NCBI RefSeq assembly: GCF_032191835.1
Contig: NC_083232.1
Span: 62,062,001 to 62,126,000 of the forward strand
Direction of reading: 5' to 3'
Length of the DNA: 64,000 nucleotides
Source: Heteronotia binoei
Lineage: Eukaryota
Numbering within the stretch: the stretch's first letter is position 1; every line of letters begins with the position of its first letter. Both the position numbers and the translations under genes were made by a program. A model generated the notes under the pieces. The model ran no database searches, was not told the origin of the DNA, and saw only the letters and a list, made by a program, of their open reading frames with translations. Below, piece after piece: positions 1 to 64,000 of this stretch.

Positions 1-414
1 TTAGGAGGACCTCAGTATTTCTAATTCAGTAAAAAAAAAAAAATCAAGTACAATTGCCATCCTCCAGGTGGGCAGAAACAACAATAAGACCAAAAAAACT
101 TAACAAATGACATACAAGTATATTATTATATAGAACTACAAGAAGATATAACAGTAAAGTCATAGTCCATGAATGAACATCCTGTGGTACCCTAAAGACT
201 AACCATTTTAAAAACTCTAGTGCAAAACTCCCCAGCCTTTTTAATCCTGTGGGCACCTTTAGAATTCTGATACAAGGTGTTGGGTAGAACAATAAAAAAA
301 AAGGCTGCTGCAGGTGCTGGAGCCAACCACAGAGGACATTCAAGTGCAAGTGAATAGAAGAAGAAGAGACTGGATTTATACCCTGCCCTTCACTAAGAGT
401 CTCGGAATGGCTTA

Positions 415-494
415 CATAAGAACATAAGAGAAGCCATGTTGGATCAGGCCAATGGCCCATCCAGTCCAACACTCTGTATCACACAGTGGCCAAA

Positions 495-534
<40 letters not shown>

Positions 535-780
535 TGGCTAATAGCCACTGATGGACCTCTGCTCCATATTTTTATCCAATCCCCTCTTGAAGCTGGCTAT
601 GCTTGTAGCCGCCACTACCTCCTCTGGCAGTGAATTCCACATGTTAATCACCCTTTGGGTGAAGTACTTCCTTTTATCCGTTTTAACCGGCTGCTCAGCA
701 ATTTCATTGAATGCCCACGAGTTCTTGTATTGTGAGAAAGGGAGAAAAGGACTTCTTTCTCTACTTTCTCCATCCCATAC
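415..780 (-). mobile_element. CR1 LINE 3' end fragment
   Basis: (AAGAACAT)n tail; minus ORF 538..807 KTDKRKYFTQRVINMWNSLPEEVVAATSIASFKRGLDK is the CR1 ORF2 C-terminus. Confidence 0.9.
498..531. repeat. (CA)n microsatellite inside CR1 3' UTR
   Basis: direct reading. Confidence 0.95.
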
Positions 781-1048
781 AATCTCCTTCCTTTCCTCTC
801 CCCACAACAGACACCCTGTGAGATAGGTGGGGCTGAGAGGTTACAGAGAACTGCTCTTGAGAGAATAGCTCTGTGGGAACTATGGCTGATCCAAGATCAC
901 CCAGCAGCTGCATGTGAAGAAGTGGGGAATCAAACCCAGTTCTCCCAGATTAGCGTCTGCACACTTAACCACACCAAACTGACTTTTTAAATTTAGAGTT
1001 CTCACATTTAACCACTACACCAAAAGCTGTTTTGTCTTTTCCAGAGAA

Positions 1049-1200
1049 GAGAGCCAGTTTGGTATAGTGGTTGAGTGCATGGACTCTAATCTGGGAGAAC
1101 TGAGTTTGATTCCCTACTCTTCCACATGCAGCTACTGAGTAACCTTGGGTCATCCACAGTTCTTGCAGAGCTGTTCTCTCAAGAGCAGTCCTCTGAGAAC
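1049..1200 (+). mobile_element. tRNA-derived squamate SINE, 5' part
   Basis: GAGCCAGTTTGGTATAGTGGTTGAG..CTGAGTTTGATTCCC A/B-box-like head; related copy at ~13605-13770. Confidence 0.7.
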
Positions 1201-4126
1201 TTTCAGGTTTCCCAGATTAAAAAACCCTGGAAAAGACAAGAGAAAGAATAACCACTGTCACAGGGCAGGCAGCAAATCAGATCTCTCATGGCCAATCAGA
1301 AGCCATACTAGACCCCCACTTTCTGATAACACCTCGCAAGCAACAGGTAAGGTGTTGGAGGACCCATGCTCTAGCAATAGCTTCCACATAATACAGCCCA
1401 TTTTATGAGATACAAGTCTGGACTGTAATTCTGCCCAGTATGTTCTCCAAATGAAAAGGAAAACTTTTTTTCTTTTTCACAGACTTTCCCTCACAAACTT
1501 TTGATATAGTCAGTCGTGGTGTTTTTTGTCCACTGCTATTGTTTATCACAAAACACTGTTCAAATCCTAAAACAAAGCAGCATGACAGGTGGCTACCAAT
1601 TACAACTGTAACATCCTACAGATCTGACAGAGTAAAAGAAAAAGATTAACACATTGAGACATGTTCAGCTAAAACATACCCTGCTAATATCTAAGCTGCC
1701 ACAGCAGATTTTGTTACACTGTAAGAAACAAACTTGTGGTGGTGGGACAAATAAATAAATCAGATAAAAAAACTTCCATTATATCTCTCACATGGTTTGC
1801 CAGATCTGGTACAGTAGACAAATGTTTTCAGGCAGTGGTATCCCACATAGTCCATTAATTAGACTCTATGTTTTTAAAAGTCCAGTGCAGCAGCCAGGGA
1901 AAAGATGAAGGGTTGATTGAATGCTCTGGGGAAAGTCATCTTGGGCTTTTCATTCTCCACCCCCTGCTTTGCTTTTCTGCCTTCTAGCAACTCCTTGCAT
2001 CAATGAGGCAGAAATACATCTAACCATTGCTCCTAGGCTTCCCTGGGGAGGTTCTCGAGACACACACAAAGGTTCATCTTCTTAGACCTGGAGTGCAATT
2101 CATCCATGTTCACACCAGTCCATGTTAGGGAATAAGGTATCAAATAAGCAAGGTGTGCAGGTGAGACCTAGATTAGGGAACACATACTGAAGGATTTCAT
2201 TAAATTATATGAGAAGATAGATGAGGAAAAGAGAAAACAATAGAAAGAGTAATAAGAAGAGTGAAAGAATGGAATGGCCCAACCAGAGCAGTTCTAGCAA
2301 TCAAAACTTGTTGTACTTTATAAATACTAGTACATTTTATCTTAATTTCTGGTGCTGTACAGCTGAGTTAAGGTACCTCATCTTTCACTCAGCAAGCAAT
2401 CAATGAGGCCAGGATAGATAATAGTAATCATCATTTTGGTAGGTAAGCTGGGAAATCTCATTATGCCCTGTACCAGGCTGTTGTGTAGGAGGTTTCTGGA
2501 TCAGGGCCACTGTGTTTCCTTCTGAATGCTTATGAACATTTTCTGCTGTGTGCTGGAATGTTTTCATTTTCTTAACAAGATGTTAGTTTTGCAAAAAAAG
2601 AAAAAAGCCTTGCACCTCCCTTAATTTTTTTGAAACTTAGTGGGTGTTTTGAGGAGAGGCACTGGATGCTATGCTGAAAATTTGCTGTCTCTACCTCAAA
2701 AAACAGCCCCCGCTAGATACCCACAGATCAGTTTTCCATTATTGGTCTTCATAGAGTATAATGGAGTGCCCAGCAGACATCCCCCCACAATCTGATGACC
2801 CGGAAGTGGCCTCTAAACTGAGAGATCTCCTGCCCCCAATTGGGGATGGTGGCACCCAGCTGCACATCTTCCCCTGCCTTCCCCACCCTGCATGCCCAGA
2901 ATATTGGGCTGCCACCTGCTCCTGGTCCTGGGTTGGGTAGGTCCAGGGTAGCTGAGCCATTTCAGGCCTACTCTTGGCTGATGCTGCTCCTGTGGCACCA
3001 TCTGATGATGCCATGGGTGTTTTGTAGCTGGAACAATGCTGCACGGAGCTCTGGACCTAGCTCCCTCCTGTAGCTGCGACCAAAGCTCCTGCTCCTTGTT
3101 CCAGCAGTATCATCCACAATCCAAATAGGTCCCAGTCACTCCTTTCCCTTTCCACAGTTTTTGCAGTGCCAGGGGATGGTGGTGACTTTGAATGCCCCCA
3201 ACCAGGGCAAGTCTGTGCTCAGTGCCAGAAGCCCAGCTGAGCTGGGGCCAGGGGTTGGCACCAGACATAAAAACAGCCAAAGACAAAAGAAATGAGAATA
3301 AATGCAAAGGAGGAAAAATATGAAGACTTATGCTATATATTACTTCAGATCGCGCTAGCCAAAAAGCACCTAAATACAAGACACATTTATTTAATTACCA
3401 CACAATCCAATTTTAAATACTTTAGTAGTATTGCTCATCAGAATTCCGAAGCAACATTACTGGCCAGAGCCCTGAGGAGAATGTTGGCCAAGCTTGGAAG
3501 ATTTTGTGGTTTTTCCTTTCCCAAATTCACATATGGATTTCATTTTGAGTCTGGGTTTTGCCACTTGCACTTGGTTTTGCTCAGAAATAACATCACACTG
3601 CATAAATAATAAAGCACAGCTGAACGTACTGAAGTTTTAATCAAGCTGGTTAGTAAAGTTGGTTAAGAAACTGAAATGTTTGTATGTAAGATTATTTTCA
3701 TTGGCCAATGAAATATAATTTTCAGTGAAATAACTGAAATGCGCGGTATTCTGCTTTCCATAAATCTTTCAGCTGGTACACTTTACAGGAACAAATGCTG
3801 CAGAAAACAAATGTTAACATCATCTTCAAAGGACAGAGTGGGGTGGCTAGGACATAGACCATTTGTGTTCAATGCTCAGTCCTGCCAAGAAACTTTTTAT
3901 TCTGTTTTTGGTAGCCTTGTCTAACAGCGCAACCCAAAGCAGACTTATACCCTTCTGAGTCCACTGAAGGCAATAGTCTTAGAAAGGAATAACCTTCTTT
4001 AGATTCCACTGGCAATCACTTAAAGTAAATCAACAAACATTAAGAGTTCTATACAGACAAGCAGCATTGCATTGTGATCATGCTGTTATTTATAAATATT
4101 TTGGGGTAAAATTCATTCCTGGCTGC

Positions 4127-4149
4127 ATTATTATTATTATTATTATTAT
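4127..4149. repeat. (ATT)n microsatellite
   Basis: direct reading. Confidence 0.9.
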
Positions 4150-4797
4150 TTGGCAGAATGCATAGATTCCCATGGGGATGCACAGAGGAGGGAATCTCAT
4201 GTTTCCATTCCTTGTCTTCCTTTTGGGTCTGTTTTTGCCTACCCAGCAATTTGCAGGTTTCCCCCCTTTTCCCCTTTCTTCCACCAGCCCCCTATTTCTG
4301 TTTTTCCCCTGGTAGTCTGTACCCCCCCAATTCACTTACCCAACTTTTCTATGCCCCCCCGGTTGAAATAAAGAGTCAGAAACAATAACTGGATTAAACT
4401 AAGGGCCACTTTATTTAATTTATTAATAAACGGCAAGGGCTAAATGGAATCTGTGGCCTGGTCACGGCCAGGGGTCTCAACAGACACCTCCCCTGCCATT
4501 TAATGGGCGAGCAACCCAGCCCCTGGCTAGAGCCATACACCACAGCTCACACCAGGCCAGCTCAGTAAAAGGCCACAAACCAGGAAGGTCCAACCATGAG
4601 CCGGGCAACTCAATGAAAGGAACCTTCCAGGTAAGTCCCAAAGGACAGTCTGCATTCTCCCACCCCAGACCGGCAAACCCAAGGGTTGTTCCTGACAAAC
4701 CCCTAACCCCACAAAAGGGGGATGCTTTCTGGTCCTCCCCTAGTCGCATAAGCTCATTAACCACAGAAACCTGCCACCCCTAAGGCCAAGCCTCTGC

Positions 4798-5390
4798 TTA
4801 GGCCTTAGCACCCACTGGGAGACCCAAGGCCACCCACAGCCCTTGCCAAAGGTCTCCCAAGAAGAGATCATTACCCTCATCCGAAAGATGAATGCCATCA
4901 CCCCTATAGAGGTGGGGACAACTAATATGAATGTCCGGATGAGGCAAGTAGTAGCCCAAACTGTCTTCCAAGGCTCTCGGAATTATTTTATTAGCCTTGT
5001 GACAGGCCTGTCGATGCCCAAAGGGTCCCAAACACCATGCCAAAAAAGGCGGGGATCATGGCCAACCAAATTATAATGGTCCCAGGCCATCTCTCCTTGA
5101 TAGCCCTAAAATCCTCTTCTGCCTGCAGGACCAAAGCTGTGCCCTTCATCAGCCCAAGATCATTACCTCCCAGGTGTATAACTAAGACCTGGGGAGGAAG
5201 GCAAGCACTCCCTTGAAATAACAATGGCAACAGCCCAGGCCAATGAAGGCCCCTGGGTCCCCGCCATTCAATGGTAACCCACTGGCTGAGTTCCAGCTGA
5301 GCGCTGACTGAAGTTCTCCGAGCCTGATGAGCAGCCCAAAACACATAACTGTGTCCACAGATGAGAACAAGGCTCTTCTGGCCAGGAACA
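4798..5390 (-). pseudogene. SGNH/GDSL-like hydrolase ORF of the YR element (frameshifted)
   Basis: block I LICGHSYVFW, block III IHLGGNDLG, block V LYRGDGIHLS split across ORFs 4991..5344 and 4798..5043. Confidence 0.85.
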
Positions 5391-5462
5391 ACAGCATCTA
5401 AAAAGAAAAACAGTTAAACTAGCAACAATAACCACAAACTCCAATCTAAAACCCTCCATGAG

Positions 5463-5951
5463 CTAGGGACTGAGCAGGAGGCAAACATAGGCTTTATAAG
5501 CTGCTGAGTGCCAAAGGCCCAGATGCTGAACGGTCGAAGAAGGATAACCCAGGGTGGCAGCTGTAGAGGCCGCCCCAATTCTAATGGAGTGGGTACCAAA
5601 CCGCACCCCAGACAACCCGAGCTTAGCTAAAGCCCAAGTAGTCACAGCCCAAAATTGATGTTCTGTCAATGGACTGCCATTGACATGACAAAACAAAAAT
5701 CCCTCCCTAGGACCGCGTATTGCCAAATAGGCAGTCAGAGCAGAAACTGGACACAACTCCAGCTCAGAACATGTGCCCAGCTCCAAAACAGTTCCCTTGT
5801 GACGCTGGTCAGTCTTGGAGCGTCGAACGGTGATGACCGCCTTACTCTCAACTAACCTCAGATCCTGTAGTAACAAAGCACTACCAGAAACATCATTTCT
5901 GGAGTGTGCCACTAGCTCACTGACTCTAAGGGCCCCAAAGAAGGCAACCAA
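5463..5951 (-). pseudogene. Tyrosine recombinase, catalytic C-terminal domain (N-terminus deleted)
   Basis: FFGALRVSEL (R), RRSKTDQ (K), GTHSIRIGAAS (HxxR), LGLWHS (W), AYKAY (Y): lambda-integrase-fold catalytic residues. Confidence 0.9.
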
Positions 5952-5974
5952 GGAAGCAGCATGAAATAGTGTGG

Positions 5975-6152
5975 AATTCCAGAAGCCTCCTCCAGAGCCC
6001 TAAGCCTTTGCAAAATAGCAACATTTACCACCTCATCACCCTCCTCATCCGAAGATGATAAAGGGGGAGCTGGCCTCTTAGGCGGGGCCCTAGAAGCCTT
6101 AGGTATGGGATGTTTTCCCTTGGACTTCCCCATCCCTTTTTCCCCAGGCATT
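5975..6152 (-). pseudogene. N-terminal remnant of a gag-like ORF1 of the YR element
   Basis: MPGEKGMGKSKGKHPIPKASRAPPKRPAPPLSSSDEEGDEVVNVAILQRLRALEE: basic/Pro-rich start plus short coiled coil, then abrupt switch to YR sequence in another frame; gag assignment is inference from position. Confidence 0.5.
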
Positions 6153-7925
6153 TTAACAATACTGGCCTGAACTACTAAGAGCAAAAAACTGCCAAAAATT
6201 CCACTAAAATGGCCGCTCCTGCACAGTACCTAAAATGGCTGCCACCTTCTTCAGCAAGAAAGCCCCCAGGGACAATAGCAAAGCTGCAGCCAAAATGGCC
6301 CCTTCTCCACAGCTCCCAAAATGGCTGCCCTCTGATTCAAAAAGACAGCCACAAAGGGGACATAAAAATGGCTGCTGCAACACTATAGCTAAATTACCCC
6401 CCCCAAAAAAATTGGGGGGGGGGGGTAGAGGCCTTTCACATCACTCACTACCTGATCCAATACCAACAAGGGAAAAAGTGGCTTCCACAATACTGCCCCC
6501 ACACCCAATCCCCAGAGGAGTTTGCACTCCATGCTAGCAAAAAGCCTAATCCAAGAAACACCTTTTTAAAAAGAGGGGGGGGGAGAGGGGGAGGGAAGAA
6601 AGAAAGCTGGAAGAAAAGGGGAACTGACAAGACCAGAGACAGCAAGCAAAAATGCTCCTGCCCAGCCACTTAATCTTCACTTAAGGATCACCTAAGAAAC
6701 AACTGAAACTGATAAGATCTAAGCAGGAGCAAGCTAAAAGCTCTCCTGCCTAGACCAATCACCAGATGGAGACTGGCATGAGCGGGGAAGGCACGCTGCT
6801 GCTGCAGCCAGCCCCACCCCCAAGCACAAGCCCATTGGGTTGTCAATCTTCCTCTCTTCCCCCAAGGGTGGCAAATGTGTCCCTCTGTCCTTACAGTGAG
6901 GCTGCAGGTGTTTGGGACAAATTTCTCCCATCCTCAGTTTTGCCTTTTTACCTTTTCTGCCACTCCCTGCAACTTTATCTTCCCTTCTTCTATCTTTTGC
7001 TTTTTTTTTTTTATCTGTCTTTCTCCACACTGACAATAAGTGAGGCTTGGATTTTTTCTCTCCCACTTTTAACATTTTATATTTCCCTGCAAACCTAGGG
7101 CTTCCTTGGGTCTGTAGAAAAATACTCCTTGTCTGATCCTGGCTTCATTGTTGAGGTTTTTGGATTCCTGGTCTATGGCCCACTTCTGAGTAAGATATAA
7201 TGATGTTCCAAAAGACAAAGCCTGTGGGTTTAGAAGCTGAAACTGAGTGGAGTTACACAGACAGTTTTCTTTTCTTTTTTTGAAATCAAAGAAAGCACCT
7301 GGATCATAAAGCAATTCTGCAATAAAACCATGGGATATTTTTTTTTTTGTCTCAAATAATGGAACCCATCGGGGTCATTGAGGTAAAATACACTCCATGA
7401 GGTTTTTTATCCCTCTGTAGAGCCAGAAAAGTGTTGTTAATCTTTGTTAAGTTCTATGAGTTATTAAATATGTAAACAAGGAGGGAAAAATTCTAAAAAA
7501 ACCACTCTACCTCACATTAAAGTGTTATTATATAGGCTGTGGAACACCTTGGATTCTATCACCAAAACCAGGTTTATTTTATTTTATACTATCTTGAGAT
7601 GCATTGGAATTTGATTTGGGGTTTGTGAGTATACCCCAATTACAGATGTGTATATTATTTTCTGCTATGGGAAGCTTCTATTTGCACCATTGAGTAAATG
7701 TGCATATGTCCCATTGGTCAAGGGGTAATGCCTAGCTAGGACAATAACCAAGCTTTGTATTAGAGCAAGGAGAAGGTAGTGGCGGAATGGGTCTAAAAAT
7801 ATTGGTTGCCAGGAGACATAGGGGACCCACCCACAACTGTAAGGCTATCATTTAATTTTTGTAAGAAATAAATAAAAATTTTAAAAACACATAAGTGGAA
7901 AAAAGGTACAATTAAAGCTTTTGCG

Positions 7926-7927
<2 letters not shown>

Positions 7928-7987
<60 letters not shown>
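7928..7987. repeat. (TA)n microsatellite (~30 units)
   Basis: direct reading. Confidence 0.95.
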
Positions 7988-7990
<3 letters not shown>

Positions 7991-9078
7991 TAATTACAGT
8001 GTACATATATTGTACATATTACTGGCATTATACAGTTGATACTAAATGTAAATACAGATTGCGTTTTCTCCAGGGAAGCTGATCTCTGCCAGCTGAAAAT
8101 CAGTTGCAAAAGCAGAAGATCCCCAGGTCCCACCTGGAGGCTGGCAACCCTAAATACCATGTAAATTTTAGTTGCATTACAGTAATAATACTGGAACTTC
8201 TATTATTGTTTCAAGCTACTAAAAGGTCATTAACATTTTTAACATATTGTCTAATGTTTAAGGGGGCCCACTTGCCATCGGGCAAGCTGACACCCTGGCC
8301 AGTCCACCACTGGAAGAAGGTAACCCCCCGGCATGCACATCCAACAGACTATTTTGCTTAGCACAGAGGACAAGTTATCTGCTCAAGCCTTGATGCAATG
8401 GCAGCATCACAGTGGCTAGCACTTTGGTAGAAGGCAATAAGCATGGCTTATGCCTGTCATCGTCTCCCAGACCAATACAGCCAGTAGCCAGGTATGAGGC
8501 TTGCTTTCAGTGGGTGTAGCCAAGTACAGCCCTCACTCCATTCTTCTGTTTCCCAACACAATGAAATTCTCACAGGTAGACACTGTGAGTTATTTGGCAG
8601 TTGGGCAGGTTTTGGGCTGCCATGCTCATCTGACAGATAGGCAACCTTCCCTGGTGGGCTTTGGAGGTATAAAAACTTTGCTTGGGCCTCTGTTTGGGTT
8701 GTGTTGTTGCTGGGCCTTTCTTCCTTGTCCTCTACCACTCCACCCCAGAGACACCGCATTGAGGGGGCCACAGTCACATCCTTTCATAATGGTTGGCTAC
8801 ACCCATGTGTACCATTCAAATGGATGATCTTGGTACTACACAGAGGGTGGATGTCGCTGGGGTTGCTCAGGACTTCAGTGGGTTTGCTATCCAATTTGTA
8901 GTTTGCAGAGAAACACATGTTGTGTCCTGCACACACACATAGTATGCCCACAGGGAACCAACCAGGGGACCTGCTCTTACACCAGTGGCCAACTACCACA
9001 GCTGCAGCAACTCTCACAATTAGGCTATAACACTGCAATCCAAAAGATCCTTTTTTGAGAGTAAGCCCCATTAAATAT

Positions 9079-9357
9079 TGTAATGTACTGAGTGACGAGA
9101 CGTGTTGAAGGCAACATGCTTTATTAGCGAATACATCACAAGGCAGGGCAATGCGGGCCGGGTCCCGATTATGTACATACCCCAGAACAACCCTCCATCT
9201 GGCCAGGTCCAATCCTGGCCAGTTAAACTTCCCGCCATAGATCTTGATTGGCGGAGCGTATTTGCGGAGCTACATCCAGGGACCAGTGGACTTTCACTGG
9301 TCACCTCCGTAGTGTCTGCTGTGTTGTAATTTCGGGATTGAAATGCAAGACACAACA
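9079..9357 (-). mobile_element. Solo LTR, 279 bp
   Basis: TG...CA ends, perfect 5-bp TSD AATAT (9074-9078 / 9358-9362), AATAAA about 40 nt before the minus-strand end. Confidence 0.8.
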
Positions 9358-10884
9358 AATATCATGGCATTTACTTCTGAGTAAGTTCTGCTTAGGAGAG
9401 CTCCCTAACAACTATGATAATTGACCCCATGTGACTACATTTCAAGGGGACTGGAAATATAACCTTTCAGTGAGGCGGGTGGGGGGGGGGAGAGAATATG
9501 AATACTGCACCCAAGGGTTGATGTGTGCACATTATGGTATAAATTGGAAACCACTTAAATTTGTGCCTCATGACTGATGTTTGCAGTAACTTGTGTGGAT
9601 AAGAAAGTTTCTCTGTATTGTAGCAGACATATTTTGGCCATTTGAGGATGAGAAAAGCAGTTGATCTGTGTGGTGGGCTGCTTCACATGAATAGTTCTCC
9701 ACATTAACAGGCACCACACTGTATTTTAAAGTAGCATCCATGTGGTTGCAGTAATGTGAAACAGCTGTAAAAGTTAGAGAATTATTTGATTGCTCATGAT
9801 CCAAAAATAAAATAATTTCCATATTGTAGACACTGTATCATAAATATACAGATATAATCAGATCTTCTTCTGGGCTACTTATAGAGGGTTTAAGTGCCTA
9901 TTCATTGAAAAACAACAACTGTACTTACATTATGATACAAACTGCTAGCACCCTCTCCATTGAGAAAATCTGATATTGCTTAAGACAGGTACTGTTCTGT
10001 ATCTATTACTGGTGCCGCCTCTGGTGGCAGCAGTTTTAATGATCCCTAAACTTTTTAATAAACCACCTTCCATTCCATTTTTTTTTTTTTGCTGACACAA
10101 CATATCAATTTATTTTTAAATGCAGCTCAAGTTCAAAAGCAAGCACTCATGACAAATAATGTCCTAAAAGCACTTCAAACTTTATTCACTTTCATAATTT
10201 CTCTGCTAAAGGGGGGGGGGGGGCTTCCCCAGCCAGGCATTTTTGAATTAAATGAAGGTGGCATTGTGAAGCAAAATAATCTTCACTAGGGGCTAGCTTG
10301 AACTAACCAGAGTTCTTTTCCCTTGCAGCCTACTTTAAAATCTAGGTCTCCAAAAGTTAAAGAGAGGCAATTGCATTAACCTACATTCTTATTAAGCCTT
10401 ATTAATTTGCTTTTCAAATGATGACTATTTTTGAAAGTCATCCATCTACAGAGATTTGGAAGGGAAGGAAAGACGACTGCATTCCTGAATTCCCTGAGGG
10501 AAACTATCCATGATTAATTCCATTGCTTTGACCTCTTTCCACATTACATTGTGCTCTGAGCTTCCAGGTGTATTACAGATAGGTATTAGTGGTGGCACCA
10601 TTTGCACCCTAGTCATTGATAGTCCCTGTTATGTAATTATTTTCATTGTTACTGTAGTGCTTTAGTGTTATCCCTTGCCCTTCTGCATTTCCAGTGCCAA
10701 ATCTCAACTTCACAGCCATTGTCTGATTTCTTCACAATCTTTCTCATGCCCCAGTAGCTAGATTTTCAGTCAGATGGTTGAAATTGCCTCCAGTTTTACT
10801 TTCTGAAGCTACAATATTAGTAAAACTTAAAGCAATGTATACATTATTCTAAATCCATTGAACTTTGGTTAGGATTGCACTACT

Positions 10885-11114
10885 CAGTTCCGCAGGGCCT
10901 GTAAGACGACCTTCTTCCGGTTAGCCTACGCCTGACTGGACAAATGTAGCTCTCTAGATATCTGTGATACTGTATAGTTAATATTAATTTTAGGTTTTTA
11001 GGTTTTTAAATGTCGATTTTAAATGTAACTAATTTATTCCGATTTTACTGTTTTATTGTTTGTTGTAAGCCGCCCTGAGCCACCCGTGGGAAGGGCGGGA
11101 TATAAATCCCGGAA

Positions 11115-11157
<43 letters not shown>

Positions 11158-11158
11158 A
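10885..11158 (+). mobile_element. L2-type LINE 3' end with (TAAA)n tail
   Basis: CAGTTCCGCAGGGCCTGTAAGAC and GTAAGCCGCCCTGAGCC match the 3' end of the 15875-17367 element; (AAAT)n at ~11112-11158. Confidence 0.8.
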
Positions 11159-14100
11159 TTAGACTATAGTCCTTCAAATACTTTCCTGGCAGTAAGCCCC
11201 ATTGAATGGAATAAGAGATCTGCTTAGAATTACTCTTTTTTAAAGAGATGGTAGTGGGGACTTGTGGCATTTTTATAGTATCTTTTTATTTACAAATATA
11301 CAAGTAGAACAGGTAGGACTGGAAGCAAGCAAGTCATAGTCAACAAGTCCCAAAGCAGCATTATTTTCCCCAAAGTTGCTTCTTTTTTGCCCTTTCCAAA
11401 TATCAGATCATTTTTCCTTATATTATTTTTCTTCTTCTGATCAAAGGACCTCTTTAAACAAGCTGAACTAGACTGTTAATTATTCAGCATGCATTTGTAG
11501 TTAGTGGGCAATAACCTTCTATGTCATTTTATGACATGCTAACAATATATTTGGTCACTGGCTAACCGTGTCCTGGTAGAAAACCTCCCCTCAACCATTC
11601 TGGCTCACAGGAAGTTATCACTAGATACTTCTTTATTGCTTCCAGGGCTCACTTTGTAGCAGGAGCTCCTTTGCATATTAGGCCACACACCCCTGATGAA
11701 GCCAATCCTCCAACAGCTTACAGGGCTGTTCTTACAGGCTGTTCTGCCAGGGCGGGGGGGTTGGGAAGCCTATTGGAAAGTCAAAGCTGCCTTTTTAGCT
11801 GGAGTTTATGGTTAGTTGGAAATCCAGTTGTTGACATTCAAGAGCCTTTGTCATATGCAAGTCCATTGCCACATGGCAATAAAGAAGTGACATTTCCTGA
11901 GAAGCTCTCTCATGTGACCATTCAATACTATCCCTAAATTATTTAATATGCATTGAATGTAAAATATCTACATTCCTTTCATTTAGACAGGGAAAGGGGA
12001 AAAAATAAAAGCAGAAGCAGCACCGACACTCTCTCTCTCTCTCTGTAGATATATGAAAAACAACAGGAATTTGGCAGCATGTTTATCCCCAGCAAGTAGT
12101 CAGAATCATTGTACAACAAATCAAAAAGTGTGAGGTCTTAGGGCCTTATATTTCTAGAAGCATCACAGCATATTTACATCAGTGATTCCTGGGGCGTTTG
12201 TCTTTATTATTTTTTTTCTGTTTAAATAAAATTTTCCATATGCTGTGCATCTGCCCTCTGCAGACTCCAGCCTGGAGAATAACCATATGGAGACCTGGAA
12301 ATCTCCTTCACAGAAGTGCCAGGAGACATCTTTATGCTCGTTCCAAATGGCAAAAGAATCATTTGTCAGTATTTCTTTCACCTCCCTCTGAAATATTTAA
12401 ATGTAGTGTATTATGTTGTGTAAAACACACATAAAATACCTCTTTTGTTCCAAACTCCAAAGATGTTTCCTATCAATCGAATTCAGATGAACAGTGAATT
12501 TTTCTTTAAGCCTTAGTACGCCTTCTGGTTCCAAAGTTCCTCCTTAACCTCTTTTTGAGCTAACAGCTCACACATTTCTTACAGTGCACTTCTCTCCGTG
12601 CTGAAGCTGTTTAGCTTTAACAATTGCTTGGGGCCATTTTGTTTTATCCATGAAAGGCCAATTCACTTTACCAAGTGGTAATTACTAAATCATAAATGTA
12701 TCACTCTCAGCTTTTCCTATTGAGGGTTCTCTATTCACATTAGGAATCTGCTGTCTTGCTCACTTGCTCCCCATTAGTCTGCCTTTTGTGGCTTCATTTC
12801 CCCTACCTAGCCAGGATCTGTGTATGACAGCCAGACAATTCCACTCTTCTTGCCAGGTGCTGTAGTCTGAGTAGCTGTAGCAGTCCAAGGCCAGACTCGC
12901 TTGTTACATTAAACATATGGCTATGACCAGGAATAGCAGCAGTACAGATTTACTAGTCTGTATGTTGTTCATGACCATCAGCTGAGATCTTCAATAAAGG
13001 CACTGCACTGGGTGCCTCCACCTTGAGAAGTTAGGTGGGTGGCTGCCTCTGTGTCAGACTTGAATCTAACTATTGTACTGCAGACCAACACAGCTACTTT
13101 TGAAACTATCTATGTTGGTAATTGGTCTTTGAAACTTCCTTCTCATAGCTCCTCACCTGGAACCTTGCTGACCTAGCTTTAGGTGCTATAGGAAAAACTT
13201 TGTCATTTAGCCAGGCTATTTCTTAAATTTGGTATTCCACTTTTTTTTTTTAAAGCATGCATACTCACCCTCTGCAATCAAATAGCAGAGGGATATTTCA
13301 GACCCCCTAACCTGATCAGTGAATTTGCTTCAGAGGATTATGGGAAGGAGTCTGAGGAACCATGATCAATAGCTAAGAAGACTAGGGGACTAGGAAAGGC
13401 GCGGCACTGTAGAGACACGTGCTGCGGATGTACCAGTAGCACCAGAGGCTACCCTGCCAGAGCCTGAAAAGGAAACCTCACAACCGGCCTTTCAAGCCCC
13501 TCTCCCCCTCTACAAAAATGGGGGTGGTAGAAGGTCTGGCCTGAGATGGCACAAAGGAGATGGTTCCAGACTGGCTATGCACAGCCTCTCCGTGGTCTAG
13601 AGCAGAATGCTGAGGATAGTGATTAAGAGTGGCAGACTCTAATCTGGAGAACCAAGTTTGATTCCCCACTCCTCCACATGAAGCCCACTGAGTGACCTTG
13701 GTCCAATCATGCCCCACCTACCTCACAAGGTGCCTGTTGTGGGGAAACAAGACGTTTTAAGTTGCTATGAAACTCCTTTAGGGTTTCCAGCTCTCTCCTG
13801 GCCACTGGTGGGGGATGGGAGGGTGGATTGCAATATCCTGGTTGGGAAACTCCTAGAGATTTTGGGATGGAGCCTGGGGAGGGCTGGGACATCAGTAAAG
13901 AACTATACCATAGAGTCCACCCTCCGAAGCATCCATTTTCTCAAGGGGAAACTTCTCTTAGTCTGCAGATTAGCTGTAATTTGGGGGCGGAGGATCTTCA
14001 GGTCCCACCTGGAGTCTGGCATCCCCAGAAGGTAGAGAAAAGTGGGGTACAAAAAACTTATCTTCTTCTCTTCACAGGATTCCAGCCAATGCACAATGCA

Positions 14101-14701
14101 GCCTCAGGAACGTCAATACCTGCCAGCAGTGCAGCTGGGCACAATTACCTCCTAGCCTACTTAAATTGAATCCTGGGAGACAGTCTCGTTTAGGGTTGCC
14201 AGCCCCCAGGTCCCAATGGGGGAATCCCACAGTTTTGGGGGCTCCTCTCTTCCATGGACAAGCTGGCTAGCAAGCAGAGCCCCTCCCTTAAGCAGAGATG
14301 TTGCACGGGGGGATGATCTGGTATTTGGCAAACAATATGGTTTTGAGGGCAAAAAACCCATAGAGTTTGCCCAAATAGCAAAGTGTTCCCACATGACATC
14401 TCTGACATAATGATGTAATATACCCATCCAGAACCAAATCCCCCTGCCAGGTGGGCATCCCTAGCTTTGCTGGATCAACCAGTCCACTAGGTGCAAGCCT
14501 TGTGCACTAGCATTAAGAGTGTGGTATTGCTCTGAGGAAGCCTGAATGACCGAATGCAGAACGGATATAGACCAGTCCTCTTGATAAAGTAGGTTTGCCC
14601 ACCTCCAGGTGGGGCCTGGAGATCTCTTGCTTTTATAACTGATCTCCAGACTACAAAGACCTGTTGCTGTAAAGAAAATGGCTGCTTTGGAGAGTGGACA
14701 T

Positions 14702-15131
14702 CAGAGGTCGTTTTGAAGAAAAATAGGTGGTGGAGCTCATTAGTATAACTCATTAGCATATGCCAAACCCCCCCCCCCCCACTGGTCAAAAGCAACCCAA
14801 TGCAAGAAAGGAGAGGCCCGGGCAATCCAACCAGCCCAAGCAGGCCTCGCTCACTCGCTTGGGGGGTCACCTGGGCTAGCAAGCCACCTGCCATCCAAAA
14901 TCACATAAGTGGGAAAAGGGTAGTGTGGGCTTCTCCAGGGGTTAATGAGGGTTGTTGGGGGTGTGGCAAGGGCCCTGGTGGCTGGCTGACTGCCTGATCT
15001 CCTAATCCAGGGATTGTTAAGCAACTGCACCTACTATTCAATGGAAAAGGGTAGGTGCGGAGGAGGAGGGAGAACCCTCAGAAAGGTTTAGGAGCTGCGA
15101 TCCTATGAGCTCCTGCTAAATCTGAGGCCTG
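14702..15131. mobile_element. hAT-type MITE nested in another repeat
   Basis: CAG...CTG ends, perfect 8-bp TSD GTGGACAT (14694-14701 / 15132-15139). Confidence 0.8.
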
Positions 15132-15479
15132 GTGGACATTATAACATGCTGAAGTCCCTCCTGTCCCCAAACACCACCCTTTTCAGGCACACTCCCCCCC
15201 AAATCTCCAGGAACTTTCCTAGAGCTGACAACTCTAGAAGTAAGTGAACTAGCATCAGATTACCAACCTCCAGGTGAGGCCTGGAATTAGAACTGATCTT
15301 CAGACCACAGAAATCAGTTTCCCTGAAGAAAATGTCAGCTTTGGAGGATTGTATCTATGGCATCATATCCCTGTGGTGGTCCCTCTTTTTCCTAAATCCC
15401 TCAGGCTATGCCTTCAAATCTACAGGGACTTTCCAACCCAAAGTCAGCAATCCTAGTATGTTCATAAATCATCTAGTAC

Positions 15480-18050
15480 CAGACAGTTTATGGTTTTAAA
15501 GTTCTGAAGGACCCCATACAAGTTACTAAAAGGGTTGTAAAAAGGTACATTTCTTCCAATTCAACATGTCTCTAGTCTTACATTGCTAACAGCTTCTTGA
15601 TATCAGATGAATCACTGCCGTGTGTTCTTATAGAGTAGTTACTGCATACCAGAATTATATCTTTGCCTTTTAAATGCTCTTTGCACATGCAGAGTGTTTT
15701 TTCTCATATATTGATAATTTGAACAAAAAGATGCTTTAGGCACAATAAGAGATATCTAATCTCATGAACATTGTTTTAGCTTTCTGGTTACTAATCTAGT
15801 AATGCAAAATTGGTTTGCCAGGTTGTTCTATTGGACCCAAGAACCAGATCTGGGAACCATAAAGTATGCATGATATATAATAATATATAATAATAATAAT
15901 AATAAATTTTATTTATATCCCGCCCTCCCCGCCTAGGCAGGCTCAGGGCGGCTAACAACAAGTTCGATAAAATTATACAATATATAATAAGTTTAAAAAC
16001 AGCATTTAAATTATACAATAATTTAAAACAACAATATCTAAAACCAGTTCCGATTGTCTAAGCCATTCCATAATTTAACAGCAGCGGTGATGTTCCTGAT
16101 GTTATTCTGTCCATTTATATAATGGCAGAGATCACTAGATGGAATCATTTGGTGGGTTGAACAGCCATCTTTGTCAGCGGTCTACAAAGGCCTGCCTGAA
16201 AAGAATGGTCTTACAGGCCCTGCGGAATTGGTCCAGATTCCGCAGAGCCCGCACCTCCTCCGGGAGCTGGTTCCAGAGGCACGGGGCTGTAACAGAGAAG
16301 GCCCGTGCACGGGTGCTCTGTAATTTTGCCTCCTTTGGCCCAGGGATAGTCAGCTTGTTCTTCCCTGCTGACCTCAGTGCTCTTTGGGGCTCATATGGGG
16401 AGAGACGGTCCCTCAGGTAGGCAGGTCCTCGGCCATATAGGGCTTTAAAGGTGATAACCAGCACTTTGTAGTGGACCCAGTATGTAACTGGCAGCCAGTG
16501 CAGTTCACGCAGCCCCGGCTGTATATGCTCCCATTTCGGGAGTCCTAATAACAGCCTGGCCACTGCGTTCTGCACTAGCTGCAGCTTCCGGGTTCGACAC
16601 AAAGGCAGCCCCATGTAGAGGGCATTACAGTAGTCCAATCTTGAGGTGACCGTCGCATGGATCACTGTTGCCAGGTCCCGGCGCTCCAGGAAAGGAGCCA
16701 ACTGCCTTGCCCGCTTCAGGTGGAAAACCCCCGACTTGGCAGTGGCCGCTACCTGGCAGTGGCCGCTACCTCCATTGATAGTGAAGGCTCCAGTAGGACT
16801 CCCAGGCTCTTGACCCGGCCCGCCGCTTTCAGCGGCGCACCGTCAAAAACCGGGAGAGGTATTTCCTTCCCCAGAGCGCCGCAACCCACGCAAAGGACCT
16901 CTGTCTTCGTCGGGTTCAGCTTCAGCCCACTCAGCCTAAGCCAGGTTGCCACGGCCTGCAATGCCCGGTCTAAATTCACTGGGACGCAGTCAGGCTGGCC
17001 ATCCATTAGCAGATAGAGCTGGGTGTCATCCGCATATTGATGACAACCCAGTCCGAAACTCCGGGCAGTCTGGGCAAGGCGGCGCATGTAGATGTTAAAT
17101 AACATCGGAGAGAGAACTGCTCCCTGAGGCACCCCACAATCTAGTGTGCGCCTCTGGGAGAGCTCACCCCCGATTGCCACCCTTTGTCCCCGACCTTTGA
17201 GGAAGGAGGAAAGCCATTGTAAGGCAAGCCCCCTAACCCCTATGTCAGCGAGGTGGCGGGTCAGTAGCTGATGGTCGACCGTGTCGAACGCCGCCGACAG
17301 GTCTAACAACATCAGCACCGCCACGCCACCTCGATCCAGTTGCCACTGGAGGTCATCTGTCTCCACTATCACTAAGGTCTTATATTTTTTTCAAAAGCAC
17401 TGTCACATATTGAGCCTCTTGAACATAAATACCTTCTTTAGGGCTAGTAGAGCTAAATCTATTTTCTGTTTGAAATACTGAATGTGCTTGGACCATGATA
17501 AATCTGGGTGGAATACAATCACCAGATATTTGTTGATGTGTAACTTAAATGCACCAATTTTCCATCTTTTGTTTGATCATCTTGTTGACTTTGTGAACAC
17601 CATAATTTTGGATTTGTCCTCATTTATCTTCAGTAGCTCATTGTTACAATAAGCAATAAATGCTTTAATAGCACCCTTTAGGCTGACCTGAGTTCTAGAG
17701 AGTAGGACAAGAGCCTTGAAGTGCTACATTCAGTTGGCAGGCACACAGTCCAGGATAGGCTGTTTCATGCAAAACTGAACAGCAGGAGTAGATGGAATTA
17801 TTACAAAGCAAAGCCAGAAGCTACAGCTTCCCTGGACAAGGCATACTAATGTAATGTTACACCCAGCTTCGTCCCATTTTGCTAATTTATCAGTGCTTGA
17901 GATTGGTCTATGTACACTCTGATGGGATCATTTACAGTTCTGCCACAATCTTGTTTTTGGTAATATAACATAATACACTGATAGGGATGCCAGGTCCAAT
18001 TCAAGAAATATCTGTGGACTTTGGGGGTGGAGCTAAGTGCAAGGTTGTGA
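15480..18050 (-). pseudogene. Ancient degraded LINE reverse transcriptase (clade uncertain, RTE-X/L2-like), interrupted by a younger L2
   Basis: minus-strand peptides LVLLSRTQVSLKGAIKAFIAYCNNELLKINEDKSKIMVF and, across the L2 insertion, KTLVIS|CILYGSQIW in frame. Confidence 0.65.
15875..17367 (-). mobile_element. 5'-truncated L2-clade LINE (RT fragment + 3' UTR + (TTA)n tail)
   Basis: LLDLSAAFDTVDH, GVPQGAVLSPMLFNIY, YADDTQLY, SRLDYCNALY; 17-bp tandem duplication at 16737-16770 breaks the ORF; CpG-rich. Confidence 0.92.
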
Positions 18051-18059
18051 CAAGCATAA

Positions 18060-18468
18060 CTGAACTCCAAAGGGAGTTCTGGCCATCACATTTAAAGGGA
18101 CCACACACCTTTTAAATGCTTTCTCTCCATTGGAAACAATGGAGGATAGGGGCACCTTCTTTGGGGGCTCATAGAATTGGACTCCCTGGTCCAATCTTTT
18201 TGAAACTTGGAAGGTGTTTTGAGGAGAGGGACCAGATGCTATGCTGAAAATTTGGTGACTCTACCTCACAAAATAGCCCCCCCCCGCAGAGCCCCAGATA
18301 CGCACAGATCAATTCTCCATTATACCCTATGGGAATTGGTCTCCATAGGGAATAATGGTGTTTCCAGCGGACATTCTCCCCTCCCCCACCACTTTCTGAC
18401 CCTGAAGCAGGGGGAGGGCCTTCAAACCGGAGGATCCTCTGCCCCCACCTGGGGATTGGCAACCCTAC
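18060..18468. mobile_element. Non-autonomous repeat ending in TGGCAACCCTA (hAT-like MITE family; related piece at ~2620-2850)
   Basis: shared TTTTTGAAACTT..GAGGAGAGG..GATGCTATGCTGAAAATTTG..TCTACCTC block at 2627-2700 and 18200-18270. Confidence 0.55.
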
Positions 18469-19547
18469 AAACTGATCTCCTGGGATACTGGAAATTCCAG
18501 CCTACTTTGAAATAAGTCGTACTCCCTTCTGCTACTTGTAACTTTGGGTATCTCCCTCTCTGCCATATGAATGTACTTTCTGTATCTGAAGAAGCTGGTG
18601 CTGGCTGACAAAAGCATATTGCAAAAAACATTATGTCTGAAGTTCTTTTTCTGACTCCAGCTGTGAGTCTAGGACTAAAGCTGTGTTACAATCACATTAT
18701 GTAGACTTTAAGGTGCCACAAGACTCTTTATTATTTTGGAATAGTTGTGTTCCCTTTCAGATTTCTGCAGGTTTTTTCTTGATAATAGTAGTGATAACTT
18801 TAATCCACCAAATAAACCAGCACTTTATATATTACAGAAATTAAAGTACTATTCTTTTCTTAAAAGGCCTATCCAGTGCCGTTTTACACATGAATGCCAG
18901 GGCCATGCAATAAGTACAAGCAGGCTTGAGGCTGTAAGTCATGAAAAGTGTATTTCAAAGAAACTCTCATCCAGTTTTTTGAGATTCCTCTTGAAATTTC
19001 CTTGTCTAGTGCCTAATGGAAGTAAATTCAGCAATAGCATTAATCAGAGAGTCGGCTGGGAAAAGAGCAGTGAGAGAAATCAATTTTTGAACCTGAGATG
19101 ACAACATAAATGTTCACATTCTCCCCTTAGTGTCTTTGATTAGGAGAAAATAGTTTGAAACGCAGAAGAACATTACAAACTCAATTTCATCTATTTCAAA
19201 AAGATCACAGTTGAGGTGCAGAAAGTGAGGCAAAGAGCTTCTAATTATGTCAGATTACAGCCTCCAGAATGTTGAACATGACCTCATTTTGTCTGAAGTT
19301 CTTTTTCTGACTCCAGCTGGGAGTCTAGGACTAAAGCTGCGTTTCAATCATATTTGAACTTTGGATTACTAGGGAAGGTGAGAATGGAGGAAAACACATG
19401 GCAATTGTTATTGCAAAGTAAGCCATTTGTATAGGTGGCTCACCACATGATTTGGGCAATTTTCTCAACCTCAGCACAAAACATTCCTTACTGACAGTTG
19501 AAGTTACATGCAGAAAATCATCCAGGCTCCAGGATAAGCTGCTTCAC

Positions 19548-20458
19548 CAGGCCTGTAGCTATGAGGGGGCTGGATGAGGCCCCCTAACTTTGGGCCCCCA
19601 CCAATCCCCAGGGCCTCTGGTCTCCTTCCCGCCACCCTCCCTTCCCTGGTACCCAAATCCTATGTGGGGGTGGGTGGCGGAAGCATCCCCCAGCCAGTTA
19701 AAGCACCCGCTGATCAGCTGATCTACAGGCCCTTTAACTGAAGGCTGGGGCTGCTGCTGATGCCCATCAGCCCGCGCACGCTATTTGAGTGGCAGGGAAG
19801 GGAGGGCAGTCCCTTCCTTCCCTGCCACCAGGCCTGGCCTGTGGAGTTCTGCCGCCAGCGCTGGAGAGGGGAATTGACGTTTTTCCTTGGCTTTAAGGGG
19901 GAGGGGTTTCCCTCTACAGCACTGGCTGAATTCAGCCAGTGCTGGAGAGGGGAATCGCCGTTTTTCCTTGGCTTTAAGGGGGGGGGGTTCCTCCCTCCCT
20001 TTAAAGCCAAGGAAAAATACTTGTCAGTTTCCTTCTGCAGATGGGCCGAGTTCAGCCAGTGCAGGAGAGGGGAATCACCATTTTTCCTTGGCTTTAAGGG
20101 GTGGGGTGGGTTTCCCCCCCTCCCCTTAAAGCCAAGGAAAAATACTTGCCAGTTTCCCTCTGCAGCATGGACCGAGTTCAGCCAGTGCAGGAGTGGGGAA
20201 TTGCCATTTTTCCTTGGCTTTAATGGGTGAGATGGGGTTTCCCCCCTCCTCTTAAAGCCAAGGAAAAATACTTGTCAATTTCTCTCTGCAGCGCCTGCCA
20301 AGTTCAGTCAGTGCTCTAGTAGCTGCTGCTCTCCCTTCCCCATCACCCAAATAATGTAGGGCAGTTTTATTTGAAGGGAGTGGGAGGGAAGGCTATGAGC
20401 TGGGGCCGCTGAAAAATTTATAGGGCCCCCAACCTTCCAAATCCTGGCTAAAGCCCTG
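19548..20458. mobile_element. hAT-type non-autonomous element with an internal tandem palindrome array
   Basis: imperfect TIRs CAGGCCTGTAGC / GCTAAAGCCCTG; degenerate 8-bp TSD TGCTTCAC / TGTTTTAC; short relative at 48410-48594. Confidence 0.7.
19845..20310. repeat. ~125-bp tandem repeat (~3.7 units), each unit an imperfect palindrome
   Basis: TTTTTCCTTGGCTTTAAGGG...CCC(C/T)TTAAAGCCAAGGAAAAA repeated. Confidence 0.9.
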
Positions 20459-22914
20459 TGTTTTACACAGGTGTCTCACAGCACAAAATCAATTGTTGTA
20501 TATAGTAATGAACAGTGGCTTCCATGTGACTAGTCCTTAGTCCAACAATGACAGTCACCAGAGAGGGAGATGCTGATAGTCAGACATGGTGAGTAATATT
20601 TGCAATTATCTATAAAATAGCAGGGCTCAACTTTTAGGAGCCAGTGTAGTCCAACTTGTAAAGCTGGACTTGGGGGCAAAAATCTGACACTCTAGATAGC
20701 TTGCCTCAGCAGTGGAAGGGTTGGGAAAATGTAGGTTGATGATAACGGTGTACATACAAAAAAAATCAGTATTTTTCAGATTTTGGTTTACTGAACCTAG
20801 GAAATATTGGTATTCCTCAATATTCCAGAATCCCCATGTTGGTATGATATTGGGATTCAGGATATATTCAGGACTGCTGATTTTTTTCAGCAAACAGACC
20901 TAGCTGGGACTCTTCTGTCTGGCAATTTAAACTGCCAGCAAGAGAAGTTCACCCCAGAATATCTGTATGGCAGGGAAAGCTGCACACATTGCACACAGAC
21001 CTGGCTGGGAGCCTTCTCCTGCCCAGCAATTTAAACCACTGGCCAGGAGAAGCTGGCCCCAGGATCTGCATGTGGTGGGGAGGTCTTTCCCTGCCACAAG
21101 CAGACTTGGCTTGAGGAGCCCACCAGCTGAGGTAGCATCGAACTCTCAGCTACTACTGCCCCAGATGATTATCTCCTTGCTCCATCTAACCTGAATAAAA
21201 GCCAGGAAAAAAGTCACCTTTAATACGGGGTCAGCTGTTTTGTTAGCCTAATTAGATCCTTTGATCTGTATTCAGCTGAATTATTATCTGAAAAACACCA
21301 ATAAGTTATTTCTTGGGTATTTATTCAGTTTGGTTTATGCCAAACACACTCCACTATGCCCCACTACATCCAGCCAATAATAGGGTCACATTAAGGTCCT
21401 ATACCTCTACTTCAAAACTTGCATTTTTTTCTCCATATTCTGAAAGAAGGACCTTAGGCACTAGACAAAGTACACAGGTTAAATGTAGGTTTATTAATTT
21501 CAATTAAATAAAAGTGCCCAAATAATTAAACTTGCTCCCCCCCCTCTAATTGTACATGTTCACTAATAAGGCTGGATTTACCAGTGTTTGATCAGTCACA
21601 TCCTGGCTCCAAGCTCATAATGACCACAGACCATATGTCGCTTTCCTGGCCTGCACCACATTTATGCAGAGTGATTGATCCCATCCTTCTTGAACAAGGA
21701 TGTGAAGCACAGAGATATTAACTCCCCAATAATAGGTTTGCCAACAATATGGAAACAGGCAACAAAAGTTTTAAAATGAATAACATAATCTGGTAAATAA
21801 CATCCTATTGAACTGTTCAACGGACAGGACATGCCTCAAAGTGCTTATTCATCTAACAAATAATAAGCATGTAACCTATCCAAATCCTGCACATCCCTGT
21901 TACCACTTCACTAGCCCCTCAGTTTCAGGCCTATTTATATCACCCAACCTTTCAACAGCAAATGGGAAGCAAGTGAAAAGAGATCCTGTGAAGGAACAGA
22001 CTCACAAGCCCTTCCCTATTTCTTTTGATTGAATCCCGAGAAGACTGAAAGACCCTTATGGCCACAACAAGTTGTTGATTTGTACCCTTTCCCTTCACTC
22101 TCCAAAGGTGCCAGTTACAAACTGAGTAACCATCAGCTACACTAATGACTCTTAGGAATATTTTCTGCCTGATTAAATCATACCTCTAACACTCTCTACC
22201 TGTGTTACTGCTTAGATGCATTTGCCTTGTAGATGCATTTCCCACAGCCCCCCTTTTATAGTCAATCATCTACTGCAGCTTCACATTTTAGTGTTATTGT
22301 GACCCAGGGATGATTAGATTCTCTGCAGCTGATCCCCAGTTAACACACTTCAGATAGCTAGACCAAATGGCTGTGGTGAGTTTCTAAAGATCAGACTTAG
22401 TCACAGAGTTCAAACAAAAAAAGAAGTTTACTAAATGATTGTGTCTTTTGGAAATTGAATTGTCTTAGTTTGATGTCATTGATGTTTGGTTACAGGATGG
22501 CTCTTGGATGAAGCTCATTTGTGAAACATGGGATACAAAGTTGACGAACACATAAAGGGAACACAGTACCTTTGGAGCCTTTGGTTTTGGGAGATTGGAT
22601 CAACCACAGCTTTTGAAATTGACTGCGTTTGAATTTCCAGATGAAGCTTTTTTGAAAGGACTCTTAGCATTCTCCTTGGAACCTCTCTTGAAATTCATTG
22701 TGGGATCCATCCCCTCATAAAAACTTCCTGTATATTTGTGGTATCTTTATAAATAATTTGGACACTGTACTTACTTATTTATTGTTTATTTATTTTTGTG
22801 TACACAGTGGTTTTGCTTTGGCTCAGCTATCATTCTGCAGCAGAGCTCCTGTCCATAGACAGAGAGAGCAGTCCCAATAATTGAAATATTAGGATCAATT
22901 TTGCTTTGTCATTT

Positions 22915-24493
22915 AAGAACATAAGAACTTAAGAGAAGCCATGTTGGATCATGTTGGATCAGGCCAACGGCCCATCCAGTCCAACACTCTGTTTTACACA
23001 GTGGCAAAAAAATTTATATATACACACACACTGTGGCTAATAGCCACTGATGGACCTCTGCTCCATATTTTTATCTAAACCCCTCTTGAAGGTGGCTATA
23101 CTTGTGGCCGCCACCACCTCCTGTGGCAGTGAATTCCACATGTTAATCACCCTTTGGGTGAAGAAGGTCCGGCCCCTTCCCAGCCGAGCCGGCTTGCCGG
23201 CGCTTAGGCTGGGGGCCGTCTTTGCCTCCCGGGTGTTTGTCTTGGGTGCGGGGTCCGCCTCCTCAGCACGCAGTTCCTTTTGGCTCTCTGCCCACCCACC
23301 CTTCCCTTTTGGCAGTACAGGCGTATGCCGGTCGCCTTATTAGGGGCCAGGTAGGAATTTTTTCACTTCCACACAATTGGCGCATGTGGGGGTGTTTTTT
23401 GCCTACCTTGTACTGCCTAGTAGGTTAGGATTTGTTAGGGGTATTTGTTATGGTCGCAGGCTGGAGGAGGTTTGGCCACAGGGTTTTCCAGGGGAGCACC
23501 TATGGCCTAGCACCGTTGGTGCGGTGGTCTGCAGGAACCGTAGATGGGCTACACGGCTCAGTGCGGGGAATGCAGATCACAGGGAGCCTCACCTGGGTGG
23601 ATCTTTCCATGGGGATTGATGCCAGCCCAGATGGTGATGGCTGGAGGCCTGGCCGCTCAGCTAAAACCCGAATACGGCGGGCTTGTGCTGGGGGCAGGGT
23701 GGCTTGCCCTTTGGACAAGGCGGGGTCCGGGGTTGACCCCAGGGCTTGTCTGGTTCAGGTTCTTTCACCCCCTGCCAGTTACAGTTGTTAATTATTAATA
23801 AAGCGGCCCGGTTTAAAACCCAACACTTGTGTCTGCCTCTTCATTCCGACTGGGGGGGCAAGTACTTCCCTCTATCCGTTTTAACCTGTCTGCGCAGCAA
23901 TTTCATCGAATGCCCACGAGTTCTTGTATTGTGAGAAAGGGAGAAAAGTACTTCTTTCTCTACTTTCTCCATCCCATGCATTATCTTGTAAACCTCTATC
24001 ATGTCACCCCACAGTCGATGTTTCTCCAAGCTAAAGAGTCCCAAGCGTTTCAACCTTTCTTCATAGGGAAAGTGCTCCAGCCCTTTAATCATTCTAGTTG
24101 CCCTTCTCTGGACTTTCTCCAATGCTATAATATCCTTTTTGAGGTGCGGCGACCAGAATTGCACACAGTACTCCAAATGAGACCGCACCATCGATTTATA
24201 CAGGGGCATTATGATACTGGCTGATTTGTTTTCAATTCCCTTCCTAATAATTCCCAGCATGGCGTTGGGAATTATTTTTTTTTTTATTGCAAACGCACAC
24301 TGTCTTGACATTTTCAGTGAGTTATCTACCACGACCCCAAGATCTCTCTCTTGGTCAGTCTCTGCCAGTTCACACCCCACCAACTTGTATTTGTAGCTGG
24401 GATTCTTGGCCCCAATGTGCATTACTTTGCACTTGGCCACATTGAACCACATCTGCCATGTTGACGCCCACTCACCCAGCCTCAACAGATCCC
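22915..24493 (-). mobile_element. 5'-truncated CR1 LINE interrupted by a 693-bp insertion
   Basis: AAGAACATAAGAAC tail; ORF 23841..24485 WQMWFNVAKCKVMH..ERDLGV..RSHLEYCVQFWSP. Confidence 0.92.
23167..23859 (+). mobile_element. ORF-less 693-bp insertion with a YR-element-like 3' terminus
   Basis: interrupts CR1 GGGTGAAG(AAG)TACTTCC; ends AATAAAGCGGCCC..CCAACACTTGTGTCTGCCTCTTCATTCC..GGGGGGC; CpG-rich. Confidence 0.7.
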
Positions 24494-24519
24494 TTAAGCA
24501 TGTTTAAGCATTTGAAGCA

Positions 24520-24948
24520 TGTTTGTTTCACGCTGCTCTGTTGTTAAGGGATCTGCAGCTATTTGCGGGTAAGGCAGTCATCACTGTCCGTCACTCTAAG
24601 ATGGATCAGTTGTAGAAGGGTATGGTGCTCAAGTTGGGTAGTTGTTCAGAGCTTGAGCTGTGTCCAGTTACTGCGCTGGCTGCTTATTTGGCAGTTAGGG
24701 GGCCCATGGAGCGGTTTTTGTTTATACATTCGAATGGTGGCCCGCTGACGAAGCATCGGTTTTGGGCAGTAATGTCACGGGCTTTGGGGGAGTTGGGGTT
24801 GTCTGGGGTGCGGTTTGGGACCCACTCCTTTAGAATTGGGGCAGCCTCAACAGCAGCTGTCATGGGGTATCCTTTCACTTCCATTCAGAGATTGGGCAGG
24901 TGGCATTCCTCGGCCTATAAGGCTTGCCTTTTATTAGGCCGTGAGTGA
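24520..24948 (+). pseudogene. Tyrosine recombinase C-terminal fragment
   Basis: RHSKMDQ, GTHSFRIGAAS, LGRWHSSAYKA; internal stop upstream of ORF 24622..24948. Confidence 0.88.
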
Positions 24949-25019
24949 CTTGGTGTCTCTTTATTGTTGGTTCTGTTCTTGTTTAACTGTTTTTTTCACT
25001 TTAGATGTTGTTGTTCCTG

Positions 25020-25607
25020 GCCAGAGGAGCCGAGTTCTCGTATGCAGCCATAGCCACATGTTTTGGGCCACTCATCAGGCTCAGAGAACTGCAGTTGGCT
25101 CTCAGCTGGGACTCAGCCACCATGTGTGTATCGAATGGCGGGGGTGCTGGGGCCTTCAGTGGCCAGGCCTGCTGCCTTTGTTGTTTAAACATTGTGTGGG
25201 TCCTCCTCCTCAGGATTTAATTGTTCACCTGGGAGGTAACGATCTGGGACTCTTAAAGGGCAAGGCCTTAGTTTGGCGGGCCCGGGAAGATTTCCAGCAC
25301 ATTCGGGAGCAATGGCCTGGGACCACCATAATTTGGTCAGCCATGCTGCCCCGCCTGGTGTGGCGTTGTGCTTGGGACCCTGCAGCTATAGAAAGGGCCC
25401 AGTAATAAGGCTAATAAGGAGATCAGGAAGGTGCTGGAAAAGAGGTTGGGCCACTATTTGCCCCATCCGGACATTTTGTTGAAATTTCCTGACCTCTACA
25501 GAGGGGATGGGGTCCATCTCTCGGAAAAGGGTAATATGCTTTTCCTGAGAGATTTGCAGCAAGGGTTGTGGGTGGCTTTGGGCCTCCCAGTGGGCACTAA
25601 GCCCTAA
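25020..25607 (+). pseudogene. SGNH-like hydrolase ORF (frameshifted)
   Basis: VCSHSHMFW, VHLGGNDLG, LYRGDGVHLS. Confidence 0.85.
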
Positions 25608-26049
25608 GTAGATACTTGGCCTTAGTAGTGGCAGGTTTTGGGGGTTTAGGGTACTATGCAGCATCCCCCTTTTGGGGAATTTGGGGTCTGGCATGATCAG
25701 CCTTCGGGTTTGAAGACCCGGGTTTGGAGAATACAGACTGTCTGGGAGGCTCGGCTAGAGGGTGCCTTTCTGGCGAGACGTGCGTCTGGGTTTGGGCCCT
25801 CTTTTGCGTGCCTCCCTGCTGGGCCTGCCTGGAGGGAGCTGAGTAACACTCAGCTATGGCTGGGGGGCTGGGTCTCTCTCCCGTTAATGGCAGGGGAGCG
25901 GTCGCAGTGACCCCTAGCCCTGGCCAGGCCACTGGTGGGGTACCCTTGCTGTTTATTAGAATATTGAATAAAGTGGCCCAATTTTATACCAATACTCTGT
26001 GTCTGACTCTTTATTCCATCCTTGGGGAGCAAAATGCTCTTCTAAGTTC

Positions 26050-26620
26050 TTATTTGGAAGAGAAAAGATCAACAGCTCTCCTTTGTGTATACTTTATCTA
26101 CCGCATAACTGCAGCCAGCACAAGCAGTGACAGGCTTCCAGCCATAAATACCACATCAAATATCAAATTATTTTGTCTCTCTAAGAACTTTTTACTAAGG
26201 TTTTCTTGCTTTTTAGATCACCAGGGGGGAATTTTTTTAGTTAAAAAAGCAACCCAATTTAAACTTAACTGATGGCAATACCACTTTGCACAGTCTAGTA
26301 TTCCAAAGTTCTTCAACCTCCTGAATGTAGAGACAGAAACGGTGTTGCCATCAAGAAGTAATAATGTCAGTCCAGGAATAATATCATCCCAAGAAAATGT
26401 TTTACCCTTTTTGATTGTCAGCATTATTCAATAGGTTTGTGCCTGTGCTTATCAGAATGCATTGCTTGGGGGCTATAAAAGAATTCCTTTGTTTGCTCTT
26501 AATGTAAATTGAGGATACAATCTTCTATTCATTTCGTTGGAACTAATGAAACCAAATAAAACCAATGGGATAATTACACAACTCTGGCTTTTTATGTAAC
26601 ACATATCCATGCTGTAATAG
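26050..26620 (-). pseudogene. Degraded LINE (L1/Tx1-like) ORF2 fragment
   Basis: AT-rich decayed coding sequence next to the L1 3' end; no diagnostic motif, weak. Confidence 0.35.
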
Positions 26621-26871
26621 TTTTATATTGATATTAGCAGGACTTAGGATCTTTCCCTAAGACACTGATCAGCCCTGCCTAAGACTTTTTAAAATCGCCT
26701 TAGATTTGTGATATGATACCTTACATTTTAAAAAATGAAAGGTTATTTTTAGAACAGAAATTATGTTCTTTTTTCAAATTAGTTGTGACTAGGGACCCTC
26801 TGAAGTGGCAAAACCCACCCAACCGACTTGCCCATGCTGGTTATCTCAGATTCTTCTTGGCTAAGGGATAT

Positions 26872-27480
26872 TTTTTTTCACAAACAATTTTTATTGATAA
26901 AGGGTTTCCATTATCAATATACTGTAAATAATAAATAAAGCAATAACCCAACATAATAATAATAATATAACATAAAGAAATAAAGCTAACATCATAATCA
27001 AAACTAACAATAAATAATCAAACAGGGAGGAGAATCAAACCAGACATTAATTGCAAATCAAGAAAGCAGAATGTTCTTGTTTTCTGAACGTTTGTTGATA
27101 GAATTAATATAAAAAGGATCATTATCTATTTTTTTCAAGTACAGGAAACCATTTAGCAAAAAATTTCTGGGCTGCTTGGACCGAGTCGTTAAGATCAAGA
27201 TCAGAGGTAATCTTGTCCATTGTTATGTAGTCCCATATTTTTAGGAGCCAACAGTCAATACTCAGGCTTTGAGGAGATTTTCAAAACTGCAATGATGAAC
27301 TTAGCTGCAGTTATTAGAGTAATAAGCAATGATTTTTTTGAAAGGGAAGTTTTGACCTTAAACCGGTTATTAAAAAGTATAATATCTGCTTGCATAGGAA
27401 CCACAGTGTCTGTAATATTTTTAACATGCAGCAAGACCTTTGTCCAACAGGCTAAGGAGTATTTCTAAGATCATTATTAA
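26872..27480 (-). mobile_element. L1-like LINE 3' end remnant
   Basis: minus peptides LLITLITAAKFIIA and WLLKIWDYITMDKIT..FFAKWFPV resemble the L1 ORF2 C-terminus; A-rich end at ~26872. Confidence 0.6.
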
Positions 27481-28283
27481 ATTGAAATGATCCCCAACCA
27501 ACATTGTGTCAGCTACCATGACTGTGAGTGTAAATGAGTGCATACGGAATAAATTGTGGAAGTTAATATTTTCCTCCTTCAAAAACAGTGACATTTAAAA
27601 AGAACAAAAATATTCTTTGTCAAGTTGTCTCTTTTGGACACTGCTGAGAGACAAGGCTTACCAGCCTCTAGGTCTGACCTGAAATTCTCCTGAAATTACT
27701 TACAAGTGATTTTTAGACTACAGAGATCAGTTCCTGTGCAGGAGATGGTGGACTCTTTGATATCATATTCATGCTTAGTACCCACTCTGGCCCAAACTCC
27801 ACCTTACCCAGGCACTAGTCCTAAATTTCTAGGAATTTCCCAAACTACAAATAGCAAGCTTAGGGCAGAGTGCAAGTGGAAGAACGCACAAAACAAATGC
27901 AATCAAACACAGGTATGAGCACATTACTTTATCCACTCTGTGGTGGTGATGGCGATGAACTGAGATCATTCTCTGTCACCAATGTATCTGTGCAATGTAG
28001 AATTTTTTTTTCTGATTATGAAAGTGCTCTTATTCCAGGCCCTGGAGGATGTTGGCCCAAAATATATACAGGCCAGTTGTGACTCTTTTGCAATACATTT
28101 TATCTAGCATATATGACACCTGGGGCAGATAATTTTTTAATACCACCCTCCTCTATATGACATGTCTTTCTGGTATTGAACTATGCAATGCCTCCATTCC
28201 TGCCTGCACTGCTTTAAACAAGTCTGCCCACGATTATTAGCTGCTTTATTAAGTAAAAGTAATTCTGGAATCATAGAAATATC

Positions 28284-31200
28284 TTTTTGTTGTTCAGTCG
28301 CACAGTCGAGTTCGACTCTTTGTGACCTCATGGACAAAATCATGCCAGGCTCTCCTATCTTCCACCATCCTCCAAAGTCTGCTCAAAATCATGTTTGTTA
28401 CATCAGTAACGCTGTCCAGCCACCTCATCTTTTGCCGTCCCCTTCTTCTTTTGCTTTCTGTTTTTCCCAACATCAGGATCTTCTCCAGTGTGTGCTCCCT
28501 TCTCATTTGGTGGCCAAAGTATTTGAGCTTCAGCTTCAGCATCTGACCTTCCAGGGAACAGTCTGGGTTGATTTTCCTTAGGACTGATTGATTTGATCTT
28601 CTTGCAGTTCAAGGGACTCTCAATTCTTCTCCAGCACCACAGCTCAAAAGCATGTATTTTTCTACTCTCAGCCTTCCTTATGGTCCAGCTCTCACAGCCA
28701 TACATTACTACTGGGAATACCACTGCTTTGACTATATGGACTTTAGTTGGCAGGCTGATGTCTCTACTTTTTATTATACTGCCCAGGTTCACCATAGCTC
28801 TCCTCCCAAGGAGCAAACGTCTTTTAATTTCATGGCTACAGTCACCATCTGCAGTGATCTTGGATCCCAGAAATGTGAAGTCTGTCACTACTTCCATGTC
28901 TTCCCCTTCTATTTGCCATGGTGTGATGGGGCTGGATGCCATGATCTTAGTTTTTTTGATGTTGAGTTTCAAGCTTAATTTTGTGCTCTCCTCTTTCACC
29001 CTCAACAAGAGATTCTTTAGGTCCTCCTCACTTTCTGCCATTAGAGTGGTGTTATCTGCAGATCTGAGGTTGTTGATGTTTTTCCCAACAATCTTAATTC
29101 TGGTTTGTGCTTCGTCCAGGCCGGCATTTCTCATGATGTACTCTGCATATAAATTAAATAAGCAGGGTGACAATATACATCCTTGTTGAACTCCTTTTCC
29201 TATTCTAAACCAATCCGTTGTTCCATATCCCGTTCTGACTGCTGCTTGACCCTTATACAGGTTTCTCAGGAAATATGTGAGGTGGTCTCCCATCTCTTTA
29301 AGGACTTGTCACAGTTTGTTATGATCCACACAATCAAAGGCTTTAGCATACTCAATGAAATAGACGTTTTTCTGATACTCCCAAACTTTCTCCATAATCC
29401 AGTGAAGATTGGCAATTTGATCTCTAGTTCCTCTACTTCTCCAAAATCCAGCTTGAACTTCTGGTATTTCCTGATCTACATACTGCTGAAGCCTAGCTTA
29501 TAGGATCTTTAGCATGACCTTGCTGGCATGTGAAATGAGTGCAATGGTGCGATATTTGAACATTCCTTGGCATTACCCTTCTTTGGGATTGGATTATAAA
29601 CTGACCTTTTCCAATCCTGTGACCACTGTTGCGTTTTTCAAATTTGTTGACATAATGTGTGCATCACTTTAACAGCATCATTTTTTAGGACTTTGAATAG
29701 CTCAACTGGGATATCATCATCTCCACTCACTTTGTTGTTAGTAATGCTTTCTAAAGCCCATTTGACTTCACACTCCAGAATGTCTGGCTCAAGGCCATCA
29801 ATTTCACTGTCATGGTTGTCTGGGACATTGAGATCCTTCTTGTATAATTCTTCTGTGTATTCTTGCCACCTCTTCCTGATCTCTTCTGCTTCTGTTAGAT
29901 CCCTACTATTTTTGTCCTTTATCATGGCCATCTTTGCACGAAACATTCCTTTGATTTCTCCAATTTTCTTGAAGAGATCTCTTGTCCTTCCCATTCTATT
30001 TTTTTCCTCTGTTGCTTTGCATTTTCCTTCAGGTAGGCCTCCTTATCTCTCCTTACTGTTCTCTGGAAATCTGCATTCAGTTGGTAAATCTTTCCTTTTC
30101 ACCTTTGCCTTTTGCTTTCCTTCTTTCCTCAGCTATTTGTAAAGCCTCATCAGACAGCCACTTTGCTTTCTTGCATTTCTTTTTCTTTGAGATGGTACTG
30201 ATTGCTGCCTTCTGTACAATGTCATGAACCTCCGTCCATAGTTCTTCTGGCACTCTATCAACTCCAGTTCCTTAAACCTATTCTTCACCTCCACTATATA
30301 TTCATAAGGGATGTGATCAAGGTCAAACCTGAATGGCCTAATGACTTCCCCAGTTTTTGTCAGTTTAAGCCTGAATTTTGCAATGAGTAGCTCATGATCT
30401 GAGCCACAGTCAGCTCCAGGTCTTGTTTTTGCTGACTGTAAGGAGCTTCTCCATCTTGGACTGCAGAGTATATAATCAATCTGATTTCATCACCCATCAG
30501 GTGATGTCCATGTGTAGAGTCACCTTTTAGGTTGTTGGAAGAGGGTGTTCACTATGACCAGTTTGTTCTCTTGACAAAACTCTATTAGCCTTTGCCCGGC
30601 TTCATTTTGTTCTCCAAGGTCAAACTTGTCAGTTGTTCCAGTTACTTTTTTACTTCCTACTTTGGCATTCCAGTCCCCTATGATGAGGAGGACATTTTTT
30701 TGGTGCTAATTCTAGAAGGTGTTGTAGATCTTCATAGAACTGGTCCACTTCAGTCTCTTTTGCATCAGTGGTTGGGGCATAGACTTGGATTACTGTGATA
30801 TTGAATGGTTTGCCTTGGATATGGACCGAGATCATTTTGTCATTTTTGAGATTGTATCCCATTACTGCCTTCCTCACTCTCTTGTTAACTATAAAGGCCA
30901 CACCATTTCTTCTGCGGGACTCTTGCCCACAATAATAGATGTAGTGATCCTCTGAGTTAAATTCACCCATTTCCATCCATTTTAGTTCACTGATTTCCAA
31001 GATGTCGATGGCAAGACTGAACATCGACATCTCTTATTTGACTACATCCAGCTTACCTTGATTCATAGATCTTACATTTCACATTCCAATGCAGTATTGT
31101 TCTTTGCAGCATCGGACTTTTACCATCAGACACATCCACAGCTGAGCATCCTTTCGGCTTTGGCCCAGCCACTTCACTCTTTCTGTGGTTACTTGGACTT

Positions 31201-31468
31201 ACCCTCCATTCTTCCCCAGTAGCATATTGGGCACCTTCTGACCGGAGGGGCTCATCTTCCAGCACCATATCTTTTAGCCTTTTGTTACTGTCCATGGGGT
31301 TTTCTCGGCAAAGGTACTGGAGTGGTTTGCCATTTCTTTCTCCAGTGGATCACATTTTGCTGGGTTCTCAGCTGTGGCCTGTCCATCTTGGGTGGCCCTG
31401 TATGGCATAGCCCATAGCCTCACTGGACCGCGCAAGCCCTCTCGCCACATCAAGGCAGCAATCCATGA
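28284..31468 (-). mobile_element. Near full-length BovB (RTE) LINE, frameshifted
   Basis: APE domain ISELKWMEMGEF..IQVYAPT; RT GKGVQQGCILSPCLFNLY, NNLRSADNTTLMAE, FGHQMRREHTLEK; CTGAACAACAA tail. Confidence 0.95.
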
Positions 31469-33408
31469 GAGGGGAAATTTCTCTACCAAGACCAAAACTG
31501 ATCAATTCAGGACCCATAATTGTAGTGGTCTTATTTACAAGCCTAAAATAATGTAATATTCATGCACAATTTGGGTGTATTTTTTAAAAAGGTTTTTATT
31601 TTCCTCTTTCAAAAACAGTTGGAATAATCACCTGCTCACAGTTTGGGGATAAATTACAGAAGATACCATTTTTGGCACCAGGACACCAGCAATCTGCCTG
31701 CAGCATGGAGATGGAGCAGAATTCCAGGAACTGTTGTATTAGAGACTGCCAGAAACTGAAATCAAATCCTTTTTTATTGTCCCTTTTGATTGTCATGGAC
31801 TTTCAGCCTAACTTACTTCACAGGGTTGTTGTGCAGATCAAAAGGGAAAGAGGAGAATGATGTAAACTGCTTTAGTTCTCCGCCACTGTGGAGAAAGACT
31901 GTCCTTTTCCTAGGTAGAGGCTGCAGGGAGGGAGGAGGTGATGGAAAGCTGAAGTCAGAGGGGGCAGGTAGGTTAATGGTTGTCTGAGGGGCAGGTAGTC
32001 AGAGGGGCAGGTTGGTTAATGGTTGTCTGGGAAGGAGATAGGGTTGCCAACTCCAGGTTGAAAAATTCATGGAGATTTGAGGGGTGGTGCCTGGAGAGGG
32101 TGGGGTTAGAGAAAGTGTGGGAAAGACCTCAGATAGGTACAATGTTATAGACTCCACCCTCCAAATCAGCCATTTCCTCCTGTGGAACCATTCTTGCCAA
32201 TCTCCAGGTGAAGGCTGGAGATCACTCAGGATTACAACTGCTCTCCAGATGGCAGAGATAACTTCCTCTGGAGAAAATGGCTGTTTTTCAGGGTGGAGTC
32301 TTTGTCATTATACCCTGCTAAGTTCGCTTCCTTCCTGCTTTGCGCCCCACTGTACTTTTCCTAGGTAGAGGCTGCGGGGGGGGGGGTGAGATGGAAAGCT
32401 AAAGTCAAATCATTATCCTACAGAAAAATGGCAGCCTTGAGGTGCATACTCTATGGTATACTATAACATAACCAGACCAGGCCAAAAAAGACAGATCACA
32501 TCACAAGCTCATGCTGATGCTACAAGGTCAAATATGACAGGAAAAGGTGGCAGCAATGCATTGCAGACAGAAAGAATGCTAAGCTTCAGCATCTGCATGA
32601 TTGTTGTCATGCTATGATGACACAACAAATTGATGCTGAGTTCCCAAGGCTGGTCACTTGCTGAGAGCCTATTTTTAGAGCCCGTTGTATTTATTCTCAC
32701 TAAAGGCCTTCTTCCTAGTAGTTTCATATTTTTCCAGATGCAATTGATCTCCTGTGGTAAGTTCTATTTTAGAACTTATGTCTTAGGCAGATGGCAATGG
32801 CAACTCTAGCAACCTTACTGTTTACACAAATATGCAATGTCAAGTGTAGAAGTCAACCATGTTTTATATGGTTGCTTAAAGGAAGATAAATTGTGTGGTA
32901 AACCACTGGAATTTACACAAGCCTGCCTGTGGATAAAACAAAGATCAACACTTGCCTCTTGTGACTTTTCCTACAACATCAGTGAATGTGATTACAGCAG
33001 AGATTGGTGCCAATTAAATTTTATTTGCTTTTATACTTTTTAAACAGTACTTCTTGAGAGGAAAAGATGCAATCCTGTTTAGTATATTCCTATTTCTTCT
33101 ATTAAATGGGAGAGATTTTCCCACTTGATTTGTATGACATTTGTGGAATGATAACTAGTGCTGCTATGAGCAGAAGAGATGTGATGCAGAAGATTCATAA
33201 GAATGTTTCCTCACATTTTAATTGTCCCTTAAAAACACCCGCTGAGGGATGTGTGCTAATTTGAGTGGGAAAGAGTGCTTAACTATGCCCCCCTACCATT
33301 TTCTTGTTCTATTTTTCTTCTTCCTGATACACTCATAAACACTGTTATTAGCTTCCAGTAAGGCTTACAGAAGTTAAATCACTCTTCCCCACTGTACTTT
33401 CCCTATCA

Positions 33409-33544
33409 CAGAGGTGGCCAACGGTAGCTCTCCAGATGTTTTTTGCCTACAACTCCCATCAGCCCCAGCCAGCATGGCCAATGGCTGGGGCTGATGGGAG
33501 TTGTATGCAAAAAACATCTGGAGAGCTACCGTTGGCCACCCCTG
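33409..33544. mobile_element. 136-bp fully palindromic hAT MITE
   Basis: near-perfect foldback; perfect 8-bp TSD CCCTATCA (33401-33408 / 33545-33552). Confidence 0.9.
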
Positions 33545-36500
33545 CCCTATCAGGTTAGAAGCTTTTCCCATGGTTGCTTTGAAGTGACGATTGAAATGAC
33601 TAAAAAACTGACTACTGATCCCTTGTGGATCTTAGTGTGAAAGCAGCCATGTGTGATACAGTGCTCATGCATGAAAGCCAGTTTTGGATGTTTGTGCTGT
33701 TGCACAAGATTTGCAGCCACCCAGCAACTTCTGACCAATGGCTCAACTATCACTTGATCCAATTATCAGACAATCTGGGGGATATTTGTGACTGGCATTT
33801 ATTAGATGAGTTGAACTCACAGGAATTTTTTCATCTCTTGTAGGCACTAAGGGTTTTATTATTGTGGGGATAAACCCTAAATTAAAGATGGAGGAAGAGA
33901 ACAATTTCAAAAGCAAGTGTACATTAAAGTTTTTTTCTTCCATTTGTATTAATGACATTGCAGGAGCAAGCATCTAAGCAACATATATGGAAGCAGGCTA
34001 ATAGATTTTGATACTAAAAATATTAATACTAAAAATATTAATACTACAATTGAGTAATAAGTAATCTTCCCTGAGCATCTTCACTTTATTGTTACACCAT
34101 CTACTTGGCCTCCCTATATTGACTAATTGATTTACCATCTCAATTATTAGATTTCGGGCGGACAATTATGACATTCATATTTTAATCTGTAAAGTGTGCC
34201 CCCACTGCCTATGCTGTATTTTATGCTGTATTTTATCCTGATATGCTTGCTTGGTTGTTTGATTGTTGGGTTTTTAACCATTTTATTGTGTTTGTAATCC
34301 ACCCTGAGCCCATCATAGGAAAGAGTGAAATATAAATCTACTAAAATAAATAAATAAATAAATAAAGTAGTAAAGAGGAACCATAATATATTTTATTTTA
34401 AAGGGTTATTATTTCATGTTTGAGTACAGTGACTATGGGTCGAACATGGGGTGATTTATGCCCAGGTTTTTTTTAAAGTTATAAACAGGTGCAGGGTGTT
34501 CTTGTTTAATTACAGTCTCAGTGCTAGGGGAGGAATGTGAGTTCCCACCTTGCATCTTTTTCTTGATACAGATTACCATCTCAGTGCTGATATTTGCTCT
34601 GGGAGAGGAAACACACACAGTTACCTGACTGCCTGACTCACTGACTGCTGAGTGGAATGGCTCACTGACAGATGATAGTAACCTAGGGTAGCATGGAGGC
34701 TTTAGTGTTCTGGTGTGACTTAGAATCTGTTGTGATCAGAGGATCTGGGAAGCACAGAAAGGATTCAGCACCTTTTCAATGTGAAAGATGTGGTCCAGCA
34801 TTAAGTGACAAGAAAAGTCAACAGGGTTTAGGATCCAAGGGTAGGAATGGGCACAAACAAAGAAAATGAGGTTCAGTTAATCGTTTATGGCATGCTCAGT
34901 TAATGAACCAAGAACTGTTACAAACTTTTAACCACCAAACAAACCAGTTCAGCTTATGGTAGAACAAGCCCCTAGTATGCTAGAGACACCAAACTTGTGG
35001 AGGACGGCCAAATGATCCAGCTCTACCTGCCCTGAAAGTTTGGTGAGAGTTGGATTTATGAGGTCTGGGTTACATCCCTGCAAAGAAGGTGCCACAGGAA
35101 AGTGCTGTCTGGGGAAATGACAGGTATAAGTTCAAGAGTGTGTAGAATGGATGCTGTGCATGCTAAAGTAATCAAACTCACAGAGGATGTTTTCCTGATA
35201 CCCCTCTACATGCCCTCCAAATTATCAGCAGATTGGATTGTGTGGGGTGGGGTCTGAGTTATGGATCCCCTCCAAATCAAATTCTCCAAGAAAAAGCTTT
35301 GAAGGGAAATGTCAGTCAGAGGTTCAAAAGTGCAAGCTATTGGAGTTTCCAAGGCTAGAGAATTCCACCCCTCCTCCTGTTACTTTGAAGTTGCTTTGTT
35401 GCATTGAAGTTTGGTAAACATTTTGTTTGAGCAGAGTCAGTCTGTCTGAAAAGTATCCATCCACAAACTGCCATGAATTGCTTGAAAGTTTGTGGGAAGT
35501 TCATGCCAGTTGACCTGCTCCATGGACTGGTCAAAATTAATCATGAACTTTAGTTCATGAGCTGGTTAATGCCTATTCCTATCCAGGGACCATGACATAG
35601 TCCTCTTATTTTCTTCCTATGGTCTCTAATAAGTAAACCACTGAATATTTTGCATTTCTGTGCTCCAGCCTCCTAGCATGATTGAGATTAAAGTACACAT
35701 TCTTTGCCATGATAGATATTTTTTTTATTTTGTTCTGAAATATTTTGATATCTGAAGCAATGAGAAGACTTTGCTTATGTCACTCCACTAAATCTTTTAA
35801 TGTATTGCAGTTCTATTATAATTCAGTTATTTTTTAAGCCAGCAGCCTTTGGTAAACAACTCTGTGGCACCAATGGAGAAACAACACAGCCAGTTAGTTT
35901 GTAAATGTTTCCTCTTGAAGCACTTCCTTGAGACCACAAGACGCCATATGAAACAGCTAACAGTTTTTGCAAGCAAATGTGATTGAGTATTGTAAAAACT
36001 CTCCCATAGAATGATTGCTGGGCTTCTTGTTTTAATTATGCGACTGTCATGCCAGTGTTTAGCTGCTGTTTTTGTATGAAAAGTTGTCTAAGATGCTTTT
36101 GGAGAAATATTGATCATAACAATATGTACTTCCAAAATTTAGGTCATAATGCTGCTGCTGAAAATAATAACCCATGCCTATTGTAATACAAAAACAGGTT
36201 TTGCATAATATATATATTTAAAAGGGAGCTCTTTTGTTCAACACATATACTGATTCCAAGGTAGAATTTGTCATGAACATGTGAAGCTGCCTTACATTCA
36301 GTTTTGACTCAGTATCTTCCAGTCTCCCTAGCAGTCCTCACACATTTAGACAATCTTTCCCATCACTTGGTCTAATGTGAAGTGGTTACAATGCTAGGCT
36401 TATCCTAGTGATTCTCTCTCTGTCTAATCTAGTGATCTCCAATATTGTACTATGGTGCCCTCTGATGTGCTTCCTGGTGCACAATTGCATTTTGGCTTTT

Positions 36501-36777
36501 CTTCACTTCACTGGAGCAAGAAGTGCTTCAAAAGACCCCAGGATCCTCACCTTTGAAATTGCAAGAACTGAGGTACCCATTCAAAAATACCTGCTGCCAT
36601 GATAGGAATGCCCTTGGATTGGAACCTCCAAACATTTTGTAATTGCCTACTTCTGGAGCTGTTTTGTGCTTGTTATCACCTCCCAGGACAACCATTTCAT
36701 GATGGTGCCCATTGTCCCTTTTCAAAATTTCAAAAGTATCCACAAGCTTAACATGTCTGGAAACCTCTGGCCCAACC

Positions 36778-37402
36778 TGTCATGGGTGCTGGGGACCCTG
36801 CAGAAGAAGCTGAGCCTGCAGAAGAAACTGTGCCCCTGCCACCTGCACCAGTGCCCCTGCCACCGGCACCACTGCCCCTGCCACCGGCACCACTGCCCCT
36901 GCCTCCTACTGGAGAAGATCCAAGCCCCCCTGCCTCGCCCTCTCGGGTGGCTCGTGTGCATGACCGCCTTCGTCAGAACCTCAGGGATCGAAGGAGGGCG
37001 GCACGCTCACAAGCAGGACGCTCCCTGAGCCCTGAGTTCTAAAAGGATCCTGGCCCCTCTAGGAATGAGGATGCTTGAGTCTCAGCAGGATCCTGGTCGC
37101 CCTCTGAGTCAGCAATTAGTCCAAATGGGCAACAGACAGCAGAGGGCTATATAGCTGTGGGCTTTGGGAGAAGGCTTTGTGGAAACAACTAGTCACTTAC
37201 CTGATGTTATAGCAGCCACTTTGGCTTCTGGACCCCTTGACGTTGGCTTTGACTTCTGCACCCCCTGACTTTGACTTCTGAACCTCTGACCTGTGATACC
37301 TGGACTGTGATTTGGTTTTGGTGCTTTGAACCCTCTTTGCTCACCAGCTACAGACCTTGGACTGCCCCTGGACTTCGCCTGGCCTGGCCCCAGCTCGTGA
37401 CA
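36778..37402 (+). mobile_element. Gypsy-like solo LTR (625 bp) inserted into a SINE 3' part
   Basis: TGTCA...TGACA ends, 5-bp TSD CAACC (36773-36777 / 37403-37407), TATA-like TATATA at 37148. Confidence 0.85.
36782..37042 (+). CDS. Intact 86-aa Pro-rich ORF inside the LTR (U3); function unknown
   Basis: ATG 4 nt into the LTR, stop TAA; internal 18-nt and 21-nt repeats all in frame. Confidence 0.4.
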   Translation: MGAGDPAEEAEPAEETVPLPPAPVPLPPAPLPLPPAPLPLPPTGEDPSPPASPSRVARVHDRLRQNLRDRRRAARSQAGRSLSPEF

Positions 37403-37497
37403 CAACCTAACTCACAATGCTGTGAAGATAAAAGGGAAGGTAGAACCAGGTACACTATGCTGAGCTCCTTGGAGGAAGAATGGGATTAAAAAATATT

Positions 37498-37935
37498 TTG
37501 TTGTTGTTCAGTTGCACACCATTATTAGCTGCTTAATTTAGTAAAAGTAATTCTGGAATCATAGAAATTTCTCTTTTTGTTGTTCAGTCGCACAGTTGAG
37601 TCTGACTCTTTGAGACTCCATGGACAAAGTTCTGACAGGCCCTCCTGTCTTCCACCATCCTCCGAAGTCTGCTCAAATTCGAGTTCGTTGCATCAGTAAC
37701 ACTGTCCAGCCATCTCATCTTTTGCCGTCCCCTTCTTCTTTTGCCTTCTGTCTTTCCCAGCATCAGGATCTTCTCCAGTGAGTGCTCCCTTCTCATTTGG
37801 TGGCCAAAGTATTTGAGCTTTAGCTTCAGCATCTGACCTTTCAGGGAACAGTCAGGGTTGATTTTCCTTAGGACTGACTGATTTGATCTTCTTGCAGTCC
37901 AAGGGACTCTCAAGATTCTTCTCCAGCACCACAGC
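37498..37935 (-). mobile_element. BovB 3' fragment with extended tail
   Basis: ORF 37584..37913 matches the BovB RT C-terminus; shares ~50 bp of post-tail sequence with 28233-28283. Confidence 0.9.
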
Positions 37936-39159
37936 CTGGGAAACTTTCACTTGAGGTTCCAAAGTCTGAATCTTTAGTATACAAAACATGTTATCTGTTT
38001 TAATGTGGGAAAAGAAAGAGAAGGTGGGTTGCTATGTGAAGAATTTAAATGGAATGCGCATTCCTAGGACTAGCTTCAGGTCTACAAAGTATGCTAGCAA
38101 GAAGTCAATGTCACTATTGCACCAGGTCTTTTTGCAACAGCATTTTGTCTTCATGCTAAATGGGAGTGTCAACCCATTTATCTGAGATCAAAAGATTCCT
38201 TCTCACTTTAATTTCAAAGCTTAAAAAAAAGATTAATGGGAAATGTCACTGTGATGCATAACATGCTATGAATCCAATAATTTCATTTTAATCAGTTACA
38301 CATTATTGGTAACACTGAATCATAATTTTACTTCTCGTTCAAGGGCACTATGACCTTAAGCGGCTTGAGAAAGTGATTCAACATTTCAGCCTGCTAGTCT
38401 CATAATTTTCAGGTTCCATAATATTCTACTCTTTACAAAATATTAATGATGTTCTTCTAAACAGATAAGCTTATGCAGCCAAAAGCAAGCAAAATAAATA
38501 AAAAACCCTCCGGAATGGATTCCCACCAGTCAATCATATTGTAAGAGTATTGGAGAAGGCATAGGCGACTGCAGTTTACCAAAGGTGGGTTCTTTGGCTT
38601 TATGCTCCCAGTCCAATCCAATATTTCAAGGAAAGCAATTTTATTTTTGACAGCTTAATATGAAGATTTAATTTGCTCTGGATAATGTGAAAAATGATGA
38701 ATAATATTTACAAACAGATAATTTACACAATGCAATTAATTGTGTGCAGCACCATATTCGCGTTAATAGATTAAAACATTACAACATATTAAGGTTTCAG
38801 TAGCACCACAGAAGACACATACATGCATGCTTCTCATTTGAATTGTTCACAGCTGTTATTTATAGATAAATATATTTCTTTGTTTAAAATAGGAAGGAAA
38901 AGCAAACAATCAATTTATTTTCAAAAGTGGAGCACTGGAATATCTGGTATGAAGGTTAAACAGATGAAAACATGTGAGGACTATTGGTATATTTCCCATT
39001 TAGAATTTCCTGAATCCTGATTGTCTACCCATCAGTCTGTTCACACATCAATTAAGTCCATTTAAGTTATAACAGACAAATCAGACTTTGTTTTGATAGC
39101 AGAAACTGGTTAACTGTTGGGCTTGTAATTTCTCTTCCTTATCTCCCAACATTTCTTTT

Positions 39160-39332
39160 CTCAGGAACTAATTTGCATATTAGGTCACACACCCTGACAT
39201 CAGCATTGCTTCGCAAAAGGATTTTTGTAGAAAAAGCCCAGCAGGAACTAATTTGCCTATTAGGCCACACCCCTAATGCCAAGCCAGCTGGAACTGCGTT
39301 CCTGTGTGTTCATGCTCAAAAAAAGCCCTGCA
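39160..39332. mobile_element. hAT MITE, CAGGGCTTTTT family (partial; also ~11645-11750, ~46590-46735)
   Basis: GTAGAAAAAGCCCAGCAGGAACT..TTTGCATATTAGG core, AAAAAAGCCCTG end. Confidence 0.7.
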
Positions 39333-39921
39333 CTGGAATTCATCTGAAGAAGTGAGCAGTGAGCCATGAAAACTCATACAGACTCTGAATGGACTAGATA
39401 GCCATCATGATTAGTAGCTATTGATAGCCCTGTCCTTCATGAATTAGTCCACTCCCCCTTTAAAGCCTCCCAAGTTGGTGGCCATGACCACATCCTGTGT
39501 CAGTGAGTTTCTCAAACTAACTGTAATCTATGTGAAGAAATATTTTTTGTCTTAAACTGTGCTAAAGAATGCTGGCTAATCAGAACTAACCTCAGTTTTC
39601 CAAAGATTTGTGTTATAGGTTGATGCCAGGCAGAATGCCAAACACTGCAGAATGTTTATAGTTCAATAGTATTCATCAACACTGGGAGGTAGCCAAGATG
39701 TCCGAATACTTTTGGCCTTGTGGAAAACAGCAGAGTCTAAACTTGTGCAAGTTTTGAGATATTTCCCTGGAACAGAGACAATTACATTTGAGGAAATGTT
39801 GTTTTTCTTCTCCTTGAATAGAGGGTACAGCTGAATTTTAAACTCAGATGGACTTCTGCTGCTTCACCATGCTTGACTGTACTTGTTATGTTTTTTTAGA
39901 AATAGGTACATTAACTTAGAA

Positions 39922-40218
39922 AGAGCCACGTGGCACAGAGTGGTAAAGCTGCAGGACTGCAGTCGGAGCCTTCTGCTCATGACCTGAGTTCAGTCCCAGC
40001 AGAAGCTGGTTCTGGTAGCCAGCTCCAGGTTGACTCAACCTTCCATTCTTCCAAGGTTGGTAAAATGAGTACCCAGCTTGCTGGGGGGAAAGTGTAGATG
40101 ACTGGGGAAGGCAATGGCAAACCACCCCATAAAAAGTCTGCCGTGAAAACGTGAAAGCAAGGTCACCCCTGAGTCAAAAATGACTGGTGCTTGCACAGGG
40201 GACTACCTTTACCTTTTT
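39922..40218 (+). mobile_element. Sauria SINE
   Basis: GTGGTAAAGCTGCAG head, GGCAATGGCAAACCACCCC core, CACAGGGGACTACCTTTACCTTT tail. Confidence 0.85.
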
Positions 40219-40239
40219 ACATTAACTTAGAACTCATAT

Positions 40240-40335
40240 GTGCATATATACAAACACACATATACATGTGTATGTGTGTATGCATACATATATATACATA
40301 ACATATACATACACACATGCGTGTGTGTGTGTGAG
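40240..40335. repeat. mixed (CA/TA/TG)n low-complexity tract
   Basis: direct reading. Confidence 0.85.
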
Positions 40336-40805
40336 AGAGAATATATTTGTCTCGTAGAAAGGAAGCTTTCAATATGTTGTAGGGTTGCCAGGTATGGGTT
40401 GGAAAATTCCTGGAAAGTCTGGAGTTGGAGCCTAGGAAGGGTAGGGTTTAGGAAGGAAAGAAGAGAGATTGGATTTATACCCTGCCCTTCACTTGGAGTC
40501 TCAGAGCAGTTTACAATCCCTTTCCTCTCCCCATAATAGACACCCTGTGAGGTAGGTAGGGCTGAGAGAGCTCTTTTGAGAACTGCTCTTGAGAGAATAG
40601 CTCCAAGAGAAGTGTCTCAAGGTCACCCAGCTGGTTGCATGTGGATGAATGGGGAAACCTCAACAAGAGATAATGCTTCAGAGTCTGCCCTCCAAAGTGG
40701 CCATTTTTTTTCCAGGGGTACATATCTGTGTAGTATGGAGACTGGATGCAATTCTGGTGGATCTGCAGGTCCCATCTGGAACTGGGCAATCTGAGCTAAC
40801 TGAGC

Positions 40806-41046
40806 TAGGGTTGCCAGCCCCAGGTCCCAGCAGGAGTTCCCCCACTTTTGAGAGCTTCAGCCCATCACTAGCCAGCTGGTCAGTGTGAGAAACCCCACCC
40901 CCGAACAGTCACATTACATTCCTGATGCAATGACATCACTTCCAGGAAATGTCATCACACTGGGGAAATCATGTGCAACATCCTTCCCTCCCCCAGAATG
41001 CCCCCAAATCCCTCCTCTGCAACAGTGAGGGGACATGGCAACCCTA
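40806..41046. mobile_element. hAT MITE, TAGGGTTGCCA family (many relatives, e.g. ~14191-14463, ~32039-32330, ~45500-45720)
   Basis: TIR TAGGGTTGCCA / TGGCAACCCTA; TSD AACTGAGC / AACTAAGC (7/8). Confidence 0.8.
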
Positions 41047-41543
41047 AACTAAGCCCTTGCCAAAAGCTTGGTATTTTTAGTTTTGACTGCTGGGCCCCCA
41101 CAAAAATTGCATGTCTGTGACATATCTGCATAGAGAGTTTACAGTCTTATCATGCCATGTGTGGCCAAGAAGTATATGAGACTAGCAAAATTAAGCACAA
41201 GCTCTGGTTGTTAATGACAGTTGATACTTGGGCCTTAGAATGAACAATCCAGAGACAAAATTTGAGAGGGCCTCTGGCACTTGGGTTGCAAACAGGCCTG
41301 AAGAAAAATGCCCTGCTCCTTTAATAGAGGCTTAATAGAAGCTTTTCATGGCATGAAGGTAAATAGTATGTTCTAGTAAACAGCATTCTATTCTACCTCT
41401 ACTAGAGGGGCAGGACATCTCTAGGCAATGGGCAAGCATGTTTGGCACCACTGTGCTTTTCTATAGAAGAAGATTCTGGCATCTGCTAAGGCTTTTCAAA
41501 TGCTTTCCAAGTTCATATTATTTCTAGATTTATTGCCTATTCC

Positions 41544-41742
41544 CAGGGCTTTTTGGGGGCAGGGACACACAGGAACACAGTTCCGGCTGGCTTGGCATCA
41601 AGGTGTGTGGCCTAATATGCAAATGATTTCCTGCTGGGCTTTTCCCACAAAAAAGCCCTGTCTGAAACAATGGTGATGTCACAGGGTGCATCCTAATATG
41701 CAAATCAGTTCCTGCTGGGCTTTTTCTACAAAAAAAGCCCTG
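41544..41742. mobile_element. hAT MITE, CAGGGCTTTTT family
   Basis: TIRs CAGGGCTTTTT / AAAAAGCCCTG; perfect TSD CCTATTCC. Confidence 0.9.
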
Positions 41743-42499
41743 CCTATTCCTCAGACCTCTGCAGGAGCTGTTCCCCTGATGTCTTGTCCTAGTTCCAGAA
41801 GTGTCTAGATATCTTGAATTCCTGGATATCCCAACACCAGTGGTGCATCAGTCTCTCATCATCTCTCAGTTTTCAGTCTGTGACATAACACAACACTTTT
41901 CAAATAAAGGGCTTGCAGGACCTCTCTATGCAGGCCTATATAATGACCTGCAGCACAACTGATATCAGAATACGACATCCACATTTCAACTGTCAACACT
42001 TTTTTTGTTTCTCACCAAATGCAATTTTTGCTGACATGATTGCCCTTTCTCCTATAGTTTTCTTGGCAGGTAGATACTACTAATGTGAAACACTTCAGGC
42101 CCCAGCAGATAAAATAATAGGGCAGATCATTGCAGCAAGCTTTATATTGACTGCTGGACAAGTGAGAGTTTAAGATGCCATCTATTTCTTAACCTTTTCA
42201 AGCTGCCAGCATTTCTTGTAGGGATCCTCCTGCTCAAAAGAACCAGTATGGACAGCGCTGCCTTCCTGCCAGCTTCACACTTCATAATTAATTCTGACTA
42301 GAATCATTTTTCGTGTGTGAATATCCATTTTATTTCTGCCACTGCTGTGTTCATTTAAAACTCTTCAATCTTCCAGGCAATAACCTTTTAATCTACATGC
42401 TGCAATATTTTCTTTAAAAATTCTAAGTTTTCCATTCTTCTGTCTTCTTATGGTATAAGTTGCCACATGAACTTCCCTAGGAAAAGCCTAGATTGAGGT

Positions 42500-42640
42500 A
42501 GGTAGCCGTGAAGCAATAGAACAAAGTTTGACTCCACTGGCACCTTTAAGACAAAGTTTAATTCTAGGTATAAGTTTTTGTGTGCATAAACAGTTCTTCA
42601 GCTTATACCCAGAATTAAACTTTGTTGGTCTTAAAGAAAA
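42500..42640. mobile_element. Penelope-like element terminal fragment in inverted configuration
   Basis: GACTCCACTGGCACCTTTAAGAC motif and ~31-bp inverted repeat around a degenerate hammerhead core. Confidence 0.5.
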
Positions 42641-43090
42641 AGCCTATAAATTCTTAGTAGAAACATCATTCCTCTCTGGAACAAAACAAGCAAATTCTTG
42701 AAGTCAAATTGGGATTCTTCTTTCTCTTCTTTTGATGATATTAATTTTACTGTCTGTTTAAGCACCTAATAGCCATTATTAATACACTCTACATCCAAAG
42801 AACCTCTGCATAATACAGTCCCATTATGTCTAGAATATCAGCTTTACTGAACTTTCATAAAATGCTCAGATGTGACCCTCACCAAATCTCTAGGAAGCTA
42901 AAAATCCATTACTAAGCAAAAATTATCCAAAGCCCCTCCACATCTGTCATCACATGGACACTTGATGGGTAATATTTTCAAGAGAGTGGTATTGACCAGT
43001 TGTAAAGACTTCTAAAGAAAAGTACACCAGGAAGCATTTAAAACAGTAGGGTTTGACTTTGAGGTAGTTAATTAAAAGTACACAATACAA

Positions 43091-43746
43091 TAGTGGTCTT
43101 CAGCCTTTGCAGACCTGGGACCCACCTTTAACTTCCAGTCAGCAGCATAGAACTAACAGCTTGTGACACAAAGTCACTTGACATGACAGGAAGTGGGGAG
43201 CCATGACCTTCCATCGTCAGGGTCAGGACTTTGTACAGTAGACCAAAGCAGCCATGGATAGAAAACAAAAGCCAAGCACCAGGGTATATACAGTCATGAG
43301 GAGCTATAAAGAAATCCTCTTCATCACTGAATGACTTAATTTCAGTGTCCTTTTGCTCCGCTCAGCATGTGTTTAAAGCTAAGATGCATACATGGTGCTC
43401 TTCTTTCTAAATGTTTATTTATTTTAAAAAATTCTATCCCTCCTTATATCCCTGGTCTCAATGAAGTTACATGAAGCATGAGTGCTAGTAGCAGGCTGTT
43501 CCAAAAACAGCACAAAACAGGACCATTGGTGGGCTGACAGTGAGGATTAGTTTAGAGCGGTGGTGGTGGCAGCAGGCAAGTGACAGGGGACTGATTGATG
43601 GGACCACACAGGTTAAACATGGGTTTGATTGTTGGGACTTAACCCTCTCCCTAGAATCCTCCTAGCTATGGGCCTGGGCCTGCAGATCAGCAGATGGGTA
43701 TCTATGATCCATGTGACAGTTCCAAATCATAGGCTGAAGACTACTG
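43091..43746. mobile_element. Probable hAT-Charlie-like non-autonomous element
   Basis: TIR-like AGTGGTCTTCAGCCT / AGGCTGAAGACTACT; no matching TSD. Confidence 0.45.
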
Positions 43747-46700
43747 TACTAATATGTGTTTGAGGCAACATAAAGGGAAATGATAGGTATGATATCCCTG
43801 ACAGAAAAAATATTTATTTGTAGTCAAGAAGGAAGGCAGCCTGCTCTTGTATACATCATGGAAATAGGGTTATGAAAGCTTTTAGTCACACTACAGAGTG
43901 TGCTTCTGGTTAGATAAACAAAATGCCATATGGTAATTCTTCAGCCTTCAGTGAACAGGTCTAAAGTTTGAGAGATTTGTGAGACAGCTGCACTTCAAGC
44001 CCCCTAATTCCTTTACTAGTTGATTATTCAGACCACCTAGAGGATTTCACGGGCTGCGGTTTAAAAGCTCAAGTGAAGGGCAGCGTATCTCGATTAACAG
44101 AGAAAAAAAGTCACATAGAACCATCTTTGCAAGGCTGACATTACCACATAGTCAAACACTTTATATAGTGTTGTGAAGCAGGAAGTTCTATGTAAACTTT
44201 TGCAGTACCTTGTATCTGTTAATGTTTAATTTAACACAATTAGCTGTATGGTATTCCAATGTCTTTCTAGACTTACTGCAACTGGGCATTAAAAACCAAA
44301 TTTGGTAGTCATCTGAATTTAAAGCAGCCAGGTGGTATCCTAATTATTCCAATCTGGCCATAAATTGAGCAGATTGAGGGCAAGTTTGGATTTTAAGTAT
44401 ACAATAACATTGTAAATATTAATTTTGGAAAGTTACTATCTCAAGGCATGTTCCTAAACTTCACTAGCAATGTAGTTTGTAATGTTCATTATGAAATCTA
44501 GTCTGTAAATTTTTGCTGAAACTTCTTGAAGTAGCACATGGCTCTGGATATGGAAGAGGGTATACTTGGTTAAAGGATTATTGCTATTTTATGAAAGCAG
44601 TTTCGAAGGTTGTAGGTGAAAGAACCTATGAATCTAGGTTAGAACACATACTTTCCATGCAGAAGTTCCTATATCTGACCCCCAGTCTCTGCACTGGTAT
44701 TTGGAAATTCTTTCTTTGTTTGAGAATCACAGCCAATAAACAACATTAAACTGGAGAAATCAATTGTCTGTGTCAGTATAAAGCTGTTTTATCCATTTAA
44801 TTTGGTGTTCTTTTAATTATATTAAAACTTATCTTAAGTGTTTTGAACAATGAGGCTTGAAAACAACTCCGAATACAGCAGGCCACCAAAAATATCCCCA
44901 CATTTCATTATTTCAAGACTGGTTTCTTCTTTCAAGTACTGTACATGAACTTATGTTGATCAATTAAGTGGACTGTGAAGAAACACTACATAATGGAAAC
45001 CATTTTCACAGAAATCTTCTACATAAACTCAGTCATTTCTTCACCCATTGATTTCCTAAATAAATCACACCTAAATGCATTTGTTTTCCCCTTTTACTCA
45101 TAATAGAGTTTTATTTCTGTTGTTGTTGTTACTAACAAGGAGGCAACCTATGAGGACTTGCGGAATCAGGTACATCCCATCCTCTTGGCTGCTGCATATT
45201 ACCCTCTTGTTTCCCTTTCTTATCACCATTGCATGTTCTGCTCCCCTCCCCCTGGTCACCACTTTCTTTCTCCCTTCTTTGTTACTCCAAGCCCTTGCTG
45301 CCACCAACTTTGAAGAAGGTGGACTTGAAAAGGAAAGTAAATTCAGCCCAGCCCCCTTCCTCACCCATGCTGTGAGTATGGGGTTTTGGGTTAGGTGTGT
45401 TTTCCCCCTCAAATCACCAGGTGGCTGGTGGCAAGAGGCTTGGAACAAAAAATACACCCTGCTTAGTTGTCTCCACCAGTCAGCCAAATGATGCGGGAAT
45501 AGGGCTGCCAAACTCCAGGTTGTGGCTAGAGACCTACTGGGATTACAACTGGTCCCAGGCAGCAGAGATCAGTTCGCCTGGAGAAAATGGCCACTTTGGA
45601 AGGTAGAATCTATGGTATTAAACATTGCTGAAGCCCCTCTCTCCAAACTCAGCTCTCCTCTTGCTCTACCACAAAAATCTCCAGGTTTTTCTGAACTTGG
45701 AGCTGGCAGCCCTATTGGGGGATGGAAGGGAAAGCATTTCTGATCTGTCCCCTCATAGTAGCCTGGAGGCCAGGTAGGCAATACATGCTTTCTGCTCCAA
45801 GGCTCCCACCTCTACCCACAATTTTCATTGAAATTTTGTGACATTCACAAGATGGCCTTCAGAATTTGAAGTAGGAACTTCCAGGCTCTTTCTTCTCTGA
45901 TTTTTTTTGTTCGTTTTAAATCCCATTTTAAACATTTTAGAGTTTTTCTGCAAATCTGTAGAAAATCCCCTCTATCTATACACAGCCCCATTATGCAGAT
46001 TTTATTATCCATTCTTTGGGACCCATGTTCAAAGTTATATATAAATATTTTTATTATTTGGATACAGTTTCATTTCTTTGGAAGTTGAGTTAATATGAAA
46101 GAGAAGTGGCAAATAGTAAAAATAAAGCATATTGCTATTAGGCTTATATACTGTATTTAACAAATGAAACAGCATTATCAAATAGTGCACCAATTTATCA
46201 GCTCCAAACTCTTTTATAGTGGCTTCTTTGTCCAGAATTAATAGAAACAGGAAGAATAGTGCTTAGCTGTGTTTTCACAGTAAGCAACCATTTCTTCTCC
46301 TGAAGCAACTGTAATAGTTTTTGAATTGAGTTTAGAGCCTAATTATGTCTCTCGTCATTCACTTGCATGAGGCTTAAAGCTGCTTCTTGCTTCTGCCACT
46401 TGAAATGTTTGCCATAACACTCCATCTGGTTGCATTGGTCATAATTTTCATTCATATCACAAAGCTTCTATTCTATTTTTTCTTTCACATTAACAAAGAA
46501 CTATACCCATATTACACTGAGAGAGCAATCCTAAACAGGCATACTCATAAGTAAGTACCATGTTATTAAACAGGGATTATTCCTATGCAGCAGTCATTTT
46601 GTAGAAAAACAGGTGGTGGGGCTCATCCAGGGATTGTTATGCAGCTGCAATACTATTCAATTGGCAAGGAGGTGGAACTCTCAGAAAGGTTCAGGAGCTG

Positions 46701-48409
46701 TGCTCCTGTGAGCTCCCACTGAATCTGAAGCCTATGGAAGAATCTTTACTAGGACTGCAGCTCGAGTATCCTATAAAGGTCAAACAGCAAGAGAGATGTC
46801 CAGACTGGCTATCTAAAATTTCACTCTCTGGACAAGTTCATGCATTGGGATTCTCCACATGGCAGCATCGCTTGATGCATGGCTAAATTCATGTAAGTTT
46901 AAACTTTTTGAAATCTGCCCCCCTAACTTCCATAACCTTCTGAGTTTAACATAATACCAATAATTTATTTCACAAGTGAATACAGTTATGTGTACCCAAT
47001 GAATTAAATTATGTGCACCTAGCTTGTTGTAAAGTTCAAGGGACTGTGGACTAGGATGGCAGGCAACAATAGCACTAGACAAGAATTAAAATAATACTGT
47101 GAACCAATGAGGCATCAAGACGTCTAACGTCCAGTATAGATCAGCAGTGATACTTCATCAGAATTTATCCAGTCAAATTCAAGTCAGCTGGAGAATACCT
47201 CCTTAGGTGTGTCTTTCTTTTATTTCTTACAAAACTTCAGGCCATATTAATTACCAGACAAACTTGAAATGATGACCTTCACAATAAACTTGTATTGTTC
47301 TTTTTTGTGCAGCTAAACAATAGCAGGTTTACCTACTATTGAACCTATTTAATGAAAGTGTATTCTGATCACACTACTGTATTCCATCAATAAATGATCA
47401 AGTTATGATGAATTGCTGAATACCCTGAGATTTATATTTTAACCAACTATGTTGCCACAGCATAATGATGAAATTTGTCAATATTGTGTTACACAATTTG
47501 AGTATTTAACAAAATGGAATTCTGATCAATAGATATGGCTAGTCCAAGTAAAACAATCCAACCCTGAATTACAGGTAATCCAGTGTACATAGAGTTCAAA
47601 GAACTGGTATTATAATACGGGTATTGCTGCTTTTAGTTTACAAGCTGTATAGGATTATAAATTCACTGTGCATTTAGTAGTGCTTCCTGTGCAGACATTA
47701 ATGTGACACATTTCTATGACGGCAAAAGTTTTACCTGATGGTTTCTGTACATCAGGCTACTGTTAAAGGCACAAGACAAGTTCAGGCTGTTTTATTCTAG
47801 TTAACTGGCATTGAAAACATAGAAAAGGAAATGTCCAAGATATCTGGAATACTGTCCTGGAAATTCTGCAACCACAAATCCCAGATTCAGCTACAAATAA
47901 TTTACAAGCTTGCAAATAATTAAATTAAGCAGGTTTTTTTAACACTAGTATGTGCTTTACTCAATTGCCATTATTGTATTATTTGGAATAAGGGAGTAAA
48001 GATTTATTTGTTACTATTTATTGCATTTATAGGCTTCTTTTTCATGGAACTCATATCTGCTCAGCTTCGTCAAATACCGGATATTATTTTGTCTTATAGC
48101 CTGAAATCCAGTGTTTCAACTGAAAAATGATGATAGGGTAGGAATTATGGAACTTGATTCCTATTGCCTTCTGCAGAACCTGAACCTTTCAAAAGACACA
48201 TTAAGGGTCTGATGTGTGACTGGGGAGATGCATGAACACAACTGCTTAACCATTCTTAAACAGAATTCAACACTGCTTTTTGTATGTATAAAGAGATGGA
48301 ATTTAACTCCCCACTGTAGTTTTGCTGATTGCAACCTCCCCTCCCTGTGCTGTTATTAGTCCTATATATAGAAAAGTCAGGCAAGGAAAGAGTCTTATTT
48401 TCCCTTGCT

Positions 48410-48594
48410 CAGACTTGTAGCTACAAGGGGGCCTGTGGGGGCACAGCCCCTCGACTGCTAGTTGGGCCCCCTGACTTGGGACCCCTAAGTAGCCCCCGGG
48501 GCCTTGGCTGCATTCTTCTGCATTCCCCCACCATTAAAATTTTACTGGAAAAAATCAGGGGCCCCCAATTCTTCAAATTCTGGCTACGGGGCTG
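48410..48594. mobile_element. Short hAT MITE related to 19548-20458
   Basis: CAGACTTGTAGCTA / TGGCTACGGGGCTG ends, GGGGCCCCCAA subterminal motif. Confidence 0.6.
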
Positions 48595-51552
48595 CTCAGG
48601 CTAATAACAATTGAAGGGAGTCAGTCCTGATCAGTGAAGTGACATGCAGGAAGGCTTAAAGTTGCCCTGCCTCTGCACCACAGTCCCAGTCCCCATCAGG
48701 ACTTCACACAGCTGCTATTTCCATTTGAAAACCACTGACAAGTGTTGTTCTTGCCTCTTCCTGCACGTTGTCTACATTGGCCCTGAAATGTCTTTAATTA
48801 CAGAAGACAGGATTTGATCTGGCTGATCTGAGCTTATTTGACAGGTATTTATTTCAAAGCCGTTGTGTGCTTGATGTTGCTCTTTTATTATTATGAGTTT
48901 TTATTGTAGCTATACAGTTGATCTGATGTTGCTAGACAAACTAAGTTTCATTAAGAAAGAATGATAGGTGTAAATTGAGAAATCAAACCAATAAATCAGC
49001 TCTTACATTACTTTCAGATGTTTTTCAGAGTTTATCTTATCTATGGATTATATTTGATGAAAGAAAGACACACCCCCTTCCAATTTTTCTTCTAAATATT
49101 TTCCCTGGAATTTGGCAGGGCGGTGGGGAGAGTCATGCTTAGAAGAGCAGTTTCACCAAACACCAAAACTTTTTACAACCAAATATCTTTATTAAAAACC
49201 AGTGAGCAATTGAAGCAAAGGCAATGGAAATTGCTGTATTTAAAAATACCGAGCAATGGGAAATGAACCACAGCAAACAAACACCAAAACTTCTAGAATC
49301 CCTCCAAATATTCCTTCATTCCTAGTATGATTAAGGAAAGATTCAGAAAACTCTGAGGCTTTCTGAGATGGATTTAGGCAGGTCGTATTCAGTCTTTTGT
49401 CTGTTTTTACAACAATAGACTGAACTAGTCTTTCATTATATCTCCAGTAGTAGTATTAATGGCAAGTCACTTCCCTTATTTATCAAAATAAATAAGGATT
49501 ATGCAGATGAATATGTATTGGGTCATACCTCATTTTAGGATCCTAAAGCTGAAAGGGAAGATGCGATTCAACTGCAGATTCAGTTTTGTTGTAAAGGTAA
49601 AGCTCTGTTCCAAACATTTCACTACTAGAAGTTAAGCATCCACAAATGGGACTCTAACTACCATTCTACATGTGAAGCAGCTGCTCAGCTGTTTGGAGCT
49701 GTTGATGCTATGGCCAGAAGAAAATTGAAATTTAAATCTCTTATTGCACTTCCAACACTTATTGGCTGTGGCCTGACAACAGACTTAGCAGGATCTGACC
49801 CTGCCTCTAATTAATCCAGGTTTCTTTGTAACTGAGAGTTTTAATCAGACATCCCACTGTAATCCTGTGCATGCTCATTCTTTGGCTCAATCACATTACT
49901 GCTGTGCGGCAACCATGGAGTGGGTGGTCAGGCAACTTTCCGCCCATCATTTGTCTTCTGAGCATGCATGTAAGTGATTATGGGAAGCAGCACTTCAGGC
50001 TCCAGGCAGGCTGGTGGCAGCTGGTGGTCAATGGAATTGCTGGAAGAGGCTGCTCGGATTTGTAGTTCAGCATGGGGAAAGTGTTTTTGAAACTGTGCCT
50101 TGAAGGTTTTCTTAAGAAGAATACAGTTTTGAGAAGCATCTGTGAGAGACAGAGGGAGAGAGATGTCGGTAAACTCTAAATAATGAACACACAAATGGTG
50201 ATAGATCACAAGGGGTGATTGCCAGAGGCAATTATACGCTTATGCACATGTCCCTATCTGATAAAAGGGGAGGGACAGATGGGAGGGTTCATACTTCCTA
50301 ACCAGCTTCAATTCACAACAGAGAATTCAAACATCCAGAAATTCAGGATGAAAGTGCTGACACCCATGAGGAACAGATTTTCACCGGTGCCTGATAGCTC
50401 TACTTTGAAGACAGGTCAGAATGGGATGCCAATCACTGGGAAATAGGAGGCAGATGTCACTGTCTGATTGTGCACTTTAAATCCAGGAGGGAACAGCAAT
50501 GACTTCAGATCAAAGTGCTCATCTGACTGCAGCCATTGAGTCTTAATGTCTTGTCAATTAAGCAATGGAAGGGTCAATGGGCATCATTGGTGGGCTGTGC
50601 TTAGGGCATCAGTTGATCTTAATATGGTCCTGCCTAAAATATATCTACCTCTGCAACACCCACTCACACTCTCTCACACACTCAGACTTTCTCTCACATT
50701 CACTCTTAGAGTACACAAGTTCTATAAATCCAGATGGAGGTCTTGTGGCAATTTTTAAACTGCTTCCAAAATAGCAGTAATGGACATGGGATGAACCCAT
50801 AGCTATTGTCATGCTTAGTTTGGTTCTAAGTGCAAACTGGTATAGGCTACAGTCTTCTCACTCACCACCTTTGCAAAAGTGAAAGGGGAAGCTTAGTTCC
50901 CTTTTCTCACCATTCTTGATGCCAGGCTGTCTAGGGAACATATTTCTCTTTCATTTCTCAGGCAGCCCTGCCTGCTTTGCATAGGAACCAGTGGAAAATT
51001 ATTCTGAATTTCTATAATTATAACATTTGAATACTAAATAGGGCATTATTTGTAATTAGCTAATATTTCCAAATCCAAATGGCATATTCTTATGTAGGAT
51101 TCTGTTTTTCAGGGCAGAGAGTGAGCTGTACATGCCTTCATGCATATGGACATGGAAGAATGTTGGAATGAACATACACCAGGTTTTGCCACTGTATATA
51201 TATATACCTCCTCAAAGCCACAATCCTGTTCCTATATTTCAAGCTATAAGATGTGAGTCAGTTTGAGAGTTCAAGCCCTCTTCTAACAAATGCCTTAGAT
51301 AGCCTTTCTGCCAATCATCCATAGGATAGAATAGAATGATTGTCTTTCACTTTGCCTGCTTCCTGACATCTGAGATCCCTTGAAAATATTTATGCAGTAA
51401 TCCCATTCATATACATTTAGTAGAATACTTTCATAAATATAAAGCTTCCAGATTTCTTCAGTAATGGAGTATTTTTCTTTGCCTTTCCCACTTTAGTAGG
51501 GTTTTTTAAAAAAAATTAGGCAATCAATATCAGAATTTAAAGAGTGAATTTA

Positions 51553-51835
51553 AAGAGAGCACCATGGCGCAGCGTGGTAAAGTTGCAGTACTGCAATCGG
51601 AGCTCTCTGCTCACGACCTGAGTTCGATCCCAGCGGAAGCTGGTTCAGGTAGCTGGCTCCAGGTTGACTCAGCCTTCCGAGGTCGGTAAAATGAGTACCC
51701 AGCTTGCTTGGGGGGGGGGAGTGTAGATGACCTGGGAAGGCAATGGCAAACCACCCCATAAATTGTCTGCTGTAAAAACGTTGTGAAAGCAATGTCACGA
51801 CTGGTGCTTGCACAGGGGACTACCTTTACCTTTAC
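51553..51835 (+). mobile_element. Sauria SINE
   Basis: same head, core and ACCTTT tail as 39922-40218. Confidence 0.85.
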
Positions 51836-52891
51836 ATTCCATCAGTGAAAGAAGTGCGCTCTACTTCCTTCAAGTATTTGAATGGCTCGGAAGTCTCATT
51901 TTTTCGCCATAGCTTTCTACCGCTGTTAAAGTGGACAGCGAAATGGATAGTTTTGCAGCAGCTGTGCTTAGTGAATTGTACCTCAAGTAATCATCCTATA
52001 TTACAGAGTAATAAAAGGCCCAAGAGGAGAGCCGTTTATCTTGCAAAGAAAGGAAGAAGACTCTTTCTCTCTCCTTCTCTCTGTATGGGAAACAATGCTT
52101 CAGATAAAGTCTTGATCTTTTGATGTAAAAAGAAAAATAATGCAGTAAAAATAAGAAGCTAATCTCCAAATAATTACTTTGTTTATTCTTTATTTGGATA
52201 CAACTGAGTTTCATTCTGCAGTTTCTCAGTTTCTTTCTTTCACAGATGTCTAGTGTTATCTGTTAGAGCTTCTTGTGAAACAACTAATATGCAGAATACT
52301 CCAAATATAAAAATTCTTCCAAGGCAAATGCAATTGCCTCTTCTCCCAAGGTTCTTCTTTATTTGTTTGTTATTATTACCTCCTTCTGTGCAATGAGAAA
52401 ACTAGCACACTCTTCACAAAGCGAAATACAGATAATTAAAGCATGATAGTTGGATGGGAACTTTTGTCTGGGGATGTCCTCTGTAAAGGGCAGGTTTTGA
52501 ATCCAACCATATCTGTCTACAACATTGTCTCACAGTAATTTAGATGCTGTTATTAAAAGATTACATAAAATAAACAAGAGCAAATGGGCACCCTGGACAA
52601 TATATTTTTGTTCTGAGAGGTTTTTTTACTGCTATGGTAGATGTTAAGTTCCAAGGAAACAAAAAGATTGTTTAACATCTACCACAGCAGTAAAAAGCTT
52701 TCAGAACAAGAATGTGACTTCCAAACTGTTCAAAAAGTGAGATTGTCATTGAAAGACAATCTCACATTTTGACATACTGTTTTGTTGCTTTCACATGCTC
52801 ATGCTACTCAGATCAAAGGGCAAGGTTTGTTCAATTTGTTAATTTTATTTCATATTGCTGTTTTGTTGCTTTCACATGCTCATGCTACTCA

Positions 52892-52999
52892 TAAGAACAT
52901 AAGAACATAAGAGAAGCCATGTTAGATCAGGCCAATGGCCCATCCAGTCCAACATTCTGTGTCACACAGCGGCCAAATATATATATATATATATATATA
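52892..52999 (-). mobile_element. CR1 extreme 3' end (~110 bp)
   Basis: TAAGAACATAAGAACATAAGAG tail; flanked by ACTCA on both sides. Confidence 0.85.
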
Positions 53000-53174
53000 C
53001 ACTCAGATAAAAAGGTTTGCTCAATTTGTTAATTTTACTATTCTGTCATTATACCATTTTACATTCTAAACTACAGCCTACCAGATAATTTTACTTCACT
53101 GTCATTGGTTCTTAAATCTGTACCATGTTGCATACTGGGCCACTGCCTACCAGCTATGTATGGCTTTGCTCACT

Positions 53175-53320
53175 GTGCTGGATTCCTCATCTGATGAAGT
53201 GTGTTTAAGAGCGCACGAAAGCTTACGTTCTAAATAAAAACTGGTTGGTCTTAAAGGTGAAACTTGACTCCTGCTTTGTTCAGCTGCTTCAGACCAACAC
53301 GGCTACCCGCTTGGAAGCAT
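53175..53320 (+). mobile_element. Penelope-like element terminal fragment
   Basis: CTGATGAAG..CACGAAAGCTT..GGTCTTAAAGGTG..CAGACCAACACGGCTACC. Confidence 0.6.
53186..53230 (+). ncRNA. Minimal type I hammerhead ribozyme-like motif (probably decayed)
   Basis: CUGAUGA-(A)-GUGUG..CGCAC-GAA-AGCU-U; self-complementary AGCU helix III; helix I has mismatches. Confidence 0.45.
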
Positions 53321-54304
53321 TAACCAGATTAGTAATGGAATCCCATTAACACACCTATGAGTCAGATCATTGGGCTGTCAAACCCAGTACTTTCTACTTT
53401 GACTAGCAGTAGTTCTGCAGTTCTTCTCAAGATGAGATATTTTTCATAACATGTTACCTGATCTTTTGAACTGCAGGTACCAAAGACTGACACTGACACC
53501 ATTTGGGTGCCAAACAGATGTTCTGTCCCTGAGCTATAACTCCAGTCCAACTTAACACTCTTGCGGAAGACTGTCTCAATGTTGGGGAAGACTGTCCCAA
53601 CCACAGAAACAGCCTTGTATTAGCTAAGATGAAAATGACACACAGAGCAGGGTTTCAGATTATATCTGCAGCATCTGGGCAGGTTTATGTGGGAGAATAG
53701 CTAGACTGTTGACTTGATTTTGTTTCTTTTTCCCTATTCTATTTCAAGATGATAGCATCTATGTGTCAGAAAAATTATGGACTCATAGAAAGAAATGCAC
53801 TTACCCACCAGAAGTGGACACTGAAACAAAGAGCTATTTTAGATGTGCCCAAGGAGTTGCAGAGGTGTGTTTTTTTTAACTTTCCCCCTGATTTGCTAAA
53901 ATGCAAAAGTTTTAGTGGACATATGGGGCATCCATACATATGAGACTGTCTCACTTTAATGGCAAGCTGAAGGTCAATATCTATGGTTAGTGTCAGAAGC
54001 ACATCCCAGTGCCCTGCACTGACAGATCTACATAATGTTCTACCAATAGTTGAGTATCCACCATAATATAACCACTTATTTTTGGCTGCTGGGAATAGGG
54101 CCAACAGATATTAATTGGCTTGCCAAACCAAACTGGAAACCAAAGGACATATATTCTTCTAATCTAACATTTTTATTTATTTATGCTCCTTTATTCATAC
54201 CCCATACCCATATAGTGCAGGAAACTACTAGTTTTCCACTGGTGGTAGACAACCCTGTAAATGTGGGCAATGACACTTCCCTCCAAGGAACTACATGCTT
54301 CATT

Positions 54305-54650
54305 TAATTGTGAGAAAGGGAGAAAAGTACTTCTTTCTCTACCTTCTCTATCCCATTCATAATCCTGTAAACCTCTATCATGTCACCCCTCAGTCGACGT
54401 TTCTCCAATCTAAGGAGCCCCAAGCGTTTTAACCTTTCTTCATAGGGAAAGTGTTCCAACCCTTTAATCATTCTAGTTGCCCTTTTCTGCACTTTTTCCA
54501 ATGCTATAATATCCTTTTTGAGGTGCGGGGACCAGAATTGCACACAGTATTCCATATGAGACCGCACCATCGATTTATACAGGGGCGTTATGATACTAGC
54601 TGATTTGTTTTAAATTCCTTTCCTAATAATTCCCAGCATGGCGTTTGCCT
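54305..54650 (-). mobile_element. CR1 RT fragment
   Basis: MVRSHMEYCVQFWSPHLKKDIIALEKVQKRATRMIKGLEH. Confidence 0.9.
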
Positions 54651-54943
54651 GGTGTCAACAAGAAGAGATTGGATAATCAAACACAAAGCTGATAATAAGG
54701 TTGTGGGTTTTTTAGGAGAGCAGTTTCACAGAATAATATAACAGTTAGTTGCTCTCAGTCAGCTTTAGTTATACTATTATAAAGATACTATATGTAACTA
54801 GTTCCACCCCCTTTATGTACATTGCATTGAAAGCAAGTCACCAAGGATAGAGAGCATCCATATTCAGTGCATGCATGTGTACATTTGGACATATCCTCTT
54901 TATCCCATGGTTCCTGATACTGAAAACAGACAGTGTGTGGAAG

Positions 54944-55412
54944 CAGGGCCAGCGCTGGGTTTTCTGCCGCTGGAGGCAGACCCCAGCTCAGTGCCCACCA
55001 CACGCATCTTCTTTTAAAAAAAACATTTGGATGCACGCTGTGCACACGAGCACAGCACGATGATGTCACAAAAAGTGACATCATCGAGCAGCCCCTCTCA
55101 CCCTCAAGCTCCCAGACGTATCCCGCGCTGGATGCAAGCCCCTTCCCTCACTCAGCCTTCCTACAACGCAGGAAAGCTGATTGGGGGGTGGAGGAGCCGA
55201 CGGTCACCTCCCACAGGATGCCCTTCCCTGGCTCAGCACAAGAAGACTGATTGGGGGGAGAAGGAGCCGACGGTCACCTCCGCAGCACCTTTCAAGGCAC
55301 ATGGGACGCGAGCCCCGGCCTGGCTTATGGGGGGAGGCACCCAGTGGCGCCTCCAGGCGGGGTGGTGCCCTAAGCGGCTGCCTACCCCGCCTACTCCCAC
55401 GCACCAGCTCTG
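54944..55412. mobile_element. hAT-type MITE with an internal ~70-bp tandem duplication
   Basis: CAGGGCCAGCGC / GCACCAGCTCTG ends; TSD TGTGGAAG / TGAGTAAG (6/8). Confidence 0.65.
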
Positions 55413-56617
55413 TGAGTAAGCCTGCTTTTATATGGTGGTGTCCTTAGATGGATGAGTGTGAATGAATATCACACTGCTCTCATGAAATTCTCCCCCCCCC
55501 CCCACTCCCATCATATCTTCTCTTTGGTCAAGTTACTTTTGGGCTTCATTTAAAAGAAAAAAAATCTGCTTTTATTGCACACAGGAATAATGTTAATGCA
55601 TTTTCACCACAGACTTTGAAGAGACAAGAACTGTAGTTAGATTCAAGAAATCTGTTCACTATCATCCTTAGTGGTACAAAAAGGGGGTTAATTAAGAAAA
55701 GAAGGAACAGGAATGGTTTTTTTGTTCCAATATTTATTTTGTTTTTTAAAAATCAGGAAAGGCAATGGGGAGAGAAAATAGCATGCTCTTATTAATTAAA
55801 ATTGCATTAAGTCAATATATGACTTTTTGCAAGAAGAAGAGAATGCTACTGTACGTTTCTGGAACTTACAAATGTTAATACTGGAAATAGCTGTTAATCA
55901 AAAGGGGGCTTCAGCAGTAAAGGCTTTTATAGCTCTTGTAATTATCATGCCTTCCCCCTTGAGACAAAATGAAACAACCAATTATATTTGAGCTTGGTTT
56001 CCAGGGAGATGCCACTTTGGTCTCAGGTGATGCTGGTACTAACAAGAGAGGTAACATTTTCCCTTTTAAAAATGCATCATTACTGTAGATGGGCTTATAT
56101 CTACATTCTTGGTGATAACATGTACCATCCCCAAAACACAACAATCATACCTTACAATAAGCCTGGTCAGGTCTTTTTGACATTGGTAGACAGATAGGGG
56201 GACTGATGATGCTGATGATGTTAAGGGGTGAGGGCCTGTTTTGTATCTTTCTTTTATTGTCATATCTTTTGACATCTACCTATGTAGCCTGTAGCATAAA
56301 TGAGGTATAAATACTGCTGATCATTGATTGTTTGTGGCTGCCAGGTGATTGCTCCATTAGAGCCTCAGATGACAGCCAAAGAGATCTATTTTGTGCATAC
56401 TTAGAAATATTTTTCTAAGTATGCACATGAAGTGGCCAACTAAGTCTATGATGCTGCCGCAGGGAGGCACAAAAGCATGGCAAGCAAGAGGGGAAAGCAT
56501 TAAGTAACCTATTGTTCATTGCACTGCACAGGCAGCCTTTCCTCTTTCCCTACCCCTAAGTCTGGTGCCTCCAATTATCTGAGAGGGATGGGTACAAAAC
56601 CACCCCTGCCACTCTTT

Positions 56618-57216
56618 GGCCCTGTTCAGACGCACAGTATAATCAGTTGTCGCTGTTGTTTCATACCGGATTAAAAGTGACTGATCAGACAGCAACATCT
56701 GCCTCTTGGTATTAACTCATGGTAGCCTCCTCCAATCCTTCTCAGAGCCAGAGTATTTTGTTACCTGCTCCTTTGCGGTGTTTTTTGAGTTCTCTGGTTT
56801 CACCTTGTAGTTTCTCCGTCTGGATAGTTCTTGATCAACTTCCAGATGTCTGAAGGCTGTCCCAGAGCAAAAGGAGCCTCAGACATTCGGTTTACGGTCG
56901 CCATTTTTTTTTTTTTTTTGCTACTTAGCGATATGCACATAGTCGCATAACCACATAATGGTTTAACCTATGTGCATGCATGCATACGCATGCATGCATA
57001 ATGTGTGCATGCACATAGTGCACGTGTGCGCATGTGCGTAATAGTGGAGAAAAAAAGAACTGCATGGTTCCATCATGTGGACAGCAGAAGACAGTTTCAC
57101 TGCGGAGTGATTCGAATTGCAGTATGGCAGTCTGATTGATAATATCTGGAACAAAGATATTCAGAGCAGAACCGGGTCAGTTTAACAGGAACTCAACATG
57201 CTGTGTGAACAGGGCC
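56618..57216. mobile_element. PIF/Harbinger-like MITE
   Basis: TIR GGCCCTGTTCA(G/C)AC at both ends; 3-bp TTT flanks. Confidence 0.65.
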
Positions 57217-60200
57217 TTTGAGTTGAGACAGATTTCCTGTATGAACAATGCAATCCAATAATAGATTGCTACAGCACAATGATGTTCTCTGATGAGTAGA
57301 TGTAGCCATTGCTGATTCAATATCAACTTCTTTTAAGAACAGAACATTTCTAACTTTTTGAACTGATAATGTAAATTGTGTTAGGATTTTTTTTTTAAGT
57401 CTTTCTCTGTTGACCAGTCCTTTGCAGTCAGACGGGGGGAGGCAAGAAAAAAAACCCACCAGAGAAATGTTGTGATTTCACAATTTTATTTAATAAGCTG
57501 CTGCACATGGATATCATATCATGATGCATTGCTGGACTTTATTAGCCAGCACTGAATTAGCTTTTTCACACTGAAGCATTTCATCGTGCTATTTTATTGG
57601 CTGTTACTGTCACTACGTAAAGAACTGACTAAGGAATGATGTACTAGGTTTGGACAGGCTGACAGTTCTCGAAGACTTGTAAAAGAGATGTCTGCAGCAC
57701 TCAAGCAAATCTGAAGTTCATCGAAGGGCAGAGGCAGTTGTGAATCTCAGCTGGGGAGAGAGAATGAAAGGCAGGGGAAAAGCTAGGACGGAACAACTAG
57801 GTATGTTTTAAAAAACATCCAGCTCTATCATTTATATGGCCGTTTCAAAGTGAGGAATATTGAAATAGTCTAACCTTTAATGTGGTTTGAAGCAGAACGG
57901 CCCCACTGATCCACAAGTGCTGTTCAGTTCTGGCCTTTGAGGCATTTAAGCACCAACAACTATCCTGGCCTCCATGCAGTTATATGTTACATTTCCAGCC
58001 CACCTCACCCCTGGAGAGATTTATGTCTTCTTTGGTATGCAGCCACTGGTTGGCAATTTGGGAATACCCTCCAAAAAGTTCTCTTCTACAGTGCTGATAA
58101 AAGGCTTTACTTTCTACCCACATTTCCTGCTACCCACTGATTGGTTGCCACAGAATTGGCTTCCTGCACTTGCACACTCCAGGGGAAATAGTGAGACAGT
58201 TCCAACTACTCCCCTTCCCTTGGTGGCCATTTCAAATAATGTCTTCCAATGGTAGAAGTCTATGTGGTATGGAGAACAGCTACCTCCAGTAACAAATATG
58301 TTAAGAGAAAAAAGTTCAAAAACATATCCTGCTTAGCAACAGAGTGAGCAAAGAAGACAAGCACACATTCTTCTGGCAGCCATCAAGTGGTGGTCTGGTG
58401 TGATAGCTCCTTTCTCCGGGTGGTGTCAGCCAAAATGAACCCTTCTCCCTCCATGTCAAGGGATATTATCTGATCTGTTTTGGCCACCCCCTTCTAAGTC
58501 AAAGACTCCTCTCCTGAAATGAGGGATATGCCCATCTATTTCCTTCCCTCATACCTACCGAGGCACTGTGCCCTCTCTAAGTGTCAGATTCTAGCCAAGA
58601 TGCATCTACAAAGCTTTGATGGATGGTACTTGCTAAAGCTATTGACAAGACAAGGGGTACTTTGGAGCAATAGAATTCCCCATTCCCTCCAGTCTTTAGT
58701 TAACTGAGAAAAACTTTTAAACCAGAGGGGAGGGGGGCAGAATTTACGGAGCCTAAAACACAAAATAAAATGTTTGTCTCCACAAGTTTAATCTATCCCA
58801 GTACTTTCCTTTTGATAGTGAGATGTCAAGGAAACTTCTCAACATCAAATTGCAAAAATGACACGTGCATAAAATATTTGTATTGCTTCTTGTGAAAAGC
58901 AGGATCAGATTCACATTCTTCAGTGTTCACGAACAGTTGACTCACACTGAGCGGACCCATACAAGCAATGCTTGTATTACTCTCCAACCAGTCATGTAAA
59001 TCTCCATGGGAGTATCAAAGCCCTGTAAGAGCTTTGAATCATGGTCATATAATCCCAGTTTGCCCTGTCCTTCATGTACATGGATTAAATCTGCAAGCAT
59101 TTGAATAAGTCTTCTAAAATATTATACAGCTATTGATTATTTTGCTGCTCTGGGCTTTTTCTTACTATCATCAAAAATAAGCTGAGGGCAATAATTATCT
59201 GCCAGATCCATAAAAAAAGTGTTGAGAGGTAATATTGAATACTATTTGTAAAAATATATCAAGTAGCATGATTTTATGCATTTTACAATGTAATATTAAA
59301 CTGAGGAAAACCTTTCTAAACCCTTTGGCTTCCCCACTTCCTCTGATTTTCTCATCCTACAGGGGTAGTCCAAGTGATTCTGGGACCCTGGGCCAAAGTC
59401 TAGGATAGGACCCCAGAAACACTGTCACCCCACCCCCACTGTCCCCCAACTAAGGCCAAGCAAGGAGTGGTCCTGGTTCCATGTGAGGTAGGCAGCAGCC
59501 ACCAGTTGCCCAAGCTCTAGACAGGACAGGTACAAGTAGCAGCAGGAGCCCAATCTTTTTTCTTCTCCCCCCTGCAGTCAGCTCCACCCAAGCATGTGGC
59601 CTGGAACAGCTGCCTTGTTGTCCTTTGGCTAAGACCATCCCTGCCATCATGTGGGAGACCTCTGACTTTCTGCCTTTAAAAAAAAGTTATTATTGGATAT
59701 CCTTTTCCCCCTGTGAATTCCATTTTAGGGGGCAATTGAGCTGCATTGGGAAGTTACATTCCACAGACAGCAAGCTTGCGAAATTCAATGCAGAGTTGAA
59801 GCCATTGACTTCTACAAAGAGTATAAGAACATTTTTGTGTGTATACTACTGTGTGTATGTTTAACCGAGAAAACTTTTACAACCCTCCTCCATAATCTCC
59901 CACTCTCTAGTTTTCTTTTTTAAAAAGCAGGAAAATGTGCTTTTGCTCAGTCAGGCAACCATTCTCAATACCCCCTGTAAAAAAAAAAAAATATTTTCAA
60001 GCCTTAGAAACAGGTGCATAATAGGGATGGTAGAAGATCAAGATAAAGTACAGAAAGTATGTGATTACCACCTGACTCTTTTTTTATACTTGATGATCGG
60101 TCAGCCTCACTGATTGTGGGATTTAGGGTTTAGTGTATAGTATTTAAGCACCATGTCTTCAAACCATTTTCTGAAATTACATCAAGGTTGACATTCTGCA

Positions 60201-62265
60201 TGCTGAGATGCAACTGCAATTTCACGCAATCTGCATGAGTAGTCAAGCAGAGGAGCACATTGATCAGAGGTCCAGGGTCCATGAGTTTGAGTGATCTTTT
60301 AGCGAATATCCTTGGCATTTCCTTTGCTACTAACACATTACATTGTCTGTAATAGTCTTCTGAAAACTTGTGATTATGAAAGTATTTTCAAATATCTAGT
60401 AAAATATATATTTGAAAAAGCTACACAATATCCAAGTGATCTAGAGCCAGCCAAAAACTACATCTGAAAAACCATTTGCCAAGATTTCATCAAACTTTAA
60501 GAACATTAAAAACAGCTCTGTTGGATTGCACTGAGGTTTTATCTAGGCTTCTTCTGGCTTCCCCTTAGAGCACACTTTGACATGACCAAGAATCAGTTCT
60601 GCTTAGAGATAAGAGTTGTGAAGGCAGAGATGAAATTCCCAAGTCACCTTGGACCATATTGGCTTGGGGCCAGTTCTCTCAGCTGCTAGTTTCTCTCCTT
60701 CTATTTCTTATACTTTCACAGATGTACCAAGCTGGGAAGGGGAGGAGCAGAGGAAGCAAAACTGCAGACGAGACTAAAGCTGGAGAATGTCTAAGCTATT
60801 ATCTAGGATGTGGCATTTTTAATTCTTCTTGATCCTTCAACTGGGAGGAAAAAGAAACAAAGAAAAACCCATACAATTCCCAAAGTAGTAAGCGGCAATG
60901 AAGATATGCAGCATGATCAGAAGCCTTGATTATAGGGTGAAAACTGGATAGTTAGGCAAGATCTTGGCTTTTGAGAGTCTTCATTTGTGTCAGTATGGTT
61001 AGAATGGCATGCTATGTCATGGGCCATCCCTGGTTAGCGTGTGTGTGTGTGTGCGTGTGCATGTTTGTGCTTGTGTGTATTATTTCTTGTTCCCACAATC
61101 TATATGTTAGGTAAAGTTAGGTGGGTGGACTGACAAGCAACAATGGAACTGGGACAGGTGCTTCTGGTCTTTGGATAATTGAGGAGTGGGGTTAATTGCA
61201 TTCTGAGGATTTTTACAGAAGGCTTAAATATACTGATCAAGATTAGTAGCTTTTATTTATCACTAGTTCTTCTCTGGTGTTGGATAGAAAGGTTTCAAAA
61301 GAGGAGATAATGTGGCAGGATCAGTGTGTATCTGCATGTTGCTGGGCTGAGGAGCAGGTTTAACTTTTGTGTTTCCTTTCTTCTTCCTTTAGACATGAAT
61401 GCTTGCTGTTCATTCTGATTCAGGGGGACATGGCTGCATTGAGAGCTAAACCTGCCTTTAAAGGGACAGCACAAGATAGCCTGAAACAACTGGGTGGTGG
61501 GAAGCTGGCTGCTCCCTGACACTCAGCAGTTTTTGTGGCTTTTGCATGGAACAGAAAACAGAGGTGTAAAGGGGCTCCAAGTCTGCTCTGTCCACAAACT
61601 GCTTAAAAGTCTATGGAAATTTGTGGTGGTAGACATGTCCACATACTTTGGTTCACAAACCACGAACAGGGCAAACTTTGTAACAAATTTTGCTTTGTGG
61701 TTCAGTTCATGCCCACTCCTACTACAGATTCAGCCCTCTCCAGGATCCACCACCAAATCTCCAGAAATGTCCCAATCTGGAGGTGGCAGCCCTACCTCAA
61801 GGAGATTGCAGTATTGGTACATTATCTCAGGTGTTTTTGTTTGTTTGTTTTTAGTTGAATGAACATTGCTCAGATGTAAATAAACCTCACTCACATCCTA
61901 CTTATCTTAAAGCGTCCTAACTTCTCCTTGACCCATAATACAATTACTGAACTTCTCTGTCTCTCTGTGTATACATGTGTACGTATACACTCTATCCTCA
62001 ACTGGCTTTCTCAGTTTAAAACATAAGAATCTTTCTGACAGACGGATTCAAAAGTCTGCTGCTCACAAATACTAAAAAGGCAGTTGTTCCTTTCTCCTCC
62101 ATACTAAGGCTTCAAATAAGGTACTGCACTTAAAAACAGCCTATCTCGCTCAATATTGTCTATTCTGAAAGACTTGCTCCTCCAAACATCAGGTAGCTGC
62201 CTTTTTACAGGCCTCTTATCCAAGTTCTTTTAACTGGAAATACCAGGGATTGAACCTACTCTACT

Positions 62266-62476
62266 CAGTGCTTCTTTTTTGTAGAAAAAGCCCAGTAGGA
62301 GCTCATTTGCATATTAGGCCACATCCCCTGACATCACCGGTTCTGTATAAGGCAGCTTCATGTGTGTGTTCCTGTGAGATGTTGATTATAGTTGGCTGCT
62401 GGGTCAGGCCAGCCAGAGCCCTGGCCATCTCAGGCAGAGCTCTGCTCCTGTGGGTTCCTGCAGAAAAAAAGCCCTG
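62266..62476. mobile_element. hAT MITE, CAGGGCTTTTT family
   Basis: perfect 8-bp TSD ACTCTACT. Confidence 0.88.
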
Positions 62477-62689
62477 ACTCTACTCCTGTCCACTGTACAA
62501 AATACAGCATCTTTTGTTCACTCACTCATATAAAGGCCCTTTTGACAGAGAACAGCAAGGGACCTTGTCAAGCACCACTGAAGTGTACGCGCATCCCATG
62601 CATCCATCCTCTTTTACTCTACATAACTAGTAAGTCTCAGGGCTCAACCTTTCTTTCTGTGTAACTACATTGTGATAATTTTACATAAG

Positions 62690-62955
62690 GAAAGGAAAGG
62701 TCCCCTGTGCAAGCACCAGTTGTTTCCGATTCTGGGGTGATGTTGCTTTCACAATGTTTTCATGGCAGACTTTTTTACGGGGTAGTTGTCATTGCCTTCC
62801 CCAGTCATCTACGCTTTCCCCCCAGCAAGCTGGGCACTCATTTTACTGGCCTCAGAAGGATGGAGGGCTGAGTCAACCTCGAACCAGCTACCTGAACCCA
62901 GCTTCCACTGGGGATCGAACTCAGGTTGTGACTAGCAGAGCTTAGGACTGCAGTA
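62690..62955 (-). mobile_element. Sauria SINE
   Basis: AAAGGTCCCCTGTGCAAGCACCAG reverse tail, CATTGCCTTCCCCAG core. Confidence 0.85.
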
Positions 62956-64000
62956 CTATAAGAGGTATGTGTTAATAAATTGTTAGAGAGTGTTCTGCCA
63001 GTAACAGATTGGGGTGGGGGGGAGTTGTCACAGATTGGACGACGAGTATGCATTCTTTAGAAAATAGCTGCAAGCGTTGTTCTTCCCATATTAATTACAC
63101 ATTCTTCAGGTATAGCTGTGCCATACACAGTCCTGCAGCTGATACACAGACCTACAGCTGAAACTGACGTATGAAACCACATTTCACTGGTTGGGGAATG
63201 TACTGAAGTTCATCTGGTATTGAGAGACTAAAACATATGCTACGAATTTTGAAGTCACATTAGGAAACACCATTCTGTTTTCTAATGTGACTTCTTCAAA
63301 ATTTGTAGCATATGTTTTTCTGAGATGTGGAGGCATAACATACTATCCACTCTTTCTGCTCTTTGCTCATGAATTTCCTACACCTTTTAATAACCAACTC
63401 TGTGTATTTTTAATAGACTGCAGTGCTTACAGGGGGAAGGGGTCAGAACAGTCAGTTATTTTAAAAGTAGATAACTGCAAGTGGTAAGGCATCAGTGCAA
63501 ACATGTGCAAGTTAATCTTGTCTGGTGAATAAATGCTGTGAGACTGATTCAGTCCATCTTTACATAAGGTCAGTACCAGCTTTTTCCGCCTGTCATTTTA
63601 TTGTATTTGTCCACAGAAAAAGAGCTAAGTAGCCTCCACATAAGTTATACCTAGATACCAATTTACAGTTTAATTTTTTAAAGCCCAGGCCTGCCGTAAA
63701 ACTGACTGCTCAAGGGGTGAGTTTTCATTTGAAATTTTCCTTTGTTCTCACTGCACCCTGTGTCAGTATCATTTTTTCTCAGTTAAAGTATGAACACTAT
63801 ATTTTTTTTAAAAAAAAAATTGTATTTGACACATATGTAATGCCCTTAAGAGAAACCATCGTGATTGTCAACATGCTGACAATACACCCCTTTAGACTTC
63901 TGTATCCAGATCACCTGAGCCATTGCCTAACTGTTGTGGTTAAATGCCTCAGAGTGCACATGCTTAAACTGAACTTGGCAAGGTTGGCTGGGAAAGCAGA

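What the first reader, a model, noticed from the sequence alone, without database searches (positions are those of the whole stretch)
4352..6700. RT-less tyrosine recombinase + SGNH hydrolase element
Seen: a minus-strand YR domain retaining R-K-HxxR-W-Y, followed directly by an SGNH hydrolase with all catalytic blocks (GHS, GGND, DGIH), and no RT/RNase H anywhere in the element. Known: Ngaro-group DIRS retroelements can encode an SGNH hydrolase after YR, and its role is unclear. Inference: this is either a one-off deletion, or a family that moves as a YR+SGNH module, mobilised in trans or by YR-mediated DNA circles. A second diverged copy in this window (24500-26030) keeps the same two genes, which makes the family option worth testing.
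Basis: partly seen in the sequence, partly recalled or inferred. Interest (0 to 1): 0.75.

Follow-up and report, generated by a model that had tools for sequence, protein, structure and literature searches.

The report
Two dead Ngaro retrotransposon remnants
These are two old, broken leftovers of an ordinary gecko-type Ngaro retrotransposon, one with its middle deleted and one with its front cut off; the breakpoints differ and the recombinase is incomplete, so they are not a new mobile unit.

Summary
On the minus strand, 5978-5466 encodes the C-terminal catalytic half of a tyrosine recombinase (YR), and 5397-4801 encodes an SGNH hydrolase with all its catalytic blocks. No RT or RNase H was found. 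A gag|YR junction lies at about 5972-5978.

The self-mobile "RT-less YR+SGNH family" reading is not supported:
- **Copy 1** is an internally deleted Ngaro. Gag codons 1-59 are joined out of frame to YR codon ~138. The YR lacks its N-terminal ~135 residues and has no ATG. The SGNH has two 1-nt frameshifts.
- **Copy 2** (24511-26031) keeps 4-5 YR codons that lie 5' of copy 1's junction. It has no gag and abuts the truncated end of a CR1-like LINE, so the two breakpoints differ.
- **Divergence.** The copies are about 70% identical. dN/dS is about 0.19 and dS about 1 or more, so most of their divergence arose in functional, presumably full-length, ancestors.
- **Relatives.** A Heteronotia binoei Gag/SGNH gene model is as close to each copy as the copies are to each other.

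Trans-mobilisation of copy 1's deleted form cannot be excluded. A 696-bp ORF-less element with the same 3' terminus has clearly transposed nearby. That would still be an ordinary non-autonomous derivative. This scan had already noted SGNH-carrying Ngaro elements elsewhere in this genome.

The parts
6193..6357 (-). 5' untranslated region of copy 1: an 86-bp tandem duplication carrying repeated GCCATTTT motifs, just upstream of the Gag ATG. Possibly promoter or leader. The true 5' end of the element was not found.
   Evidence: The role is inferred only.
5972..6151 (-). Gag codons 1-59 of copy 1, with ATG at 6151. The ORF then runs on for 19 unrelated codons, read from the YR region in the wrong frame, to a stop at 5914-5912.
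   Evidence: tblastn of P0033 residues 1-59: 63% identity, E 1.7e-10. P0037 and P0044 also match. ORF.
5972..5981 (-). Internal deletion junction. Gag codon 59 is joined out of frame to YR codon ~138. The rest of gag, RT, RNase H and YR residues 1-~137 are missing.
5466..5978 (-). YR C-terminal catalytic domain of copy 1 (profile positions 135-300 of 305). It is open but has no ATG. Stop at 5465-5463.
5398..5410 (-). Canonical 3' splice site (tttttctttttAG|AT) in front of the SGNH exon. It is conserved in copy 2 at 24991-25004.
   Evidence: The Gag/SGNH fusion models P0033 and P0037 begin their SGNH part at this point.
4801..5397 (-). SGNH hydrolase exon of copy 1: GHS at 5356-5348, GGND at 5170-5159, DGIH at 4899-4888. 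It is broken by two 1-nt deletions near 5050 and 5006. Stop at 4800-4798.
   Evidence: (table 4)
4349..4800 (-). 3' untranslated region and 3' terminus of copy 1. AATAAA lies about 60 nt before the end, and the terminal motif is CTCTTTATTTCAACCGGGGGGGCA.
24511..24945 (+). YR remnant of copy 2. It starts at profile position ~134 (FEACLFHAA), has a 23-codon deletion that removes the first catalytic Arg, and has an internal stop at 24613-24615.
25005..25607 (+). SGNH exon of copy 2, with at least one frameshift (near 25366) and an internal stop.
25608..26031 (+). 3' region and terminus of copy 2, homologous to copy 1's.
22919..24495 (-). 5'-truncated CR1-like LINE (open RT C-terminal region on the minus strand). 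Its truncated end abuts copy 2's 5' boundary. It is not part of the Ngaro element but defines that boundary.
23165..23860 (+). 696-bp ORF-less element nested in the LINE. Its last ~190 bp match the 3' terminus of copy 1 and its last ~75 bp that of copy 2. It has AAG at both ends, and the empty site is visible in the paralogous LINE copy at about 655-670.

Best explanation
Both stretches are dead remnants of SGNH-carrying Ngaro (DIRS-order) tyrosine-recombinase retrotransposons of a gecko-type genome. They come from two long-diverged sublineages and were damaged independently.

- **Copy 1 (about 6357-4349, minus strand)** is an internally deleted element. It keeps its leader and Gag codons 1-59. 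It has lost the rest of gag, RT, RNase H and the N-terminal ~137 residues of YR. It resumes out of frame in the YR catalytic domain and continues through the SGNH exon to the normal 3' terminus.
- **Copy 2 (24511-26031, plus strand)** is a 5'-truncated element. It begins 4-5 codons earlier in YR, directly against the 5'-truncated end of a CR1-like LINE.
- **Neither copy can make a recombinase.** There is no N-terminal domain and no start codon, and copy 2 also lacks the first catalytic Arg.
- **Neither copy can make the esterase.** The SGNH is frameshifted. In copy 1 the usual Gag splice donor region, around codon 125, is also deleted.
- **The deletion mechanism is inferred.** Template switching during reverse transcription or a later genomic deletion could each explain copy 1's junction. 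The junction is not at canonical splice sites.
For: - **YR extent.** The YR matches only profile positions 135-300, and no N-terminal YR match occurs anywhere in the 64 kb.
- **Gag.** Gag 1-59 was identified by 63% identity to the N-terminus of XP_060111014.1 (P0033), a Heteronotia binoei Gag/SGNH model.
- **Frames.** Gag and YR are in different frames, and the YR piece has no Met.
- **SGNH damage.** Two 1-nt deletions in copy 1's SGNH are absent from most related contigs (table 4).
- **Copy 2 boundary.** Copy 2 retains FEAC upstream of copy 1's junction and is bounded by a LINE RT C-terminus on the other strand.
- **Independent insertions.** The flanks of the two copies are unrelated.
- **Divergence.** dN/dS is 0.15-0.27 with dS 1.0-1.4 between the copies.
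- **Tree.** In the SGNH tree, c1, c2 and P0033 form an unresolved trio. Path lengths are c1-P0033 0.62, c2-P0033 0.59 and c1-c2 0.75.
- **No RT/RNase H.** No Pfam hits upstream of either copy.
- **Known architecture.** Ngaro with an SGNH ORF after YR is described in PMC9210276.
Against: - The two 5' boundaries fall within about 15 nt of each other in YR coordinates. That is roughly a 7% coincidence if both breaks must lie between RT and the YR catalytic box. It could hint at a shared cause.
- Copy 1 keeps both ends that a trans-mobilised derivative would need, and it has few disabling mutations. The deletion may therefore predate insertion.
- No full-length reference DNA could be fetched. The size of the deletion (about 3-3.5 kb) and the exact position of the Gag splice donor are inferred from protein models.
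- No split direct repeats were found in copy 1.
Confidence: 0.8

Rival explanations
1. Copy 1 belongs to a non-autonomous Ngaro deletion family. The Gag-59|YR-138 deletion arose once in an RNA or cDNA, and the short element was then copied many times by RT and YR supplied in trans by full-length Ngaro elements.
For: - Copy 1 keeps the leader with the Gag start and the complete 3' end.
- It carries only two frameshifts and no stops in about 450 coding codons.
- A 696-bp ORF-less element with the same 3' terminus inserted cleanly into a LINE nearby, so trans-mobilisation of short derivatives does occur here.
- DIRS-1 proteins act in trans on truncated elements (PMC7192593).
- First-stage notes s1-328442 and s1-333730 report non-autonomous Ngaro elements elsewhere in this genome. 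These notes are unchecked.
Against: - No second copy with this junction is in the window.
- Copy 2 has a different breakpoint.
- One ~83%-similar paralogous contig, seen in two runs, stops matching at 5935 and runs on for 81-91 nt of unlike sequence instead of into gag (records 8 and 32). This is weak evidence.
- No terminal split repeats were found.
Confidence: 0.12
2. This is a self-mobile YR+SGNH DNA module, Crypton-like. Its own recombinase excises and integrates it as a DNA circle without reverse transcription.
For: The YR catalytic motifs are all present in copy 1. The element's relatives insert at an AAG trinucleotide without a target duplication, as YR elements do.
Against: - The YR lacks its whole N-terminal domain and any ATG, and it is out of frame with Gag.
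- Copy 2 lacks the first catalytic Arg.
- The SGNH has no start codon and depends on a Gag splice donor that is deleted here.
- The two copies do not share a 5' end.
- An AATAAA signal and a retroelement-type 3' end are retained.
Confidence: 0.02
3. There is a recurrent breakpoint. The boundary between the N-terminal and catalytic YR domains (codons ~133-138) is a hot spot. It could be a pause or template-switch site for RT. It could also be an internal AAG pseudo-crossover site (TTTGAAGCA in copy 2) used by the recombinase. Independent events would then give similar truncated products.
For: The two independent boundaries lie about 15 nt apart. Copy 2's boundary sits in a triple AAGCATGTTT-like repeat, and AAG is the crossover trinucleotide of the nested mini-element.
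Against:
- Copy 1's junction partner in Gag has no AAG.
- Copy 2's boundary is equally well explained by the LINE's own 5' truncation or by a later deletion.
Confidence: 0.05

Closest known systems
Ngaro-like retrotransposons with an SGNH hydrolase ORF (DIRS order; Goodwin and Poulter 2004; e.g. DIRS-53_XT and DIRS-54_XT of Xenopus, PMC9210276)
   Same: Both have a Gag start, a YR followed directly by an SGNH hydrolase, a retroelement-type 3' end, and insertion at a trinucleotide without a target duplication (seen in the related mini-element). The closest proteins are gecko 'integrase/recombinase xerD homolog' and Gag/SGNH gene models.
   Different: These two copies lack RT/RNase H, most of gag and the N-terminal YR domain. 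No split direct repeats (A1 ... B1 A2 B2) could be found. Both are pseudogenes.
Non-autonomous or internally deleted derivatives of YR retrotransposons (e.g. truncated DIRS-1 mobilised in trans, PMC7192593)
   Same: Copy 1 keeps the 5' leader and 3' end but has lost the enzymes. A short ORF-less relative has clearly transposed in this window.
   Different: Mobility of copy 1's deleted form is not shown. No second copy with its junction was seen.
Crypton DNA transposons (YR only, no RT; PMC3212892)
   Same: A YR domain is present without RT.
   Different: The YR here is a fragment of a Ngaro YR, 50-62% identical to gecko and lizard Ngaro-type YR proteins. It is preceded by a Ngaro Gag start and followed by the Ngaro SGNH exon and 3' end. 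It is not an intact YR gene.

Membership tests
Ngaro (DIRS-order YR retrotransposon) | Tyrosine recombinase with R-K-HxxR-(H/W)-Y catalytic residues | tested here: met
   In copy 1 all motifs are present in the C-terminal domain, and Pfam PF00589 scores above its cut-off. The N-terminal domain is absent. Copy 2 lacks the first Arg.
Ngaro (DIRS-order YR retrotransposon) | Reverse transcriptase and RNase H ORF between gag and YR | tested here: not met
   Gag codon 59 abuts YR codon ~138 directly. No Pfam RT/RNase H hit upstream of either copy. The copies are therefore deletion and truncation derivatives, not complete members.
Ngaro (DIRS-order YR retrotransposon) | Gag-like ORF1 | tested here: met
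   Only the first 59 codons are present, in copy 1. They are 63% identical to the N-terminus of the gecko Gag/SGNH model P0033. Copy 2 has none.
Ngaro (DIRS-order YR retrotransposon) | SGNH hydrolase ORF after YR (vertebrate Ngaro subgroup) | tested here: met
   Blocks GHS, GGND and DGIH are present. The reading frames are broken.
Ngaro (DIRS-order YR retrotransposon) | Split direct repeats A1 ... B1 A2 B2 | tested here: not met
   No direct repeat links the 5' region (6152-7400) to the 3' region (4349-4800) of copy 1, and none is found within copy 2. The 5' end of copy 1 was not located, so loss or decay of A1 cannot be told apart from true absence.
Ngaro (DIRS-order YR retrotransposon) | Insertion without target duplication at a short trinucleotide shared by element and target | tested here: inconclusive
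   This is seen for the related 696-bp mini-element: AAG at both ends, with the empty site in the paralogous LINE copy. No empty site is available for copy 1 or copy 2.
Crypton (YR DNA transposon) | Complete YR gene as the only enzyme, with its own start and N-terminal domain | tested here: not met
   The YR is truncated at profile position 135, has no ATG and is out of frame with Gag.

The most novel reading that the evidence does not exclude
Copy 1 represents a propagating RT-less Ngaro deletion family (leader, Gag start, YR C-terminus, SGNH, 3' end) that is mobilised in trans. The YR interdomain boundary (codons ~133-138) would be a recurrent breakpoint at which such subgenomic derivatives form.
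Probability: 0.1. Interest if true: 0.35.

Novelty: already known. Interest (0 to 1): 0.12.

Why it matters
It matters little. The result removes a candidate for a new kind of mobile element. The YR+SGNH pair without RT is what remains when an ordinary SGNH-carrying Ngaro retrotransposon loses its middle or its front.

Two minor points are of use for annotating squamate genomes:
- The remnants keep the conserved 3' splice site in front of the SGNH exon.
- They share a conserved 3' end with a 696-bp ORF-less derivative that has clearly transposed.

Tried and rejected
- **The look-up of encoding contigs was closed.** No full-length Ngaro DNA from gecko genomes could be fetched. As a result there was no DNA-level reference for the deletion end points or for the split repeats.
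- **No Ngaro RT protein was obtained.** The long proteins among the SGNH hits carry cold-shock (CSDE1/CSD), transposase HTH or unrelated domains, not RT. Absence of RT therefore rests on the direct Gag|YR junction and on Pfam scans of open pieces.
- **The Gag N-terminus search found only the query.** Searching P0033 residues 1-60 in the large protein collection returned only P0033 itself.
- **The sequencing runs were too limited.** They were four small restriction-site-type DNA runs of one study. Laid on 4300-6800, they gave many diverged SGNH contigs but no usable bridge or loose end at the junction. Depth differences follow restriction sites and say nothing about copy number.
- **Splicing origin of the Gag|YR junction was rejected.** No GT can follow Gag codon 59, because Pro 59 is conserved in P0033. 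Copy 1 also still contains YR sequence that the predicted Gag-to-SGNH intron would remove.
- **Segmental duplication of one insertion was rejected.** The flanks are unrelated and dS is about 1 or more.
- Coordinates were worked out from earlier outputs instead.
- **Literature searches found nothing relevant.** They turned up no paper on RT-less Ngaro families or on Gag/esterase splicing.
Full report
**What is there**

The window is vertebrate DNA. The best protein matches of the recombinase piece are gecko and lizard proteins: Heteronotia binoei, Pogona and Phrynocephalus 'integrase/recombinase xerD homolog', 50-62% identical.

On the minus strand the open piece 5999-5466 matches Pfam Phage_integrase (E 6e-8). 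It also matches a profile I built from 14 full-length (292-305 aa) relatives at E 8.5e-74. The match covers only profile positions 135-300. tblastn with the full-length proteins likewise starts at their residue ~134 (nt 5981).

Downstream, after the YR stop at 5465-5463, comes a canonical 3' splice site (tttttctttttAG|AT, AG at 5399-5398). The SGNH exon follows at 5397-4801, with GHS, GGND and DGIH. It matches Lipase_GDSL_2 and 823 proteins of the representative library.

The SGNH reading frame changes twice, near 5050 and near 5006. Contigs of related copies from four public runs mostly carry one extra base at each of these two places. These are therefore 1-nt deletions private to this copy (table 4).

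**The 5' side of copy 1**

The ORF starting at ATG 6151 is the beginning of a Ngaro Gag. Residues 1-59 of P0033 align to 6151-5972 at 63% identity. P0037 and P0044 align more weakly.

P0033 is XP_060111014.1 of Heteronotia binoei. P0037 comes from Eublepharis macularius. In both models an N-terminal Gag part of ~126-140 residues is joined to the SGNH domain exactly where the splice acceptor lies here.

In copy 1, Gag homology ends at the conserved ASG(I/V)P (nt ~5972). YR homology begins at LFHAA a few bases further on, in a different frame. Everything between Gag codon 59 and YR codon ~138 is missing. That includes the rest of gag, RT, RNase H and the N-terminal YR domain.

Further points on this side:
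- The 178-codon YR piece contains no Met.
- The Gag ORF runs on for 19 out-of-frame codons to a stop at 5914-5912.
- Ten open pieces upstream, out to 9361, have no Pfam RT/RNase H hit.
- No N-terminal YR match exists anywhere in the 64 kb.
- The junction is not at canonical splice sites. The Pro codon after which it lies is conserved in P0033, so no GT can follow it.

**Copy 2**

On the plus strand, 24534-26027 aligns to 5880-4355 of copy 1 at 70% identity.

- Its YR begins at 24511 with FEACLFHAA (profile ~134). It then has a 23-codon deletion that removes the first catalytic Arg, and a stop at 24613.
- The splice acceptor (24991-25004) and the SGNH exon (25005-25607) are present, but the exon is frameshifted and has a stop.
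- It keeps 4-5 YR codons (FEAC.) that lie 5' of copy 1's junction, and it has no gag.
- Directly upstream, 22919-24495 is a CR1-like LINE on the minus strand. Its open RT C-terminal region ends, 5'-truncated, at the Ngaro boundary. The LINE does not continue beyond copy 2.
- The flanks of the two copies are unrelated.

The two copies are therefore independent insertions with different 5' breakpoints.

**Selection and relationships**

Between the copies, dN/dS is 0.15 for YR and 0.21-0.27 for SGNH. dS is 1.0-1.4. Most of their divergence thus accumulated while both genes were under purifying selection, that is, in functional ancestors.

Neither truncated form can express its YR, so the simplest reading is descent from two diverged full-length sublineages. 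In an SGNH tree, c1, c2 and P0033 form a supported group (SH-aLRT 93) that is internally unresolved. P0033 is slightly closer to each copy than the copies are to each other. The two copies are therefore not an exclusive lineage of their own.

**Ends of the element**

The last ~140 bp are conserved among copy 1, copy 2 and a 696-bp ORF-less element at 23165-23860. This stretch contains AATAAAG.GGCCC and the terminal CTCTTyATTyC..GGGGGGGCA.

The mini-element sits inside the LINE. The paralogous LINE copy at 655-670 shows the empty site (gtgaag|tactt), and AAG flanks the insertion on both sides. This is the trinucleotide-crossover pattern proposed for DIRS-type YR integration (PMC7192593). Short derivatives of this element group have therefore moved, presumably in trans.

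No split direct repeats were found in copy 1 or copy 2. The true 5' end of copy 1 was not located. The region upstream of Gag holds an 86-bp tandem duplication with repeated GCCATTTT motifs.

**Interpretation**

The best explanation (about 0.8) is two ordinary dead Ngaro remnants, one internal deletion and one 5' truncation.

Trans-mobilisation of copy 1's deleted form remains possible (about 0.12). It keeps both ends and is only lightly damaged. Even so, it would be an ordinary non-autonomous derivative.

A self-mobile YR+SGNH DNA module is very unlikely (about 0.02), because the YR is incomplete and has no start.

The nearness of the two 5' boundaries (about 15 nt) is noted. It is roughly a 7% coincidence once one allows that both were picked for keeping the YR catalytic domain without RT. 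A breakpoint hot spot gets about 0.05.

**Limits**

- No Ngaro RT protein was obtained.
- The public runs were small restriction-site libraries that could not test the junction genome-wide.
- Earlier notes of this scan already describe SGNH-carrying Ngaro elements, a proposed Gag-to-esterase splice and non-autonomous Ngaro copies on other pieces of this genome. I checked only the parts visible here: the acceptor site, the Gag/SGNH models and the mini-element.

Noticed in passing
window 23165-23860: A 696-bp ORF-less element is inserted cleanly into a CR1-like LINE. AAG lies at both ends, and the empty site is visible in the paralogous LINE copy at about 655-670. Its 3' ~190 bp match the Ngaro 3' terminus of copy 1. 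It is probably a trans-mobilised short Ngaro derivative or a solo repeat unit. It is also noted as s1-335974.
   Followed up: partly
window 22919-24495 (minus strand); also 414-781, 52892-53003 and 54259-54645: These are copies of a CR1-like LINE. The copy at 22919-24495 has a long open RT C-terminal reading frame and an ACATAAGA-type repeat at its 3' end.
   Followed up: partly
window 5398-5410 and 24991-25004: A polypyrimidine tract plus AG lies directly before the SGNH exon and is conserved in both diverged copies. It coincides with the point where gecko gene models (P0033, P0037) join a Gag N-terminus to SGNH. This fits the Gag-to-esterase splice proposed in earlier notes of this scan.
   Followed up: partly
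window 6193-6357: An 86-bp tandem duplication lies upstream of the Gag ATG. It carries four to five GCCATTTT motifs, which resemble YY1 sites. It may be the element's promoter or leader.
   Followed up: no
proteins P0096, P0077, P0136, P0117: Long proteins (1100-1500 aa) in the library combine CSDE1-type cold-shock domains with a C-terminal SGNH domain related to the Ngaro esterase. Their origin, host gene or LINE-type ORF1, is unknown.
   Followed up: no
window 4349-4797 versus 25608-26031: The non-coding 3' region is about as conserved between the two copies (~70%) as the coding parts, although synonymous sites are saturated. This suggests constraint on the 3' RNA or DNA, in line with the earlier notes on a folded 3' element.
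   Followed up: no
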